NCBI GenBank assembly: GCA_963743975.1
Contig: CAVURS010000004.1
Span: 411,931 to 475,930 of the forward strand
Source of the DNA: an uncultured Actinomycetota bacterium
GTDB taxonomy: Bacteria; Actinomycetota; Actinomycetes; Actinomycetales; CAVURS01
Direction: 5' to 3'
DNA length: 64,000 nt
The position numbers were made by a program, and so were the translations under genes. Every line of letters starts with the position of its first letter. Positions within the stretch are counted from its first letter, which is position 1. Below, one piece after another: positions 1 to 64,000 of the stretch. Below the pieces are notes generated by a model. The model searched no databases, was not told the origin of the DNA, and worked only from the letters and a program-made list of their open reading frames with translations.

Positions 1-1492
1 TCGTAGGCGGCCAGGTAGTCGGCCACCGGCACGAGGCGATGCCCACCGACCAGGCGTCCGGCTGGCTGCCCAGGCCGAGCAGGGTCAGGTAGCCGCCCCA
101 GGAGGAGCCGCTCAGCGCGACCCGTTCCCGGTCCACCACACCGGCATCGACGAGATGGTCGCGGACGGCGAGGATGTCGGCCAGCTCGGTGTGACCGATC
201 CGCTCGCCGATCGCGTCCCGCCAGGCCGTGCCGTAGCCGGTGGATCCGCGGTAGTTCACGTTCACGACCGCGTAGCCCTGGTCGACGTACGCGCTGGCGT
301 AGCCGGTGAAGGCGTCGGGGTCGTGCCACTCGGGACCGCCGTGGACCTCGAAGACGGTGGGGTACGGCGCGGTGCCGGCGGACGGCAGCCGCAGCAGGGC
401 GTGCACCCGGCCGCCCGGACCGTCGACCCAGACGTCCTGCACCGCAACGGATCCGGGCGCGCGTGGCCCCAACGGCTCGAGCACCACGTCGCCCGACGCC
501 GAGCGGATGGCCGGCGGGGTGGCCGCCGACGACCAGGACAGCCAGACGTCGCCGTCCGGCCGTACCCCCGCCTCGGACACCGTGCCGGTCGCCGGCCCGA
601 GGGGCCTGGTGGTGCCGTCGGTCAGGTCGAGCCGCCACAGCCGGGTCCGGGCCTCGTGGTCGAGGGCCACGAGCAGGGCGTCGGCGGCCGGGAACCAGTC
701 GACGTCGGTCACCTCGCCGGGCGCCGCGAGCGGCAGCTCGCGGACGGCCGACCCGGTCGGGTCGTCCACGGGGTCCCACAGCAGCAGGCCCGGCACTCCG
801 CCGCGCTCATGGATCACGAGCAGGCGCTGGTCACCGGCGACCGGGGCGAAGCCCGCCGGCCGGAGCGACTTCCCAGGCCCGTCCCAGAGCTCGCCGACCG
901 TCTCCCCGTCGGTCGCGCGGACGACCCGCAGGGCGGGGTGCCGCGAGTCGCCGTGCTCGCTGTGCGACAGCGCGAGCAGCGCCTCGTCGCGGGACAGGCC
1001 CCCGACGTACGCCGTCTCGCGGTGCGCGTACAGCAGGCGCGGGCTGCCCGCACCGGCCGTGAGGGCGTGGATCCGCGTGCCGTACTCGTCGTCGTTCGAG
1101 CCGACGACGACGAGTCCGCTGCGGCCGAGGTCGAGCCCGGCCGAGTAGGCCGCGGGGAGTCCGGTCGGGTCGTCCACCTGCTGGCCGGGCGCGGCCCCGA
1201 ACGGCTGGCGGCGCCAGACGCCGTACTCGTCGCCGTTGGTGTCGTCGAACCACCAGACCCACTCGCCGTTCGGGTCGATCGTCGCGTCCACGGTGCCGTC
1301 CGGGCGCCGGGTCAGCTGCACCGGCTCCGTGCCCGGGGTCCAGGAGTGGGTCTCGACGACCCCCTCCTCGGTGGTCGCCACGACGGCACAGCGGTCCGGC
1401 GCCTCCTCGGCCCAGTCCGGGAGCCCGACCCGCCGGGCCCGCAGGCGCTGCTCCCAGGCCGGCATCTCGTCCCAGGGCGTGGGTCGCGTCAT
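1..1492 (-). CDS. S9 family serine peptidase (prolyl oligopeptidase / dipeptidyl aminopeptidase-like); C-terminus runs off the left edge
   Basis: The reverse-strand frame opens at ATG 1492..1490 (MTRPTPWDEMPAWEQRL...) and stays open to position 1. It is absent from the ORF track because it has no stop in the window. The GxSxGG nucleophile elbow ALSGSSWGGY is read at ~65-95. The + ORF 155..2284 is its antisense shadow. A possible 1-nt frame slip lies near 30-35 (GIAS / VPVADYLAAY). Confidence 0.75.
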   Translation of the reverse strand, partial: MTRPTPWDEMPAWEQRLRARRVGLPDWAEEAPDRCAVVATTEEGVVETHSWTPGTEPVQLTRRPDGTVDATIDPNGEWVWWFDDTNGDEYGVWRRQPFGAAPGQQVDDPTGLPAAYSAGLDLGRSGLVVVGSNDDEYGTRIHALTAGAGSPRLLYAHRETAYVGGLSRDEALLALSHSEHGDSRHPALRVVRATDGETVGELWDGPGKSLRPAGFAPVAGDQRLLVIHERGGVPGLLLWDPVDDPTGSAVRELPLAAPGEVTDVDWFPAADALLVALDHEARTRLWRLDLTDGTTRPLGPATGTVSEAGVRPDGDVWLSWSSAATPPAIRSASGDVVLEPLGPRAPGSVAVQDVWVDGPGGRVHALLRLPSAGTAPYPTVFEVHGGPEWHDPDAFTGYASAYVDQGYAVVNVNYRGSTGYGTAWRDAIGERIGHTELADILAVRDHLVDAGVVDRERVALSGSSWGGYLTLLGLGSQPDAWSVGIASCRWPTTWPPT

Positions 1493-1546
1493 CGGAAGGT
1501 TCTCCCAGCGGTTCGGCGTGGTCGGGTTCATGGATGCATCGGCCGT

Positions 1547-2251
1547 TCATCCAGCGAGGAACTCCACCAGAGCGGACAGGTCGTCCAGCTCCAGATCGAA
1601 CCGGTCCTGCTCTGCTGGTGGCTCAGCACCGGGCCTGGCGATGTAGGCCGTGCGGAATCCGTGCTCCGAAGCGGCTCGGAGATCCCACGGATGGGCTGCG
1701 ACGAAGAGCGTGCGCGCGGGATCGATGGCGAGCGCGTCGATCGCCAACCGGTACGCAGCCGGCGCGGGCTTGAAGGTGTGAGCGGCGGCGGTCGAGAGTG
1801 CGATGTCCCAGCTGATGGCGTTGGCGTTCGCCAGTCGCGCGAGCGTGTCGAGATCACCGTTGCTGACGCCGATGACCAAGCGGTCCCGCCGGAGTGCGGT
1901 GGTTGCCGGCGCCACGTCGGACCATGCCGGGTAGGTGTACTCCAACGACTCGACCAGCGCCATGGCGTCGGGCGAAGGGTCTCCACCCGCGGAAGCGATG
2001 GCCTCGCGAGCGGAGTCCGTGACGAGCTGCCGGTGTGGGCGCCAGGGGACGTGTCCTTCCACGACGGCATTCATGTGCCGTTCGAGGCGTTCCACCCACA
2101 GAGCGTGCAGGCTCACGGTCTCGTCCAGGCCAGTCGCCGCTGCGAGGCGCCCGGCCACCCGGGCCCACGTCCCGTCCTCGTCCACCAGTGTCCCGATGAC
2201 ATCGAACACGATGGCGTCCACCTGGCTGGGGTCAACAGCGGATCGCGGCAT
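1547..2251 (-). CDS. HAD superfamily hydrolase (haloacid dehalogenase type II-like)
   Basis: 234-aa ORF. It has the N-terminal DxxGT motif (AIVFDVIGTLVDEDG), a later VSNGD and a C-terminal AAHPWDL typical of HAD-II enzymes. Confidence 0.85.
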   Translation of the reverse strand: MPRSAVDPSQVDAIVFDVIGTLVDEDGTWARVAGRLAAATGLDETVSLHALWVERLERHMNAVVEGHVPWRPHRQLVTDSAREAIASAGGDPSPDAMALVESLEYTYPAWSDVAPATTALRRDRLVIGVSNGDLDTLARLANANAISWDIALSTAAAHTFKPAPAAYRLAIDALAIDPARTLFVAAHPWDLRAASEHGFRTAYIARPGAEPPAEQDRFDLELDDLSALVEFLAG

Positions 2252-2334
2252 GAACTCATCAAAGCAGGGCAGGTACTGGCGTGATGAAGAGCCGACGGCT
2301 GGTCGCCGGCTGGTTCAACGGCCACGGAGGAGGA

Positions 2335-3402
2335 TCAACGGATCAGAGGAGGCGGTGCCGTCGAGCCCCGCACCACGAGTGTGCCGCGCAACCGGTGATG
2401 GCTCGGCCGCCGCTCCCGGTCGTGGATGCGGCGAAGGAGAAGATCTGAGGCCTTGGCACCGATCGCGTGCACCGGCTGCCGGACGACCGACAGGGACGGG
2501 GCGACCACCTCCGCCCACTCGGCATCGTCGAAGCCGACCAGGGATACGTCGTCCGGGCAGCGCAGCCCGAGGGAGCGCAGCCCGAGGATCGCTCCCAGGG
2601 CGAGGACGCTGTCGAACGCCACGATGGCGGTCGGCGGCTCCGGTAGCGACATGAGCTCGCGGACTGACGCCGTCGCGTCGTCGCGGTGGAACCCTCCGGC
2701 CGTCAGGTACTCCGGCCGCGGGGCGAGCCCGGCCTCGAGCAGCGCGTCGCGGTAGCCGGCAGCGCGCAGCCCCAGCGTGGTCAGGGGCAGCTTCTCGATG
2801 CCTGTCAGATCCCGCTCCCGCAACGCCTCCTGCGTCCCGGGGGCGCCACCGGTCACGATGCCGATCCGCCGGTGTCCCAGACCGATCAGGTGCGAGGTCG
2901 CCTCGTGGGCCGCTCGCCGGTTGTCCAGTCCGACGGTGTCGACCCGGAGACCGGGAGCGGGCCGGTCGATCAGCACGACCGGTATCCGGGACTCGACGAA
3001 CGAGCGCAGCTGCGTGGCGTCACCGCTCTCGACCGGGCAGAGGATGAGGCCCTCGACGCGGCGTTCCAGCAGGGCGGTCACTGCCGTGCGCTCCTGAGCC
3101 GGGTCCTCGTCGGTGTTCGCGAGGAGGACGTCGAAGCCGTGGCCCCGCGCGGTGTCGCTGATGCCGCGGAGCACGCCGTAGAAGAACGGGTTCTCCATCT
3201 CGGCGATGACCGCGCCGATCGTGTGGGTCTGGCCGGTGATCATGCTGCGGGCCAGACCGTTGGGCCGGTAGCCGATCTCGGTCGCGGCGTCCATGACGCG
3301 TTGCAGCGTGAGCGGGCTGACCGAGCCGTATCCGCCGAGGGCCCGGGCGGCCGTCGCTGTGGACACTCCGGCCAGCGCGGCCACGTCGAGCACCGTCGCC
3401 AT
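2335..3402 (-). CDS. LacI family transcriptional regulator
   Basis: ORF 2335..3423. The N-terminal HTH is MATVLDVAALAGVSTATAARAL, followed by a periplasmic-binding-fold core (IGAVIAEMENPFF, GLILCP, VGFDD). The ATG at 3402 gives the canonical LacI N-terminus; GTG 3423 is the alternative start. It is divergent from the SIS/kinase/ABC operon. Confidence 0.9.
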   Translation of the reverse strand: MATVLDVAALAGVSTATAARALGGYGSVSPLTLQRVMDAATEIGYRPNGLARSMITGQTHTIGAVIAEMENPFFYGVLRGISDTARGHGFDVLLANTDEDPAQERTAVTALLERRVEGLILCPVESGDATQLRSFVESRIPVVLIDRPAPGLRVDTVGLDNRRAAHEATSHLIGLGHRRIGIVTGGAPGTQEALRERDLTGIEKLPLTTLGLRAAGYRDALLEAGLAPRPEYLTAGGFHRDDATASVRELMSLPEPPTAIVAFDSVLALGAILGLRSLGLRCPDDVSLVGFDDAEWAEVVAPSLSVVRQPVHAIGAKASDLLLRRIHDRERRPSHHRLRGTLVVRGSTAPPPLIR

Positions 3403-3583
3403 CCCCGCGTTGGCCTGACCCACGCTGCCTCCTGCCCCGTGACCGCACCTGTCCCACGGTCGATGTCGTCATGACGGTACCCGCGACACCAACGCCGGCC
3501 GGACGGTACGGCTGTGCCTCTGCTCCCGCCGAACAGCGCGACTCACGATTCGGTCTCATCTCTTGACATCCGCCGAGCCGCGA

Positions 3584-3597
3584 TGAGAGCGTTCCCA
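3584..3597. promoter_or_regulatory. Candidate LacI operator O1 (TGAGAGCGTTCCCA)
   Basis: Imperfect 14-bp palindrome around a CG centre, 48 bp upstream of ATG 3645. It differs by 1 nt from the site at 10965..10978 (reverse complement TGAGAACGTTCCCA). A TTGACA hexamer lies at 3563..3568. Confidence 0.45.
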
Positions 3598-3605
3598 CTC
3601 AGTCG

Positions 3606-3621
3606 TTGAGAACGTTATCAA
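3606..3621. promoter_or_regulatory. Candidate LacI operator O2 (TTGAGAACGTTATCAA)
   Basis: 16-bp palindrome with one mismatched pair and an AACGTT core, 24 bp upstream of ATG 3645. This is the classic LacI/GalR-type operator architecture. Confidence 0.5.
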
Positions 3622-3644
3622 TCGCGAGAGACGGAGCGCCAGAC

Positions 3645-4643
3645 ATGCCGGAGACCCTTCCCCTCAAGCCCATCGAGCCGGACACGGCGGACAAGATCGC
3701 CGCGGCCGTCGGCGAGCGTGAGGCGATCGCCGAGGCCATCGCCCCCGTGGTGCGGGCCGGCCTGCGCAACGTCTACTTCGTGGGCGCCGGTGGGTCGATC
3801 ATCTGCAGCTACCCCGCTCACTACGTCCTGCAGCAGCGCGCGTCGGTCCCCGTCTTCCAGGTGCAGAGCGACGAGCTCAACTGCAGCGTTCCCGCCCTGA
3901 TGGGTCCCGGCTCGCTCGTGGTCCTGGCGTCGTACACGGGCAAGACCAAGGAGACGGTGCAGGCCGCGAAGACGGCGAAGGCCACCGGTGCGACCGTCAT
4001 CGGCGCGGCCAAGGACGGCAGCCCGCTCGCCGACGCGCTGGACGTCAACTTCGCGGGCAAGAGCGACATCTTCGAGCTGCTCGTCGCCTACGCCGTGCTC
4101 GAGGCGACCGGAGCCGACCTCGATGCGAACGCGGTCACCGCGACCCTGGCCGCCCTGCCGAACGCCGTGCTGGACGCGGTCAAGGAGTCGGAGGACCACT
4201 TGGCCGAGATCGCGGACCTGTTCAAGGACGAGCCGATCACGTACGTCCTCGGGTCCGGTCCCTCCTACGGCTGGGCGTACGGCCTGGCGATGTGCTTCCT
4301 GCAGGAGATGCAGTGGAAGCACGCGGCGGCGTTCAACACGGGAGAGTTCTTCCAGGGCGCCTTCGAGGTCGTCAACGACGACACCGCCGTCCTGCTCTGG
4401 CTCGGTGACGACGCGTCGCGGCCGATGGCCGAGCGCGGCAAGCGGTTCCTCGAGACCTACTGCAAGAAGGCGCAGTACGTCGACGTGGCCGACCTCGCGC
4501 TCCCGGGCATCCCGAAGGAGTTCCGGGGGGACGTCACCGGCATCGTCGTCGGCGCCCTGGCCAACCGGCTGGCCCAGCACTACGAGTCGCTGCGCGGCCA
4601 CGACCTGGAGCAGCGGCACTACATGTTCAAGGTGGACTACTGA
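3645..4643 (+). CDS. SIS-domain sugar-phosphate isomerase/deglycase, FrlB-like (copy 1)
   Basis: ORF 3606..4643, trimmed to ATG 3645 (MPETLPLKP). It has double-SIS architecture: VYFVGAGGSI, LASYTGKTKETVQAAKTAKATGATVIG. Its size (~332 aa) and family match fructoselysine-6-P deglycase / GlmS-C-terminal-like proteins. Confidence 0.85.
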   Translation: MPETLPLKPIEPDTADKIAAAVGEREAIAEAIAPVVRAGLRNVYFVGAGGSIICSYPAHYVLQQRASVPVFQVQSDELNCSVPALMGPGSLVVLASYTGKTKETVQAAKTAKATGATVIGAAKDGSPLADALDVNFAGKSDIFELLVAYAVLEATGADLDANAVTATLAALPNAVLDAVKESEDHLAEIADLFKDEPITYVLGSGPSYGWAYGLAMCFLQEMQWKHAAAFNTGEFFQGAFEVVNDDTAVLLWLGDDASRPMAERGKRFLETYCKKAQYVDVADLALPGIPKEFRGDVTGIVVGALANRLAQHYESLRGHDLEQRHYMFKVDY

Positions 4644-4645
4644 GC

Positions 4646-5662
4646 ATGCTGAACTTCGACCCGGACCGCTACGTCCGGATCCAGTCGGGTGCCGCCGGGC
4701 TGGCCGACCGTCTCCACGAGACGGTCGGCCAGTGCCTCGGCGCCGGAGCCCGCAACCTGTTCTTCGCCGGTACGGGGGGTGCGGGAATCCTGATGCTGCC
4801 GGCGGCCCACCTGCTCACCAGCGGGTCGACCTTCCCGGTCCAGGTGGTCAACCCGGCCGAGCTGGTCGAGTTCGGCAACGTCAACCTCGGTCCTGACTCC
4901 CTGGTCGTGATCCCGTCGCTGTCCGGCACGACCGCGGAGAGCGTGGCGGCGCTGAGGTTCTGCCAGGACGCGGGCGCCAAGGTCCTGGCCCTCACGGGGC
5001 ACGAGGACAGCCCGTTGGCGCAGCTGGCCGACCACAGCTTCGTCAACTTCGCCGAGGACGACACCTCGTGCGAGTCGTTCTACCTCCAGTCCCTGTCCCT
5101 CGCGCTCGCGATCATGGACGTTCGCGGTGAGGGCGGCGGCCGGGTCGCCGCACCGCTGGCGCAGCTGTCCCAGCTGCCGGAGCTGCTGCTCGGCGTCAAG
5201 GAGCAGGCCGAGACGGTGGCCGACGCGACCGCGGCTCGCCTGCAGGACAACGCCTTCCACGTCATCACCGGCGCCGGGGGGACCTGGGCCGAGGCGTTCT
5301 ACTACGGGATGTGCATCCTGGAGGAGATGCAGTGGATCCGGACCCGCCCGGTCCACGCGTCGGACTTCTTCCACGGCACCCTGGAGCTGCTGGAGCCCGG
5401 TGTCAGCCTGGTCCTGCTCAAGGGGGAGGACGCGAGCCGTCCTCTGGTGGAGCGGGTCGAGAAGTTCGCCAGCACGGTCACCGACCAGGTGCTGACTCTC
5501 GACTCCGCGGACTACGAGCTGCCAGGTCTGACTCAGGAAGTCCGTTCGCTCCTGTCGCCGGTCGTGCTGGCGGCTGCCCTGGAGCGGGTGAGTGCCCACC
5601 TCGAGGTGCGCACCGACCACCCGCTCACCACCCGTCGCTACTACAAGCGAGTGGACTACTGA
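4646..5662 (+). CDS. SIS-domain sugar-phosphate isomerase/deglycase, FrlB-like (copy 2)
   Basis: 338-aa ORF starting 3 nt after the previous stop. Motifs: LFFAGTGGAGIL, IPSLSGTTAESVAALRFCQDAGAKVLALTG. It is a paralogue of the upstream gene. Confidence 0.85.
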   Translation: MLNFDPDRYVRIQSGAAGLADRLHETVGQCLGAGARNLFFAGTGGAGILMLPAAHLLTSGSTFPVQVVNPAELVEFGNVNLGPDSLVVIPSLSGTTAESVAALRFCQDAGAKVLALTGHEDSPLAQLADHSFVNFAEDDTSCESFYLQSLSLALAIMDVRGEGGGRVAAPLAQLSQLPELLLGVKEQAETVADATAARLQDNAFHVITGAGGTWAEAFYYGMCILEEMQWIRTRPVHASDFFHGTLELLEPGVSLVLLKGEDASRPLVERVEKFASTVTDQVLTLDSADYELPGLTQEVRSLLSPVVLAAALERVSAHLEVRTDHPLTTRRYYKRVDY

Positions 5663-5670
5663 GGCCGCAC

Positions 5671-6552
5671 ATGACTTCCCGTCTGTTGACCGTCGGCGAC
5701 AACGTCGTCGACCAGTACCCGGAGCGAGGACTGTTCTTTCCCGGCGGGAACGCCGTGAACGTCGCCGTCCACGCCCGCCGCCTCGGCGCCGTGTCCGCCT
5801 ACATCGGTGCGGTGGGGACGGACCGCGCCGGCGAGGTCGTCCTCGGCTCGCTCGCCGAGGAGGGGGTCGACGTCTCGCGGACCCGCGTGATCGACGGGCC
5901 GAACGCGTACGCCGTCGTCCGCGTCGTGGACGGCAACCGGGTGTTCGGCCACGGTGATCTCGGGGTCTCCGTGTTCGAGTGCAGCGACGAGGACCTGAGG
6001 GCCGCGGGGGACTTCGACCTCGTGCACACCGGGGAGTGCTCGCACGTCGAGGACCAGGTCCCGAAGCTGGCTCGGGCGGCGAAGCGCCTCTCGTTCGACT
6101 TCTCCGAGCGTGACCAGGCCTACATCGACTCGCTCGCGCCACACGTCGACATCGCGGTCCGGTCGATGCCGGGTGCGGACCGGCAAGGGGCGGTGGACGA
6201 GGCGCGACGCATCCAGGCTCTCGGTCCGCGCACGGTCGCGGTCACGCTGGGTCCGGGCGGCGCCGTCATCGTGCACGAGGACGAGGAGCAGTGGGCACCC
6301 GCCCCGCGTGGCGTGATCGTCGACACCCTCGGTGCCGGTGACGCGTTCATCGCCCGGTTCCTGCTCGGGCTGATCGAGGACGAGCCGATCGCCGAGCTGG
6401 TGGCCGCAGCGACGGCGTACGCCACGGCCAGCTGCGCCACCTTCGGTGCCTTCGGTCCAGCCACCCCTCTCGAGGCGTCGTCAGCACCGTCCAGCTCGAG
6501 CACCAGCACCACCCCCGCCCAGCACCACCCCGACAGATTGGATGTGTCATGA
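5671..6552 (+). CDS. PfkB family carbohydrate kinase (FrlD / ketosamine kinase-like)
   Basis: Inner ATG at 5671 of ORF 5311..6552 (MTSRLLTVGDNVVDQY...). Ribokinase-fold motifs: GGNAVNVAV near the N-terminus, DTLGAGDAF near the C-terminus. The stop overlaps the next start. Confidence 0.85.
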   Translation: MTSRLLTVGDNVVDQYPERGLFFPGGNAVNVAVHARRLGAVSAYIGAVGTDRAGEVVLGSLAEEGVDVSRTRVIDGPNAYAVVRVVDGNRVFGHGDLGVSVFECSDEDLRAAGDFDLVHTGECSHVEDQVPKLARAAKRLSFDFSERDQAYIDSLAPHVDIAVRSMPGADRQGAVDEARRIQALGPRTVAVTLGPGGAVIVHEDEEQWAPAPRGVIVDTLGAGDAFIARFLLGLIEDEPIAELVAAATAYATASCATFGAFGPATPLEASSAPSSSSTSTTPAQHHPDRLDVS

Positions 6553-7895
6553 GGAAGCTGTTACGAACGAGCACGGCGCTCGCCGCGGTTCTGGCCGCCG
6601 GGCTGACCATCGCCGCCTGTGGCACGCCCAACAGTGGTGGTTCGAACGCCAAGCAGCAGAGCCTGACGACGCCGAAGACCAAGTCGGGCACGCTGTCGAT
6701 CATCACGAAGTTCGCCGACCCGTCGACCGCGCCGTACTTCGTGTCCATGGTGAAGGCGTACGAGGCCGCCAACCCGGGCGTCAAGATCAACCTGCAGCAG
6801 GTGGGCGACCAGCCGTACAAGGACAAGATCACCGTCCTCACGACGTCGCACAACCTGCCGGACATCTACTTCTCGTGGGCGGGCGACTATGCCAACAAGT
6901 TCGTCCGTGGGGGATATGCGGCCGACCTGACGAGCGTGATCGGGCCGGACACGCCCTGGGGCAAGACCTTCTCCCAGGCAGCGTTGAAGGCGTTCACGCT
7001 GGACGGCAAGAACTACGCCGTGCCGATCGACCTCGACGCCAAATACATGGTGTACAGCAAGACCGCGTTCGCCAAGGCCCACATCGCGGCGCCACCCACC
7101 ACGTTCGCCGACCTGCTCAGCGACTGCGGCAAGCTCAAGTCCGCCGGCTACACCGCCATCGCGTTCGGCAACCAGTACGGCTGGCCGGCGATCCACTACC
7201 TGACCCAGCTCAACACCTTCGACGTGCCGGCGAGCACGCTGGCGCAGGACTACAACCCCTCGACCGGTGCGTTCACCGACCCCGGGTACGTCACGGCCCT
7301 CCAGCAGTTCCAGCAGATCGTGAAGCAGTGCGCGAACCCGTCCTCCGACGGTCTGGCCCACGAGGCGGCGCAGGCGAACCTCACCAGTGGCAAGGCGGCC
7401 ATGCAGTACATCGAGCTGGTCGAGTTCCCGCTCATGAAGGCCAAGGGTGTGCCGGCCGCCTTCGCGAACAACTGGAGCTTCTTCCGGCTGCCGCCGGCTG
7501 CAGGCTCCCCGGGTGACACGCAGGCGCTGACCGGTGCTCCGGACGGCTTCATGGTCAACAAGGACAGCAAGAACGCCGCGCTCGCGGTCGACTTCCTGAA
7601 GTTCATGACCACCGTGCCGAACGCCCAGCAGGAGACCAAGCAGATCGGCTACCTCAGCCCGGTGCTGGGCTCGTCGACGCCGCAGAACTCGTTCGCCCAG
7701 CAGACGGCGGCGCTCCAGGACCTGTCCAAGGTGAGCAGCTTCGCGATCTGGCTCGATACGGTCACCAACGCACTGGTGGCCAACGCGTACCTGTCCGGCG
7801 CCGAAGGCATCGCCAACGGGACGCAGACGCCGCAACAGGTCATGGCCGGCGTGCAGAAGGCAGCCGCCAAGGCCAAGCAGCAGGTCGGCGGCTGA
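6549..7895 (+). CDS. ABC transporter extracellular solute-binding lipoprotein (carbohydrate, family 1)
   Basis: 448 aa with a signal peptide plus lipobox (AAGLTIAAC GT). The length and composition are typical of actinobacterial sugar SBPs. Confidence 0.9.
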   Translation: MRKLLRTSTALAAVLAAGLTIAACGTPNSGGSNAKQQSLTTPKTKSGTLSIITKFADPSTAPYFVSMVKAYEAANPGVKINLQQVGDQPYKDKITVLTTSHNLPDIYFSWAGDYANKFVRGGYAADLTSVIGPDTPWGKTFSQAALKAFTLDGKNYAVPIDLDAKYMVYSKTAFAKAHIAAPPTTFADLLSDCGKLKSAGYTAIAFGNQYGWPAIHYLTQLNTFDVPASTLAQDYNPSTGAFTDPGYVTALQQFQQIVKQCANPSSDGLAHEAAQANLTSGKAAMQYIELVEFPLMKAKGVPAAFANNWSFFRLPPAAGSPGDTQALTGAPDGFMVNKDSKNAALAVDFLKFMTTVPNAQQETKQIGYLSPVLGSSTPQNSFAQQTAALQDLSKVSSFAIWLDTVTNALVANAYLSGAEGIANGTQTPQQVMAGVQKAAAKAKQQVGG

Positions 7896-7925
7896 GCCCA
7901 GGCCTACGGCCCCGTCCCGGTGGGT

Positions 7926-7954
7926 GGCCGGCCGGACCCCAGGTCCGGCCGGCC
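7926..7954 (+). terminator. Perfect 13-bp GC stem-loop between the SBP and permease genes (intra-operon attenuator or mRNA-stabilising hairpin)
   Basis: GGCCGGCCGGACC cca GGTCCGGCCGGCC read directly, 31 nt after the SBP stop. There is no U-tract. It also argues against the upstream start 7924 for the permease. Confidence 0.5.
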
Positions 7955-7983
7955 CTCCCGGGAAGGCCCGAGTGGAGGTGGAC

Positions 7984-8871
7984 ATGTCCCAGATCATGAG
8001 GCGCTGGTGGACGTGGGTGTGGGTCCTGCCCGCAGTCATCCTGCTGGGCGTCTTCGTCTACTACCCGATCGTCGACAACATCCGGCTCAGCCTCTACTCG
8101 TGGAGTGCGTTCAACCCCCGTGCCGCCTACATCGGTCTCGGCAACTACCGGACCGCGTTCGGGGACCCGGTGTTCCGGCGGTCGTTGCTCAACAACGTCT
8201 TCTACGCCGTCATCTCCATCGTGTTCCAGGTGGGCGGCTCGCTGGTGCTGGCCGCGGTCCTGGAGAGCGTCGTCCATGAGCGGCTGCGCGGCATTCTGCG
8301 GACGATCTACTTCATCCCGGCGACGATCTCGATCACCGTCGCGGGCATGCTCTTCTCGTTCATCTACAACCCGCAGATCGGCTTGGTGAACCGGGCGCTG
8401 AGCGCGGTCGGGCTCGGCTCGTTGGCCCGGGACTGGCTCGGCGACCCGCACACGTCGATCTTCGCCATCATCGGCATGAGCCAGTGGCAGTCCATCGGCT
8501 ACACCGCAGTTCTTTTCGTGGTCGCCATCCAGCGGATCCCGAAGGAGCTCTACGAGGCGGCGGCGATCGACGGCGCGTCCGGCGTCCGTACGTTCTTCTC
8601 GATCACCATCCCGCTGCTGCGGGAGATGACCACGCTGGTCATGATCCTGACCCTGTCCGGCGCCTTCCTCGTCTTCAACGAGGTCGAGGTCATGACGGCC
8701 GGCGGACCGTCGAACTCCAGCCAGGTGCTCGGCACCTGGCTGTACACGAAGGCATTCATGCAGGACGACATGGGCTACGCCGCGGCGATCGCGACCATCA
8801 TCTTCGTGATCACGTTCGCCATCTCCGGTGCCCAGATCATGTACACGCGTCGGCGGAGGGTGCAGTGGTGA
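7984..8871 (+). CDS. ABC transporter permease (MalF/UgpA-like)
   Basis: ORF 7924..8871, trimmed to ATG 7984 preceded by GGAGGTGG. It has multi-TM composition and an EAA-loop region (YEAAAIDGASGVRTFFSITIPLL). Confidence 0.9.
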   Translation: MSQIMRRWWTWVWVLPAVILLGVFVYYPIVDNIRLSLYSWSAFNPRAAYIGLGNYRTAFGDPVFRRSLLNNVFYAVISIVFQVGGSLVLAAVLESVVHERLRGILRTIYFIPATISITVAGMLFSFIYNPQIGLVNRALSAVGLGSLARDWLGDPHTSIFAIIGMSQWQSIGYTAVLFVVAIQRIPKELYEAAAIDGASGVRTFFSITIPLLREMTTLVMILTLSGAFLVFNEVEVMTAGGPSNSSQVLGTWLYTKAFMQDDMGYAAAIATIIFVITFAISGAQIMYTRRRRVQW

Positions 8872-9770
8872 CCGAGATCATCCAGCCGGTCGGCTCGACC
8901 GCGACCAGGTCAAAGACCACGACCGTGCGCCCGAACCGGTCCGGGCTCAGCGCGGGTCAGGTCATCGCCCGGGTGGTCATCTGGGTCGTGCTCGTCGCCT
9001 TCGCACTGGCGGTGATCTATCCGCTGCTGTGGATGGTGTTCAGCGCCCTGAAGACCAACACCGAGATCTTCGGCCGGCCGTGGGGCCTGCCGGGCGCGTT
9101 CCGGTGGCACAACTTCGTCGACGCCGGCAAGGCCGGGGTGGTGCGCTACTTCACGAACAGCGTCATCGTGACCGCCGCCTCGATCCTCACGACGACGCTG
9201 CTCAGCGCGTGGGCGGCGTACGGGCTCACCCGCGTCAAGGTCCCGCTGGCCGGCCCGGTGCTGCTCTTCCTGCTCGGCGGCCTGATGCTGGCGCCGACCG
9301 TGGCCCTGGTGCCGCTGTTCGGCCTGCTCCAGCAGATGCACATCTACAACACGTACTGGGCGCTGATCGTCCTCTACACGGCGTTCCGCATCCCGTTCAC
9401 GACATTCTTGATCCGCGCGTACATGGTCGACCTGCCACCTGACGTCGACGAGGCCGCCATCATCGACGGAGCCTCCCGGGCCCAGATCTTCTGGCGCGTC
9501 ATCCTGCCGATGTGCCGGCCCATCCTGGTGTCGGCGGCGCTGTTGCAGGCGCTGTTCGCGTGGAACGAGTTCGTCTTCGCTCTGGTCTTCATCAGCAGTG
9601 GCAGCCTGAAGACGCTGCCCGTAGGGCTGGTGGACATGCAGAGCCGGATGCTGACGAACTGGCCGGTCATGTTCGCCGGGCTCACCATGGCGGCGCTGCC
9701 GATGATCGTGATCTTCCTCATCGGACAGCGACAGTTCCTGCGCGGGCTGACCGACGGGATCGGCAAGTAG
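8868..9770 (+). CDS. ABC transporter permease (MalG/UgpE-like)
   Basis: In-frame GTG 8868 overlaps the upstream stop (GTGA). EAA loop: DEAAIIDGASRAQIFWRVILPMCRP. The upstream part of ORF 8484..9770 overlaps the previous gene out of frame. No ATPase gene is in the operon. Confidence 0.9.
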   Translation: MTEIIQPVGSTATRSKTTTVRPNRSGLSAGQVIARVVIWVVLVAFALAVIYPLLWMVFSALKTNTEIFGRPWGLPGAFRWHNFVDAGKAGVVRYFTNSVIVTAASILTTTLLSAWAAYGLTRVKVPLAGPVLLFLLGGLMLAPTVALVPLFGLLQQMHIYNTYWALIVLYTAFRIPFTTFLIRAYMVDLPPDVDEAAIIDGASRAQIFWRVILPMCRPILVSAALLQALFAWNEFVFALVFISSGSLKTLPVGLVDMQSRMLTNWPVMFAGLTMAALPMIVIFLIGQRQFLRGLTDGIGK

Positions 9771-9800
9771 CTCGCCCGGGCGGTCCCGCCGCGGAGCGGA

Positions 9801-10898
9801 TCAGGCCGACCGCAAGGCCCGTTGGCGGCGAGGGGGCGGACCGATCGACTCGCGGTCGAGCCAGGTGGTCTCGAGCACGTGCTCGCGCGGTCGGACCGCC
9901 TCGCCACGGACGTGGGCGACGAGCAGGCTCGCCGCCAGCCGACCCATCTCGTAGACCGGCTGCGTGATCACGCTCAGCCCGGGCTCGACGACGTCCGCCC
10001 AGTCGGCATCGTCGAAGGCCACCAACGAGACGTCGCGCGGCGCCTCGAGACCGACATCGCGCAGCGCGAGCAGGACGCCGAGCGCATTCGTGCTGTCCGT
10101 CGCGAACAGAGCGGTCGGGCGCTCGCGCAGCCGGAGCAGCCGTTCGGCCTCCTGACGGGCCGCCGTGAGGTGGAAGTCGGCGGTGCCGATGTACTCGGGG
10201 CGGTACTCGATACCTGCCGCCTCCAGTGCCTGGCGGTAGCCCTGGCAGCGGTCCTTGGTCGTCGAGACGCCCACCTCCAGGTCCGTCGCGTGGATCGACA
10301 CCTCCATCTCGGCGACGCCGGTGACCATGGCGATCCTGGTGTGCCCGGCGGCGATCAGGCGCTCGGTCGTCTCGCGGGCCGCCTTCACGTTGTCGATCTG
10401 GACGACGTCGACGTCCATCCCGGGCACCCGGCGGTCGAGCAGGACGAGAGGGACCCCGGCCGCGTGCGCTGCACGCAGGTGCCCGGCCGGGTCGAGCGAC
10501 GCGGGGGTGACCACCATCCCGTCGACCCGCCGCTCCTGGAACACCTTCACGGCGGACTGCTCGGTGGCCGGGTCCTCATCGGTGTTGGAGAGGATGACCT
10601 GGAATCCGTTGCTGCGAGCCATGTCTGTGAAGCCCCGCATGGCGCGGGCGAAGAACGCGTTCTCGATGTCCGCGACAACGGCGCCCAGCGTGTTCGTGCG
10701 ACCGGTCTTCATCGACCGCGCGACGCCGTTGGCGTGATAGCCCAGCTCGGCGGCGGCGGCCTGGACCCGCTCGGCGGCGTCCTTGCTGACCACCCCGTAG
10801 CCCGCGAGCGCCCGGGACGCCGTCGATCTCGACACCCCGGCCGCCCGGGCCACGTCGTGAATGGTCGGCGCGCCATGACCGCGGGCCGGGGTCGACAT
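9801..10898 (-). CDS. LacI family transcriptional regulator (second copy)
   Basis: Inner ATG 10898 of ORF 9801..11525. HTH: PTIHDVARAAGVSRSTASRAL. Sugar-binding core: LGAVVADIENAFF, VAFDD. Confidence 0.9.
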   Translation of the reverse strand: MSTPARGHGAPTIHDVARAAGVSRSTASRALAGYGVVSKDAAERVQAAAAELGYHANGVARSMKTGRTNTLGAVVADIENAFFARAMRGFTDMARSNGFQVILSNTDEDPATEQSAVKVFQERRVDGMVVTPASLDPAGHLRAAHAAGVPLVLLDRRVPGMDVDVVQIDNVKAARETTERLIAAGHTRIAMVTGVAEMEVSIHATDLEVGVSTTKDRCQGYRQALEAAGIEYRPEYIGTADFHLTAARQEAERLLRLRERPTALFATDSTNALGVLLALRDVGLEAPRDVSLVAFDDADWADVVEPGLSVITQPVYEMGRLAASLLVAHVRGEAVRPREHVLETTWLDRESIGPPPRRQRALRSA

Positions 10899-10964
10899 GG
10901 CGCTGAATGTACCGCACCCCTTGACCGCTCCCCGGCGACACTGGGATCGTTTGCCTACCAATGG

Positions 10965-10978
10965 TGGGAACGTTCTCA
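10965..10978. promoter_or_regulatory. Candidate LacI operator (TGGGAACGTTCTCA)
   Basis: 14-bp palindrome with one mismatched pair and a perfect GAACGTTC core, in the divergent LacI/MFS intergenic region. It shares TGAGAACGTT with the sites at 3584 and 3606. Confidence 0.5.
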
Positions 10979-11024
10979 ACATGTGAGCCGAAGGCTGGGT
11001 GCGCAGGTGTCGCGGGTGTGGCGG

Positions 11025-12272
11025 ATGGCCCTCCGGCAGCTCCAGCCGAGCGTGGATGATCCGCTGCCGCGGACCTTCTGGTGGCTCTGGTTGACGAACC
11101 TCCTCATCTGGTGCAGCCGGCTGGTCGTGCCGTTCCTGATGGTCTTCCTCACGCGCGACCTCGGCTGGTCGGTCTCGGCCGCGTCGGTGGTCTTCGCGGC
11201 GTACGGCGTAGGCGGCGCGGTCGCGGTCCTCGCGGCCGGCGCCGTCGTGGACCGGATCGATCCGCGGCGCACCCTGCTGCTCGCCCTTGCCGGGTCGACG
11301 GCCGCAACGGTCGCGCTCAGCCTGGCCCGGCAGCCGGTCGTGGTGGCCGTGGCCCTGGTCCTGCTCGGCGCCTTCCTGAACGGAATCGGGCCCTCGACGA
11401 ACGCCATGCTGTCGGAGCTCGTGCCGCGCCGGCTCCGCATTCACGGCTTCGCGGTGAACTACCTCGGCGTCAACCTCGGGTTCGCGATCGCCCCGGTGAT
11501 CGCCGCTCTGCTGGCGTCGTGGCACTTCCGGGCGATCTTTCCGGCCCAGGCGATCGGGCTCACCCTGGCGGCGGTGCTCACGTACCGCTGCCTGCGGCCA
11601 CCGGTGCGGGCCGAGCCGCTCCCGCCTGCGGTGCCGGTCGGCCCGCGGGGCGGACCGTGGTCGGACCGGCCGTTCGTCGGTTTCCTGACCGCCAACCTGG
11701 TCTTCCAGGTCGTCTACGTCCAGTCAACCGTGACCCTGCCCGTCATCATGCATCGGCAGGGGCTGTCCACCACCGATTTCGCAGCGCTGCTGACCCTGAA
11801 CGGCGTTCTCGTCCTGGTGCTGCAGCTGCCGGTCATGCCGCTGCTGACCCGCTGGTCCGCACCGTGGGCGCTGGTCGTGGCGGCCGTGGTCAACGCCGTC
11901 GGGTTCGGGTGTCCCGCCTTCGCTCACACCTGGGTGGAGTACGCCGGCTGTGTGCTGCTGTGGACGCTGGGGGAGCTGGTGAACATGCCCGTCGCCGCGG
12001 CGATGGCCGCGGACCTCGCGCCGGCCGGGCAGAGCGGCCGCTACCTCGGTGCCTTCTCGTCGACGTGGATCGTCGCGGTGCTTGTCGGGCCGGTGCTCGG
12101 CGCGACGACGCTAGACCGGTTCGGAGGACGAGGGGTCTGGTTCGGTTGTGTTGCCGTTGGTCTCGGTGGCGCCGCCCTGCGGGCCTGGACGGCGCCGGGG
12201 ATGCGCCGTCGGCTGGCGGCCGCCGCGGCCGACCTGCGTCCCGGACTGCCCGCCTTGCTGCCGCCACCGTGA
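11025..12272 (+). CDS. MFS transporter
   Basis: Inner ATG 11025 of ORF 9822..12272. It has about 12 hydrophobic segments, and the loop 2-3 motif region DRIDPRRTLL is typical of MFS. Confidence 0.8.
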   Translation: MALRQLQPSVDDPLPRTFWWLWLTNLLIWCSRLVVPFLMVFLTRDLGWSVSAASVVFAAYGVGGAVAVLAAGAVVDRIDPRRTLLLALAGSTAATVALSLARQPVVVAVALVLLGAFLNGIGPSTNAMLSELVPRRLRIHGFAVNYLGVNLGFAIAPVIAALLASWHFRAIFPAQAIGLTLAAVLTYRCLRPPVRAEPLPPAVPVGPRGGPWSDRPFVGFLTANLVFQVVYVQSTVTLPVIMHRQGLSTTDFAALLTLNGVLVLVLQLPVMPLLTRWSAPWALVVAAVVNAVGFGCPAFAHTWVEYAGCVLLWTLGELVNMPVAAAMAADLAPAGQSGRYLGAFSSTWIVAVLVGPVLGATTLDRFGGRGVWFGCVAVGLGGAALRAWTAPGMRRRLAAAAADLRPGLPALLPPP

Positions 12273-13456
12273 GCGGCTCCTACGCCGAGCTGCTCCGGGT
12301 CCCGCGCGTTCCCGCCGTGCTGGCATCGGCCCTGCTCGGACGGCTGCCCTCGGCGATGATGACGGTAGCCATCGTCCTGGCCGTGACCGGTCACGGTGGC
12401 ACGTACTCCCGGGCCGGCATCCTCACCGGTGCGCACGCCGCCGGGGCAGCCGTCGCGCAGCCGTTCGTGGGCCGGTTGCTGGACCGGGTCGGCCGTACCC
12501 ACGTCCTGCTGCCTCTGGCGGTGGGCTTCGCAGCGAGCTGCGCCCTCCTGATCGGCTGCCTGGACCGGCCGCTGCTCGTGGCCGCCGGGCCGGCGATCCT
12601 CTCCGGTGCGACGCTGCCTCCGCTGAGCGCCGCGGGGCGGGCGGCCGTGCTCGAGCTCGTGCCTCCGGCCGTGCGTCAGCAGGGACTGGTGCTCGACACG
12701 ACGCTGATGGAGCTGGTGTTCGTCCTGGGGCCGCCGTTCGCCGCCGCTCTGTCGGCGGTCTCGCTGCCGGCTGCGGGTGTGGCCGGGACGGGGGCGATCG
12801 GAGCCGGCGGGACGCTCGCCTTCGTCGGCGTCTCGCGGGGGACCGCGGGCGAGGCATCCGCCGACGGATCGTGCAGTGACCCGATCACCACCCGACCAGG
12901 CTCGCCGGACGCCGATCGGCCGGCCGCCGTTGGTCGGGCTCCCGGCGTGCGGACCCTGCTCGCGCGGTTCGTCCTGACCGCGGCGCTGTTCGATGCCGCG
13001 TTCGCCTCGGGCAACCTGTCGGTGCTGGACGAGGCGCGTCACTCGGCCATCCCGGGTGCCGTGCTGTTGGCGCTCTGGGCCGGCGGATCGATGACCGGTG
13101 GCCTGCTCTTCGGGCTGCGCTCGCGCCGGCCGGTTCCGTTGCGGGTCATGGTGCTGGCGGTCAGCGCTCACCTGGCGGTTCTGGCCTGCGTGCCACGGGC
13201 CGAGCTCACGCCCCCCGTACTCTTCCTCGGCGGTCTGGTGATCGCCCCGACCCTGGCCGTGCTGTTCGAGCGGCTCGGGGCGGCGGTGCCGGTCGGGCGG
13301 CGCAACGAGGCGTACAGCTGGCTGACGACCGGGTTCCTGGTCGGCGCCGGGGTCGGCGCGGCGTTCGGCGGCTGGCTGCTCGGCCGCGTCGGTGTCCACG
13401 AGACGATCGCGTTCTCGACGCTGTCGATGATGGCGGCCGCGGCGGTGGCGCCGTGA
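12269..13456 (+). CDS. MFS transporter (second, translationally coupled)
   Basis: GTG 12269 overlaps the upstream stop (GTGA) and is in frame with ORF 11081..13456. It has hydrophobic repeats and the GRLLDRVGRTHVLL loop motif. Confidence 0.8.
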   Translation: MSGSYAELLRVPRVPAVLASALLGRLPSAMMTVAIVLAVTGHGGTYSRAGILTGAHAAGAAVAQPFVGRLLDRVGRTHVLLPLAVGFAASCALLIGCLDRPLLVAAGPAILSGATLPPLSAAGRAAVLELVPPAVRQQGLVLDTTLMELVFVLGPPFAAALSAVSLPAAGVAGTGAIGAGGTLAFVGVSRGTAGEASADGSCSDPITTRPGSPDADRPAAVGRAPGVRTLLARFVLTAALFDAAFASGNLSVLDEARHSAIPGAVLLALWAGGSMTGGLLFGLRSRRPVPLRVMVLAVSAHLAVLACVPRAELTPPVLFLGGLVIAPTLAVLFERLGAAVPVGRRNEAYSWLTTGFLVGAGVGAAFGGWLLGRVGVHETIAFSTLSMMAAAAVAP

Positions 13457-14160
13457 GCGCAGGGATGTGCGACGCCGCACCGGGAGGACGCTCAGTGGAG
13501 AACGACGTCGAGCTCGTCATCTTCGACTGCGACGGAGTGCTCGTCGACAGCGAGCCCATCTCCGCCCGGGTGGGTGCGCGGGTCCTCACCGACCTGGGGT
13601 GGAGCGTCACGGCGGAGGAGCTGATCCGCCGGTTCGCCGGGTGCACCGACGCGTACTGGCGGGCCACCGTGGAGGCCGAGCTCGCGCGGCCGCTCGACGA
13701 CGACTGGGACGCGCGGTACCGGCCCTGGTACGAGCAGGCCTTCGACGCCGAGCTGCGCCCGGTTGCCGGAGCGCTCGCCGCGGTGCAGGCCCTCGCGGTC
13801 CCCTTCTGCGTGGCCTCGAACGGCTCGCACGAGAAGATCCGCGCCAACCTGCGGCGTACCGGGCTGGCTGAGGCGTTCGAGGGGCGGATCTTCAGCGCGC
13901 AGGACGTGGCCCACGGGAAGCCGGCCCCTGACCTGTTCCTGCATGCGGCACACACGATGGGGGTCCCACCGGAGCGCAGCGTCGTGGTGGAGGACTCGCC
14001 GACCGGCCTGACCGCGGCCCGGGCGGCCGGCATGCGGTGTCTCGCCTACGCGAGCGGGCTCATCCCCGTCGAACGCCTCGAAGGGCCGGACACCACGGTG
14101 TTCGAGGACATGCGACGCCTCCCCGAACTCGTCGGACTCCTCAGCGGTCGTTCGGGTTGA
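13453..14160 (+). CDS. HAD-IA family hydrolase (beta-phosphoglucomutase/phosphatase-like)
   Basis: 235-aa ORF with motif I (VIFDCDGVLVDSE), motif II (ASNGS) and motif III/IV (VVVEDSPTGLTAARAAGM). Confidence 0.85.
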   Translation: MSAGMCDAAPGGRSVENDVELVIFDCDGVLVDSEPISARVGARVLTDLGWSVTAEELIRRFAGCTDAYWRATVEAELARPLDDDWDARYRPWYEQAFDAELRPVAGALAAVQALAVPFCVASNGSHEKIRANLRRTGLAEAFEGRIFSAQDVAHGKPAPDLFLHAAHTMGVPPERSVVVEDSPTGLTAARAAGMRCLAYASGLIPVERLEGPDTTVFEDMRRLPELVGLLSGRSG

Positions 14161-14248
14161 GCCCGTCGACGCTTCCACGTCGTGGCGCACCACGGCGTTT
14201 GACCCGATGTGGGCGTGCTCGCGGTCAGGAGCTCAGACAGCGACTCTG

Positions 14249-14325
<77 letters not shown>

Positions 14326-14381
14326 TGGTCCGCCGAGCCCGGTCAGGATAGCCGAGCGCGGTCAGGGCCGACCCGAATCGG

Positions 14382-15337
14382 TTAGCCCCCGGCCGCGGTC
14401 AGCGTCATCAGGGTCGCCTCCGGCGGGCAGGCGAACCGCACCGGCGTGTACGGCGACGTCCCCAGGCCGGCCGAGACGTGCAGCCAGGCCGCACCGGCCG
14501 GGGCCGGCCGCAGCGCCGAGCGCGGGTCCAGCCCGGCCTCGGGCCACCACCGGGAGAGCCCGGACGCCCGGTGCCGGTCCAGGTCGCAGTTCGTCACCAG
14601 CGCGCCGTACCCCGGCACGCAGAGCTGACCGCCGTGCGTGTGACCGGCCACCAGCAGCCGGGCGCCGTCGCGGGCCATCGCGTCCAGCACCCGCTGGTAC
14701 GGCGCGTGCATGACGCCGATCGTCAGGTCAGCCGCCGGATCGGCCTGTCCCGCAACGCTTTCGTAGCGGTCGAAGCGCATGTGCGGGTCGTTCACCCCGA
14801 CCAGCTCGACGTCCAGGCCGCCCACGCGCAGCACGGTCCGCGCGTTGTCCAGATCGGTCCAGCCGGCCGCCGTCAGCCCCGCGACGAGGTCGTCCGTCGG
14901 CAACCGGGTGCCGACGCGGCGCCGGCCGATGATCTCGCCGGAGGTAGCAGCGCCGGGTTCTTGGGCGTCGGCGCCCAGTAGTCGTTCGAGCCGAGAACGA
15001 ACACGCCGGGCAGCTCCAGCAGCGGCTCCAGCGTCTCCAGGGCCATCGGCACCGCCTGCAGGTGGGCCAGGTTGTCGCCGGTGTCGACGACCAGGTCCGG
15101 CCGCAGGTCGGCCAGCGAGCGCACCCAGTCGCGCTTGCGGGCCTGGGCCGGAGTGATGTGCAGGTCGGACAGGTGCAGGACCCGCAGCGGCCGGGCTCCC
15201 GGCGGCAGCACCGGCACGGTCACCCGTCGCAGCCGGAACCAGTTGCGCTCGATCCCCGCGGCGTACCCGAGGGCGGCGACCCCCGCCGCCATCCCGGCCG
15301 CGCCGACGCCGAGGGTCGCGCGGGTCAGCCGGTGCAC
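14382..15337 (-). pseudogene. Metallophosphoesterase (membrane-anchored, calcineurin-like); one frame break near 14945
   Basis: The N-terminal part is ORF 14873..15337 (LRVLHLSDLH, VDTGDN, GSNDYW). The C-terminal part is in the frame of ORF 14382..15773 (VGVNDPH, IGVMHAPY, VAGHTHGGQ). Its position next to the PBP matches the mycobacterial arrangement as I remember it. Confidence 0.8.
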
Positions 15338-15372
15338 CCGGACAGTCTCGCAGCCGGTGGGAGACTGCGGGC

Positions 15373-15828
15373 ATGAGCTCGCTGAAGGAGACCCTGCGCT
15401 CGGACCTGACCGAGTCGATCCGCGCCCGTGACGAGCTGCGCGCCGCGACCCTGCGGATGGCGCTGACCGCCGTCACCAACGAGGAGGTCGCGGGCAAGCA
15501 GGCCCGCCAGCTCAGCGACGACGACGTGCTGTCGGTGCTGACCCGCGAGGCCAAGCGCCGGCGCGAGGCGGCCACGGCGTACGACGAGGCGAAGCGGCCG
15601 GAGCTGGCCGACCGCGAGCGGGCCGAGCTCGGGGTGCTCGAGGGGTACCTGCCGGCCCAGCTCTCCGACGCCGACCTCTCCGCGCTGGTCGCCGGCGTCA
15701 TCGCCGAGACCGGCGCCGAGGGGCCCCGGGGCATGGGCCTGGTGATGAAGGGCGTGCAGCCGAAGGTCGGCAAGCGAGCCGACGGCGGCCGGGTCTCGGC
15801 CGAGGTACGGCGCCAGCTCGGCCTCTAG
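15373..15828 (+). CDS. GatB/YqeY domain-containing protein
   Basis: 151-aa ORF. Sequence MSSLKETLRSDLTESIRARDELRAATLRMALTAV...KGVQPKVGKRADGGRVSAEVRRQL is the typical YqeY pattern. Confidence 0.85.
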   Translation: MSSLKETLRSDLTESIRARDELRAATLRMALTAVTNEEVAGKQARQLSDDDVLSVLTREAKRRREAATAYDEAKRPELADRERAELGVLEGYLPAQLSDADLSALVAGVIAETGAEGPRGMGLVMKGVQPKVGKRADGGRVSAEVRRQLGL

Positions 15829-18143
15829 CAGGTCGCCGCTGACGGGCAGACGACCTTCTTGCACGGGGCGCCACCGCCACCGCCACCGCCAGGACCGCCA
15901 CCGCCGCCGGGGCCGCCACCCTTGGTCGTCGGACCACCGCTCGGGGTGTTGCCGGGCTGGGTCGGGCCGCCCGTCGGGGTGTTGGTCGGCGTGGGCTTGG
16001 GCGCGCTGCCGATGATCGAGAACGGCGGCCGGTCGAAGCTCTCCGGGGAGAGGTTGAGCAGGTCGACCATCTTGCTCATCATCGTGTGCCAGATCGGGCC
16101 CGCGGTCTGGCCACCGAAGGCCTCGCCGGGCAGATTGTGCCCGTTCCCGACGTTCTGGCCGTTCAGGGACCGGTTCGGGATCGTCGGGTGCCCGACGTAC
16201 ACCGCGGTGGACAGCTGCGGGGTGTACCCGACGAACCACGCCTGCTTGTTGTCGTTCGTCGTCCCGGTCTTGCCGGCGGACTCGCGGCCGGCCAGGCCGA
16301 TGCCGGGAGCGGTGCCGCCGGCCAGCACGACCTTCTGCAGCGCCGACGTCACGCCCTCGGCGACACCCTTGTCGATGGCCTGCACGCAGTTCGCGCTCGG
16401 CGCCGTGTACTTCTTGCCGGACGCGCTCGTGATCGAGGTGATCGCGATCGGCTGGCAGAACTTGCCGTCGGCCGCGAACGCCGCGTACGCCGCGGCCATC
16501 GTCATCGGCGCGATCAGGTTCGTGCCCAGGGTCATCGAGGGGATCTGCAGCAGCTTGGTCGTCGTCCCGCGGTAACCGGCCTGGTGCACGCCCAGCGAGT
16601 CGGCCATCTGGGTGACCTTGCAGATCGTGACCTGCTGCTCGAGCTTGGCGAACGCCGTGTTGATCGAGGCCGCGGTCGCCTTGTACAGGCTCACGTTGCC
16701 GACCGCGCCGCCCTCGTCGTTCTGCGGGCTGTACTCACCCGGCGGGGTGCCGACCGGGTCGCCGTTGCAGTCGCGGTACCCGCTGATCGTCGCCTGGCTG
16801 GGCGGTGCCGCGACCGTGCTGTTGAGCGTCATGCCGCTCTTCAGCGCCGCGGCCAGCGTGTACGGCTTGAACGACGAGCCGGTCTGGAAGCCGCCGGACC
16901 CGCCGTACGCGTAGTCGGTGTTCCAGTTGACCGTCGTGTAGCCCCAGCCCAGGTGCTTCTTGGCCCGCTTGGCGGCGGCCTCGACGGCGGCCGTCGGCCA
17001 GCGCGAGGCCTGGACCATCGAGATGATCTTCCCGCTACCGGGCTGGATCGTCGTGGCGGCGGCTCCGACCTTGTTCTTGTTGTTCGGCGTGACGAACTCG
17101 ATCGCCTTCTGCGCGGCGTCCTGAGCCTTGGGCTGCAAGGTCGTTCGGACGGTGAGACCCCCGCGCTGCAGTGCGGCCGCCCCGATGCCGTCCGTCGTGC
17201 TGAGGATGCGGCGCACGTAGTCGCAGAAGTACGGGTAGCGCGACGCCGAGCAGTCGTTGCCGGTGATCCCCTTGTGCAGCACGATCTTCGACGCGATCGC
17301 GGCGTCGTGCTGCTTCTGGGTGATGTCGTGCAGCGCGAGCATCCGGCCGATGACCGTGTTGCGCCGGGCCACGGCCGCCGTCATGTTCGTGTAGGGGTCG
17401 TACGTGCTCGGGGCCTGGACCAGGCCCGCCAGCATGGCCGCCTGCTGCAGGTTGAGCTTGCTGGCGCTGATCCCGAAGTAGTGCAGCGCGGCCGACTGCA
17501 CGCCGTACGTGCCCGAGCCGAAGTACGCGATGTTGAGGTAGCCCTGCAGGATCTGCTGCTTGCTCATCGTCTTCTCGAGCGAGACGGCGTACTTCAGCTC
17601 CTGCAGCTTGCGGGCGTACCCGTTGGTGCCCGACCGGTCGGTCGCCGCGCGCGCACACTGGATGTCGTTGTCGGCCAGGCAGTTCTCGACCAGCGTGAGC
17701 TTGACGAACTGCTGGGTCAGCGTGGAGGCGCCCTGAGTCCCGGCGCCCTGGCTGTTGTTGACCAGGGCGCGCACGATGCCGTGCGGGTCGATGCCGCCGT
17801 GCTGGTAGAACCGGTCGTCCTCGATCGCCACGATGGCCGTCTGCATGACGGGGGCGATCTGGGTCAGCGGCACGACGATGCGGTTCTCGTCGTAGAACGT
17901 GGCGATGACGCTGCCGTCGGCGGCCAGGATGCGGGACTGCTGCGCGAGCGGCGTCTGCTTGAGCTCCGCGGGCAGCGAGTCGAACGCGTGCACGCCGGCC
18001 CGCGCCGTGGCGCCGACGGCCCCGACCGCCGGCATGAACAGGCCGGCGCCGAGCAGGCCCGCGACCAGGCTGGTCGCCAGGAACCCGGCCAGCAGGGTGA
18101 TCACCCCGCCCACGTTGGTGGTACGGCCGTTTCCCGCGCTCAT
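15825..18143 (-). CDS. ponA: Class A penicillin-binding protein (bifunctional transglycosylase/transpeptidase)
   Basis: 772-aa intact ORF. GT51 motifs: EDDRFYQHGGID, RKLQELKY. Transpeptidase motifs: SSFKP (SxxK), KTGTTND. It has an N-terminal TM anchor and a C-terminal Pro/Thr then poly-Gly tail ending in three Cys. Confidence 0.95.
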   Translation of the reverse strand: MSAGNGRTTNVGGVITLLAGFLATSLVAGLLGAGLFMPAVGAVGATARAGVHAFDSLPAELKQTPLAQQSRILAADGSVIATFYDENRIVVPLTQIAPVMQTAIVAIEDDRFYQHGGIDPHGIVRALVNNSQGAGTQGASTLTQQFVKLTLVENCLADNDIQCARAATDRSGTNGYARKLQELKYAVSLEKTMSKQQILQGYLNIAYFGSGTYGVQSAALHYFGISASKLNLQQAAMLAGLVQAPSTYDPYTNMTAAVARRNTVIGRMLALHDITQKQHDAAIASKIVLHKGITGNDCSASRYPYFCDYVRRILSTTDGIGAAALQRGGLTVRTTLQPKAQDAAQKAIEFVTPNNKNKVGAAATTIQPGSGKIISMVQASRWPTAAVEAAAKRAKKHLGWGYTTVNWNTDYAYGGSGGFQTGSSFKPYTLAAALKSGMTLNSTVAAPPSQATISGYRDCNGDPVGTPPGEYSPQNDEGGAVGNVSLYKATAASINTAFAKLEQQVTICKVTQMADSLGVHQAGYRGTTTKLLQIPSMTLGTNLIAPMTMAAAYAAFAADGKFCQPIAITSITSASGKKYTAPSANCVQAIDKGVAEGVTSALQKVVLAGGTAPGIGLAGRESAGKTGTTNDNKQAWFVGYTPQLSTAVYVGHPTIPNRSLNGQNVGNGHNLPGEAFGGQTAGPIWHTMMSKMVDLLNLSPESFDRPPFSIIGSAPKPTPTNTPTGGPTQPGNTPSGGPTTKGGGPGGGGGPGGGGGGGAPCKKVVCPSAATC

Positions 18144-18222
18144 GGCGGCCAGGGTAACCGCCCATCCTGGTGACGGCGCTCAGCGCGAGGCGCGCCGCGA
18201 TGCCCCCGACCGGCGTATCAGG

Positions 18223-18239
18223 GTCACTGACTAGTCACT
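18223..18239. promoter_or_regulatory. GTCACT-N5-GTCACT direct repeat containing the palindrome TGACTAGTCA, in the ponA/whiB divergent region
   Basis: Read directly as GTCACTGACTAGTCACT. It is an AT-richer island inside a 240-bp intergenic region. Function not established. Confidence 0.25.
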
Positions 18240-18383
18240 CATGGTCGGCAAGATGGCCCGGTCGGGCTCTTTCGGCGTTCAGCACGAATACGTACCGTCA
18301 TCAGTGATCGGGGGATCGGTTCGTCGGCGTGATGAGGCGCCGGACGCGAGCCACGGGGATATTGGCTTTCAGGAAGAGACGAC

Positions 18384-18746
18384 ATGTCTGTTGAGACGCG
18401 TGCGCCCGAGGGTGCACGAGTGAGTGGATTCGGTCCGGACTGGGCGAGCCGGGGGGCTTGCCGGACAGCTGACCCGGACGCGCTGTTCGTCCAGGGAGCG
18501 GAGCAGAACCGGGCCAAGCAGGTGTGCATGTCCTGCGTCGTGCGCACCGAGTGCCTGGCCGACGCCCTGGACAACGAGGTCGAGTTCGGCGTCTGGGGTG
18601 GCATGACCGAGCGCGAGCGCCGGGCCCTGCTCAAGCGCCGGCCGAACGTGAAGTCCTGGCGCCGGCTGCTCGAGGCCGCCCGCGCCGAGCACGAGCGCAG
18701 CCTGGCCACGACGGCCCCGGCTGAGCTCGTCGCCAACGCCGGCTAG
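18384..18746 (+). CDS. WhiB family transcriptional regulator (Fe-S, redox-sensing)
   Basis: 120 aa. Four Cys in the WhiB pattern (C..x..[10 protein letters not shown]), the GVWGG turn and a basic C-terminus. It occupies the whiB4-like position between the PBP and the ArsA-like ATPases. Confidence 0.9.
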
Positions 18747-19893
18747 CTAGCGCCCGAGGTCGCTGCCGACGGCGCGCAGCCCCTCGAGGTCGTGCACGTC
18801 GCCGTCGCGGGCCCGCACCCGCACCGACGGCACCCCCGGGTGCGCGCGGGCGAACCGCGCCGCCAGATCCTGCTCCCGGGTCGCCAGACTGACCCGCTGG
18901 GCGTGCAGCCGCAGCAGCCGCGCGGTCAGGTCGTGGCCACCCAGCTCGTCCAGCGTCTCGGCGCCCGCGAGGCTGCGCTCGGCCGACAGCGTGGACGGCC
19001 CGGCGTCGTGCACCCGGTTCAGGACGAGCCCCGCGAGGGGCATCCGCTCCTGCGCCAGCCGCTCCACGAAGTACGACGCCTCCCGCAGTGCGTCCCGCTC
19101 CGGTGCGGCGACCACCACGAACGACGTCCCCGGCGCCTTCAACAGCTCGTACGTCGCGTCGGCGCGCTCGCGGAACCCCCCGAACATCGTGTCCAGGGCG
19201 GCCACGAACTGCTGCACGTCGGTGAGCACCTGCGCGCCCAGGACCTTGGTGAGCGCTGCCGGTCACCGCGCCGACCCCCGCGCTCACGACCTTGAGGTAC
19301 GCCCGGCCGCCGGCTCGCGCGGGCGCGGCCAGGAGCTTGATCAGCCGCCCGTCCAGGAACGAGCCCAGCCGCTGCGGCGCGTCCAGGAAGTCCAGCGCCG
19401 AGCGCGACGGAGGGGTGTCGACGACGATCAGGTCCCAGTCCCCGCTGGCCTGCAGCTGCCCCAGCTTCTCCATCGCCATGTACTCCTGCGTGCCCGCGAA
19501 CGAGCTGGACAGCGCCTGGTAGAAGGGGTTGGCGAGGATCTGGGCCGCCTTGTCCGGCGTGCTGTGGGCCTCGACGATCTCGTCGAAGGTCCGCTTCATG
19601 TCCAGCATCATCGCGTCGAGCCGCCCGCCGCCCGCCCGGTCGACGCCCCTCACCTCGCGTGGGGTGTTGTCCAGCTGGTTCAGCCCCATGGACTGGGCCA
19701 GGCGGCGGGCCGGGTCGATGGTCAGCACGACGGCGACCCGCCCCTTCTCGGCCGCGCGCAGGGCCAGCGCGGCGGCGGTCGTCGTCTTGCCCACGCCGCC
19801 GGAGCCGCAGCAGACGACGATGCGGGTGGCCGGGTCGGTGATCACCCGGTCGAGGTCGAGAGCGACGTTCGATCCGGCACGGGTCGGGCTCAT
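18747..19893 (-). pseudogene. ArsA/Get3-like anion-transporting-type ATPase (Rv3680-like); one frame break near 19254
   Basis: The N-terminal part is in ORF 18631..19893 (deviant Walker [18 protein letters not shown]; DTPPS). The C-terminal part is ORF 18747..19229. The junction is read as ...GAVTGS / [16 protein letters not shown]. Confidence 0.85.
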
Positions 19894-20908
19894 GACATGC
19901 CCTGGTCGGCCAGCTGGTTCGCGAGCTCGTAGAGCGCCCCGAGGTCGATCCCGCCGGTCAGGGCGGGCAGCTGGTAGACCGGCCGCCCGGCGGCCCGGAC
20001 GCGGGTCAGCTCGCGCTTCTCCAGGGCGACCCGGGCGCCGTGCTCCGCGGCCTCGGCCAGCAGGCCGTCCACGACCGACTCCCGATCGGGCAGTCCGGCC
20101 GCGGCCAGCCCCTCGGCGACGGACGACCGGTCCAGCCGCCCGGCGGCTGCGGCGGTCAGCTCACGGGCCCGCAGCACCGGCTCGCGCACGGCGTTGACCA
20201 CGATCCCGCCCAGCGGCAGCTGGTGCTCGGCGAGCTCCTCGAGCGCGTCGAGGGTCTCCTGGACCGGCATCTCCTCCAGCAGGGTCACGAGGTGCACGAC
20301 GGTCTGGGGCGAGCGCAGCAGCCGGGTGATCGAGTCGGCCTGGTTCCGGATCGGCCCGACCCGGGCGAGCCCGGCCACCTCGGAGTTGACGTCGAGGAAG
20401 CGCACGATCCGCCCGGTCGGCGGCGCGTCCAGGACGACCGCGTCGTACACCGGCTGGTCGCTGGTGGCGCCCCGGCCACCGGACCGGGCGCCGGTCTTGC
20501 GCCGCACCGCCTCGTAGACCTTGCCGGTCATCAGCACGTCCCGCAGGCCAGGCGCGACGGTCGTCGCGAAGTCGACGACGCCGAACCGCTCCAGCACGTG
20601 CCGGCCCGCCCGAGCTTGTAGAACAGCTGGAGGTACTCCCACAGCGCGGCCTTGGCGTCGACGGCCAGCCCGAGCACCTCGCCGCCGCCGCGCCCGAGCG
20701 CGACCTTGCGCTCGACGTACGGCAGCGGCGGGACGTCGAACAGCTGGGCGATGCCCTGCCGCCCCTCGACCTCGGCCAGCAGCACCCGCCGCCCCTCGCT
20801 GGCCAGGGCCAGCGCGAGGGACGCGGCGACCGTGGTCTTGCCGGTGCCGCCCTTGCCGGTCACGATGTGGAGGCGCACGCCGTCCCAGTCACGATCACCG
20901 GCGGGCAT
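19890..20908 (-). pseudogene. ArsA/Get3-like ATPase (Rv3679-like); one frame break near 20604
   Basis: The N-terminal part is ORF 20531..20908 (IVTGKGGTGKTTVAASLA). The C-terminal part is ORF 19890..20642 (VVLDAPPTG). The junction is ...YKLGRAG / HVLERFGVVDF. Its stop overlaps the start of the downstream paralogue. Confidence 0.85.
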
Positions 20909-21004
20909 GCGGAAAGGCTAACGGCGGGACGCCGGGCTCAGCGCGGCGAGCGCCCGAGCACCCGGTCACCCGCTGTCCCTGGCCGGACGCCCCGGTCCGT
21001 CCTG

Positions 21005-21060
21005 CCTGTGGACAAGTCCTCGACTCCAGCCGCGACCCTGTGGACAGGGCCTGTGGAAAA
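21005..21060 (-). promoter_or_regulatory. Three copies of a DnaA-box-like motif (minus-strand reading TTGTCCACAGG, CTGTCCACAGGG, TTTTCCACAGG)
   Basis: Read directly on the + strand as CCTGTGGACAA 21005..21015, CCCTGTGGACAG 21036..21047 and CCTGTGGAAAA 21050..21060. They lie 97-150 bp upstream of the ArsA-like operon start (20908) and are oriented with that operon. Confidence 0.4.
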
Positions 21061-21108
21061 CCAGTGCCGTGCACGGCCGGCTGCTCGGGGCACGTTCCGC
21101 CCGACTCG

Positions 21109-21143
21109 CTCTGCTCTGCTCCCCCGTGGGGAGCAGAGCAGAG
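21109..21143 (-). terminator. Perfect 16-bp stem-loop downstream of the alpha/beta hydrolase gene
   Basis: CTCTGCTCTGCTCCCC cgt GGGGAGCAGAGCAGAG, 45 nt after the reconstructed stop at 21188. There is no U-tract, which is common in high-GC actinobacteria. Confidence 0.5.
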
Positions 21144-21187
21144 TCACTCGGCAGCGAGGTGGCGGGAGGCGCAGGCCGTTTGAACGA

Positions 21188-22125
21188 TCAACTTTCTGCA
21201 GCAGCGGCAGCGGCGGGGGATGGCGCGAGCGCGGTGAGACGGGCGAGGACAGCCGGCCAGGCCGGGCCGAGCGGGTCGATCAGGCCGAAGTGCTCGATGC
21301 TCCGGCAGCTCGCTGAGGTGGACGACTGACCGAGGCCCGGGCGTGGTGCCGGGCGTACCGGCGGCTGAGGTCGGGCGGCACGATCCGGTCCAGCTCGCCG
21401 TGGACCAGCTCGACCGGCACCGGCGGAGGGTCGAGCAGCATCGGGTCGGCCGCGGCGTACCGGTCGGGCACCTGGTCGGGGTCGCCACCGAGGAAGGCCT
21501 GGACGGCGCCGCGGTCCCCGGAGGCGCCGAGGCCGAGCTGGGCCGCCCGGCGCAGGTCGCACACCCCGGCCAGCGACACCACGCCGGCCAGCCCCGGTAC
21601 CGGCACCTGCGAGGCGGCCCAGAGGGCGAGGTGGCCGCCGGCACTGTGCCCGAGGAGCAGCACCGGGCGGGCGGGGGCGGCCGGCACGGTGGGTGAGGTG
21701 GGGGCGGCCAGCACGGTGAGGGCGGTTCGCACGTCGTCGGCGGTCCCGGGCCAGCCGCCGCCGGGCATGCCGGTACGGCGGTACTCGGGGGCGGCGACGA
21801 GGTAGCCGGCGGCGGCCAGCGCCTGGCCGAGCGGGCGGACGTGCGTCCGGTCGTAGCCGGCGCGCCAGAAGCCGCCGTGCAGCAAGACCACCAACGGCGT
21901 CGTGGGGGCGGTCGGGTCGGCCGGCCGCCAGAGGTCGGCCACCTGGTCGGGGCGCTCGCCGTAGCGCACCTCGGCGTCGGGGGGCGGCGCCGGGCGGTCG
22001 AGGATCTCGGCCGGGTCGCGCCGGCGCGGCTGAGGCACGGCAGCCAGCGTGCCAGCCGGCGCTACGCTCGCGCCATGCCGGACAACACCGCGTGGGAGTA
22101 CGCCACCGTCCCCCTCATCGTCCAC
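21188..22125 (-). pseudogene. Alpha/beta hydrolase (esterase/lipase-type, GHSAGG); two frame breaks near 21310-21335; start uncertain
   Basis: ORF 21280..22125 carries HGGFW and LLLGHSAGGHLALW. The C-terminus continues in two other frames (VVHLSELPE, then IEHFGLIDPLGPAWPAVLARL, stop 21188). The 22125 start overlaps the DUF4177 gene, so an internal start is likely. Confidence 0.7.
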
Positions 22126-22239
22126 GCCACCAAGCAGATCCTCGACCAGTGGGGAGCGGACGGCTGGGAGCTGGTCCAGGTCGTCAGCGGGCCGGACGGC
22201 AACGGCCTGGTGGCCTACCTGAAGCGGGCGAAGCCGTGA
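22075..22239 (+). CDS. DUF4177 domain-containing small protein
   Basis: Inner ATG 22075 of ORF 21841..22239. MPDNTAWEYATVPLIVHATKQILDQWGADGWELVQVV..AYLKR is the conserved actinobacterial DUF4177 pattern. Confidence 0.7.
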   Translation: MPDNTAWEYATVPLIVHATKQILDQWGADGWELVQVVSGPDGNGLVAYLKRAKP

Positions 22240-22708
22240 GCGCGGTCGAGGACCGGCTGGCCGAGCTCGGGCTCAGCGTGCCGGCGGTCGCGGCTCCGGT
22301 CGCGGCGTACGTGCCGGCCGTCCGGGGCGGCCCGTTCGTGTACACGTCGGGGCAGCTGCCCATGGTGTCCGGCCAGCTGGCCGCGACCGGGAAGGTCGGG
22401 ACGGGCGCCGGCGACGTCGAGCCCGGACGACGCCAAGGACCTGGCCCGCACCTGCGCCCTCAACGCCGTCGCGGCGGTCAAGTCGGTGGTCGGCGACCTG
22501 GACCGGGTCGTGCGCGTCGTCAAGGTCGTCGGCTTCGTCGCCTCGCAGCCCGACTTCACCGGCCAGCCGGGCGTCGTCAACGGCGCCAGCGAGCTGCTGG
22601 GGGCGGCGTTCGGGGACGCCGGCGTCCATGCGCGGTCGCGCCGTGGGTGTGGCCGTGCTTCCCCTCGACGCACCGGTCGAGGTCGAGATCATCGTCGAGG
22701 TGCGGTAG
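22236..22708 (+). pseudogene. RidA/YjgF family reactive-intermediate deaminase; two frame breaks (~22420, ~22635)
   Basis: GTG 22236 overlaps the upstream stop. The pieces VYTSGQLP..., then PDDAKDLARTCALNAVAAVKSVVGDLDRVVRVVKVVGFV..., then SAVGVAVLPLDAPVEVEIIVEVR-stop (22708) are read in three frames. Confidence 0.8.
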
Positions 22709-23342
22709 CCCGTTCGCCGAGCAGGACGCGGTGCCGGAGCGCCTCGCGGAACGAGAACGTCGCCAGCTCGATGAAGACCTGCGGGTTGCTGTCGCCGTTC
22801 TCCTGCGCGATCTGCAGCAGCGACGTCGCGACCATCTGCGCGCCGACGCCCGCGGCCTCGGCCACGTCGGAGATGACCCGGACCCGGCTGCCCGCGGCCA
22901 GCATCGCGTTGCACCGCGCCAGCAGGGCCGAGTCGCCGGTCAGGAACCCCTGCTGGTCGCGGTGCAGGACGCCGAGGTCGACCAGGCGCTCGGCCGCCCC
23001 GGGCCGCTGCAGCGTCAGCGTCTGCACCGTGGAGGCCATCAGCCGCCCCGTCCGCCCGTCCCCCGCGGTCGCGGGCGACGGCGGCTCGCTGAGCAGGATG
23101 TCGAGCGCCACGTGGCCGCCGCGCTCGCGCAGCAGCACCGTGATGTCGCTGAGCGTCAGGCCCCGCGCCAGCAGCGCGCGGACCGTCCTCAGCTGAGCGA
23201 GATGGGCCGGTCCGTAGTAGCCCGTGCGCCCGTGCATTCGTGGTGGGTCGAGCAAGCCGCGCTCGCGGTACGCACGAAGGTTGCGCTTCGTGATCCCGCC
23301 CGCGTCGGCGAGCTCGGCCGCTGTGTACTCGGCCGAAACCAT
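22689..23342 (-). CDS. MerR family transcriptional regulator
   Basis: 217-aa ORF. N-terminal HTH: YTAAELADAGGITKRNLRAYRERGLL..GYYGPAHLAQLRTVRALLARGLTLSDI. Confidence 0.85.
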   Translation of the reverse strand: MVSAEYTAAELADAGGITKRNLRAYRERGLLDPPRMHGRTGYYGPAHLAQLRTVRALLARGLTLSDITVLLRERGGHVALDILLSEPPSPATAGDGRTGRLMASTVQTLTLQRPGAAERLVDLGVLHRDQQGFLTGDSALLARCNAMLAAGSRVRVISDVAEAAGVGAQMVATSLLQIAQENGDSNPQVFIELATFSFREALRHRVLLGERATAPRR

Positions 23343-23563
23343 GCTGTTGTGAGCCCCCTGCTGCGTTCACCCCTGTGCCGCCCCTGAGGCGCGGGCCCGT
23401 CGGGCCGCGCGCCAGTCCGATAGTGACAGATCGGCTGATGCCTCGTGCCGGTTACTGACTGACTGGTCAGGTCCGGGCGCGCCGTCAGCCGTTCCGGAGC
23501 GGTCCTACGATCAGCGCGTGACGCTGCATCAGTTCCCCCTCGACCCCGAGGGGCAGGTCGCAG

Positions 23564-24452
23564 GTGCAGGCGCAGGGCTGGCTGGACGAGCGGCACCCCC
23601 CGCCGGTGACGCCCCGCCCCGCTTCCACGGTGCTGCTGCTGCGGGAGCGCGCGAGCGCCGTGGAGGTGCTCATGCTGCGGCGCCGGACGACGATGGCCTT
23701 CGCCGCCGGCATGCACGCCTTCCCCGGCGGCGGCGTCGACCCGCGGGACAGCGAGCCCGGCGTGCCGTGGGTGGGGCCGTCGCCGCAGGAGTGGGGCACG
23801 GCGCTGGGCTGCCCGGTCGAGCTGGCCGAGGCGCTGGTCTGTGCCGCGGTCCGCGAGCTGTTCGAGGAGTGCGGCGTGCTGCTCGCCGGGCCGGACGAGC
23901 GACTCCGTCGTCGCGGACGTCAGCGCAGAGGACTGGGAGCGCGACCGCCGGGCGCTGCTCGACCGCAGCCTGGCCATGTCGCAGCTGCTGGTCCGGCGCG
24001 GGCTCGCGCTGCGCTCGGATCTGCTGCGCCCGTGGGCGCACTGGACCACACCGGTGTTCGAGCCCCGGCGCTTCGATGCGTGGTTCTTCCTGGCCCGCCT
24101 GCCGGAGGGGCAGGTGGCGCGCGACGTCGGCGAGGAGGCCGACCGCACGCAGTGGCTGGCCGTCGAGGACGTGCTCTCCGGCCACCGGCAGGGCCGGCTG
24201 CCGATGATGCCGCCCACCGCAGTGAACCTGCAGGAGGTCGCGGCCGCGGTCCGCACCGCGACCGGTCAGGACGGGTCGCCGCTGGACCGCGTGATGGGCT
24301 CGGCCCGCACGGTGGGCCGGGTGATGCCGTGGCTGCAGCCCGGCGCGGGCGGTGACGTGGTCATGGCGGTCGACGTCGACGGCCGCGGCGGGGGGCGACC
24401 CGGGCCGGACGGCGCCTGGGCCGGGGCGCGGGTGGAAGGGTCGGCCGGGTGA
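23564..24452 (+). pseudogene. NUDIX hydrolase; one frame break near 23897
   Basis: ORF 23564..24355 holds the Nudix box region (FPGGGVDP...[14 protein letters not shown]). The rest continues in ORF 23841..24452 ([13 protein letters not shown]...[11 protein letters not shown]). Confidence 0.8.
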
Positions 24453-25270
24453 GCGGTCCGGACGGCGCCGCGGGCGCCTGGCTGGGCGGCGCGGCCGGTG
24501 ACACGGCGTACTGCGTGCTGGCCCCGAACCCCGGGCCGATGACGCTCGACGGGACGAACACCTGGGTGCTCGGCGCCCCCGGCGGGGACCGGGCCGTGGT
24601 GGTCGACCCGGGGCCGCTGGACGAGGGGCACCTGGGCCGCGTGCTGGACGCCGTACGGGCCCGCGGGGCGCGGGTGAGCGAGGTGCTGCTCACCCACGGG
24701 CACCGCGGACCACAGCGCGGGCGCGGCCCGCTTCGCCGAGCTGGCCGGGGGCGTGCCCGTGCGGGCCCTGGACCCGGCGTACCGGCTGGGCGACGGAGGG
24801 CCTGGGCGAGGGGGACGTCGTGCGGGCCGGGGACCTCGTCGTCCGGGTCGTCGCCACTCCCGGCCACACGGCGGACTCGCTGTCGTTCCTGCGTGCCGGC
24901 CGACGGCGCCGTGCTGACCGGCGACACGGTGCTGGGGCGGGGGACGACCGTCGTGGCCTACCCGGACGGCCGGCTGGCGGCCTACCTCGAGTCGCTGGAC
25001 CGGCTGCTCGACCTGACCGAGACGGGTGTGGTGACCAGCATCCTGCCCGGGCACGGCCCGGTGCTGGCCGACGCCCGCCGGGTGATCGAGGAGTACCTCG
25101 AGCACCGCAGCGAGCGGCTGGAGCAGGTCCGGGAGGCGGTCGCGGCCGGAGCCCGGTCGCCGCGCGAGGTGGTGGAGACGGTGTACGCCGACGTCGACCG
25201 CGCGGTCTGGCCGTCCGCCGAGCTGAGCGTGCGGGCCCAGCTGGAGTACCTCGAGCAGCAGAGCCGCTAG
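24449..25270 (+). pseudogene. MBL-fold metallo-hydrolase; about three internal frame breaks (~24704, ~24797, ~24890)
   Basis: The outer frame is open. After LLTHGH, however, the conserved sequence ([16 protein letters not shown]..., then [31 protein letters not shown], then [14 protein letters not shown]) is found in shifted frames before returning to the first frame. Confidence 0.8.
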
Positions 25271-25277
25271 CGCCCGC

Positions 25278-25956
25278 TCAGCGGGCGCGGCGCTGCAGCC
25301 GCTCGACGTCGAGCAGCAGCACGGCCCGGGCCTCCAGGCGCAGCCAGCCGCGCGAGGCGAAGTCGGCCAGCGCCTTGTTGACGGTCTCCCGGGAGGCGCC
25401 GACGAGCTGGGCCAGCTCCTCCTGGGTGAGGTCGTGGGCGACGAGGACCCGGCGTCGGTCGGACCGGCCGAACCGCGCGGACAGGTCGAGCAGCGCCTTG
25501 GCCACCCGGCCGGGGACGTCGGAGAAGACCAGGTCGGCCAGGTGCTCGTTGGTCCGCCGCAGCCGCTGGGCCAGGGCCTTCAGCAGCTGCTTGGCGACCT
25601 CGGGCCGGTCGACCAGCCAGGCCTGCATGGTGTCGTGGCCGATGCCGAGCAGCGTGGTCTCGGCCACCGCGGTCGCCGTCGCCGTGCGCGGGCCGGGGTC
25701 GAACAGGCTGAGCTCGCCGAACATCTCGCCCGGCCCGAGGATCGCCAGCAGGTTCTCCCGGCCGTCCGACGCTCGAGCGGCCGAGCTTGATCTTGCCCTC
25801 GGTGATGACGTAGAGCGTCTCGCCCGGGTCGCCCTCGGCGAACAGCTCGTCGCCGCGCTCGAGGTGGGTGCGGCTCATCGAGGCGCGCAGGGACGTCGCC
25901 GCCTCCTCGTCCAGGCCCGCGAACAGCGGGGCGGAGCGAACGACGTCATGGTCCAC
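25278..25956 (-). pseudogene. crp: Crp/Fnr family cAMP-responsive global regulator; one frame break near 25770
   Basis: The C-terminal part is ORF 25278..25724 ([17 protein letters not shown]...[20 protein letters not shown]...ERLQRRAR). The N-terminal part runs from GTG 25956 ([18 protein letters not shown]...[13 protein letters not shown]). It closely resembles the M. tuberculosis Crp sequence as I remember it. Confidence 0.9.
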
Positions 25957-26061
25957 GCAGCGCAGTCTGCCGCACCGGCCGCCGCGCGCGTGCGTCGGCT
26001 CGCCCGTACCCTGTGCGTGCCACGCAGCTCCGCGACGCCGGCGTCCCACCTCGGCCGCCGC

Positions 26062-26796
26062 ATGCCAGCGGCAGGCGCTGGGCGCCGCGACGAGACCCCG
26101 GTCGCCCGGACCCGGCGGGCTCGCAGGATGTACCGCGAGCTGCACGAGCTCTACCCGTACGCGCACTGCGAGCTGGACTTCCGCTCCCCCTGGGAGCTGC
26201 TGGTCGCCACGGTGCTGTCGGCCCAGACCACCGACGTCCGGGTCAACCTGACGACGCCCGCGCTGTTCGCGCGCTGGCCGGGACCGGCCGAGCTGGCCGC
26301 GGCCGACCGGGCCGAGGTCGAGGCGCTGATCCAGCCGACCGGGTTCTTCCGGGCCAAGACCGCGAGCATCCAGGGGCTGGCCCGCGCCGTGCTCGAGCGC
26401 TACGACGGCCAGGTGCCGAGCCGGCTGGAGGACCTGGTCACGCTGCCCGGGGTCGGCCGCAAGACCGCGAATGTGGTGCTGGGCAACGCCTTCGGCATCC
26501 CCGGCATCACCGTCGACACGCACTTCGGGCGCCTGTCCCGCCGGATGGGCTGGACCTCGGAGGAGGACCCGGTCAAGGTCGAGCTCGACGTCGGTGCGCT
26601 GTTCCCCCGCCGCGACTGGACCATGCTGTCGCACGTCGTGATCTTCCACGGGCGGCGCACGTGCCACGCCCGCCGGCCGGCCTGCGGTGCCTGCCCGGTC
26701 GCGGCCTGGTGCCCGTCGTACGGCGTGGGGGAGACCGACCCGGTCCTGGCCCGCAAGCTGCTCAAGTTCGAGCGGGCGACGGAAGCCGCCGGATGA
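26062..26796 (+). CDS. nth: Endonuclease III
   Basis: Inner ATG 26062 of ORF 24820..26796. HhH: [13 protein letters not shown]. Fe-S cluster loop: [18 protein letters not shown]-terminal region: [22 protein letters not shown]. Confidence 0.9.
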
Positions 26797-27500
26797 CGTC
26801 GGCCGACCCTCCCGGCTGGCTGGTCGCGCTGGCCGGCCGGGCCGGGGAGCTGCACGAGCCCCTGGCCCGCCGGCTGCCGCCTCCCGCGGGTGGCCGCCGG
26901 TCGGCGGTGCTGATCCTGTTCGGCCCCATGCGAGGGCTCGGCGGCGATGTGGACGTCGTGCTCACCCAGCGCTCGACCACCTTGCGCTCCCATCCGGGAC
27001 AGGTGGCCTTCCCGGGCGGTGCGGTCGACCCGCAGGACGCCTCGTCGGTGGCCGCGGCGCTGCGCGAGGCGGCGGAGGAGACCGGGCTGGAGCCGGACGG
27101 CGTCGAGGTGCTGGGCACGATGCCGGAGCTGTTCCTGCCGCCCTCCGGCTTCGTGGTGACGCCGGTGCTGGCCTGGTGGCGGCGCCCCAGCGCGGTGCGG
27201 CCGGTCGACCGCCGTGAGGTCGCGCGCGTGGCCCGGGCGCCGCTGTCGGAGCTGCTCGACCCGGCGAACCGGTTCATGGTCCGCCATCCGAGCGGCTACT
27301 CCGGCGCCGGGTTCTCGGTGCGCGGACTGTTCGTCTGGGGCTTCACCGCCGGCCTGCTGGACCGGGTGCTGACCGAGGCCGGCCTCGAACAGCCCTGGGA
27401 CCGCAACCGGTTCGAGCCACTGCCGTCGATGGTGGACCCGGCCGACGACTCCCAGCTGGTCTCGCCGGACACCGTCGTGCCCGAGCGGGGGACCGCGTGA
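26793..27500 (+). CDS. NUDIX hydrolase (CoA pyrophosphatase-like)
   Basis: ATG 26793 overlaps the nth stop (ATGA). Nudix box: [27 protein letters not shown]. It is preceded by SAVLILF. Confidence 0.8.
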
Positions 27501-28681
27501 TCGACGTCCTGCTGCTGCTGCTCATCGTCGGGTACACCGTCATCGGGTTCCGCCAGGGACTGCTGATCAGCGCCCTGTCCCTCGTGGGGTTCCTCGGTGG
27601 CGGCGCGCTCGCCATGTGGCTGCTGCCCGCGCTGCTCTCGCAGTGGCTGGGCGGCTCGAACACCTTGCGCACCAGCGCGGTGCTGGTCGGCGGCGTGCTG
27701 CTCGCCGCCTCCGCCGGGCAGGCCTGGTCGGGTCGCTCGGCGCCCGGCTGCGCGGCTTGGTCCACTTCGCGCCGGCGCAGGCCGTGGACTCGGTGCTCGG
27801 CGCCGTGGCCAGCCTGGTGGCGATCAGCCTGCTCACCTGGTTCGTCGCCGGCGCGGTGCGCGGCGTCGAGGGACCGGTGTCGCGCGCGATCGGCCGATCC
27901 CAGGTCATCGCGGTCCTCGACGACGTGGTCCCGCCGCAGACCGCCAGCTGTTCTCCGGCTTCCGCAGCCTGCTCGACCAGGGCGGCTTCCCGAAGGTCTT
28001 CGACTCGCTCGGGCCCGAGCGGATCCTGCCGATCGACCCCCCGGCGGCCGGCGTCGTGAGGTCGGCCGCGATCCGGGCGGCCGCGGGCTCGATGGTGAAG
28101 ATCACCGGCGTCGCCCGGTCCTGCAGCCGGACCCAGGAGGGCAGCGGCTGGGTCGTCGCTCCCGGCCGGGTGGTGACCAACGCGCACGTGGTCGCCGGCG
28201 AGCGCAGCCAGCTGGTCCGGCTGCGGCGGCACCGGCCCGGCCTACGACGCCCAGGTCGTCGTCTTCGACTCCAAGCGCGACCTGGCGATCCTCGACGTGC
28301 CGGGCCTGCGGGCGCCGGCGCTGAAGCTCGGCACGGACGTCGACCGCGGCGCCTCGGCCGTGGTGGCCGGGTTCCCGGAGAACGGGCCGTACGACCTCGA
28401 GGCGGCGCGGGTGCGCCAGGTGCTGACCGCGACCGGCAACGACATCTACGGCCGCCCGGGGATCGCCCGGCAGGTCTACTCGCTGTACACGACCGTGCGG
28501 CCCGGGCAACTCCGGCGGCCCGCTGCTCGACCCGTCGGGCCGCGTCATCGGGGTGGTGTTCGCGACCTCGCTGGACGACCCGCGGACCGGCTACGCGCTG
28601 ACCCTGAAGGAGACCCGGCCGGTGCTGGCCCAGGCCGGCGCGAGCAGTCCCGTCTCGACCGGGGGCTGCGCGGCGGGCTGA
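27497..28681 (+). pseudogene. marP: MarP-like membrane serine protease (CvpA-type TM domain plus trypsin-like domain); four frame breaks (~27725, ~27946, ~28222, ~28507)
   Basis: The TM N-terminus is in ORF 27497..28324. The following pieces are in other frames: ...SLLTWFVAGAVRG..., ...VVTNAHVVAG (His), ...RDLAILDV (Asp), and ...RPGNSGGPLLDPSGRVIGVVFA (Ser), with the stop at 28681. Confidence 0.8.
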
Positions 28682-28685
28682 GCGC

Positions 28686-29288
28686 TCAGGCGGTGTGCGC
28701 GACGGGGCCCGCGGCGCGGTAGCGCAGGCCGTCGTGCAGCAGGCCGACCAGGCGGCGGGCCTGCTCCTGCCAGCCCGGCTGGTCGCTGACCAGGCAGATG
28801 CCGCTGAGCGCCTTGAGCAGGTCGGCGGCCTCGACGTCGGAGCGGATGTCGCCCGAGGCGACCGCGTTGGCCAGCAGCATGTCGACGGCAGCCGCGGATC
28901 CGGCCGTGGCAGTAGGCGAACAGCTCGGAGTCCTTGCCGACGACCGCCTTCAGCGCGGTCGCCATGCCGCGCTTGGTGGCCACGTGCTCGACGAAGCGCT
29001 CCATCCACAGCTCCAGTGCCCGGTCCGGGCGCTCGGCTGGCGACCAGGCTCTCCGCGGCTGTCGCACAGCAGCTCGACCTGGTGGCGGTAGACGGACTCG
29101 ACCAGGCAGTCGCGGTTGGGGAAGTGGCGGTACAGCGTGCCGATGCCGACCCCGGCCTGCCGGGCGATGTCCTCGAGCGAGGCGTCGACGCCGTGCTCGG
29201 CGAACGCGCGACAGGCCGCACCGAGCAGCTTGTCTCTGTTGCGCTGGGCGTCGGCCCGCAAGGGGCGCTCGCCCTGCATGGTGGACAC
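28686..29288 (-). pseudogene. TetR/AcrR family transcriptional regulator; >=2 frame breaks (~29050, ~28897)
   Basis: The N-terminal HTH is in ORF 28950..29288 (RNRDKLLGAACRAFAEHGVDASLEDIARQAGVGIGTLYRHFPNRD). The middle part (ELWMERFVEHVATKRGMATALKAV) and the C-terminal part (ORF 28686..28880) are in other frames. Confidence 0.8.
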
Positions 29289-29334
29289 CGTTGGCCTCCA
29301 GGGAACACCTCCTGCAGACGTAGCACTTGCTAAA

Positions 29335-29351
29335 ACGGAGGGAGACTCCGT
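29335..29351. promoter_or_regulatory. Candidate TetR operator (ACGGAG-N5-CTCCGT)
   Basis: Inverted repeat read directly in the 120-bp divergent TetR/MFS intergenic region, which is AT-richer than its surroundings. Confidence 0.3.
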
Positions 29352-29408
29352 ATAGTTCCGGAGGGGCCATCCGTTTCCCCACCACGATACCTCCTGCTGG
29401 AGCTTCTT

Positions 29409-30920
29409 GTGTCTGTCTGCTCCCTCCGCAGTACGGCGAGGACTGCCGGCCCGGCAACCCCGGGCTCGTCCTGGCCCTGATCCTGACCAGCCAGCTCATG
29501 GTGGTCCTCGACGCGACGATCGTGAACATCGCGCTCCCGGACATCAAGACCGCCCTGGGCTTCAGCCCCAGCGGGCTGTCCTGGGTGGTCAACGCCTACA
29601 CGCTGACCTTCGGCGGCCTGCTGCTGCTCGGCGCCCGCGCCGGTGACCTGCTCGGCCGGCGCCGTACGTTCGTGGCCGGCCTGGTGCTGTTCACCCTCGC
29701 CTCGCTCGCCGGCGGCTTCGCCACCACGCCGGGCCTGCTGCTCGGCGCCCGCGCGGCCCAGGGCATCGGCGGCGCGCTCGCCTCGCCGTCCGCCCTCGCG
29801 CTGCTCATGACCATGTTCCGGGACGGGCGCGAGCGGACCCGCGCCCTCGGCCTCTACACCGCCGTCTCGATCGGCGGCGCCGCCGTCGGCCTGATCGCGG
29901 GCGGCATCCTCACCGAGTTCGTCTCCTGGCGCTGGGTGCTGTTCGTCAACGTGCCGATCGGCGTGGTCGTGACCGCGCTGTCCCTGCGGGTGCTGCCGGA
30001 GACCGAGCGGCGTACCGGCAAGTTCGACATCGGCGGGCGCGCTGACCTCGACGCTGGGCATGGCCGCTCTCGTCTACGGGTTCGTCCACGCCGCCACGAA
30101 CGGCTGGCGCGAGACCGAGACCGTGGTCGCCTTCGCGGCCGGTGTCGTCCTGCTCGCGGCGTTCGTGCTGGTCGAGCTCCGGGCGTCCTCGCCGATCACC
30201 CCGCTGCGGCTGTTCGCCGACCGCAGCCGCTCGGCGTCGTACGTCGCCCGGCTGCTGCTGGTCGCCGGGATGATGGGGATGTTCTTCTTCCTCACGCAGT
30301 TCCTGCAGAACGTCCTCGGCTACTCCCCGCTCAAGGCCGGCCTGGCCTTCCTGCCGCTGACCGTGATGGTCTTCAGCTCCTCGCAGTTCAGTGCGCGGGT
30401 GCTGACCGCCCGGTTCGGCACGCGGACCCTGGTGGTCGCCGGCATCAGCGTCTCGACGCTCGCGCTGCTGTGGCTGTCGACGCTGTCGGCCAGCAGCGGC
30501 TACCTCGCCCTGCTGGGTCCGCTGCTGCTGTTCGGCCTCGGCAACGGCACGGCGTTCGTTCCGCTCACCGCGGCCGCGCTGTCCGGTGTCGGCCCGGCGG
30601 ACGCCGGCGCGGCCTCCGGCCTGGTGAACGTCATGCAGCAGGTCGGCGGCTCGCTCGGGCTGGCCGTGCTGGTGACGGTCTTCGGCGCGGGCAGCCGGTC
30701 CGCGGCGCACGACGCGCTCCCGGGCGCGACGGCGGCCGAGCGGGCGCAGCACGCGTTCGTGGCCGGCGCCGACCGCGCCGTGCTGGCGGCGGCGGTGTTC
30801 CTCGCGGTCACCGTGATCGTGGCGGCGACCACCCTGCGCGGCGGCTCGCCCCGCCGGCCGGCCGAGGCCGAGGTGGACGAGGCGATCGAGACCAGCTCGC
30901 TGGCCGAGGCCATGGCCTGA
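29409..30920 (+). pseudogene. MFS drug:H+ antiporter (DHA2/EmrB-QacA type, 14-TMS-like); frame break near 30038 and probably one near the 5' end
   Basis: The first half is in ORF 29327..32818 (LVVLDATIVNIALPDI..., GLLLLGARAGDLLGRRR). The second half is ORF 30060..30920. The junction is KFDIGG / ALTSTLGMAALVYG. The start is uncertain (GTG 29409 in another frame, or TTG 29327). Confidence 0.8.
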
Positions 30921-30964
30921 CCGATCGGCCTCGGGTCTGTGCGGTCGCTGCGCGCCCTTCCCGC

Positions 30965-31876
30965 TCAGGGGAGGGCGCGCAGCCACTCCACCAGCAGGTC
31001 GCTCACCGGCCCCGGCCGTTCCTCGGGCAGGAAGTGGCCGGCGCCGGCCAGCAGCTCGAAGCGGTACGCCGCGGCGACGTGCCGCTCGCTCCCGGCCGCC
31101 GAGGCCGGGAGGACGAGCCCGTCCTGGGCGCCGTGCAGCTGCAGCACCGGCACGTCGATCGCCGCGGTGATCCCGGCCCGGAACCGGCGGCCGTCACGCC
31201 GCGGCTGGGACCGGACCAGCCACCGGTAGTACTCGGTGGCCGAGTGGGCCACGAACGGGATGGCCATGGCCGTGGCGTACCGCTCCGCCTCCTCGGCCCC
31301 GGGCCATCCCGGGCCGGCCCAGGCGGCCAGCAACCGGCGCAGGTACGCCGGGTCGGTCAGGTAGCGCTCGGGCCAGAACGGCACCTGCTGGGGTCCGAGC
31401 CAGCGCAGGGTCCGGCGCTGCGCGGACGAGCGCAGCACCGCGGCCCGCATCCGGGCCGGGTGCGGCATCGAGAGGGTGGCCACGGCCCGGGTGACCCTCG
31501 GCTCGAGCCCCGGCATCGACCAGGCGACCCAGGCGCCCCAGTCGTGCCCGACGACGGTGGCCTCCTTCTCGCCCAGCGACCGCACGACGTTGGCGACGTC
31601 GGCCGCCGAGGTGATCGTGTCGTAGCCGTGCGGCGTCTTGTCCGACGCGCCGTACCCCCGCAGGTCCATGGCCACGGCCCGGTACCCCGCCGCGGCCAGG
31701 CTCACCAGCTGATGGCGCCAGGCCCACCAGAACTGCGGGAACCCGTGCAGGAGGACGACGAGCGGACCTTCGCCCAGCTCGGCGACGTGGAACCGGCTGC
31801 CACCGGCCGAGACGAACCGGTGCTGCCACGGCCCCTCGATCAGGACGTACGTCGCGTCGAGGGCGGACTTGCGCAC
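30965..31876 (-). CDS. Alpha/beta hydrolase, epoxide-hydrolase-like (EphE-like)
   Basis: 303 aa, intact. Motifs: HGFPQFWWAWRHQ, nucleophile elbow VGHDWGA, C-terminal GAGHFLPEE. Confidence 0.85.
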   Translation of the reverse strand: MRKSALDATYVLIEGPWQHRFVSAGGSRFHVAELGEGPLVVLLHGFPQFWWAWRHQLVSLAAAGYRAVAMDLRGYGASDKTPHGYDTITSAADVANVVRSLGEKEATVVGHDWGAWVAWSMPGLEPRVTRAVATLSMPHPARMRAAVLRSSAQRRTLRWLGPQQVPFWPERYLTDPAYLRRLLAAWAGPGWPGAEEAERYATAMAIPFVAHSATEYYRWLVRSQPRRDGRRFRAGITAAIDVPVLQLHGAQDGLVLPASAAGSERHVAAAYRFELLAGAGHFLPEERPGPVSDLLVEWLRALP

Positions 31877-31894
31877 GCGGGTCGGGCCGCGCGG

Positions 31895-32371
31895 TCAGGC
31901 GTCGGTGGAGCGGGCCCGCTTCAGCGTGTCCACCGTCTTCTTCGTCGAGCGGATCGTCCGCTCCGGCGGCGCGATCCGGCCCAGCCGCGACTTCCCGATC
32001 AGGGCGAGCACCACGCCGAGCAGCAGGAGGGCGCCGCCGACGACCAGGAACGCCAGCCAGCGGGCGAAGCCGGCCGCGACCAGCCCGTACGCCGCGGCGA
32101 TCAGCAGCAGGATGAGGGCCAGGAACGCGAAGACCCCCGCCACGACGAACATCGCGGCGCCGGCCACGCCGGCCACCACGTCCCGCTTGACCTCGGCCTT
32201 GCCGAGGGCGATCTCGGCCCGGACGATCGAGGACAGGTCGCGGCTGGCGTCGGCGACGAGCTGACCCAGCGTGCGCTCGCCGCCGGGCCGCTCCGGTGCG
32301 CCGACCGGACGGCCGACCCCCGGCGCCGGGCCGGTGGACGGCCCCGCGGGCTCGGGGCTGGGTGTCGACAT
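31895..32371 (-). CDS. Small membrane protein, actinobacterial Holin-X / phage-holin-3-like family
   Basis: 158 aa. It has a Pro/Gly-rich N-terminus, the segment DLSSIVRAEIALGKAEVKRD, then two long hydrophobic helices. Confidence 0.6.
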   Translation of the reverse strand: MSTPSPEPAGPSTGPAPGVGRPVGAPERPGGERTLGQLVADASRDLSSIVRAEIALGKAEVKRDVVAGVAGAAMFVVAGVFAFLALILLLIAAAYGLVAAGFARWLAFLVVGGALLLLGVVLALIGKSRLGRIAPPERTIRSTKKTVDTLKRARSTDA

Positions 32372-32381
32372 GCGCAGGAGC

Positions 32382-33878
32382 CTAGTGAACGTCGCCCCGG
32401 GCCGCCGTGCCGAACAGCGAGTCGAGCTCGCGGACCTGCCCGCTCTCGCACAGCAGGGCCACGTCGTCGCCGGCCAGCAGGCGGGTCCGGCCGTGCACCT
32501 GGACCAGGCTGCCCGCGCGGACGACGAAGCTCACCCAGGCGTCCGGTCCGAGCGGCAGCTCCTCGACCGTCGTGCCCTCCGCGGCCGAGCCGGCCGCCAC
32601 CACGTAGTGCCGCAGGCCGGTCGGCTGGTCGCTCAGCCGGACCCCGGCCGTCCACGGCGTCTGGTCCACCGCGCGCAGCTCGAGGCCGACCCGGCGGGCC
32701 ACCGTCGGGACCAGGCCGCCCTGCACGACCACCGAGAACACCACGACGACGATCACGATGTCGTACAGCTGCAGGCCGGTGCGGCCGTGACCGTGGTCCT
32801 GCAGGTCCTGGAGGATGAACGTCGCGAGCAGCAGGGGCACGGCCCCCTTGAGCCCGGACCAGAGCACGAACACCCGCTCCGAGCGGCCCAGCGACACCGG
32901 GAGCAGGGTCAGGCCGACCAGCAGCGGCCGCACCACGAGGGCGAGCAGGACGGCGAGGCCGAGCCCGATCAGCCAGGCGTGCTCGTGGCCGAGCGTGCCC
33001 AGCCGCACGGTCAGGCCCAGCACCACGAACGCCGTGATCTCGCCCAGGCTGGCCAGCGTGGCGTGGAAGCGCTCGAGGTCCGCCTTGTACGGCGCGCGCT
33101 CGTCGCCGATCAGGATCCCGGCGACGAACACGGCGAGGAACCCGGAGCCGTGGGCCAGCGTCGCGGCACCGAACAGCACGGCCGCGCCAGCGAGGGCACG
33201 CAGCGAGTACAGCGGCGCGGACGGCAGGTCGGTGCGCCGGATGGCCCAGAGAAGTCCCTTGCCGCCGAGGTATCCGACCAGGCCACCGACGACCATCTGG
33301 AGGGCGAACTCCAGGACGCCGTGGCCGACGGCCCCGAGGCCACCGCTACCCGTCGTGGTCAGCAGCGCGGTCATCAGGGCGATGCCGACCGGGTCGTTGG
33401 CCCCCGACTCGCCCTCGAGCAGGACGCCGCTGCGCCCCTGGACCTGGCGACCGCTCAGTACGGAGAAGACCACGACCGGGTCCGTCGGAGCCAGGGCGGT
33501 CCCGACGAGGAACGCATCGCGCCAGCCGAGCCCGAACACCCAGTGAGCGAGCAGCCCGAGCGCGCCGGTGGTCACCGCCGTGCCGGCCACCCCCAGCCAG
33601 GTGATGGCCGCGGCGTTGGCGCTGAACCGGCGCCACCCGATGTGCATCCCACCGTCGAACAGGATGACGACCAGGGCCACGGTGACGATCTGTTGCACCG
33701 TGACGATCGACATCGAGCGCAGGGACGGGAAGATCTCGGAGGCGACGGCGGCGGCGACCAGGAAGATGGCCGGCGCCGGGACGCGCAGCACCGTGCTGAC
33801 CCGGTTGCTCAGGATCGCCGCGACCAGGACCAGCCCCGCGGCCCCGATGACGAGGCCGAAGCTGTGCGCCTGCTCCAT
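32382..33878 (-). CDS. Cation:proton antiporter (CPA1, NhaP-type) with C-terminal TrkA-C/RCK domain
   Basis: 498 aa, intact. It has about 11-12 TM segments (ILFDGG, GESGANDPVGIAL), then a soluble C-terminal domain (EELPLGPDAWVSFVVRAGSLVQVHG.T.L.AGD). Confidence 0.9.
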   Translation of the reverse strand: MEQAHSFGLVIGAAGLVLVAAILSNRVSTVLRVPAPAIFLVAAAVASEIFPSLRSMSIVTVQQIVTVALVVILFDGGMHIGWRRFSANAAAITWLGVAGTAVTTGALGLLAHWVFGLGWRDAFLVGTALAPTDPVVVFSVLSGRQVQGRSGVLLEGESGANDPVGIALMTALLTTTGSGGLGAVGHGVLEFALQMVVGGLVGYLGGKGLLWAIRRTDLPSAPLYSLRALAGAAVLFGAATLAHGSGFLAVFVAGILIGDERAPYKADLERFHATLASLGEITAFVVLGLTVRLGTLGHEHAWLIGLGLAVLLALVVRPLLVGLTLLPVSLGRSERVFVLWSGLKGAVPLLLATFILQDLQDHGHGRTGLQLYDIVIVVVVFSVVVQGGLVPTVARRVGLELRAVDQTPWTAGVRLSDQPTGLRHYVVAAGSAAEGTTVEELPLGPDAWVSFVVRAGSLVQVHGRTRLLAGDDVALLCESGQVRELDSLFGTAARGDVH

Positions 33879-33893
33879 GGCGGCCCGAGGGCC

Positions 33894-34319
33894 CTAGCTG
33901 CGGGCGAGCTGGTCGGACGACCGGAGGTTCTGCAGGCGGACCTGTCCGCGCGCCACGAGCCGCTCGCGCTCGTCGTGGACCTCCACCAGCCACAGCTGCT
34001 GGGAACGGCCGCGGTGGATCGGTGTGCCGGTCGCGAGCAGCTCCCCCTCGCGCACGGCGCGCAGGAAGTCGGTGTGGTTCGAGACGCCGACGACCTGCCC
34101 CTGGTCGCCGAGCCAGAGGGCGGCGCCGAGGCTGGCCACGGTCTCGACGACCGTGCAGTAGACGCCGCCGTGGGTGATGCCGTACGGCTGCCACTGGGTG
34201 GGCTGGACCGTCCAGCGGACGGTCATCCGGTCGCCGGTGGCCTCCTCGACCTGCAGCCCCAACCCGCCGGTGAAGCCCTTCTCGAGCAGCTCGGCGGTCT
34301 CGGCGGCGATGTCGGGCAC
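33894..34319 (-). CDS. PaaI family (hotdog fold) thioesterase
   Basis: 141 aa. The segments GITHGGVYCTVVETV and HRGRSQQLWLVEV are typical of PaaI/4HBT-III thioesterases. Confidence 0.85.
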   Translation of the reverse strand: MPDIAAETAELLEKGFTGGLGLQVEEATGDRMTVRWTVQPTQWQPYGITHGGVYCTVVETVASLGAALWLGDQGQVVGVSNHTDFLRAVREGELLATGTPIHRGRSQQLWLVEVHDERERLVARGQVRLQNLRSSDQLARS

Positions 34320-34379
34320 CGGGTGAGCCTAGCCACCGCGACCGCTGCCCTCACCACCCGACGCGGAGCGGCCGAGCGC

Positions 34380-35180
34380 TCACCACTCGAGGTCGCGCCG
34401 GCCGGCCAGGGTGCCGAGCCGGCCGAGGTCCGGGAGGGTCGGCTGCTCGCCCACCACGCCGACGTCCACCCGCCATCCGGTTGCCGTGCTGTCCGAGACG
34501 GTGCGGACCAGCGAGCCGCCCTGTCGCTGCGACTCCAGGCTCTGCACGTCCTGGGCCGGACCATCGGGCCGGACGCTCGGCGGCACGACGTTCATCACCA
34601 GCACCGTGCCGTGGGAGTCGCGGGCCCGGAGCTGGACGAGGCAGATACCGCCGAAGCCGTCGCTGGTCCGGGCGCTGTCGAGCAGCCGGAAGCCGGGGAG
34701 GACCGCGTGGACGGCCCGCATGGCGGCGTTCACCGGGTCGGCGTGGCCCCTCCGCACGGCCGGGCAGTCGCCCCGGCGACCGCCGGGCTGGACGGTGTCC
34801 TCCAGGGCAGCCGTGCTGCTCGCCTGCAGGGCGATCTGGGCCGGGAGGTCCAACCGACCGGGCAGCGGCGGGACGGTGAAATCGGGCTCGACGCCGCCCA
34901 GGTCGCTGGTGGACGTGCCGTTCGTGGTCGCCGGTCCACCGTCCGCACCGCCCGGCGAGCGGACCGCGGCGAAGGCCAGGCCGCCCACCGCGAGCAGGCC
35001 GGCGGTCCACAGCAGGGCGCGCGGAAGCCGGCGTACGGGGGGCTCGAGCGCGCCGACGTCCGAGCCGTCGACCGCCCCCAGCTCACCGAGATCGACCCAC
35101 GCCGGGGCTCCCGCGTCCGCGTCGCCCGCCGGGTCGGGGGTGCGCGCCGACCAGGTCAGCACCTCCGGAGTGCCGGGCAT
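34380..35180 (-). CDS. Hypothetical single-pass membrane protein
   Basis: 266-aa ORF. It has an acidic N-terminus with WVDLGEL, an Arg-flanked TM helix ([19 protein letters not shown]) and an extracytoplasmic domain. I recognise no family. Confidence 0.55.
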
Positions 35181-35237
35181 GCTTCCAGCCTGCGTCCCCC
35201 GGGCGGCTGGGGCAAGCGGTTCGGGTCGGTCCTGCGC

Positions 35238-37200
35238 TCAGTCCTCCGACGCCCCGCTGGACAGACCCTCCTTGATCAGGTCCATGACGGTCGAGTCGGC
35301 CAGCGTCGTGACGTCGCCGACCTCGCGGTGCTCGGCCACGTCCTTGAGCAGGCGCCGCATGATCTTGCCGGAGCGGGTCTTCGGCAGCTCGGCCACGATC
35401 ATGATCTGGCGCGGTCGCGCGATCGGGCCGATCTCCTTGGCCACGTGGTCGCGCAGCTCCTTGACGACGTCCGGCCCGCCGTCCCCGGCCTCGCTGCGCA
35501 GGATGACGAACGCGCAGATCGCCTGTCCGGTCATGTCGTCGGCCGCGCCGACGACCGCCGCCTCGGCGACCTTCGGGTGGGAGACCAGCGCCGACTCGAT
35601 CTCGGTCGTGGACAGCCGGTGGCCGCTGACGTTCATCACGTCGTCGACCCGGCCGAGCAGCCAGAGGTCGCCGTCGTCGTCCTTCTTGGCGCCGTCGCCG
35701 GCGAAGTACCGGCCCGGGAAGCGGGACCAGTAGGTCTCCTTGAACCGCTCGTCGTCGCCCCAGAGCGTGCGCAGCATCGACGGCCACGGCTCGGTGAGCA
35801 CCAGGTAGCCGCCCGAGCCGTCGGGCACCGGGTTGCCCTGCGTCGTCGACCACGTCGGCCGAGACGCCGGGCAGCGGGGTCATCGCCGCGCCGGGCTTGC
35901 CGGCCGTCACGCCGGGCAGCGGGCTGATCATGATCGAGCCGGTCTCGGTCTGCCACCAGGTGTCCACGACCGGGCAGCGGCCGCCGCCGATCGTCTTGCG
36001 GTACCAGATGTAGGCCTCGGGGTTGATCGGCTCCCCCACGGTGCCGATCAGCCGCAGCGACGACAGGTCGAACTTGTCCGGGATCTGCGCGCCCCACTTC
36101 ATGAACGTCCGGATCGCGGTCGGCGCGCAGTAGAGGATCGTGACCTTGTACTTCTGGATGATCTCCCACCAGCGGCCCTGGTGCGGGGTGTCCGGCGTGC
36201 CCTCGTACATCACCGACGTCACGCCGTTGGCCAGCGGGCCGTAGACGATGTAGCTGTGGCCGGTGACCCAGCCGATGTCGGCCGCGGTCCAGCAGACGTC
36301 GGTCTCCGGCTTGATGTCGAAGACCGCCCAGTGGGTGTACGAGCAGCCCGTCAGGTAGCCGCCGGTGGTGTGCAGGATCCCCTTCGGCTTGCCGGTCGTG
36401 CCCGAGGTGTACATGACGTAGAGCGGGTGCTCGGCGTCGAACGGCTGCGCCTCGTGCTCCGGGCTCGCGGTGTCGACGACGTCGTGCCACCACACGTCGC
36501 GGCCGTCGTGCCAGGCGACGTCCTGGCCGGTCCGCCGGACGACCAGGACGTTGCGGACGTCGGGGCAGTCCTCGAGCGCCGCGTCGACCGCCGGCTTGAG
36601 CGCGGCGGCGGCGCCCTTGCGGTAGCCGCCGTCGGCGGTGATCACGACCCGGGCGTCGCAGTCCTGGATCCGGCCCTTGAGCGCGTCGGCCGAGAAGCCG
36701 CCGAAGACCACGGTGTGCGGCGCCCCGATCCGGGCGCAGGCCAGCATCGCCATGACCGTCTCGGGGATCATCGGCATGTAGATCGCGACCCGGTCGCCGG
36801 CCTTGACCCCCAGGTCGGTCAGCGCGTTCGCGGCCTGGCAGACCTCGCGGTGCAGCTCGGCGTACGTGATCGTCCGGGTGTCGCCCGGGCTCGCCCTCGA
36901 AGTGGTAGGCGACCTTGTCGCCGCGGCCGGCCTCGACGTGCCGGTCGAGGCAGTTGTACGCCGCGTTGAGCTTGCCGCCGACGAACCACTTGGCGAACGG
37001 CGGGTCGGACCAGTCGAGCACCTCGTCCCACTTCGTGGCCCAGGTCAGCCGCTCGGCCTGCTCGGCCCAGAAGCGCCAGCCGGTCGGCGTCGGCCCGGTC
37101 GTAGGCCTCCGCCTTGACGTTGGCGTTCGCGGCGAGATCCGCCGGCGGCTCGAACCGCCGCTCCTCGCTGGGACAGGTTCTCCAGGGCAGACTCGGTCAC
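35238..37200 (-). pseudogene. acs: Acetyl-CoA synthetase (AMP-forming); four frame breaks (~37165, ~37075, ~36885, ~35835)
   Basis: It starts at GTG 37200 ([10 protein letters not shown]). The pieces are spread over ORFs 35636..37021, 35083..36777 and 35238..35828. Signature motifs: [45 protein letters not shown]. Confidence 0.9.
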
Positions 37201-37264
37201 GTTCGCTCCTCGCAGGCGCCAGCGGTTGTCGAGCGTCACTCCACCAGGGTGGGAGCCCGGTGCT

Positions 37265-37907
37265 TCAAGCGCGGGGCCCGACCGGCAGGACGACCCGCTT
37301 GAAGGTGAAGTTGGTGACGATGGCGAACGAGCCGTACCACGCGGCGATCGCGGTCAGCAGGCCGAGGTAGCCGCCGACCTTGGACAGGCCGACGTCCGGG
37401 CGCCTTGCCGGTCCACTCGCCGAGCCCGAGCGACGAGGAAGGTGAGGGTCAGCAGCACGAAGACGACGAGCACGACGGCGTTGACCCGGAACGCCGCGAT
37501 CGATCAGGTAGGCCGTGATGATGGCCCAGATCAGCAGGTAGAGGCCGATCGCGTGCTCGACGTGCTTGGGGGCGGCCTTGGACAGGTCGGTGTGGGCCTG
37601 GAGGTACCAGAAGGACAGCCAGAACGCGCCGTACGACGAGAACGCCACAGCGCCGAAGGTGTTGCCCTTGGCGAACTCCCACATGCCGGCGAGCAGCTGG
37701 GCCGCGCCGCCGTAGAAGAGGGCCAGGCCGAGGACGACGCCGGACGGCGTCGGCCTTGATCCAGCCGGCGTTGACGGCGCTGAGGAAGAAGGTGGTCGCG
37801 GCGAACGCGGTGAGCCCGAGGCCGGCCGGGTCGGCGAACCCGAGGCCGAACGCCGGAGTGGCCGGGGTGGGCGAGGTGTAGCCGGTGTCGGTCGTTGTCA
37901 CGTGCAC
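37265..37907 (-). pseudogene. GPR1/FUN34/YaaH (SatP-type) acetate/succinate channel family protein; >=3 frame breaks
   Basis: ORF 37449..37907 gives the N-terminus (LGLTAFAATTFFLSAVNAG). ORF 37265..37684 gives NTFGAVAFSSYGAFWLSFW and the C-terminus. The intervening TM segment (AAFRVNAVVLVVFVLLTLTF) is in a third frame. Confidence 0.75.
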
Positions 37908-37987
37908 TCCTTTGTGCAGGCTGACCGGTGGGCCCGGTCAGAGGTCCTGTCGCGCACGTTAGGAGCGGGGCCGCGGCGGCCGGGAGG

Positions 37988-39801
37988 TCAGCGCGCCGGG
38001 GCTGCGTCCACCGGGTCGATCCCGTCGCCGGACGGCGCCGCCGCCCGCGACGAGCGGTCGGTGTGCCGCGACGAGCGGTCGCGCGGCTCGTCGCCCGCGA
38101 GCAGCACCTCCGGCGCGTGCAGGCGGACCATCGTGCGGGCCACGCCGGCCGGGACCCGGTGCCGGGAGACCAACGAGCCGCCCACCATCACCGCGAAGGC
38201 GACCGGCACGGTGAGTGCCGCGGGCTGGGCCAGCACGGCGCCGGCCCAGCCCGGCTGGGGACCGGCCACGGCCGTGGTGATGACGGCCGCGCTCGCCAGG
38301 CCGCCACCGACGATGAGGCCGGCCAGCGCTCCGACATCGGTCAGGCCGCGCCACCAGATGCCGAGGACGAGCAGCGGGCAGAAGGACGAGGCGGCGACGC
38401 CGAACGCGAGGCCGACCGCGGCCGCCACGCTGATCCGCTGGGTGCCCAGTGAGAGCAGGTACGGCACGAGAATGGCTGCGGCGCAGCCGAACCGGAACGA
38501 CCGGACCGGCAGGCGGCGGGAGGGCAGCACGTCCTGGGCCAGGACGCCGGCCACCGAGATCGTGAGGCCGGACGACGTCGACAGGAAGGCGGCGAACGCA
38601 CCGGCCGTCACCAGCGCGGCGAGGGCGTGACCGGTTGCTCCTCCCACCAGGCGCTCGGGCAGCAGCAGAACCGTGGCGTCGGTGTTCCCGGTCAGCAGCA
38701 CGTCCGGGGCGTACAGGCGCCCGAGCGCGCCGTACACCGTGGGCAGCAGGTAGAAGACCGAGAGCAGGGCGACGACGGCCAGGGCCGTCCGCCGGGTCCG
38801 CCGCCCGTCCGGGTTGGTGTAGAAGCGGACGAGCACGTGCGGCAGGCCCATCGTGCCGAGGAACGTCGCCAGGACGAGCGAGTACGTCGCGAACAGCGGG
38901 TGGTCCTGCCCGGCGTGCAGCGGAGTGGCCCAGCCGCGCGTGGTGGTGACGGGCAGGCCGGTCACGACCGGCACGGCGTCCCCGGGCCGCAGCGTGACCG
39001 ACGTCCCGGACGCCCAGCCGGTGCGGACCGGTGGCCAGCGCGGTCGGTCCGTCCACCGGCCGGCCGTCCACCTCGCCCCGGATCCGGTACGTCGTCGCCC
39101 GCGGCACGTCGACGTCGACGCCGTCGTCGAGCCGGACCGTCGTGGTGGCGTGGGCGGTCGCCGGCTCGCCGCTCGGCGGTGCGGGGGCTGCCGTCGCCGT
39201 GCCAGGCGATCAGCAGGAAGGCCACCGGCACGAGCAGCGCGGTGAGCTTCAGCCAGAACTGGAAGGCCTGCGCGAAGGTGATCGAGCGCATGCCGCCGAA
39301 CAGCACGGTCACCAGCACGACGCCGCACACGACCAGGCCGCCGGCCCAGCCCGGGGCGCCGGTGCTCGTCAGCAGCGTCAGGCCGGCGCCCTGCAGCTGC
39401 GGCACCAGGTAGAGCCAGCCGATCAGCACGACCAGGACGCTCGACGCCCGCCGGACGGCCTGCGAGCGCAGCCGGTCCTCGGCGAAGTCCGGCAGCGTGT
39501 ACGCCCCCGAGCGGCGCAGAGGCGCGGCGACGAGGACGAGCAGCGCGAGGTAGCCCGCGGTGTAGCCGATCGGGTACCAGAGCATGTCGACGCCGTAGGC
39601 GAGGATCAGACCGGCGATCCCGAGGTACGAGGCGGCCGACAGGTACTCCCCGCCGATCGCGGAGGCGTTCCACAGCGGCGTGACGGTGCGCGAGGCGACG
39701 TAGAAGTCGTCGGTCGTGCGGGAGAGCCGGAGGCTGAGGCCGCCGACCACCAGCGTGACGACGCCGACGACGGCGACGGCGAGCGTGGCGAGGGAGTCCA
39801 C
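37988..39801 (-). pseudogene. actP: Sodium:solute symporter family, cation/acetate symporter (ActP-like) with an extra loop of roughly 90 aa; two frame breaks (~39190, ~39020)
   Basis: The N-terminal part is ORF 38962..39801 (ASRTVTPLWNASAIGGEYLSAASYLG...). The C-terminal part is the tail of ORF 37988..41803 (HVLVRFYTNPDG..., AFLSTSSGL...). The middle segment is read in the frame of ORF 37959..39107. Confidence 0.85.
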
Positions 39802-39804
39802 GGC

Positions 39805-40138
39805 TCAGAGGTGCTGCACGAGCTCGGCGAAGTCGTGCTCGTTGCGCTCGGCGCCGACGACCGCCCGCCAGGCCAGGACGATCATGAACGGGTAGGCGAG
39901 CACCCCGAGCAGCAGCCAGGGCAGCGGCACGCCGAGGACGTCGAAGCGTCCCGGTGGCCGGGACGAGGGCGAACAGCAGGGGCAGGCCGCCCAGCACCAC
40001 GGCGGCGATGGCGCAGACCGTGACGGCCAGCCGCCGCTGGGCGCGGACCAGGGCGTTGAGGTAGAGCTCGCCCAGCTCGGTCTGCTCGCCGATCTCCCGC
40101 GCGATCGGCCGGGTCGCCGTACGGCGCGGCGCGCCCAT
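39805..40138 (-). pseudogene. Small two-TM membrane protein preceding actP (DUF485/YjcH-like position); one frame break near 39950
   Basis: ATG 40138 opens MGAPRRTATRPIAREIGEQTELGELYLNALVRAQRRLAVTVCAIAAVVLGG.... The C-terminal part (PLPWLLLGVLAYPFMIVLAWRAVVGAERNEHDFAELVQHL) is in another frame. The stop lies 3 nt before the actP start. The family assignment rests on context, not on recognised motifs. Confidence 0.55.
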
Positions 40139-40179
40139 GCGGGGGCTGGTGACCCGAACCCGTTGCGGGACAGGCTCGT

Positions 40180-40915
40180 TCACGTCTCGAACTCGTCGTG
40201 TCCCGGCCGGAGCAGCCGCTCGCGCAGGTCGCGTCCGTGCCGGCGGCTGACCGGCAGGTACCGGCCGGCCACCCGAACGCTGTAGTGGCCGTCCTCGGAC
40301 CGCACCTCGTCGACGTGCCGCAGCGCGACCAGCGTGCGACCGGTGGACCCGGACGAAGCCGGCCGCCGCCCAGCGCTCCTCGAGGGTGGTGAGCGGCACC
40401 CGCAGCAGGTGGGCCGCCTCGCGCGTGTGCAGCCGTGCGTAGTCGCCCTGCGCCTCGACGTAGAGCACGTCCGAGCGGCGGACGAAGCGGGTGACGCCGC
40501 CGAGCTCGACGGGGATCGTCTCGTCGTCCGGCCGGGCCGTCGCGTCGCCCGCCGGGCCGTCGTCGGCGACCCGCCGGATGGCCTCGGCCAGGCGGCCGGA
40601 GCGCACCGGCTTCATCACGTAGTCCGTGGCGCGCAGCTCGAACGCGTCGACCGCGTGCTCGTCGTAGGCCGTGACGAAGACGACCTTGGGCGGGTGGGCG
40701 AACTGGGTGAGCACCCGGCCCAGGTCGAGCCCGTCCATGCCGGGCATCTTGATGTCGCAGAAGACCACGTCGACGGTGTGCTGGGCGAGCGTCCGCAGCG
40801 CCTCGGCGCCGGTGCTGGCGACGTGCACGTCGCCGATGCGGTCGTCGTTGCGCAGCAGGAAGGCGAGCTCGGACCGCGCGTGGGCCTCGTCGTCCACGAC
40901 GAGAGCGCGCAGCAT
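40180..40915 (-). pseudogene. LytR/AlgR (LytTR) family response regulator; one frame break near 40335
   Basis: The receiver domain runs from ATG 40915 (MLRALVVDDE...DVVFCDIKMPGMDG...VFVTAYDEHAV). The LytTR part is IPVELGGVTRFVRRSDVLYVEAQGDYARLHT.... The last ~50 aa (HLVALRHVDEV...HDEFET) are in a shifted frame. Confidence 0.85.
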
Positions 40916-40995
40916 GGGTCGGTCCGGGGCAGCTGCCGGCACAGCCGAACTGTACGGCGCTGCGCCCGGCCCGGCCGGGTGACGCGCAAAGGCGG

Positions 40996-42123
40996 CTACG
41001 ACGCGTGGACGCCGGCGGCGTACTTGGGCACGCGGAAGCTGACCTTGGTGCCCGCTCCCACGGCGGTCTCCACCACGAGCCCGTGGTCGTCGCCGAACAC
41101 CTGGCGCAGCCGGGCGTCGACGTTGGCCAGCCCCACGCTGTCCGAGGCGTCGGGGGCACCGGAGAGCGCGCGCCGGATCACCTCGGGGTCGGAGCCGGAC
41201 CCGTTGTCCTCCACCGAGATCCCGGCCTCGGTGCCCTCGTCGGTGGCGGTGATCGTGATCTGGCCCGGCGTGCCGACGCCCTCCAGCCCGTGCCGGACGG
41301 CGTTCTCCACCAGCGGCTGGATGGCGAGGAAGGGCACCGCGACGGGCAGCACCTCGGGCGCGACGAGCAGTGACACCACCAGCCGGTCGCCGAACCGGGC
41401 CTGCTCCAGCGCCAGGTACCGCTCCACGTTGCGCAGCTCCGCCGCCAGCGTCGTGAACTCCCCGCCCGCCCGGAAGGCGTAGCGGGTGAAGTCGGCGAAC
41501 TCCAGGAGGAGGTCCCGGGCCCGCTCGGGGTCGGTGCGGACGAACGAGGCGATCGCCGCCAGGGAGTTGTAGACGAAGTGCGGGCTGATCTGCGCCCTCA
41601 GCGCGCGCAGCTCGGCCTCGACCGTGCGGGTCCGGGCCTGGGCCAGCTCGGCCAGCTCCACCTGTCCGGAGACCCAGGCCGCCGTCTCCTCGGCGGCGCG
41701 CACCAGTGCGGCCGACGGAGCGTCGGGGACGTACGCCGCGAGGGCACCGACCACCGCCCCGTCGGTGACCAGCGGGGCGATCACGGCGCAGCTGATCGGG
41801 CACTCGGGATCGCTGCAGCGCAACGCATCTCGTCGCAGCACGGTCGTCCGTCCGGTACGCAGCGCCTGCTCGGCGTGAGCGACGGCCTGGGCCGCGTGGT
41901 GGTCCCCGGCCCCCTCCCAGGCCAGCGTGCGGTCGGTGTCCACGACGGCCACCGCCGCGGTGCCGAGCAGCTGCCGCAGATGCCGGGCCGCCCGCTGCGA
42001 CCCGTGCGCGGTGAGCCCCTCGCGGAGGTCGCGGGCGGCGGAGGAGGCGGTGTGCAGGGTGCGGAACGTCGCGTCGTCCGACAGCGGCGCGAGCCGGCGG
42101 CGGACGAACCGGGGCCGGCTCAT
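40996..42123 (-). CDS. LytS-type sensor histidine kinase without transmembrane segments (N-terminal GAF-like domain)
   Basis: 375 aa, intact. H-box: ISPHFVYNSLAAIASF. N-box: QPLVENAVRHG. G-boxes: VEDNGSG, GLANV. No hydrophobic helix lies upstream, and a divergent gene at 42203 leaves no room for a missing TM domain. Confidence 0.85.
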   Translation of the reverse strand: MSRPRFVRRRLAPLSDDATFRTLHTASSAARDLREGLTAHGSQRAARHLRQLLGTAAVAVVDTDRTLAWEGAGDHHAAQAVAHAEQALRTGRTTVLRRDALRCSDPECPISCAVIAPLVTDGAVVGALAAYVPDAPSAALVRAAEETAAWVSGQVELAELAQARTRTVEAELRALRAQISPHFVYNSLAAIASFVRTDPERARDLLLEFADFTRYAFRAGGEFTTLAAELRNVERYLALEQARFGDRLVVSLLVAPEVLPVAVPFLAIQPLVENAVRHGLEGVGTPGQITITATDEGTEAGISVEDNGSGSDPEVIRRALSGAPDASDSVGLANVDARLRQVFGDDHGLVVETAVGAGTKVSFRVPKYAAGVHAS

Positions 42124-42202
42124 CGGTGCCCGGTCACGTGGGCCCGGCCCGGTCGACGGTCGCCTGCGGGGTCATGCTCGGAGGGTAGTTACGCTCGGCG
42201 GC

Positions 42203-42508
42203 ATGTCCTACGGCTATCTCGGAAGCATGCGGACCCAGCCCGGTGAGCGCGACGAGGTGGTGAGCGCGTTGGTGGCGGGCTCCACCGCGCTCCGGGCGCA
42301 CGGCTGCCGCCTCTACCTGGTCAGCGTCGGCGACGACGACCCGGACCGGATCTGGGTCACCGAGGTCTGGGACTCCGCCGAGGCGCACGACGCGTCGCTG
42401 CGGCTGCCGGAGGTCCGGGCCGCGATCGCCGAGACGATGCCCCGGCTCACGGGCGAGTTCACCAGCCAGGAGCTGCATGTGGTCGGCGGCCTCGGCCTGG
42501 ACGGCTGA
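42203..42508 (+). CDS. Antibiotic biosynthesis monooxygenase (ABM) domain protein
   Basis: Inner ATG 42203 of ORF 41927..42508. About 101 aa with a ferredoxin-like pattern (YLVSVGDDDPDRIWVTEVWDSAEAHDASL). Confidence 0.7.
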   Translation: MSYGYLGSMRTQPGERDEVVSALVAGSTALRAHGCRLYLVSVGDDDPDRIWVTEVWDSAEAHDASLRLPEVRAAIAETMPRLTGEFTSQELHVVGGLGLDG

Positions 42509-42514
42509 CCGCTC

Positions 42515-43403
42515 GTGACGGCGGCCGTCCCCGGCCCGGTCTCGGCTCACCCGCTGGCGCCCCTGGTCGACCTGCCCGGTGTCGCGGAGGCGGTGGACGA
42601 GGCCCGCCAGGCCTGCACCGAGCTGCGCTGGCACCCCGCGCTGCGCCGCTCCACCGCACCGGCCCGGGCCGAGTCCGTCGTGCGCGCGGCCCGCGCCAGC
42701 GCCGCCCTCGACGGCGCGGACATCCCGCTGGACCGGGTGCGCGGGCTGGTGGCGGCGTCCGCCGAGCCGACGGGCGCTGAGCTCCCGAGCCGGGCGGACC
42801 CGGTGGACGAGGTCGTCGTCCGGGCCCTGCGCGTCACCGCGGCCGCCGGGGAGATCGGCGCGCTGCTGACCCGGGCTCCCGCCCAGGCCCTGGCCCGCCT
42901 GCAGCTCGCCGCGGCGGCGAGTCCCGCGGCCGACGAGGGGTCCGGTGTCGGCCGGCCCCGCGCCGGGGCCGACGCCCCGCGCGAGCTGCTCGACCTCGGG
43001 CCGGCGGCCTCCGGGCCGGAGCTCGACCACCGCCTGGAGCAGCTGACCGCGCTGCTGCTCGCACCGGGCCCGGTGCCCGGCCTCGTCCTGGCCGCGGTCG
43101 TCCACGGGGAGATCCTGGCCCTAAGACCCTTTACCTCCGGCAATGGTCTGGTCGCCCGGGCCGTCTCGCGGGCCCTGGTCGTCGACGGTGGTCTGGACCC
43201 GACCGGGGTCGCCGTGCCGGAGGTCGGTCTGGCCGCAGGCGGAGCGGGCTCAGTACGTCGGCGCGGCCGCGGCGTACGTCTCCGGTACGCCCGAGGGGAT
43301 GGCGACCTGGTTGCGGTACTGGGCCCGCGCGGTCGTGCTGGGAGCTCGCGAAGGCGGACTGGTGGCCGATGCCGTCCTGGCCGGCAAGCTGCCGTCGAGG
43401 TGA
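42515..43403 (+). pseudogene. Fic-like protein with degenerate active-site motif; one frame break near 43245
   Basis: ORF 42515..43495 contains LRPFTSGNGLVARA where Fic enzymes have HPFxxGNGRxxR. The C-terminus continues in ORF 43143..43403 (YVGAAAAYVSGTPEGMATWLRYWARAV...). Confidence 0.55.
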
Positions 43404-43413
43404 CGGAATCGTT

Positions 43414-44424
43414 TCAGTGGCAGGCCTTCTCGACGGCGGCGCCCAGCGGTGCCAGGACCACCTCGCGCAGGGAGTACGAGTCGGGCGCCGTCTGATCGGA
43501 GGAGGCGTCGCTCTCCGGTGAGCTGACCTGCATGCTCGCGCCCTCGGCCCAGTTCGTGAGGCGCCCGACGCTGTCGCAGCCGTCGACGCGGATCGTCAGG
43601 AACACGCTGATGCTGGCGCCGGCGGCCAGGACCAGCGGCGACCCCGGGCTGGTCACCAGCTCGAAGCCGTCGGACTCCAGCGTCGCGAACTGGATCCGCC
43701 GGGGGTTGGGCGTCCCGTTCGTCAGGACCAGTGCGGCGCCCACGGCGGAGGAGGTCTGCTCGACGAACACCCCGTCCACGCCGTTCTCCGTCCGGTCCGC
43801 GTTCGGCCGGGCGCAGACCTGGTTCAGCGCCAGCAGGAAGGAGTTGCCCAGCGAGGGGTCGGCCGAGTCGTCGATCACCACGCGCTGGTTCGGGTGGTCC
43901 GCGGCCGGGCTGCTGAACAGCACCTCGAGCGAGGCCTTGGCGTACGCCGAGGCGCAGTCCGGGTGCACCGCGACGTCCGTGCTGGTCGTGCGGCCGGGGC
44001 CGACCAGGACCGGGTCGGACGCCAGGAACGTCGCGGTGGCGAACCCCCGGTCGGTCCGCGGCACCAGCGTGTTGAGCCGGATCGGGTTCGGCCCCAGGTT
44101 GGCGACGTGCAGCTCCAGGATCGTGTGCGGGTCGGCCGGGCTGCTGCTGGCGTTCGGGCCGTCGTCGATGACCCAGGCCATCACCGGGGGCGTGGCCGCC
44201 AGCCGCGCCGCGGCGGCCCCCCGCGCCCGGTCGCCGCCGACCTGCCAGCCGACGGCGGCGGCCACGAGAGCGATGGCAGCCAGGGCCCAGCCCACCCGCC
44301 GCGACGTCTCGCTCAGGCGCCCGAGCCGCTCGGCGAGCGGCAGCGGGGGCGCAGCGGGCTCGGCCTCCGGCTCCTGCGAGAGCTCGCCGAGGTCGAAGTC
44401 GGCGACCGGCTGGTCGTGATCCAT
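43414..44424 (-). CDS. Hypothetical single-pass membrane protein
   Basis: ORF 43414..44481, with the inner ATG 44424 preferred (MDHDQPVADFDLGELSQEPEAE...). It has a TM helix (WALAAIALVAAAVGW) and then a ~260-aa extracytoplasmic domain with four Cys. I recognise no family. Confidence 0.55.
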   Translation of the reverse strand: MDHDQPVADFDLGELSQEPEAEPAAPPLPLAERLGRLSETSRRVGWALAAIALVAAAVGWQVGGDRARGAAAARLAATPPVMAWVIDDGPNASSSPADPHTILELHVANLGPNPIRLNTLVPRTDRGFATATFLASDPVLVGPGRTTSTDVAVHPDCASAYAKASLEVLFSSPAADHPNQRVVIDDSADPSLGNSFLLALNQVCARPNADRTENGVDGVFVEQTSSAVGAALVLTNGTPNPRRIQFATLESDGFELVTSPGSPLVLAAGASISVFLTIRVDGCDSVGRLTNWAEGASMQVSSPESDASSDQTAPDSYSLREVVLAPLGAAVEKACH

Positions 44425-44715
44425 GGTGGGACTCACTGTCGCGCAGACGACGACGCCCCGCCAGAGACGGAGCGTCGTCATCCCACGGCGTCGGGGCTAC
44501 CAATCGTCAAGCGCGTCGTCGCAGCGGGGCGAGCCCGCCATGACCGGTCCACTCGTGGACTGCCTTTGCGTGGGTACCTGTCTGCCGTGTGGTCTTGTCC
44601 GGACCCGGCCGTCACCGGACCCTGAGTCCTGTCTACTCCGCATCGGTCGCGTTGGGAACCCCTGAACCCCAAGCGGGTCAAGCCTTTCCGATCTCAGCCG
44701 GTCGTCGGCCGGTCG
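44425..44715 (-). ncRNA. Candidate structured non-coding RNA in the Ms1/MTS2823-equivalent position (hypothesis only)
   Basis: A 291-bp gap downstream of the HAD-IB gene has no convincing ORF, visibly lower GC and several local hairpins (for example GACGACGC/GCGTCGTC at 44449..44479 and GTCCGG/CCGGAC). The strand is assumed from the mycobacterial arrangement. Confidence 0.2.
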
Positions 44716-45609
44716 CTAGGCCGCCCGCGCCGTGCGCCGCCTGCTCGCCAGCCAGACCAGGACGGCCGCCGCCGTTCCGGCACCGACCGCAGCGACCGCC
44801 ATCGCCCTCCCGGCGGGGCGCAGGTCGGAGAAGCGCGAGCGCAGCGAGACCGGCACGGTGAAGTCCAGCACGGGCCAGCCGCGCTCGACGGCGACCCGGC
44901 GCAGGGCCTTGTCCGGGTTGACGGCGTGCGGATGTCCGACCGCCTCCAGCATCGGCAGGTCGGTGACCGAGTCGCTGTAGGCGAACGACCGCTCCAGGTC
45001 GTAGTGCTCGGTCCGGGCCATGGCCAGCACCGCCTCCGCCTTGGCCGGCCCGTAGACGTACGACTCGATCTCGCCGGTGTAGCGCCCGTCCTGGACGACC
45101 ATCGTGGTCGCGACCGCCTTGTCCGCCCCGAGCAGCTCGGCGATCGGCCCGACCACCTCGGCGCCGCTCGTGCTGACGATCACGACGTCGCGCCCGGCCA
45201 GGTGGTGCTCCTCGATCAGCTCGGCCGCCTCGGCGTACACCATCGGGTCGATCAGGTCGTGCAGCGTCTCGGCGACGATGTCCTTGACCTGCTGGACGTC
45301 CCACCCGGCGCACATGGCCGACAGGTAGGCCCGCATCCGCTCGATCTGGTCGTGGTCAGCTCCGCCCGCGAGGTAGACGAAGTGGGCGTAGGCGCTGCGC
45401 AGCACGGCCCGCCGGTTGATCAGGCCACCGCGGTAGAACGGCCGCGCGTACGCCAGGGTGCTGGAACGTGCGATGACCGTCCGGTCGAGGTCGAAGAACG
45501 CCGCCGTCCGCGCCGGACGACGTTCCGTGGCCGGGCCTGCCGGCGTGCTGGGTGAGCGGGACGGCGGCCATGAGCGCAGGATAGGCAGCGCCGCCCGGGC
45601 GCTCGTCAC
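44716..45609 (-). CDS. HAD-IB family hydrolase (SerB-like phosphatase) with C-terminal membrane anchor
   Basis: 297 aa. Motifs: AAFFDLDRTVI, VIVSTSG, YSDSVTDLPML. It has a hydrophobic C-terminal tail and is divergent from the tad locus, as Rv3661 is in my recollection. Confidence 0.85.
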   Translation of the reverse strand: MTSARAALPILRSWPPSRSPSTPAGPATERRPARTAAFFDLDRTVIARSSTLAYARPFYRGGLINRRAVLRSAYAHFVYLAGGADHDQIERMRAYLSAMCAGWDVQQVKDIVAETLHDLIDPMVYAEAAELIEEHHLAGRDVVIVSTSGAEVVGPIAELLGADKAVATTMVVQDGRYTGEIESYVYGPAKAEAVLAMARTEHYDLERSFAYSDSVTDLPMLEAVGHPHAVNPDKALRRVAVERGWPVLDFTVPVSLRSRFSDLRPAGRAMAVAAVGAGTAAAVLVWLASRRRTARAA

Positions 45610-45863
45610 TCCGGGTCACCCGCGGTGCCCCACGGAGTGGTGGAGCGGCTCGCCGGGTGACAAGGTTTGCCAGGACGAGCGCTGGGGGAGAGACTTTCTT
45701 ATGCCGGCTCTACGGAGCCGTGCCCCGCTCCGGCTCCTCCCCCCCGAGCCGGAGCGACAGACGGCCCCCGTTGTCCCCCCGACGGGGGCCGTCGCTACGC
45801 GCGGGGGGCTCCGGCCGCCGCCGTCTTCGGGTGCCTTGTCCCCAACCGGGCGGGTTCGTCGCA

Positions 45864-45874
45864 CCGTCCACAGC
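45864..45874 (+). promoter_or_regulatory. Single weaker copy of the TCCACAG motif (CCGTCCACAGC) upstream of the first tad operon
   Basis: Read directly. It lies 101 bp upstream of ATG 45975 in the same orientation as the downstream genes. Confidence 0.25.
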
Positions 45875-45974
45875 CGGCCGGTCGCGGCTCGTTCCGGTCG
45901 CCGCCGTGCCCCAGGTTGGAGCTCCCCACCCCACCTCGCGGGCCGCCCGGCCCGCCCGGCCCCGCGGAGCCCCC

Positions 45975-47102
45975 ATGCCGTCGTACGCCGTCCCTCCCGC
46001 CCCCGGCCGGTGGCCGGACGCACCGCCGGCGACCCTCGTCCTCACCCGCGACGCGGCCCTGACCGAGGTGCTGCACCGGCTGGCCGCCGTCGCCGGTGCC
46101 GAGCTGGACGTCCGCGACGAGCCCCCGGCGCTGGGCCGGTGGGCGGCCCCCGGCCTGGTCATCGTCGGGGCCGACCTCGTGGGCGCGGTGGCCGCACGGC
46201 TGCCGCGCCGTTCGGGGGTCGTGGTCGTCGGGCGGCAGGCCCCGCCCCGGGACGGGGCCGAGGACCGGCCGGGCAGCGACCTCTGGCGAGCCGCGATCGA
46301 GCTGGGCGCGGAGCGGGTGACGTTCCTCCCGGACGACGAGGACCACGTCGTCGAGGCGCTCGCCGAGCCGGCCGACCGGCGGCACCGGGCGGCCGTGGTG
46401 GCGGTCGTCGGCGGCAGTGGCGGTGCGGGAGCCTCCGTCCTGGCCACCGCGCTCGCCGTGGGCGCGGCCCGGCGCGGCCGCACCCTGCTCGCCGACCTGG
46501 ACCCGCTCGGCGGCGGCCTGGACCTCCTCGTGGGCGGCGAGCACCTGCCGGGGCTGCGCTGGCCGGAGCTGTCCGGCGCTCGCGGCCGCCTCGGAGGCGA
46601 CGTCCTGCGCGACGCGCTGCCCTGCCTGGACGGCCTGTCCGTGCTGTCGTGGGGCCGCGACCAGCCGCAGGCGGTGCCGGCCGAGGCGGCGGCCGCGGTG
46701 GCCGATGCGGCGCGCCGCGGGTTCGACGTGGTCGTCCTGGACCTGCCCCGGGCCGTCGAGCAGGTCGCTCCGGCCTGGCTCGGCAGCATCACGCTGGGGC
46801 TGCTCGTCGCACGGCCCACGGTGCGCTCGATCTGCGCCGCGGCCCGGGTGCTGCCCGAGCTCGACCGGTCGGCGCCGGAGGTGCGCCTGGTCGTCCGGAC
46901 CGATGGCGGTCACGGGGTGCCGGCCGACTCCGTCGCGGACACGTTGGGCCTGCCGCTGCTCGGGGAGCTCCGGCCCGAACCCGGCCTGCCGGCGGCGCTC
47001 GACCGCGGCGAGCCGCCGGGGCTGAGAGGCCGCTCTCCGCTCACCCGGCTGAGCGAACGGCTGCTGGACGACCTGGCCCGCGCCCACGCCGCCGCGGCAT
47101 GA
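45975..47102 (+). CDS. CpaE/Ssd-like ParA-family protein of the Tad locus (septum site-determining protein-like)
   Basis: Inner ATG 45975 of ORF 45657..47102. It has a degenerate P-loop (VVAVVGGSGGAGASVLATALA) and DLDPLGGGLDLL, which is typical of actinobacterial helicase/secretion-neighbourhood CpaE-like proteins. Confidence 0.8.
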   Translation: MPSYAVPPAPGRWPDAPPATLVLTRDAALTEVLHRLAAVAGAELDVRDEPPALGRWAAPGLVIVGADLVGAVAARLPRRSGVVVVGRQAPPRDGAEDRPGSDLWRAAIELGAERVTFLPDDEDHVVEALAEPADRRHRAAVVAVVGGSGGAGASVLATALAVGAARRGRTLLADLDPLGGGLDLLVGGEHLPGLRWPELSGARGRLGGDVLRDALPCLDGLSVLSWGRDQPQAVPAEAAAAVADAARRGFDVVVLDLPRAVEQVAPAWLGSITLGLLVARPTVRSICAAARVLPELDRSAPEVRLVVRTDGGHGVPADSVADTLGLPLLGELRPEPGLPAALDRGEPPGLRGRSPLTRLSERLLDDLARAHAAAA

Positions 47103-48352
47103 GGACCGGCGCTGCCGCCACCGTCGAGGCGGGCGGGCTCGACCGGGAGGTTCTCGCCCGGATCCGCGACACGCTCGCGGACGACGTGGAGCGACCGACC
47201 CCCGCCCGGATCGCCGCCGCCGCACGCTCGGCCGGGGTGATGGTCGGCGGCCGGCGCCTGCTGGCCGTGGTGGACGCCGTGCAGGCCGAGCTCTCGGGCG
47301 CCGGGCCGCTGCAGCCGTTGATCGCCGACCCGGACGTCACCGACATCCTGGTCAACGGCGTGGACGGCGTCTGGGTCGACCGGGGGAGCGGCCTGCAGCG
47401 GGTCAGCCTCGATCTCGGTGATGCGTCCGACGTCCGGCGGCTGGCGGTGCGCCTCGCCGCCGTGGCCGGCCGGCGGCTGGACGACGCGTCCCCCTGGGTC
47501 GACGCCCGGCTGCCCGGCGGAGCGCGGCTGCACGCGGTGCTGCCCCCGGTCGTGCAGGGCGCGGCCCACGTCAGCCTGCGCATCCCGCGGCGTACGGCGC
47601 TGTCGCTGGGCGACCTGGTCCGGGCCGGCACCGTCGCCGAGGACTGGGCGCCGGTGCTGCACGCCGTGGTGGCCTCGCGTGTCGCGTACCTGGTGACCGG
47701 CGGCACCGGCGCCGGAAAGACCACGCTGCTGTCGGCGCTGCTCGCCCTGGTGCCCGCATCCGAGCGGCTGGTCGTGGTCGAGGACGCGGCCGAGCTGTTC
47801 GTCGACCATCCGCACCTGGTCCGGCTCGAGGGCCGGGCGGCCAACGTCGAGGGCAGCGGCCTGGTCGCCATGACCGACCTCGTCCGGCAGGCCCTGCGGA
47901 TGCGCCCGGACCGGCTGGTGGTCGGGGAGGTCCGTGGCGCCGAGGTCCGCGACCTGCTCGCGGCGCTGAACACCGGGCACGAAGGCGGCTGCGGCACCGT
48001 CCACGCCAACGCCGGCACGGACCTTCCGGCGCGCCTGGAGGCGCTGGGCGCCCTGGCCGGGATGGGCCGGGCGGCGGTGCAGGCCCAGGCCGGAAGTGCG
48101 ATCGAGGCGGTGATCCACGTCCGCCGGTCGGGGGCCTCGCGCCGGGTCACCGAGCTGTCCGCCGTGGTCGGGGGTCGGGCCGGCCTGCAGGTTCTTCCCG
48201 CGCTGGTCCGGACCGGTGAGCAGGAGACGGCGGTCGGGCCGGGCTGGCCGCAGCTGGCCGTCCGGCTGGGGTTGGGCAGCCGGGCCGCGCCGGACAGCCG
48301 GGCCGCGCTGGGGCCGCCGGCGGCGCGGCACGGCCGGGAGGATCCGCTGTGA
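47099..48352 (+). CDS. tadA: Tad secretion ATPase (TadA/CpaF family)
   Basis: ATG 47099 overlaps the upstream stop. Walker A: VTGGTGAGKTTLL. Walker B: RLVVVED. Also present: RMRPDRLVVGEVRG, NTGHEGGCGTVHAN. Confidence 0.9.
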   Translation: MRTGAAATVEAGGLDREVLARIRDTLADDVERPTPARIAAAARSAGVMVGGRRLLAVVDAVQAELSGAGPLQPLIADPDVTDILVNGVDGVWVDRGSGLQRVSLDLGDASDVRRLAVRLAAVAGRRLDDASPWVDARLPGGARLHAVLPPVVQGAAHVSLRIPRRTALSLGDLVRAGTVAEDWAPVLHAVVASRVAYLVTGGTGAGKTTLLSALLALVPASERLVVVEDAAELFVDHPHLVRLEGRAANVEGSGLVAMTDLVRQALRMRPDRLVVGEVRGAEVRDLLAALNTGHEGGCGTVHANAGTDLPARLEALGALAGMGRAAVQAQAGSAIEAVIHVRRSGASRRVTELSAVVGGRAGLQVLPALVRTGEQETAVGPGWPQLAVRLGLGSRAAPDSRAALGPPAARHGREDPL

Positions 48353-49221
48353 CCGCGGTGATCCCGCTGTCCGGCCCTCCCGCGCTCCCCGTCCTGGCAG
48401 CGGCCCTGGGTGGGGCCGCCGTCCTGGTCTGGCCGGTCCGGCCGTCGGCCACCGCCCGCCTGGCGCGGCGGGTGGGGAGTCCTGTCGACCGCGCAGACCG
48501 CGCAGCCCCCCGACCGGCGCTGCTGCGCCACCTGGCCGCGCTCGTACCGCCGCGGCCGCCCGCACCGGGTCAGGTGGACCGGGCCGCGATCGCGCTCCTG
48601 GAGGCCCTGGCCGCTGCCCTGCGGGCCGGGCTGTCCCCGGCTCAGGCGCTGCACCACGTCGCCGCTCTGGGGGACTTCGGCGATCCCGCCGCTGCGGGCG
48701 CGGACGGCGCAGCCTCGGGTGGGCCGGCCGGTCCGGCGCTCCGTCGTCGGATCGGGCGGTGGCGCCGTGCCCGGAGCCGGCCCGACGAGATGGCGCTCCT
48801 CGCGGCGCGCCTGGCCGGGCACGCGTCGACGGGCGCGCGGCTGGAGCCGGTGCTGCGGGCGGAGGCCGAGCGGCTGGCGAGCCCGGCCCTGCTCGCGCTC
48901 GCCGCCGGGTGGGGGATGAGCGAGCGGTTCGGCGCACCGGTGGTGGACGTTCTGGACGGCCTGGTCGGCGCCCGCAGGGACGCCGCGCGGACCGCCGCCG
49001 CGGTGGAGACCGCCCTGTCCGCTCCCCGGGCCACCGCGTCGCTGCTGGCCGCCCTGCCGTTCGGTGGAGTGGTGCTCGGCGAGGTGGTCGGGGTCAGTCC
49101 GCTGGCCACTCTCTTCGGCACGTCGTTCGGCCGGGTCGACCTCGCCGCCGGCCTGCTCGCGACCTGGGGCGGCCGGGTCTGGATGCGCCGCCTCGTCCGC
49201 GCGGTGTCCTCGACGCCGTGA
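48349..49221 (+). CDS. tadB: Type II secretion system F family membrane protein (TadB-like)
   Basis: 290-aa ORF overlapping neighbours at both ends. It has an N-terminal TM, a T2SS-F-like region (LEALAAALRAGLSPAQAL) and C-terminal TM helices. Confidence 0.7.
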   Translation: MTAVIPLSGPPALPVLAAALGGAAVLVWPVRPSATARLARRVGSPVDRADRAAPRPALLRHLAALVPPRPPAPGQVDRAAIALLEALAAALRAGLSPAQALHHVAALGDFGDPAAAGADGAASGGPAGPALRRRIGRWRRARSRPDEMALLAARLAGHASTGARLEPVLRAEAERLASPALLALAAGWGMSERFGAPVVDVLDGLVGARRDAARTAAAVETALSAPRATASLLAALPFGGVVLGEVVGVSPLATLFGTSFGRVDLAAGLLATWGGRVWMRRLVRAVSSTP

Positions 49222-49880
49222 GCCGGGCGTCGGTCGCACCGGCTGTGCTGGCCGCTGGCCTCGTGGCTGCGGCGTTCCTGGCCTGGCCGGTGCGGGCCGG
49301 CCGCTCCCGCCTGGCCCGCGTGCTCGGTGCCCAATCCCGCCCGCCCGGGGCCGGACCCCTCGACGTCGGCCGGCTCCGCGGCCTGGCGCTCGGCCGATGG
49401 CTGCCAGGGCGTGCCGGGTGGGACCGAGGAGAGCGTGCCGGCGGAGCCGAACCTGGTCCGGACCTGTTGATGGACCTGGTGGCCTGCGGCCTGCGCTCCG
49501 GGCTGTCGGTCGTCGACTCCCTGCAGTGTGCGGCTGCGGTCGGAGGTGACCCGTCGGGCTACGTGGCGGCGGTCGTCGCCCGGTTGCGGATCGGCCTGCC
49601 GGCCCAGCTCGCCTGGGAGCGGACGCCACCGCCACTGGTGCCGCTCGCGCGGGCGCTGGTGCTCGCCGAGCTGTCCGGTGCTCCGGGTGCGGCCGTCGTC
49701 GCCCGGGCCGCCACCGACGCCCGGGCCCTGGCCCGGGAACGGCTCGAGCAGTCGGCCGCCCGGCTGGGTGTGCGCCTGGTGCTCCCGCTCGGGCTCGCCG
49801 TGCTGCCGGGCTTCGTCCTGCTGGCCGTCGTGCCGATCGTGCTGGGGCTCGCCTCGTCCGTCCTGGCCCAGAGCGGCTGA
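49218..49880 (+). CDS. tadC: Type II secretion system F family membrane protein (TadC-like)
   Basis: GTG 49218 overlaps the tadB stop. Segments: LMDLVACGLRSGLSVVDSL, GAPGAAVVARAATDARA. It has C-terminal TM helices. Confidence 0.7.
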   Translation: MSRASVAPAVLAAGLVAAAFLAWPVRAGRSRLARVLGAQSRPPGAGPLDVGRLRGLALGRWLPGRAGWDRGERAGGAEPGPDLLMDLVACGLRSGLSVVDSLQCAAAVGGDPSGYVAAVVARLRIGLPAQLAWERTPPPLVPLARALVLAELSGAPGAAVVARAATDARALARERLEQSAARLGVRLVLPLGLAVLPGFVLLAVVPIVLGLASSVLAQSG

Positions 49881-49911
49881 CCGCCCACGCGCGGGACCGG
49901 TCCCGCAGCGG

Positions 49912-49950
49912 GTGTCCACAGGGCCGGCCTCACGTCCCGGCATCCACAGG
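49912..49950 (+). promoter_or_regulatory. Two copies of the TCCACAGG motif (GTGTCCACAGGG and GCATCCACAGG) upstream of the flp-like pilin gene
   Basis: Read directly at 49912..49923 and 49940..49950, with cores 28 bp apart. They lie 86-125 bp upstream of ATG 50037 in the same orientation as the gene. Confidence 0.4.
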
Positions 49951-50036
49951 CTGCGATCCGGCGGCTGCCGTCATCGGTCGGCAGTGGGACGTTCGGGACA
50001 CCGATTCCCTTGTCTCGCAACGACTCTAGGAGCCCC

Positions 50037-50243
50037 ATGTTCGTCTACCTCCTTGACCGCCTACGCCTTCGCTCCCTTCAGCGGGAGGACCGGAGGGACG
50101 ACAGCGGGATGACGACCGCGGAGTACGCGATCGGCACGCTCGCCGCCTGCGGGTTCGCCGCTCTCCTGGTGACGATCCTGCGCAGCGGCACGGTGCAGGG
50201 CCTGCTGCTCGGCGTCATCCGCTCCGCGCTGGCCCTCGGCTGA
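50037..50243 (+). CDS. Flp-like pilin (DUF4244 family)
   Basis: Inner ATG 50037 preceded by AGGAG. The G/MTTAEYAIGTLAA processing-site-like motif is followed by a hydrophobic helix. 68 aa. Confidence 0.75.
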   Translation: MFVYLLDRLRLRSLQREDRRDDSGMTTAEYAIGTLAACGFAALLVTILRSGTVQGLLLGVIRSALALG

Positions 50244-50650
50244 TGAGCGCTGTCCCGTCGCACCTGCGCCGCCCGAAGAGGCGGGCGCGCGGCCGGGCCG
50301 CTGACGCCGGCACCGTCACGGCCGAGCTCGCCGTCGCGTTGCCGGGGGTCGTGCTGCTGGCCGTCCTGCTCGCCCTGACCGGGCAGGCGGTCATCGGACA
50401 GGTGCGGTGCACGGATGCGGCCCGGGCCGCGGCCCGGCTGGCGGCGCGGGGCGAGCCGGCTCCGCGGGTGCTCGCCGAGGCCCGCAGCCGAGCGCCCGCC
50501 GGCGCCCGGACCCAGGTCTCGGTGGCCGGCGACGAGGTGACGGTCGACGTGTCGTCCCGCCTGGCCGTCCCGGCCGGCCGATGGCTGACGTGGGCCGCCT
50601 TGTCCCTGCACGGCAGGGCCACGGCCTCCGTCGAGAGCCCGGTCCCCTGA
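50243..50650 (+). CDS. TadE-like pseudopilin family protein
   Basis: 135 aa. GTVTAELAVALPGVVLLAVLL is a TadE-type N-terminus. The start overlaps the pilin stop. Confidence 0.75.
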   Translation: MSAVPSHLRRPKRRARGRAADAGTVTAELAVALPGVVLLAVLLALTGQAVIGQVRCTDAARAAARLAARGEPAPRVLAEARSRAPAGARTQVSVAGDEVTVDVSSRLAVPAGRWLTWAALSLHGRATASVESPVP

Positions 50651-50682
50651 GCAAGCGCGGCGGCCCACCGGCGAGGCAGGCG

Positions 50683-51033
50683 GTGGGCCGGGAGCGGGGT
50701 GCCGGCACGGTCCTGTGTCTCGGCCTGGTCGCACTGCTCGCCACCCTCCTGCTGGCCGTGGCCGCCCTCGGGGCGGCCGTCCTGGCCCGGCACCGCGCCG
50801 CGGCAGCGGCGGACCTGGCGGCGCTGGCCGCCGCCGACCGCACCTCCGGGCGCTCGCCGGGGGCGCCCTGCCCGGCCGCGGCCTCGGTCGCCGGCCGCAA
50901 CGGCGCATCGCTCACCTCCTGCGTCGTCGCGGCGGACGGCTCGGTCACTGTCCGGGTGGCCTGCGGACTGCCGCCGCCCTGGCGCCGGCTGGGCACCGCC
51001 ATCGCGGTGGCGCGCGCCGGGCACCCGCCGTGA
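50683..51033 (+). CDS. Helicase/secretion-neighbourhood TadE-like protein (Rv3654c-like)
   Basis: GTG 50683 within ORF 50407..51033. N-terminus: VGRERGAGTVLCLGLVALLATLLLAV. It contains a conserved Cys pair (PCPAA...SC). Confidence 0.7.
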   Translation: MGRERGAGTVLCLGLVALLATLLLAVAALGAAVLARHRAAAAADLAALAAADRTSGRSPGAPCPAAASVAGRNGASLTSCVVAADGSVTVRVACGLPPPWRRLGTAIAVARAGHPP

Positions 51034-51115
51034 GGAGCGCGGCCGGGAGGCCCCCGCGGTCGCGAGCCCAGGCAACGGGTCAGCAGGGTCGGGGTTCAGG
51101 CCCGGCGGATCGTGG

Positions 51116-51793
51116 TCAGATGAGTCGCCGGACCGCGGCGACGAGCGCCGAGCGGTGGGTCGTCGTGCCGTGGGCCGAGGTCGCCTGCTGGCATCCGGTG
51201 AGCCGGACCACGAGGTCGGCCGTGGAGCCGTCCGGGTAGGAGAACCGCAGCAGCACCGCGCCGTTGCCCGCGTACGGGCACGACACGTGGCCCAGCTGGT
51301 CGGTGGCCCGTTCCGGAGCGGCATCCGCGAGCGCGACCAGCCCCGCCGCGCTCGCGGCGTCCACGCCGCGCGTGGCGGTGAGCCGAGCGGCGGTGCCGAC
51401 GACGGTCGAGCCGTAGCGACAGAGCAGGGCACCCACCGGGCCGCGGGGCACCGCGAGCGGCCCGACGCGGTCCACCGCCTCCGGCGAGGCCGACGTTCCC
51501 GAGAAGGGCAGTCCGGTCGCGTCGGCCGGGCACCCGCCGGAGGCGCGCACCGGTCCGGGCGTGGGGAACGGCAGCGGGGTCAGCGCCGACCCGGCGGTCG
51601 CGCCAACCGTCGTGCTGTCCGTCGTGCTGTCCGTCGTGTTGTCCGTCGTGCTGTCGGATGGGCCGCTCGACGGGCTCGATGAGCCGGCCGAGGACGGTGC
51701 CGCGCAGGCCGCCAGCACGACGACGAGCGCGGTCAGCAGGACGGCGACGCCGGCGCGGGCTCGGCGGAGGGACGATCGCGCAGCGACGGACAC
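51116..51793 (-). CDS. Hypothetical lipoprotein with (D-S/N-T-T)4 repeat
   Basis: 225 aa. It has a signal peptide plus lipobox (VVLAAC AAP), then a Ser/Thr/Asp-rich linker and a C-terminal domain with four Cys. Confidence 0.65.
   Translation of the reverse strand: MSVAARSSLRRARAGVAVLLTALVVVLAACAAPSSAGSSSPSSGPSDSTTDNTTDSTTDSTTVGATAGSALTPLPFPTPGPVRASGGCPADATGLPFSGTSASPEAVDRVGPLAVPRGPVGALLCRYGSTVVGTAARLTATRGVDAASAAGLVALADAAPERATDQLGHVSCPYAGNGAVLLRFSYPDGSTADLVVRLTGCQQATSAHGTTTHRSALVAAVRRLI
51608..51655. repeat. 12-bp tandem repeat x4 (CGTCGTGCTGTC, one variant unit) inside the lipoprotein gene
   Basis: Read directly. It encodes DSTT DNTT DSTT DSTT on the minus strand. Confidence 0.9.
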
Positions 51794-51806
51794 GGCTCAC
51801 CACCAG

Positions 51807-51832
51807 GCTCGACAACAGCTCGACAACAGCTC
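51807..51832. repeat. 11-bp tandem repeat x2.4 (GCTCGACAACA; minus strand GAGCTGTTGTC) just upstream of the lipoprotein start
   Basis: Read directly. It lies 14-39 nt upstream of GTG 51793. Confidence 0.85.
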
Positions 51833-51857
51833 CTGGGGTCAGACGCACGCCAGGCCC

Positions 51858-51887
51858 TGTTGGTTTCAGCTCTGTCGGTTTCAGCTC
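51858..51887. repeat. 15-bp tandem repeat x2 (TGT[T/C]GGTTTCAGCTC; minus strand GAGCTGAAACC[G/A]ACA)
   Basis: Read directly, with one mismatch between units. It shares the GAGCTG head with the 11-bp repeat. Confidence 0.85.
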
Positions 51888-51978
51888 CGCCGTGACAGCG
51901 CCAGCGGTCTTCGGCGCGGGTGATCCAGCGCGGTGCGTCAGCGCGGGTGGTTGGCGCCCTGGGGTTCGCCGGATCGGC

Positions 51979-52425
51979 TCAGGCGTCCTCGCCCGGCACG
52001 TACCGGCGCTCCGGCCCCGGGTCGTCGGCGTCGCCGTAGGCGTGGGCCGCATGCGCGGCGGGCGCCGGCTCCTGGTCCCGGACGTCGAGCGGCGCGTTCG
52101 CGGGAGTCTCGGCCACCCGGGCCTCGGCCTGGCGCGCCTCGGCCTGCCGGCTCTGCGCCGCAGCCTCCTCGGCCCGCTGGGCCTTGAGCTCGCGCCGCCG
52201 CATCCGCCCACGGCGGGCCGAGCGGGCGAACAGCGCGAGGGCGAGCACCAGCAGGAGCATCGCGACGGCACCGGCACAGAACACCCACAGGACGCTGGTC
52301 GTGAGGTGCTGGCCGTACCCGTTCAGGTGAACCTGGACGTGCTGCCCGCTGTGGACGGCCGCCACGGCGGCCAGTGCGGCCAGCACGAGCAGCACGACAC
52401 CGATCACGATCATCAGAGCCTCCAC
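51979..52425 (-). CDS. Hypothetical two-TM membrane protein with charged Ala/Glu/Arg-rich C-terminal tail
   Basis: 148-aa ORF. It has two hydrophobic helices, then RRRELKAQRAEEAAAQSRQAEARQAEAR. I assign no family with confidence. Confidence 0.6.
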   Translation of the reverse strand: MEALMIVIGVVLLVLAALAAVAAVHSGQHVQVHLNGYGQHLTTSVLWVFCAGAVAMLLLVLALALFARSARRGRMRRRELKAQRAEEAAAQSRQAEARQAEARVAETPANAPLDVRDQEPAPAAHAAHAYGDADDPGPERRYVPGEDA

Positions 52426-52484
52426 AGCGATAGCGGTCGCTCGACGCTAGCGCTGTTCCCCGCCCGATGCCCGGCGACACTCGG

Positions 52485-54772
52485 TCACGGAGCGTGGCGA
52501 AGCACTGCGTCCAGCAACCGTACGGCGCCGGCCTTGTGCAGCGGCTCGTTGCCGTTGCCGCACTTGGGCGACTGCACGCAGGACGGGCAGCCGTGCTCGC
52601 ACTCGCACGCGGCCACGGCGTCCCGCGTCGCCCGCAGCCACTCGCTGAGGGCGGCGTACCCGCGCTCGGCGAACCCGGCACCGCCGGGATGCCCGTCGTG
52701 CACGACGATCGTCGGCCGTCCGGTGTCCGGGTGCAGCGCGGTCGAGACGCCGCCGACGTCCCAGCGGTCGCAGGTCGCGACCAGCGGCATCATCCCGATC
52801 GCCGCGTGCTCGGCCGCATGAGCAGCGCCGGGCACGTCGGCCTCGCCGATCCCCGCCGCGTCCAGCAACGCCGCCGGCATCGTCCACCACACCGCCCGCG
52901 TGCGCAGCGTGCTCGGCGGCAGGTCCAGCGGCTCCTCCCCGAGCACCTGGCCCGACGGCAGGCGGCGCACGAAGCCCACGACCTGGGAGGTGACGTCGAC
53001 GGTCCCGAACGCGGTGCCGACCGGCCCCCAGGCCCGCTCCGCCGTCGTCGCGACCAGGTCCACCGTCGACAGCTCGCGGGCGTACGTCGTCCACTCGGGC
53101 TCGGCCCGCGACACCAGCGCCAGCCGGTCCTCCAGGTCCAGCCGGCGGACCAGGTACGTCGTGCCCTGGTGCACGTAGACGGCGCCGTCGTGCACGGTCC
53201 GGAACGCCGCACCGGCGTCGACGGTCCCGATCACCCGCCCGGTCACGTCCTCGACCACGCGGTACGCCGAGCCACCGGTGCCGCGCAGGTCGGCCAGGTC
53301 GCTGGCCCGCTCGGACCGCGTCCAGAACCAGCCCCCCGGCCGCCGCCGCAGCGTCCCCCGCCGGACCAGCAGGTCGAGCACCGGGCCGGCCTGCGGCCCG
53401 AACGAGCCGGCGGCCACCTCCTCCGGCCGCAGCGGGAGCTCGGCCGCCGCCGCCGCCAGGTGCGGCGCGAGCACGTACGGGTTGTCGGGGTCGAGCACGC
53501 TGGCCTCGACCGGCCGGCCGAACAGCGCCTCCGGGTGGTGCACCAGGTAGGTGTCGAGCGGGTCGTCGGCACCGACGAGCACGGCCGAGGACTCCTGGCC
53601 CGCACGCCCGGCCCGCCCGACCTGCTGCCAGAGCGAGGCCCGCGTGCCCGGCCACCCGGCCAGCAGCACGGCGTCGAGACCGGACACGTCGACGCCGAGC
53701 TCGAGCGCGTTCGTCGTCGCCAGCCCCAGCAGGTCCCCGGAGCGCAGCGCCCGCTCGAGCGCTCGCCGGTCCTCGGGCAGGTACCCGCCGCGGTAGGCGG
53801 CGACCCGGCCCACCAGGTCCGGGTCGACCTCGGCCAGCCCGCGCCGGGCAGCCGCCGCCATCGACTCCACCCCGCGGCGGGACCGGCCGAAGGCGAGCGT
53901 CCGCACGCCGCTCGCCACCAGGTCGGCCAGCAGCTCGCCGGTCTCGGTGCTGGCGCTGCGGCGGGCGGGCGCGCCGTTCTCCCCCTGGCCGGGCACGAGC
54001 GGCGGCTCCCACAGGGCCAGCGCCGACCGCCCCCGCGGCGAGGCGTCGTCGGTCACGCCGAGCACGTCGAGACCGGTCAGCCGCCGGGCGTGCACCTCCG
54101 GCTCGGCGACGGTGGCCGAGGCGAGCACGAAGGTGGGGTGCGCGCCGTACCGCTCGGCGACCCGCCGCAGCCGGCGCAGCACCATCGCGACGTGCGAGCC
54201 GAACACCCCGCGGTAGTGGTGGCACTCGTCGACCACGACGAACGACAGCGCCCGCAGGTACGGCGCCCACCGGGCGTGCCCGGGCAGCAGCGAGTGGTGC
54301 AGCAGATCGGGGTTCGATCAGCACGTAGGTCGCGTGCTCGCGCACCCAGCGCCGCTCGTCGTGCGGGGTGTCCCCGTCGTACGTCGCCGGGCGCAGGCCG
54401 GGGACGCCGGCGCGGGCCAGGCCCTCCATCAGCACCAGCTGGTCCGCCGCGAGCGCCTTGGTGGGGGACAGGTAGAGCACGGTGGGCGGCGCGCACCGCC
54501 GGGTGCGCGACGCGGGACAGGGCGGGGAGCAGGTAGCCCAGGGACTTGCCGGACGCGGTGCCGGTGGAGAGCACCACGTGCCGGCCGCCCCAGGCCGCGT
54601 CGGCCGCCGCCACCTGATGGGCCCACGGCCGCTCGATGCCCCGCTCCTCGAACGCGCGGCGTACGGCGGGGTCGCACCAGTCCGGCCAGTCGGCCGACCG
54701 CCCGGGGCGGGCCGGGAGGTGCTCCACATGGGTGATCCGGTCCGAGCGACCCAGGGCCAGCCGCCGCAGCAC
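52485..54772 (-). pseudogene. DECH-box helicase with C-terminal DUF1998/MrfA-type Zn-ribbon domain (Rv3649 / MrfA-like); two frame breaks (~54490, ~54317); start uncertain
   Basis: Motif I ([10 protein letters not shown]) is in ORF 54077..55462. [13 protein letters not shown] is in a second frame. VVVDECHHYRG onward is in ORF 52485..54236, with motif VI (QQVGRAGRAG) and a terminal 4-Cys cluster (CECEHGCPSCVQSPKCGN). Confidence 0.85.
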
Positions 54773-54898
54773 CTCCGGTGCGGCGGGTGGTGGCGGTGGC
54801 CGTGCTGCTCGGCGCGGGCCGTTCCATGGTCCGATGCTCTCGCGCGCTGGCGACAACCGGCCCCGACAAGGGAAACTGCGACGACACGCGAAGGGGCG

Positions 54899-55249
54899 GT
54901 GCACGTGGAACTGAAGCTGGCGACGCGCGACGACAGCGGCCGGACGGTCGTGGACATCGAGGGCGAGATCGACGTCTACACCGCCCCGACGCTGCGCGAG
55001 CACCTGAGCGACCTGGTCGCCGACGGCCACCACCACCTCGTCCTGGACCTCGAGCACGTGCAGTTCCTGGACTCCACCGGTCTCGGGGTGCTGGTGGGCG
55101 GTCTCAAGCGGGTCCGCGCGCACGACGGCACGCTCGAGCTGGTCTGCACCCAGGAGCGGATCCTGAAGGTGTTTCGCATCACAGGGCTGACCAAGGTCTT
55201 CCCGATCCACGCCTCGGTGCCCGAGGCTCTGGGGGCACAGCCCGCCTGA
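54899..55249 (+). CDS. STAS-domain anti-sigma factor antagonist
   Basis: GTG 54899 within ORF 54482..55249. It is SpoIIAA-like: [13 protein letters not shown]..., [16 protein letters not shown] (phosphorylatable Ser/Thr context), KVFRITGL. Confidence 0.85.
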
Positions 55250-55355
55250 CCCTTGGTAGGCTCCCCGCGCGGTTCGTCCCGCGTTCAACTGTGGTCTGCA
55301 CGCCCCTTCGGCGCGCCGCCGGACGACCCGTTCACCAGCTCGTCGAGGAGGACGA

Positions 55356-57797
55356 ATGCCAGGCCTGTCCCCTGCCGTCGACGTGCGGACAGCGACGTCC
55401 GCAGTGTCGTTGACCGGCTCCAACCTGACGCTGGCGGTGGCCGTCGCGGTCATCGCCGTCATCGCCCTCGGCGATGTCGGCGTACTTCCGCAGCCAGGTC
55501 CTGGCCGCCGGCGAGGGCACCGAGAAGATGAAGGAGATCGCCGCAGCCGTCCAGGAGGGCGCCCGCGCCTACCTGAACCGCCAGTTCCGGACCCTCAGCG
55601 TCTTCGTCGTCCTCGTCTTCCTCGCTGCTGTTCGCCCTCCCGGCCGACACCGACGGGCGTGCGCATCGGGCGCTCGCTGTTCTTCCTCGTCGGTGCGCTG
55701 TTCTCGGCCTCCATCGGCTACCTCGGCATGTCGACCGCGGTGAAGGCCAACGTCCGGGTCGCCGCGGCGGCTCGCGAGGAGGGCGGCCGCGACGCGGGCA
55801 TGCAGGTCGCCTTCCGCACCGGTGGCGTCGTCGGCATGGCCACCGTCGGCCTCGGCCTGCTCGGCGCCGCCGTCGTCGTCCTGATCTTCAAGGGCAACGC
55901 CCCCAAGGTGCTCGAGGGCTTCGGCTTCGGCGCCGCCCTGCTGGCCATGTTCATGCGTGTCGGCGGCGGCATCTTCACCAAGGCCGCCGACGTCGGCGCC
56001 GACCTGGTCGGCAAGGTCGAGCAGGGCATCCCCGAGGACGACCCCCGCAACGCCGCGACGATCGCCGACAACGTCGGCGACAACGTCGGTGACTGCGCCG
56101 GCATGGCGGCCGACCTGTTCGAGTCCTACGCCGTGACGCTGGTCGCCGCGCTGATCCTCGGCAAGGCCGCGTTCGGCGACAAGGGCCTGGTCTTCCCGCT
56201 CATCGTCCCGGCGATCGGGGCGATCACCGCGGTCATCGGCGTCTACATCGTCCGGCCGCGCGAGGGCGAGGGCGGCCTGACGGCGATCAACCGCGGCTTC
56301 TACATCTCCGCCGCCATCTCGGCCGTGCTGTGCGGCATCGCGGCGTTCGTCTACCTGCCCAGCAAGATCAGCGACCTCAAGGGCGTCGACGTCTCCGCCG
56401 GCAGCGCGCTCGGGCCGGTGGCCGGCAAGGACCCGCGCGTCCTCGCCTTCGTGGCCGTGCTCCTCGGCATCGTGCTGGCCGCGGTCATCCTCTGGCTGAC
56501 CGGCCACTTCACCGGCACCGACAAGAAGCCGACCCAGGACGTGGCCCGCACCTCCCTCACCGGCGCGGCCACGGTCGTCCTGTCCGGCATCGGCGTCGGC
56601 CTGGAGTCGGCCGTCTACACCGCGGTGATCATCGCGGCCGCGGTGTACGGCGCGTTCCTGCTCGGCGGCAGCTCGGTCACGCTCTCGCTGTTCTCGATCG
56701 CCCTGGCCGGCTGCGGGCTGCTGACCACCGTCGGCGTCATCGTCGCGATGGACACCTTCGGCCCGGTCAGCGACAACGCCCAGGGCATCGCCGAGATGTC
56801 CGGCGACGTCGACGAGAGCGGCGCCCGCATCCTCACCGAGCTCGACGCGGTCGGCAACACCACCAAGGCCATCACCAAGGGCATCGCGATCGCCACCGCC
56901 GTGCTCGCCGCGACCGCGCTGTTCGGCTCCTACCAGGACGCCGTCACCGAGGCCCTGACCAGAAGGTGCCGGTACGCTACCGGCCGGGCGTCTCGCAGAC
57001 GATCGTCCGGCCCGGTTCGACTACCAGATCATCACGCCGAGCACGCTGGTCGGCCTCCTGCTCGGCGCGGCCGTCGTGTTCATGTTCTCCGGCCTGGCCA
57101 TCAACGCCGTGACCCGCGCGGCCGGCGCCATCGTCTTCGAGGTGCGCCGCCAGTTCCGCGACGATCCCCGGGATCATGGACGGCACCCAGCGTCCCGGAG
57201 TACGGCCGGGTCGTCGACATCTGCACCCGCGACTCGCTGCGGGAGCTGGCCACCCCCGGCCTGCTCGCCGTGCTGGCCCCGGTCGCCGTCGGCTTCGGCC
57301 TGGGCGTCGGCCCGCTGGCCGGCTACCTCGCCGGCGCGATCGGCACCGGCACCCTGATGGCGGTCTTCCTGGCCAACTCCGGTGGCGCGTGGGACAACGC
57401 GAAGAAGATCGTCGAGGACGGCAACCACGGCGGCAAGGGCTCGGAGGCCCACGCGGCCACGGTCATCGGCGACACCGTCGGCGACCCGTTCAAGGACACC
57501 GCCGGCCCGGCGATCAACCCGCTGATCAAGGTGATGAACCTGGTGTCGGTGCTGATCGCGCCGGCCATCGTGTCGCTGTCGATCGGCACGAACGCCAACA
57601 CGTCGTCCGCTACGGCATCGCGGTCGTCGCGCGTCGTGATCATCGTGGCGGCGGTCGCCGTGTCGAAGTCCCGGTCGATCTCCTTCGGTGACGACGACAG
57701 CGCCCCGCCGCTGCCGGACGACGCCGAGGCGGTCTCCGTGCCGACGTCGGCCGACCGGCCGGCCGCGGTGAGCCCGACCAGCGAGCCGACCGAGTGA
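55356..57797 (+). pseudogene. hppA: Membrane-bound proton-translocating pyrophosphatase; >=8 frame breaks
   Basis: ATG 55356 is preceded by GAGGAGGA. Signatures: GGIFTKAADVGADLVGKVE, DNVGDNVGDCAGMAADLFESY, DTFGPVSDNAQGIAEM, GGAWDNAKK, DTVGDPFKDT. Breaks lie at ~55470, 55625, 55655, 56965, ~57010, 57165, 57195 and 57603/57640. Confidence 0.9.
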
Positions 57798-57820
57798 CCG
57801 AGCCGCGTGACTCGAGCCGA

Positions 57821-59410
57821 GTGAGCGCACCTGACGCCTGACGGCGCGTCGGCCCCGAGGTCCGACCCGAGCCTGCTCGACCGGCTCGCGTCGGACCTCT
57901 GTGCCGTCGAGGGGGCGGGGTACCGCGTCGGCCCGGTGGGCGAGCTGCTCGGCCCCCTGGCCCGGTCCGCGCTCGGCCGCGAGGAGGACCTGCCCGCCGA
58001 GCGCGTGACCCGGGACCACCCCGACCGGCCGCTGGCCACGCTGGTCCGGCTGCTGCTCCTCGGCCTCCCGGTGGCCCGCGGCGCGCTCGACGCGGCACTG
58101 CCCTCGCTCGGTGCCGGGGGCGCCGCCGCCCTCGGGCTGGTGGCGGTGGGCGGCCTCGCGCCGGACGACGAGGTGCGGCCGCTGCTGGAGCTCGCGCCGT
58201 ACGCCGCCGACGACGACGAGTGGTGGCTGGCCTCGGACCTGACCCGCCCCGCCGCCCTGGTCCGGCCCCTGCGCCCCGACCACGTGCTGGGCGTCGGCGG
58301 CGCCTCGACGACCCTGGCCCGCTGGACGCCCCGCGGTCCGGTCGGCCGGGCGGCCGACGTGGGCACGGGCTGCGGCGTCCAGGCGTTCCACCTGGCCACC
58401 CACAGCGCGCAGGTGGTGGCCACGGACCGTCCGGCCGCTGCCTGGCGGTGGCCCGGTTCAACGCGGGGCTGAACGCGGCGGTGCGCGGCGGTCCGTTCGC
58501 CGGCCGCACGCTCGACCTGCGCGAGGGCAGCCTGCTCGAGCCGCTGGCCGGCGAGACGTTCGACCTCGTGGTCTCCAACCCGCCGTACGTGATCACCCCG
58601 CGCTCGGCCGGTGCCCCGTCGTACAGCTACCGCGACGGCGGCCTGGCCGGCGACGACGTGGTCCGGCGGCTGGTGGAGGGGGTGGGCGTCGCTGCTGGAG
58701 CCCGGGCGGCACGGCCCAGCTGCTGGGGAACTGGGAGCACCGGCAGGACCAGGCCTGGACCGAGCGGGTCGGGAGCTGGCTCGACGCCAGCGGCCTGCAC
58801 GGCTGGGTGGTGCAACGCGAGGTGCAGGACCCGGCCGAGTACGCCGAGACGTGGGCCCGCGACGCGGGGCACCAGCCGGGCACGGCCGCGCACGAGGCGA
58901 TGTACGCCGACGTGGCTGGACGACTTCGCGGCCCGCGGGGTGGAGGCGGTCGGCTTCGGGATCGTGACCCTGCGCCGGCCCGGGTCCGACGCCGCCCGCG
59001 GCCGCGTGCGCCGCCTGGAGGAGCACACCGGCTCGGTGGACGCGGCGATGGGGCGGACCGTGAGCCGCGTGCTGGCGGCCGAGGAGTGGCTGCTGACCGA
59101 CGGGTGACGCCGAGCTGCTGGCCGCCCGGTGGCGTGGCTCCCGCGGACGTCACCGAGGAGCGGCACGGCCGGCCGGGTGCTGCGGACCCGAGCGTGATCC
59201 TGCTCCGGCAGGGCGGCGGGCTGCGGCGGGCCGTCCGGGCGGACACCGCGCTCGCCGGGGTGGTCGGCGCCTGCGACGGGGAGCTGCCGCTGGGGGTGCT
59301 GGTCGAGGTGGTCGGCGGGCCTGCTCGGCGAGGACGAGGCCGCGCTGCGGCAGCGCGTCGTACCCGCCGTCCGCCGCCTGGTCGCCGACGGCCTGCTGGA
59401 GCGAGCCTGA
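57821..59410 (+). pseudogene. Class I SAM-dependent methyltransferase with NPPY motif (N5-glutamine/N6-adenine MTase-like); >=5 frame breaks; start uncertain
   Basis: The pieces are spread over ORFs 57936..58472 (VGTGCGVQAFHLA), 58220..59107 (FDLVVSNPPYV) and further frames (LLGNWEHRQDQAWTERV..., WLDDFAARGVEAVGFGIVTLRR..., ...AVRRLVADGLLERA, stop 59410). Confidence 0.7.
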
Positions 59411-59563
59411 CCGCGGCGCGCCGGGGCGGGGGTACGGGGTTTCGCCACCCTGGGTGATCTCCGATACTCTCCGCGCGGCGGCGGCGGGTTACCGTCGTGA
59501 CGTGGCCGGGGCCCGGCCGCTGGCGTCCCAGGGCGCCGCACAGGGCATGGGAGAGGGCAGCAG

Positions 59564-62416
59564 GTGGCAGGCAAGGACGGCTCGCGCCGACTCGTCATCG
59601 TCGAGTCCCCCGCGAAGGCGCGCACGATCGCCGGCTACCTCGGCGACGGGTACGACGTGGAGGCGAGCGTCGGCCACATCCGCGACCTGCCCAACCCCAG
59701 CGAGCTGCCCGCGGACATGAAGAAGGGCCCGTACGGCAGCTTCGCCGTCGACGTCGACAACGGCTTCGACCCCTACTACGTCGTCGACCCGGACAAGCGC
59801 AAGAAGGTCGCCGACCTGCAAGCCGGCTGCTGAAGGACGCCGACGAGCTCTTCCTGGCGACGGACGAGGACCGCGAGGGCGAGGCGATCGCCTGGCACCT
59901 GCGCGAGGTGCTCAAGCCGACGGTTCCGGTGCGCCGCATGGTGTTCCACGAGATCACCCCCGAGGCGATCCGCGCGGCCGTCAACGACACCCGCGACATC
60001 GACATGCCCATGGTCGACGCCCAGGAGACCCGCCGCATCCTGGACCGCCTCTACGGCTACGAGGTCAGTCCGGTGCTCTGGCGCAAGGTCCGGCAGGGGC
60101 TGTCGGCCGGGCGCGTGCAGTCCGTGGCGACCCGGCTCGTCGTCGAGCGCGAGCGCGAGCGGATGGCGTTCCGTGCGGCGTCGTACTGGGACGTCGTGGC
60201 CGACGTCGCGCCCGAGGGCGACCACTGCCTCCAGCTTCACCGCGCGGCTGGTCGGCGTCGACGGCCGCCGGGTGGCGACCGGGCGCGACTTCGCCGACAC
60301 CGGCGAGCTGCGGACCAGTGACGTCGTGCACCTCGACCAGGCGACGGCCGAGGGCATCGCCACCGGCATCGACGCCGCCCCGGTCCAGGTGCGCTCGGTG
60401 CAGGAGAAGCCCTACACCCGCCGGCCGGCCGCGCCGTTCACCACCTCGACGCTGCAGCAGGAGGCCAGCCGCAAGCTGCGCTTCTCCAGCAAGCACGCGA
60501 TGAGCGTGGCCCAGCGGCTGTACGAGAACGGCTACATCACCTACATGCGCACGGACTCCACGACGCTGTCCGAGGCGGCGCTGTCGGCCGCGCGCAGCCA
60601 GGCCCGCGAGCTGTACGGCGACGACTACGTGCCGCAGGCGCCGCGCCGGTACGAGCGCAAGGTCAAGAACGCGCAGGAGGCGCACGAGGCGATCCGCCCG
60701 GCCGGCGACCGGTTCCGCACGCCGGCACAGGTCGCGGGGGAGCTGCGCGGCGAGGAGTTCGCGCTCTACGAGCTGATCTGGAAGCGTACGGTCGCCTCGC
60801 AGATGGCCGACGCGTCGGGGTCGACGGCCACGGTGCGGCTCGCGGCCACGCTGGCCGACGGGCGCGACGTCGAGCTCTCCGCGTCGGGCACGGTCATCAC
60901 CTTCCGCGGCTTCCTCGCGGCGTACGAGGAGGGCCGCGACGAGGACCGCGCCGCTGCCGACGAGGCGCGCGAGGAGGACCGCCGGCTGCCGCAGCTCGCG
61001 GCCGGCGACCCGGTGGACACCGCTGTCGGTCTCCGCGGACGGCCACGAGACCAGCCCGCCCCCGCGCTTCACCGAGGCGACCTTGGTGAAAGCGTTGGAG
61101 GAGAGGGGGATCGGCCGCCCGTCGACCTACGCCGCGACGATCGGCACCATCGTCGACCGAGGCTATGTGCGCCGTCGCGGCTCGGCGCTCGTGCCGACCT
61201 GGCTGGCCTTCGCCGTGACCCGGCTGCTGGAGCGGCACTTCCCGCGGCTGGTCGACTACGACTTCACGGCCGGCATGGAGGAGGACCTCGACCGCATCGC
61301 CGGCGGCGAGGAGCAGCGCGTCGAGTGGCTGCGCAAGTTCTACTTCGGTGACGGCTCGGCGAACGGCGCCACGAACGGGTCGAGCGCACCCTCCGGCGAT
61401 GCGGACGGCCTGCGCGACACTGGTCGAGGACCTCGGCGAGATCGACGCCCGCGACATCTCGACCGTGCCGCTCGGTGAGGACCTGGTCCTGCGGGTCGGC
61501 CGCTACGGCCCGTACGTCGAGTCGACCGTCACGCCCGAGGGCGAGGAGCCGCGGCGGGCCACCGTGCCCGACGACATCGCGCCCGGACGAGCTGACGCCC
61601 GACAAGGCCCGCGAGCTGCTGGCCGCGTCGGCCGACGACGGCCGGGTGCTGGGCACCGACCCGGTCACCGGCCACGAGATCATCGCCCGCGCCGGCCGGT
61701 ACGGCCCGTACGTCACCGAGGTGCTGCCGGACCCGGCCGCGCCCGCCGAGGCGCCCGAGGAGCAGGCCGCGGAGACCGCCGCGAAGGCCGGCGCGAAGAG
61801 CGGGGCCGGCAAGGGCCGGAAGAAGGCGGCCAAGAAGGCCGCGGCGGCCAAGCCGCGCACGGCGAGCCTGTTCGCCGACATGTCCCTGGACACCGTGACG
61901 CTGGACGACGCCCTGCGGCTGCTGTCGCTGCCCCGCGTCGTCGGCGCCGACCCGGAGTCCGGCGAGGAGATCACCGCGCAGAACGGCCGGTACGGGCCGT
62001 ACCTGAAGAAGGGCACCGACTCCCGGTCGCTGGAGCGCGAGGAGCAGCTGTTCACCGTCACCCTCGAGGAGGCGCTGGCGCTGTACGCCCAGCCCAAGCG
62101 CCGCGGGCGCCAGGCCGCCGCACCGCTGGCCGAGCTCGGCCCCGACCCGGTGTCGACCAAGCCGATCGTGGTCAAGGACGGCCGGTTCGGCCCCTACGTC
62201 ACGGACGGCGAGACCAACGCCACGCTGCGCAAGGGCGACGACCCGACCTCGGTGACGCTCGAGCGTGCGGTCGAGCTGCTGGCCGAGAAGCGGGCCCGAG
62301 GGCCGGCTCCCGCGCGGCGCACAGCCAAGAAGACGGCCAAGAAGACCGCGGCCAAGAAGGCCCCCGCCAAGCGCACCGTGAAGAAGGCTGCGAAGAAGGC
62401 CGCGGCCCAGGGCTGA
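59564..62416 (+). pseudogene. topA: DNA topoisomerase I; >=5 frame breaks (~59820, 60230, 61025, 61400, 61590)
   Basis: It starts at GTG 59564. Toprim: [32 protein letters not shown]. Active-site Tyr context: GYITYMRTDS. It has repeated C-terminal GRYGPY modules and a Lys/Ala-rich tail. The pieces lie in ORFs 59564, 59497, 60173, 61083, 61348 and 61475. Confidence 0.95.
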
Positions 62417-62522
62417 GCCGGCTCCGGCCGGTGCTCCGCCGGTGCTCCGCGGGGTCCGCCTCGGGGTTCGCCGGGGGATCGACGAACCGCCCCGGGTCAG
62501 ATCCGGCAAGTACCCTGCAGGC

Positions 62523-64000
62523 GTGGTGACCCAGTCGGCGAGCGTGCTCGCGAGCGATCTCGAGGCGGGCCTGACGACCCTGCCGCCCGATCCCGACGTG
62601 CGGGCCGTGCTGGCCATCACGCCGTTCCGCCGGCTCTGGCTGGCGCTGGGCTTCTCGAGCTTCGGCGACTGGCTGGGCCTGCTCGCGATCACCGCGCATG
62701 GCCGACTACCTGGCCCGCGGCAACACCAACGCGCAGTACCTCGCCGTCGCCGGGGTGTTCATCCTGCGGCTGGCCCCGGCGGTCGTGCTGGGCCCGCTGG
62801 CCGGCGCGTTCGCCGACCGCATCTCCCGCCGCTGGACCCTGGTCTACGGCGACGTGCTGCGGTTCGTGATCCTGGCCACCGTGCCGTTCGTGGGCACCCT
62901 GTGGTGGCTCTACGTCGCGACGCTGCTGATCGAGTGCGTCGGCCTGTTCTGGCTGCCGGCCAAGGACGCGACGATGCCCAATCTCGTTCCGCGGCAACGG
63001 CTCGAGGCGGCGAACCAGCTGAGCCTGATCGCGACGTACGGGACCGCACCGGTCGCCGCGCTGGTCTTCTCCGGCCTGGCCCTGCTCAACGGCATCGTCA
63101 TCCACGCCTGGCCCGGTCTGGGCCTGGACCCGAAGGGCGCGTACGTCGGCATCTGGATCGACGCGCTCAGCTACCTGGTGTCCGGGCTGGTGATCTGGCG
63201 GCTGGCCTTCCCGACCTCGCCCGCGCGGATCGCCGCGGAGCAGCCGCTGTGGCGCACGATCGTCGACGGCTGGCGGTTCGTCGGTGGCACGCCGCTGATC
63301 CGTGGGCTCGTCGTGGGCATGCTGGGCGCGTTCGCGGCCGGCGGCCTGGTGATCGGCCTGGGCCAGCAGTTCGCGGCCGACGTCGGTGGCGGACCGGCGG
63401 GGTACGGCGTGCTCTTCGCGGCGGTGTTCGTGGGTCTGGCGGGCGGCATGTGGCTCGGCCCGCGGCTGCTCGCGGGCCTGTCCCGGCGGCGGCTGTTCGG
63501 GATCGCGCTCACCGCGGCCGGGCTGTGGCTGGTCCTGCTGTCCCTGGTGCCGAACCTCGTGGTGGCCACGATCCTCACCGTCGGCCTCGGGGCCTGCGGC
63601 GGCGTGGCCTGGGTGTGCGGGTACACGCTGCTCGGGCTGGAGGTGGGTGACGAGGTCCGCGGGCGGACGTTCAGCTTCGTGCAGTCACTGGTCCGCGTGG
63701 TGCTGATCTCCGTGCTCGCGCTCGGGCCGGTGCTCGCGGCGCTGCTGGGGCGGGTGTTCTCGCTGCCCCGGACCATCCACCTGGGCGACGACATCGTGCT
63801 GACCTACTCCAGCGCGATGGCGACGTTCCTGCTGGCCGGCATCTTCGCGGTCGGGGTGGGCATCCTGTCGTTCCGGCAGATGGACGACCGGCCGGAGGTC
63901 CCCCTGTGGCGGGACCTCGGCGACGCGCTCCGCCGCTCCGGCGACCTGCGCGTCCTCTCCCCGGACACGTGGGCCTATCCGGGGGTGTTCGTCGCGCTCG
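62523..64000 (+). pseudogene. MFS-type membrane domain, probably the N-terminal half of an MFS-thymidylate kinase fusion; frame break near 62697; 3' end outside the window
   Basis: It starts at GTG 62523 (VVTQSASVL...FRRLWLALGFSSFGDWLGLLAITA). It then continues in another frame, open to position 64000 (ADYLARG...AFADRISRRW..., about 12 TM). The last residues read YPGVFVAL, which resembles the start of a dTMP kinase domain. Confidence 0.7.

Follow-up and report, generated by a model that had tools for sequence, protein, structure and literature searches.

Candidate DnaA boxes outside the replication origin: an ancient pair upstream of actinobacterial ssd-tad genes and a recent cluster upstream of an ArsA/Get3-like ATPase gene in an uncultured actinobacterium

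Introduction

In Escherichia coli, DnaA sites outside the replication origin (oriC) lie in the promoters of dnaA, nrdAB, mioC, polA, and purH and in the titration/reactivation loci datA and DARS1/2. To our knowledge, DnaA regulons beyond the model Proteobacteria and Firmicutes are almost unknown, and actinobacterial DnaA has been studied essentially at oriC only. Several other promoter motifs of this phylum invite comparison with DnaA boxes. MtrA of Mycobacterium, Corynebacterium, and Streptomyces binds direct repeats in the promoters of cell-division genes and also binds oriC; RecA-independent DNA-damage (PafBC) promoters carry tTGTCRgtg-N8-TAnnnT; and ECF41/SigJ-type promoters have the form TGTCACA-N16-CGTC.

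The DnaA sites bound in E. coli, as seen by ChIP-seq, typically read TTATCCACAg, with TTTTCCACAg at mioC and TTATCCACAgg at dnaA (PMC11317965, Table 1). In vivo sites in that species need two boxes 2 to 3 bp apart, and the addition of a single base to a 3-bp gap greatly reduced DnaA binding (PMC11317965). The DnaA-box consensus of Mycobacterium and Streptomyces is TTGTCCACA (PMC4285127, Table 1), and the boxes of Streptomyces oriC follow [T/C][T/C][G/A]TCCAC[A/C], i.e., YYRTCCACM (PMC3583192). MtrA recognizes 9-nt units of the GTnAC type, repeated with a 2-nt gap (PMC6265350).

Here, we analyzed 64,000 nucleotides of a contig from an uncultured Actinomycetota bacterium, a stretch referred to below as the window, together with related loci from other actinobacteria. 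The motif copies that we describe resemble the E. coli DnaA boxes outside oriC in being TTNTCCACA-class 9-mers, often followed by G, and in forming clusters of two or three upstream of genes, with one orientation per cluster (PMC11317965). They differ from the E. coli loci in their targets, which are ArsA/Get3-like ATPases, the ssd-tad genes, and a Flp-type pilin, none of them known DnaA targets, and in that no IHF or Fis context is evident. With the boxes of actinobacterial oriC they share the consensus, the tolerated variants (including TCCCCA), and the flank signature; unlike those origins, which hold 17 to 25 boxes, the loci have only two or three, lie away from dnaA and dnaN, lack an unwinding element, and carry boxes that are co-oriented with the downstream gene.

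Results

Read on the minus strand, positions 21005-21060 of the window hold three motif copies in the arrangement gg-TTTTCCACAGG-cc-CTGTCCACAGGG-N19-ac-TTGTCCACAGG-ca (gg-TTTTCCACAGG-cc at 21050-21060, cc-CTGTCCACAGGG at 21036-21047, and ac-TTGTCCACAGG-ca at 21005-21015). As 9-mers on that strand, the distal box 1 (21052-21060) is TTTTCCACA followed by GG; box 2 (21039-21047), which begins 4 bp after the end of box 1 and so gives a 13-bp period, is CTGTCCACA followed by GGG; and the proximal box 3 (21007-21015) is TTGTCCACA followed by GG. Box 3 matches the actinobacterial DnaA-box consensus perfectly, and boxes 1 and 2 each depart from it by one nucleotide. Core-to-core distances are 13 and 32 bp. 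The ATG of ArsA1, the first of two genes for ArsA/Get3-like ATPases, is at 20908, which places the cluster 97 to 152 bp upstream of it.

Much of this had been claimed in a first-pass annotation made by reading the letters of the window. The three copies within 56 bp, their spacings, and the single mismatches of the two distal copies read as it described, and the Streptomyces/mycobacterial consensus that it gave for the proximal copy is the published one (PMC4285127, Table 1). It placed the cluster correctly upstream of 20908, with a distance of 97 to 150 bp that our measurement extends by 2 bp. The three copies that it counted of the exact 10-mer TGTCCACAGG are present (21005 and 21037 on the minus strand and 49913 on the plus strand), the last of them at 49913 rather than at 49914, and its expectation of about 0.1 copies agrees with the computed 0.09; its estimate of 72% GC was too low, the window having 73.7%. 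A scan by eye had yielded about 13 matches to TCCACAG, of which there are 14, and the positions that it gave are accurate to within one base except for 52359, which should be 52349. The three promoter regions to which it attributed the motif are those of ArsA1, the DUF4244 pilin gene (49915 and 49943), and ssd (45867, with the TTGTCCCCA variant at 45836).

The motif is a genuine, nonrandom feature of the window. Three or more copies of TGTCCACAGG were reached in none of 100 shuffles, and the 14 copies of TCCACAG, against 6.95 expected, were reached in 1 of 100. The sequence TCCACAGG occurs five times against 2.0 expected; all five copies are intergenic, fall in two regions, and are oriented toward the downstream gene, three of them upstream of ArsA1 and the other two upstream of the DUF4244 pilin gene that follows tadC. 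Matches to TTGTCCACA with at most one mismatch number seven in the window against 4.5 expected, which alone is not significant; the nonrandom signal is the clustering, together with the extension of the motif to positions 10 and 11. Outside the three promoter regions, the TCCACAG matches in the window lie inside or overlap coding sequence. The match at 3357 falls within a LacI-type HTH, and that at 52421 overlaps a start codon.

Weaker copies of the motif lie between the 6C small RNA gene (45724-45797, plus strand; Rfam RF01066, 55.9 bits against a gathering score of 47) and ssd (45976-47102, plus strand), the first gene of the tad operon. The product of ssd is a septum-site-determining, TadZ-like protein, and the identical contig L201 gave a match to PF26563 (Rv3660c_N). 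Box A (45836-45844, plus strand) is the variant TTGTCCCCA, which is kept in the related genome L202; box B (45864-45872, plus strand) is CCGTCCACA followed by G (CCGTCCACAGC at 45864). The two boxes are spaced 28 bp apart, and between them is GTCGC (45858-45862). A second module, at 49912-49948 on the plus strand, stands upstream of the DUF4244 Flp-like pilin gene (50037-50243, plus strand; PF14029, E = 8e-24) and consists of GTGTCCACA at 49912-49920, GTCCC at 49934-49938, and GCATCCACA at 49940-49948, its TCCACAG cores again 28 bp apart.

That the motif is common to the tad locus was borne out well beyond the window: a co-oriented box pair lies upstream of ssd-tadABC in all 10 genomes examined, which represent four orders. 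It is downstream of 6C in all eight of those in which 6C was detected (the window, L202 to L205, L207, L331, and L332); 6C fell below the Rfam gathering score in Streptomyces (L206) and Tsukamurella (L333). The pair of the window, TCCCCA and TCCACA 28 bp apart, keeps this spacing in L202, L203, L204, and L207 (TadA identity of 89, 77, 70, and 68%, respectively), and Angustibacter luteus (L205; 61%) has three ssd boxes with spacings of 19 and 28 bp. In the six-genome ssd alignment, invariance is limited to box A, a G.C.C element, and the GTCCACAG of box B. The module of this lineage, TCCACAG-N12-GTCCC-N4-TCCACAG, is also found upstream of the pilin operon in four of the six lineage genomes checked (the window, L202, L204, and L207), and in L204, where the pilin operon is separated from tadC, the boxes have moved along with the operon. 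It recurs upstream of an XRE gene in another relative, L081. Altogether, 1.19 Mb of actinobacterial loci contained 14 same-strand TCCACA pairs 5 to 40 bp apart against about 1 expected. The strict 28-bp module was absent from viral contigs, and a blastn search of the 6C-ssd region against plasmids gave no match.

Outside the lineage, the ssd boxes persist and their spacing changes. Streptomyces has TTGTCCACAG and AGATCCACA, 20 bp apart; Nonomuraea has TTATCCACAG and TCCCCAG, 23 bp apart; Nocardia has TTCTCCACAGG and TTATCCACA, 18 bp apart and beginning 38 nt after 6C; and Tsukamurella has two copies of TCCTCCACAG, 30 bp apart. Judged by this distribution, the ssd-tad box pair is evidently ancient.

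How closely do these boxes match those of DnaA? Among 30 promoter-linked boxes, four are identical to TTGTCCACA and 13 differ from it at one position; 20 of the 30 fit YYRTCCACM and 10 fall outside it. Of these boxes, 26 have a pyrimidine at position 1, 28 have one at position 2, and 27 have G at position 10; in several tad boxes the first position is G. For the flanks, we compared 33 promoter-linked boxes from 12 genomes and 235 background copies of TCCACA with boxes from the origin regions of Nonomuraea, Arthrobacter, and Nocardia, which were taken from actinobacterial chromosomes filed as plasmids in PLSDB. Promoter boxes, oriC-region boxes, and the background had T at position 2 at frequencies of 0.58, 0.53, and 0.08 and G at position 10 at frequencies of 0.94, 0.53, and 0.18, respectively; the preference for G is sharper in promoter boxes than at oriC.

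In the origin regions themselves, TCCACA and TCCCCA boxes are densely packed to either side of dnaA, among them TTGTCCACAg, CTGTCCACAggg, TTTTCCACAgg, and ccTTGTCCCCAaccc, the last of which has the variant and the flanks of ssd box A of the window. Box A with its flanks, ccTTGTCCCCAacc, is present verbatim in the dnaA-dnaN region of Nonomuraea, which also holds TTTTCCACAgg and CTGTCCACAggg. Phage- and plasmid-like contigs contain the same box types and the canonical TTATCCACA in head-to-tail arrays of 11 to 12 bp, and the occurrence of such arrays in contigs of 36 to 69% GC points to a universal binding protein; the open reading frames that follow the viral arrays seemed uninformative. DnaA boxes tolerate change at position 3, and the distal ArsA box of L199, the closest relative of the window, differs at that position (reading TTATCCACA), so that the variation falls where a DnaA box tolerates it. 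Domain IV of DnaA binds an asymmetric 9-mer as a monomer, a mode of binding consistent with boxes of uniform orientation. The E. coli pair rule of 2 to 3 bp does not hold for these boxes, which are separated by gaps of 4 and 23 bp at ArsA and of 19 bp in the tad modules; the 13-bp box period is, however, also present in the oriC region of Nonomuraea, so this rule may differ in the phylum.

With one perfect and two one-mismatch matches to the consensus and oriC-like flanks (T at position 2 and G at position 10), the DnaA-box reading of the ArsA cluster, already proposed in the first-pass annotation, holds up in silico. The same annotation was right that the cluster is not oriC: the window is without dnaA or dnaN, and the cluster comprises three boxes only and has no AT-rich unwinding element. 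A tblastn search for DnaA found none in the window or in loci L001 to L207, and the neighbors of the cluster are an esterase gene, the two ArsA genes, and genes for WhiB and a PBP. We consider it probable, on this sequence evidence, that DnaA boxes outside oriC are what these motifs represent and that they render the promoters DnaA responsive or titrate DnaA. The conservation upstream of ssd in 10 of 10 genomes favors this reading; the box gaps, the sharper preference for G at position 10, the 10 boxes outside YYRTCCACM, and the restriction of the ArsA cluster to this genome and its nearest relative count against it. In our literature searches, no report connected DnaA boxes with either ssd/Rv3660c or 6C, and a search for TGTCCACAGG returned primers only.

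Another actinobacteria-specific DNA-binding protein might instead be responsible, with a site, GTCCACAG, that overlaps the DnaA box by coincidence or competition. Arranged as direct repeats 28 bp apart with GTCCC, such sites would control ssd/tad and the pilin genes, the ArsA and XRE genes having been recruited later. The geometry TCCACAG-N12-GTCCC-N4-TCCACAG is indeed strict, with exactly 28 bp in 9 of the 14 pairs (8 of 13 independent ones, as L201 duplicates the window); the G at position 10 is nearly invariant (94%); the conserved core GTCCACAG is shifted 3' relative to the 9-mer; and the spacings depart from the E. coli double-box rules. Against such a protein, the spacing gives way to 20, 23, 18, and 30 bp in Streptomyces, Nonomuraea, Nocardia, and Tsukamurella, where only the boxes persist; positions 1 and 2 show the T/pyrimidine signal of DnaA boxes; and L199, Nonomuraea, and Nocardia have the canonical TTATCCACA at these box positions. 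Nor does a candidate protein suggest itself: the XRE gene of L081, which carries the module, has no homologue in the window. We regard control by such a protein as unlikely, while giving it some weight. DnaA alone does not account for the 28-bp geometry and the GTCCC of the tad modules, which may represent a promoter element or the site of a second protein.

The ArsA region is a conserved actinobacterial block containing genes for a PBP, a WhiB4-like protein, the two ArsA proteins, an esterase, and a MerR protein, the closest named relatives among the matches listed being Angustibacter and Kineosporia at about 70 to 74% identity. On the minus strand, ArsA1 (19890-20908; PF02374) has a reading frame that is broken near 20600, and ArsA2 (18631-19893) loses its frame after about 215 aa; the esterase gene and tadC are broken as well. 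An independent Logan contig is 100% identical across 5,183 bp with no gaps, so the breaks could be either assembly errors or real pseudogenes. A hairpin with a perfect 16-bp stem (21109-21143, minus strand; -46.1 kcal/mol, z = -7.1) lies downstream of the esterase gene, whose stop codon is at 21188-21190, and is probably the terminator of that gene. Six nucleotides before the ArsA1 ATG (20906-20908) is the -10-like hexamer TAGCCT (20915-20920, minus strand), which is kept in the window, L199, L200, and L081 and whose position suggests that the ArsA1 transcript is leaderless. The boxes are 85 to 140 bp upstream of this conserved promoter element, which makes a direct promoter role at ArsA doubtful.

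Conservation of the boxes in related promoters, whose absence the first-pass annotation had named as refuting its reading, is poor at ArsA, where it was found only in L199 (93% ArsA identity), and this weakens that reading. In L199, the intergenic region contains the same hairpin together with a distal box TTATCCACAGC (with TTATCCACA as the counterpart of box 1), a decayed middle copy AATCCGCAGC (the counterpart of box 2 being the degenerate AATCCGCAG), and an identical proximal TTGTCCACAGG, box 3 thus being unchanged. Boxes 1 and 3 are 45 bp apart in both genomes, and the sequence between them has diverged. There are no boxes at ArsA in L200 (89%), the P0004 contig (86%), or L081 (82%). The 400 bp upstream of ArsA in at least 80 further genomes (56 to 71% identity) hold a few scattered single TCCACA copies and neither TCCACAGG nor a box cluster, and none of 160 more distant ArsA loci, among the matches listed, has a box pair. 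The gap between the esterase gene and ArsA1 measures 279 bp in the window and 277 bp in L199, against 49 bp in L200, 20 bp in the P0004 contig, and 48 bp in L081. From this difference, we infer that an insert of about 225 bp (20966-21187, minus strand) brought in both the boxes and the hairpin between the esterase stop codon and the conserved ArsA1 promoter, the older promoter downstream of it being unchanged. The ArsA cluster is evidently young, the insert having apparently been gained by the ancestor that this genome shares with L199.

A possible source is hinted at by the region upstream of the XRE gene in L081, which has a layout like that of the insert: a hairpin with TCTGCTCTG/CAGAGCAGA arms and then a TTTTCCACAG box, at a distance of 49 nt in L081 and 48 nt in the window. 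After the box, both have YTGTCCACAGGCAG in common (in L081, CTGTCCACAGGCAG). In local alignments to this L081 cassette, the window scored z = 5.7 and L199 z = 3.2, the latter inside the shuffle range; these scores are suggestive of descent of the insert and the XRE region from a shared cassette.

The ArsA triple box might also have no function of its own and be a passenger on a duplicated or mobile cassette of about 225 bp that combines the hairpin with the promoter-upstream region of another gene. The restriction of the insert to two genomes, the decay of the middle box in L199, the resemblance to the XRE upstream region (z = 5.7), and the unchanged ArsA promoter downstream of the insert all fit a passenger. 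The two remaining boxes and their exact 45-bp distance have nonetheless been kept while the intervening sequence diverged; the homology to L081 is only suggestive, the L199-L081 score of 3.2 being within shuffle range; and the window contains no second copy of the hairpin. A functionless cluster is, in our judgment, improbable. The ArsA triple box may respond to DnaA or titrate it, or it may simply have been carried in on the inserted cassette.

The boxes could, finally, be core promoter elements of an alternative sigma factor, for example an ECF41/SigJ-like one that uses CGTCCC as its -10 element. The tad modules show no TANNNT -10 element in their vicinity, and GTCCACA-N17-CGT(C/T)C runs on from the ArsA proximal box, ssd box B of the window, and pilin box B of L202; yet the 17-nt spacing is confined to these three modules, the other eight having an inconsistent 5 to 24 nt between box and CGTC, the conserved CGTCCC 12 nt after box A is too close for any sigma-70-family spacer, and two identical boxes 28 bp apart do not make a -35/-10 pair. 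We consider a sigma factor promoter highly improbable and rejected it.

Several further candidates were also rejected. MtrA sites are likewise direct repeats in actinobacterial promoters, but the core here is GTCCAC and the repeats have periods of 13, 28, and 32 bp rather than 11 bp (PMC6265350). The PafBC/RecA-NDp motif is actinobacterial and begins with TTGTC as well, but here CACA follows instead of RGTG, and there is no TAnnnT -10 element 8 nt downstream. The boxes are not palindromic, as a CRP site would be, and the DosR-box-like GGGACCGGTCCC at 49894-49905 is wrongly spaced and looks like the tadC terminator. A search of the ArsA leader for an RNA element found no Rfam family, with only sub-threshold, miRNA-like matches to the hairpin. 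Autoregulation by the L081 XRE protein fails for want of the homologue already mentioned, and GTCCC read as a third, degenerate DnaA box would overlap box B.

Discussion

If these motifs are DnaA boxes, as we favor, occupancy by DnaA would modulate transcription of the downstream operon, and expression of ssd/tad, of the pilin genes, and, in this lineage, of ArsA would be tied to the status of replication initiation. Titration of DnaA by the boxes is a further possibility. At ArsA, the boxes lie too far upstream of the predicted leaderless promoter for simple occlusion, and any effect there would have to come from DnaA oligomerization or looping, from a second promoter, or from titration only. 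The set of promoter-upstream regions marked in this way would comprise the ancient ssd-tadABC pair, the pilin-operon pair, and the recent ArsA cluster.

A further-reaching proposal, which we hold tentatively and with somewhat less than even confidence, is that the ancient box pair lets DnaA directly control ssd-tad across actinobacteria and that the regulon of this lineage grew by way of the pilin modules and the ArsA cassette of about 225 bp. The ArsA cluster is in itself a modest, lineage-specific case, which may illustrate a route of regulon expansion in which a short cassette that carries boxes is inserted. The ssd-tad pair, toward which the first-pass annotation had pointed with its remark on a shared motif, is the more interesting result.

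The ssd division-site protein is implicated in mycobacterial filamentation and dormancy, and the products of the ssd-tad operon include, besides this septum-site-determining protein, a Tad secretion ATPase and membrane proteins. The ssd box pair found in Kineosporiales-like bacteria, Streptomyces, Nonomuraea, Nocardia, and Tsukamurella offers a concrete and testable link from replication initiation to a division-site protein. If the link is true, these bacteria would couple the status of replication initiation to division-site and pilus functions.

Beyond the window, the complete 28-bp box module (TCCACAG-N12-GTCCC-N4-TCCACAG) is borne in L081 (18995-19180), a contig from a relative with 82% ArsA identity, by an accessory XRE/HTH_3 gene that is missing from the window. 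The hairpin upstream of this gene has 9-nt arms in common with the window's ArsA hairpin (21109-21143, minus strand), and module and hairpin together may represent a dispersed cassette. Synteny between the window and L081 shifts at a tRNA gene (14252-14325, minus strand; Rfam, 65.8 bits), beyond whose neighborhood L081 has a peptidase S15 gene as well as the XRE gene.

The GTCCC pentamer of the module also occurs within GCGGGACCGGTCCCGC, a perfect palindrome at 49891-49906 that directly follows the tadC stop codon, ends 9 nt upstream of pilin box A, and is probably a terminator. Upstream of ssd, the first DnaA-like box is found 42 nt past the 3′ end of a 6C small RNA gene (45724-45797, plus strand; Rfam RF01066). 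Directly upstream of the 6C gene is TTGCCA-N18-GAGACT, a plausible sigma-A promoter.

Reading frames are interrupted in ArsA1 (~20600), ArsA2 (~19250), the esterase gene (~21330), and tadC (~49200). Across 5,183 bp, tadC included, the window matches Logan contig L201 with 100% identity; the breaks reflect either real pseudogenes or shared assembly errors of a long-read metagenome-assembled genome.

Loci L328, L330, L331, and L332 were drawn from PLSDB records NZ_LT559118.1 and NZ_LN868939.1. Although filed there as plasmids, the Nonomuraea gerenzanensis (11.85 Mb) and Nocardia farcinica (2.66 Mb) records are chromosomes or chromosome fragments: both contain a 6C-ssd-tad locus as well as dnaA accompanied by a field of boxes resembling oriC.

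Related boxes were also found in a Terrabacter sp. contig (L071, 2650-2830), where a perfect TTGTCCACA is followed 30 bp further on by ATCCACAG. This pair is intergenic and lies upstream of ArsA at a distance of ~1.2 kb, with an inverted repeat (ATCACCTCGAA/TTCGAGGTGAT) present several times ahead of it; a Pfam search with the downstream open reading frame returned no match. On three viral contigs from IMG/VR with a high GC content of 65 to 69% (L100, 10960-11110; L250; L270), head-to-tail arrays with an 11-bp period combine TTATCCACA, TTGTCCACAGG, CCGTCCACAGG, and GTCCCCA variants, and a gene begins shortly downstream. These arrays are likely DnaA-recruiting origins or operators of actinobacterial mobile elements.

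Follow-up and report, generated by a model that had tools for sequence, protein, structure and literature searches.

Motifs matching the actinobacterial DnaA box hold a conserved place at the 6C-ssd-tad locus and recur upstream of an ArsA-like operon

Why is the same short motif, in the same orientation relative to transcription, found upstream of both a Flp-type pilin operon and an operon for two ArsA/Get3-type ATPases, and which factor would recognize it? The question arises in a 64-kb window (the whole stretch of DNA that was analyzed; G+C content of 73.7%), for which the initial annotation had proposed a shared regulon joining pilus biogenesis to the two ATPases.

Motif copies and their genomic setting

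On re-reading of the sequence, the two flp-side copies had the sequences and coordinates given in the initial annotation, and positions 21036-21046, upstream of the ArsA-like operon, were again the reverse complement of the 11-mer TGTCCACAGGG. The flp-side copies lie on the strand of the gene that they precede, and the three ArsA-side copies are likewise co-oriented with their operon. A third pair of the same kind, absent from the initial annotation, lies upstream of ssd. The copies, hereafter called boxes A (ArsA side), B (flp side), and C (ssd side), are as follows:

49912-49923, plus strand: box B1, distal copy upstream of flp (GTGTCCACAGGG; 9-mer GTGTCCACA at 49912-49920, followed by GGG)
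49940-49950, plus strand: box B2, proximal copy upstream of flp (GCATCCACAGG; 9-mer GCATCCACA at 49940-49948, followed by GG)
21052-21060, minus strand: box A1, distal copy upstream of the ArsA-like operon (TTTTCCACA)
21039-21047, minus strand: box A2 (CTGTCCACA), 13 bp from A1
21007-21015, minus strand: box A3 (perfect consensus, TTGTCCACA), 99 nt upstream of the arsA1 ATG (20908)
45836-45844, plus strand: box C1, between the 6C RNA gene and ssd (TTGTCCCCA)
45864-45872, plus strand: box C2 (CCGTCCACA), about 104 nt upstream of the ssd ATG

Measured start to start, B1 and B2 are 28 bp apart; C1 and C2 have the same spacing and form a weaker pair than the flp-side and ArsA-side boxes. The pilin ATG is at 50037, which places B1 and B2 87-125 nt upstream of it, with B2 87 nt from the ATG. 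The 9-mers of A1 and A2 are separated by a 4-bp gap, close to a double box. All three sites in the window have two or three boxes per cluster.

On the plus strand, about 30 kb past the minus-strand arsA block, the genes run in the order 6C, ssd, tadA, tadB, tadC, flp, tadE. We take the gene order of the window to be that of M. tuberculosis Rv3654c-Rv3682. The plus-strand features are as follows:

45724-45797, plus strand: 6C small RNA gene, directly upstream of C1 and C2 (Rfam RF01066; score of 55.9 bits, with 47 as the gathering score)
45976-47102, plus strand: ssd, a CpaE-like gene of the Rv3660c type and the first gene of the tad locus (ORF and GC3 map)
47099-48352, plus strand: tadA (cpaF) ATPase gene (PF00437 T2SSE, E = 4e-51; 100% identical to P0241)
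48349-49880, plus strand: tadB (48349-49221) and tadC (about 49218-49880) (PF00482 T2SSF; ORF list)
50037-50243, plus strand: flp, encoding a Flp-type pilin (DUF4244) of 68 aa (PF14029, E = 8e-24), with the Shine-Dalgarno sequence AGGAG ahead of it
50243-50650, plus strand: TadE-like gene (PF07811, a weak match at 21.5 bits, just below the curated cut-off of 22.9 bits)

The end of tadC lies 32 nt before B1. In the comparison loci L166-L169, the ssd-neighbor calls were PF26563 (Rv3660c_N). The minus-strand block holds genes for a class A penicillin-binding protein (PBP), a WhiB4/WblA-like protein, the two ArsA/Get3-type ATPases, and an alpha/beta hydrolase, along with a MerR gene. Our analysis agreed with the gene calls made earlier for both strands, namely the DUF4244 Flp-type pilin, TadE, T2SSF, T2SSE, the two ATPases, and the WhiB-type protein; an exact-sequence look-up of the WhiB-type protein returned no match. 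The features next to the A boxes are as follows:

18631-20908, minus strand: arsA1 (20908-19890) and arsA2 (19893 to about 18747) (PF02374; three-frame translation)
20915-20920, minus strand: TAGCCT, a -10-like hexamer 6 nt before the arsA1 ATG
21105-21150, minus strand: perfect hairpin with a 16-bp stem, between the alpha/beta-hydrolase gene and A1 and about 45 nt from the latter (-43.1 kcal/mol, z = -6.9)

In this assembly, arsA1 and arsA2 have one frameshift each, with tblastn frame changes at 20600-20612 and 19237-19256. The hairpin is probably the terminator of the alpha/beta-hydrolase gene. There is no Shine-Dalgarno sequence ahead of arsA1, so a leaderless mRNA is probable; the arrangement GGTTAGCCT-N6-ATG, which is kept in the comparison loci L163 and L164 and appears in a CTAGCCT version in L165, is probably the leaderless core promoter of the gene. 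A consensus promoter scan placed no promoter or transcription start. We also considered B1 and B2 as -35 and -10 elements; however, 28 bp start to start is the wrong distance, and the promoter scan was empty.

Could the boxes be chance matches or relics of local duplication, without any function? Judged by number alone, the 8-mer TCCACAGG is only modestly overrepresented, with 5 copies in 64 kb where about 2 would be expected, and 3 of 100 shuffles reach 5. However, these copies form two tight clusters, at 21005, 21037, and 21050 (minus strand) and at 49915 and 49943 (plus strand), each oriented like its downstream gene, and no further copies occur in the window outside them. Same-strand neighbor pairs within 60 bp number 3, compared with 0.0021 expected, corresponding to P ~1.5e-9 in an analytic Poisson estimate. 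The clustering of the motif copies is not due to chance.

Resemblance to the actinobacterial DnaA box

The high-affinity DnaA box consensus of M. tuberculosis and S. coelicolor, both high-GC Gram-positives, is TTGTCCACA (PMC4285127, Table 1). Box A3 matches this consensus at 9/9 positions; A1, A2, B1, and C1 match at 8/9, C2 at 7/9, and B2 at 6/9 (7/9 when B2 is compared with TTATCCACA). In the other ArsA-side and flp-side copies, between one and three of the first three letters depart from the consensus. We identify the motif as the actinobacterial DnaA box, TTGTCCACA, with a 3' G; what had appeared to be the mark of an unknown regulon is a textbook motif.

As a reference, we used two Streptomyces origins (L161 and L162), which were reached via their DnaA proteins and comprised the dnaA-dnaN and rpmH-dnaA spacers. 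Among the 33 boxes of these Streptomyces oriC and dnaA-promoter regions, 79% have a G directly after the 9-mer. The GG tail of the window boxes does not argue against DnaA because real oriC and dnaA-promoter boxes carry the same flanks. The variation among the window boxes, (T/C)(T/C)(G/A)TCC(A/C)CA, is also the variation found among oriC boxes, and each Streptomyces origin has two instances of co-oriented boxes with a 26-bp spacing.

We built a 16-column oriC profile trained solely on those 33 Streptomyces boxes and scored about 128,000 positions of the window with it. The A and B boxes were the top five (A3, 18.5 bits; A1 and A2, 15.7 bits each; B2, 14.6 bits; B1, 13.4 bits), and the ssd-side pair scored 10.1 bits (C1) and 11.1 bits (C2). 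The sixth-best match, at 3353-3368, encodes V-S-T-A within the helix-turn-helix of a LacI-type regulator, and we took it as chance. A second matrix, the 9-mer matrix of Hicks et al. from biochemically defined M. tuberculosis DnaA sites (PMC7738170, S10), ranked A3 first, A2 second, C2 9th, A1 11th, B1 35th, C1 37th, and B2 58th of 127,984 positions; A3 is the best position in the window with both matrices. On the 9-mer alone, B1 and B2 are only moderate matches (ranks 35 and 58).

Another DNA-binding protein that reads GTCCACAGG, for example a tad-specific factor or an OmpR-type response regulator akin to MtrA or PhoP, would make the likeness to DnaA boxes a coincidence. Several observations are in keeping with such a protein: TCCACAGG is the most conserved part of the motif, whereas the 5' TT, important for DnaA, varies in box 1; the direct repeat has a fixed spacing of 27-29 bp, unlike the E. 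coli DnaA double box; and the MtrA site GTCACAGCG is superficially alike. The locus is also missing from mycobacterial DnaA maps, in which genome-wide IDAP-seq and ChIP-seq placed sites upstream of dnaB/Rv0057, at oriC, at Rv3843c, at Rv0010c-11c, and at rpmH-dnaA (PMC7738170, S8 and S9). Those maps omit the tad/6C locus and the Rv3679-80 homologues, and the boxes may be absent or weak in mycobacteria. However, oriC and the dnaA promoter share the extended string with these boxes, down to the 3' G and GGCTG; matrices derived from DnaA sites alone pick the boxes out of 128,000 positions; and the box variation equals that among oriC boxes. The MtrA motif fits only with an indel, as the boxes read GTCCACAGG with an extra C that is invariant in every copy. 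The motifs of mycobacterial PhoP and MprA, of PafBC/RecA-NDp, Crp, and WhiA (GACAC), and of ECF/sigma factors would likewise need indels and would leave the oriC match unexplained. A literature search with the raw motif strings returned primers only. We consider recognition by a protein other than DnaA quite improbable. Based on the matches to both DnaA-site matrices, the window boxes at flp, the ArsA operon, and ssd are likely to bind DnaA.

Conservation at the tad locus and at the ArsA-like operon

We fetched 80 loci around tadA homologues from about 65 Streptomyces species together with Angustibacter, Jiangella, Mobilicoccus, Leekyejoonella, Actinomadura, Streptacidiphilus, and several metagenome-assembled genomes (MAGs), and, for the 68 of them whose flanks were complete, counted profile matches scoring 13 bits or more. 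Plus-strand matches at this threshold occurred upstream of ssd in 61/68 loci and at tadC/flp in 55/68, and none was found elsewhere in these 68 tad loci; opposite-strand matches were few, in 2 loci upstream of ssd (versus 61) and in 9 at tadC/flp (versus 55). The order 6C, boxes, ssd also recurs in L001, L003, L007, L008, L013, L056, and L073. The conserved partners of the flp-side boxes are the boxes upstream of ssd, within the same tad locus.

In the non-Streptomyces loci, two boxes of like orientation, spaced 27-29 bp, precede ssd, flp, or both. Ten or more lineages have this spacing, including L001, L002, L007, L008, L037, L041, L049, L166, and L169. Closer relatives, identified by protein search, follow this pattern: ahead of flp, L166 (TadA 89% identical) has GCCGTCCACAGG-N20-GCCGTCCACAGG, 28 bp start to start, and L169 has three boxes. 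The flp-side boxes have been lost in L167 and L002 without obvious gene loss; L167 keeps one box upstream of ssd. When the flp-upstream regions of six lineages were aligned (46% mean identity), the only invariant runs were TCCACAG in box 1 and TCC.CA in box 2, alongside six isolated invariant columns. From Streptomyces to Kineosporiales, Jiangella, and Mobilicoccus, few non-coding signals of the 6C-ssd-tad locus are as well conserved as the boxes. The initial annotation had made conservation ahead of flp homologues decisive for its claim, and the boxes are indeed kept upstream of flp in relatives; neither are they a generic repeat scattered through the genome, as unrelated flanking DNA has a background of about 0.065 matches/kb.

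In Streptomyces, the second site lies inside coding DNA: GTTGTCCACAGGCTG spans tadC codons 5-9 of M-S-x-E-V-V-H-R-L-G. The box there often has an inverted partner 16 nt downstream, as in the dnaA promoter, and the Streptomyces dnaA promoter contains TTGTCCACAGGCTGGGGACAA, a string identical to the Streptomyces tadC site. Codon 5 is GTT in 32/38 cases in which it encodes Val, whereas GTT accounts for 2.0% of the Val codons of tadA in these genomes. Where codon 8 encodes Arg, it is AGG in 37/37 cases (6.4% in tadA) and never CGN. The sole common variant at codon 8 is AGC (Ser), which alters the protein and retains GTCCACAG. Because the rare codons are kept and the AGC variant spares GTCCACAG, selection at this site acts on the nucleotides and not on the peptide; a coding-only explanation (conservation of V-V-H-R-L) was rejected since the rare GTT and AGG are kept and the variants alter the amino acid rather than the nucleotides. 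Retaining the box costs Streptomyces two rare codons.

These comparative data refute the reading of the boxes as chance matches or relics: beyond their clustering, the boxes are conserved across orders amid diverging surroundings, and rare codons are retained for them. We put the probability of that reading close to nil.

The exclusive sense orientation (61 loci versus 2, and 55 versus 9) is what an element acting in the transcript would predict. The sense sequence UUGUCCACAGG would then be read as RNA by DnaA, by another RNA-binding factor, or by a small RNA, with effects on attenuation or translation. The Streptomyces copy within the tadC mRNA is in line with this proposal, and an RNA "rDnaA box" bound by DnaA, with a role in termination, has been mentioned (PMC10950094). 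However, there is no conserved structure around the boxes (z = -1.0 for the flp-side hairpin and z = +1.6 on the ssd side), and the inverted partner boxes of Streptomyces, which the dnaA promoter also has, are a feature at the level of DNA. We regard a transcript-level element as very unlikely, and binding of DnaA to the boxes as DNA remains our preferred reading. A layout of a hairpin followed by boxes at all three sites was rejected on the same flp-side and ssd-side z scores, with significance reached by the arsA hairpin only (z = -6.9), and L166 is free of a hairpin.

The ArsA side differs from the tad locus in its distribution. The A boxes are located within a segment of about 280-370 bp that the window shares with its closest relative, L163, alone. 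In L163, ArsA1 is 93% identical, and the long spacer has the hairpin with its 16-bp stem as well as two boxes (TTATCCACAG and TTGTCCACAGG), between which the sequence is divergent; the proximal box is a perfect TTGTCCACA (within CGTTGTCCACAGGG) and is about as far from the start codon as A3. The segment is missing from L164 (89%), L165 (82%), and Angustibacter aerolatus, in which only 10-50 bp separate the hydrolase stop codon from arsA1, and ArsA-side boxes are absent from L164, L165, and L170. We also considered the hairpin as a dispersed repeat; it is present only at this locus and in L163. Because the long spacer occurs only in the window and L163, whereas other relatives have a short one, the hairpin-plus-boxes segment is, judged by this sequence comparison, a recent insertion in the lineage of the window. 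Although they lie on the opposite strand to the tad boxes, the inserted boxes are oriented with their downstream gene. Upstream of 80 metagenomic arsA1 homologues, matches were not enriched, at 0.069 matches/kb versus a background of 0.065 (22 profile matches in 338 kb across the 80 arsA loci).

The regulon proposed in the initial annotation is therefore upheld in part. The boxes are selected cis-elements, and the same factor very probably recognizes the promoter regions of flp and of the ArsA-like operon, yet the motif points to a factor that is not a new one, since it is that of a DnaA box. A conserved regulon linking pili to the ArsA-type ATPases is contradicted by the restriction of the A boxes to the window and L163 and by the absence of enrichment in the 80 arsA1 homologues.

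Possible roles of the boxes and comparison with known systems

The sites in the window sit just behind an upstream unit, namely 6C, tadB/tadC, and the hydrolase gene with its terminator hairpin, and about 90-100 nt before the next start codon. DnaA is known as a repressor, as an activator, and as a blocker of elongating RNA polymerase, and the block reportedly depends on orientation (Schaefer and Messer 1988 and 1989, as cited in PMC13438810 and PMC10950094). Because every box has its consensus on the sense strand and comes after the preceding transcription unit has ended, we propose that DnaA binds them and gates transcription of the ssd and pilin genes in an orientation-dependent manner, and that the ArsA-like operon has recently joined this control. 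We judge this proposal to have somewhat better than even prospects. Counting against it are the absence of this locus from the mycobacterial DnaA maps, the empty promoter scan, the moderate 9-mer ranks of B1 and B2, a box spacing far wider than the 2-3 bp gap of E. coli, and the loss of flp-side boxes in L167 and L002. Two DnaA molecules would bind each box pair cooperatively, and their occupancy would gate transcription that enters or starts at the ssd and pilin genes. In this role, DnaA would block or repress transcription depending on box orientation, as at the E. coli asnC terminator/dnaA box, and the control could be exerted either as a roadblock or at the promoter level. Expression of the Ssd/Tad module would thereby be tied to the status of replication initiation, and the ArsA-like operon would have been drawn into DnaA control lately, in this lineage only, via the hairpin-plus-boxes insertion. 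We counted the Streptomyces site, which lies within the operon, as fitting orientation-dependent gating.

Alternatively, the boxes may bind DnaA for replication control itself, as small titrating or cycling clusters in the style of datA/DARS, D78, or the B. subtilis DnaA-box clusters (DBCs). The quality of the boxes equals that of oriC boxes. The syntenic region in M. tuberculosis and S. coelicolor presumably lies a few hundred kb from oriC, which we counted in favor of titration. DnaA-box clusters outside the origin are also known, including in Streptomyces (PMC3479198). However, each site has one to three boxes, whereas at least 4-5 high-affinity boxes would be expected of the datA/D78 type. 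A sink needs no particular orientation, whereas the boxes are strictly in the sense orientation, even at the independently acquired minus-strand arsA site; moreover, across families they stay in place relative to gene boundaries, and the coding site is kept despite its cost in rare codons. We regard titration as improbable and retain the gating of ssd and pilin transcription by DnaA as the preferred reading.

A more far-reaching version, in which the boxes behind 6C and before the pilin genes act in Actinobacteria as a conserved sensor of replication status that sets how much transcription reaches Tad/Flp and ssd, the gene of a septum-site ATPase, is tentative and rather doubtful. The 6C RNA has been reported to repress dnaB in mycobacteria (PMC6486639), and this repression and the conservation of the boxes together make a replication-linked circuit plausible. 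In the literature searched, no paper tied DnaA boxes to 6C, ssd, tad, or Rv3660c. If the proposal is true, DnaA, 6C, and DnaB would form a feedback loop joining initiation, division-site choice, and the pilus/DNA-uptake machinery, and, in the lineage of the window, insertion of a box cassette would have connected a Get3/ArsA-type ATPase pair to this circuit. As DnaA-binding sites, the boxes would connect replication initiation in a concrete way with Ssd, with Tad/Flp pili, and with the dnaB-targeting 6C small RNA.

Compared with actinobacterial oriC and dnaA-promoter boxes, the window boxes have the same 9-mer, the same Y-Y-R-TCC-M-CA degeneracy, and the same G after the 9-mer, and the Streptomyces tadC site shares with the dnaA promoter a head-to-head partner box 16 nt downstream. 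Unlike oriC, the window sites are spread about 30-60 kb apart over one gene neighborhood, with 1-3 boxes each, all in the sense orientation. Co-oriented pairs are 26 bp apart in oriC versus 27-29 bp in the tad locus; the latter spacing has no characterized precedent, and the 26-bp arrangement is its nearest analogue.

At the E. coli sites where DnaA affects transcription (dnaA, nrd, mioC, guaB, and the asnC terminator), boxes lie between transcription units, as they do here. The arsA boxes resemble the asnC-type block in being right behind a terminator hairpin, and the proposed dependence on orientation fits the "active orientation" reported for the DnaA/dnaA-box complex. The targets differ, being the Tad/Flp pilus with ssd and the Get3/ArsA-type ATPases, and the 2-3 bp double box is lacking; E. 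coli DnaA is almost exclusively bound to box pairs, with a gap of 2-3 bp preferred (PMC11317965). In common with datA, DARS, D78, and the B. subtilis DBCs, the sites consist of high-affinity boxes outside oriC at a conserved position, whereas the number of boxes is far smaller and their orientation follows gene direction.

To our knowledge, actinobacterial DnaA regulons are small and poorly mapped, with only five strong sites known in mycobacteria. The mycobacterial non-origin sites resemble those described here in being actinobacterial, intergenic, and located beside replication or cell-cycle genes, and the Rv0010c-11c site also has two box-like sequences. The GTCACAGCG direct repeats of MtrA are similar in that they are short, co-oriented CACAG repeats that have also been reported at oriC and the dnaA promoter; unlike the boxes, they fit only if one base is deleted, and the window has no 9-mer repeat with 11-bp phasing.

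Regions upstream of flp and ssd at the tad locus

In L167, a closer relative of the window's tad locus, the putative DnaA boxes on the flp side are lost (6761-6827, with a 62-bp spacer), and they are also lost in L002, one of the loci fetched around tadA homologues. In L168, another closer relative, the whole flp-tadE part is gone, and a convergent glycosyl hydrolase gene comes next after tadC. All three loci retain the boxes upstream of ssd. The window and the relatives L166 and L167 share a conserved block immediately ahead of the flp start:

50005-50036: CTTG(T/C)C..GCAACGACT(C/T)T.GAGGAG

This block contains the Shine-Dalgarno sequence and may include a proximal promoter or 5'-UTR element; it is kept even in L167, which is without flp-side boxes.

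The arsA genes and other window features

Two features were identified upstream of arsA1:

21105-21150, minus strand: hairpin with a perfect 16-bp stem (-43 kcal/mol, z = -6.9)
within 20906-20920, minus strand: TAGCCT, 6 nt ahead of the arsA1 ATG

The hairpin, with a counterpart at 625-659 in L163 (the closest relative on the arsA side), forms the upstream end of an inserted segment of roughly 280-370 bp shared by the window and L163 alone. TAGCCT is kept in L163 and in the further arsA-side relatives L164 and L165; no Shine-Dalgarno sequence precedes the ATG in the 20906-20920 region, and TAGCCT resembles a -10 element, which would make the arsA1 mRNA leaderless.

Relative to homologues with 92-96% identity, each ArsA/Get3-type gene carries one frameshift (20600-20612 and 19237-19256, minus strand). 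These could mark pseudogenes; however, assembly indels are the more likely explanation, because ENA metagenome assemblies are the source of the related contigs, and fragmented-looking gene calls also occur in L166 and L169.

Elsewhere in the window, two further features were recorded:

3353-3368, minus strand: GAGTGTCCACAGCGAC, the sixth-best profile match in the window, within a LacI-type regulator gene
14252-14325, minus strand: tRNA gene (Rfam, 65.8 bits)

In the regulator's helix-turn-helix, the residues specified by GAGTGTCCACAGCGAC are V-S-T-A, and the match of this sequence to the DnaA-box profile is probably a coding coincidence.

The 6C RNA gene and tadC

A small RNA gene lies directly upstream of ssd:

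45724-45797, plus strand: 6C RNA (RF01066)

The first DnaA-type box begins 39 nt past its 3' end, and the same order of 6C gene, boxes and ssd is found in L001, L003, L007, L008, L013, L056 and L073. Many Streptomyces loci have a second conserved element upstream of the 6C gene (named in L010, L013, L017, L023, L030, L039, L047, L057, L072, L077, L078 and L080):

about 345-410 bp (usually 360-380) upstream of the main ssd box, sense strand: GGTTTTCCACAA

In L013, it lies about 115 nt ahead of the Rfam 6C match; candidate readings of the element are a weak DnaA box and a piece of the 6C promoter.

Within Streptomyces tadC, codons 9-11 carry CTGGGG(A/T) right after the box (e.g., L022 6055-6065), as its inverted partner box. 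Reported targets of the 6C sRNA are G-runs near start codons. Read in the tadC mRNA, CTGGGG(A/T) is a G-run of this type, and a cis-encoded 6C-tadC interaction is conceivable in Streptomyces.
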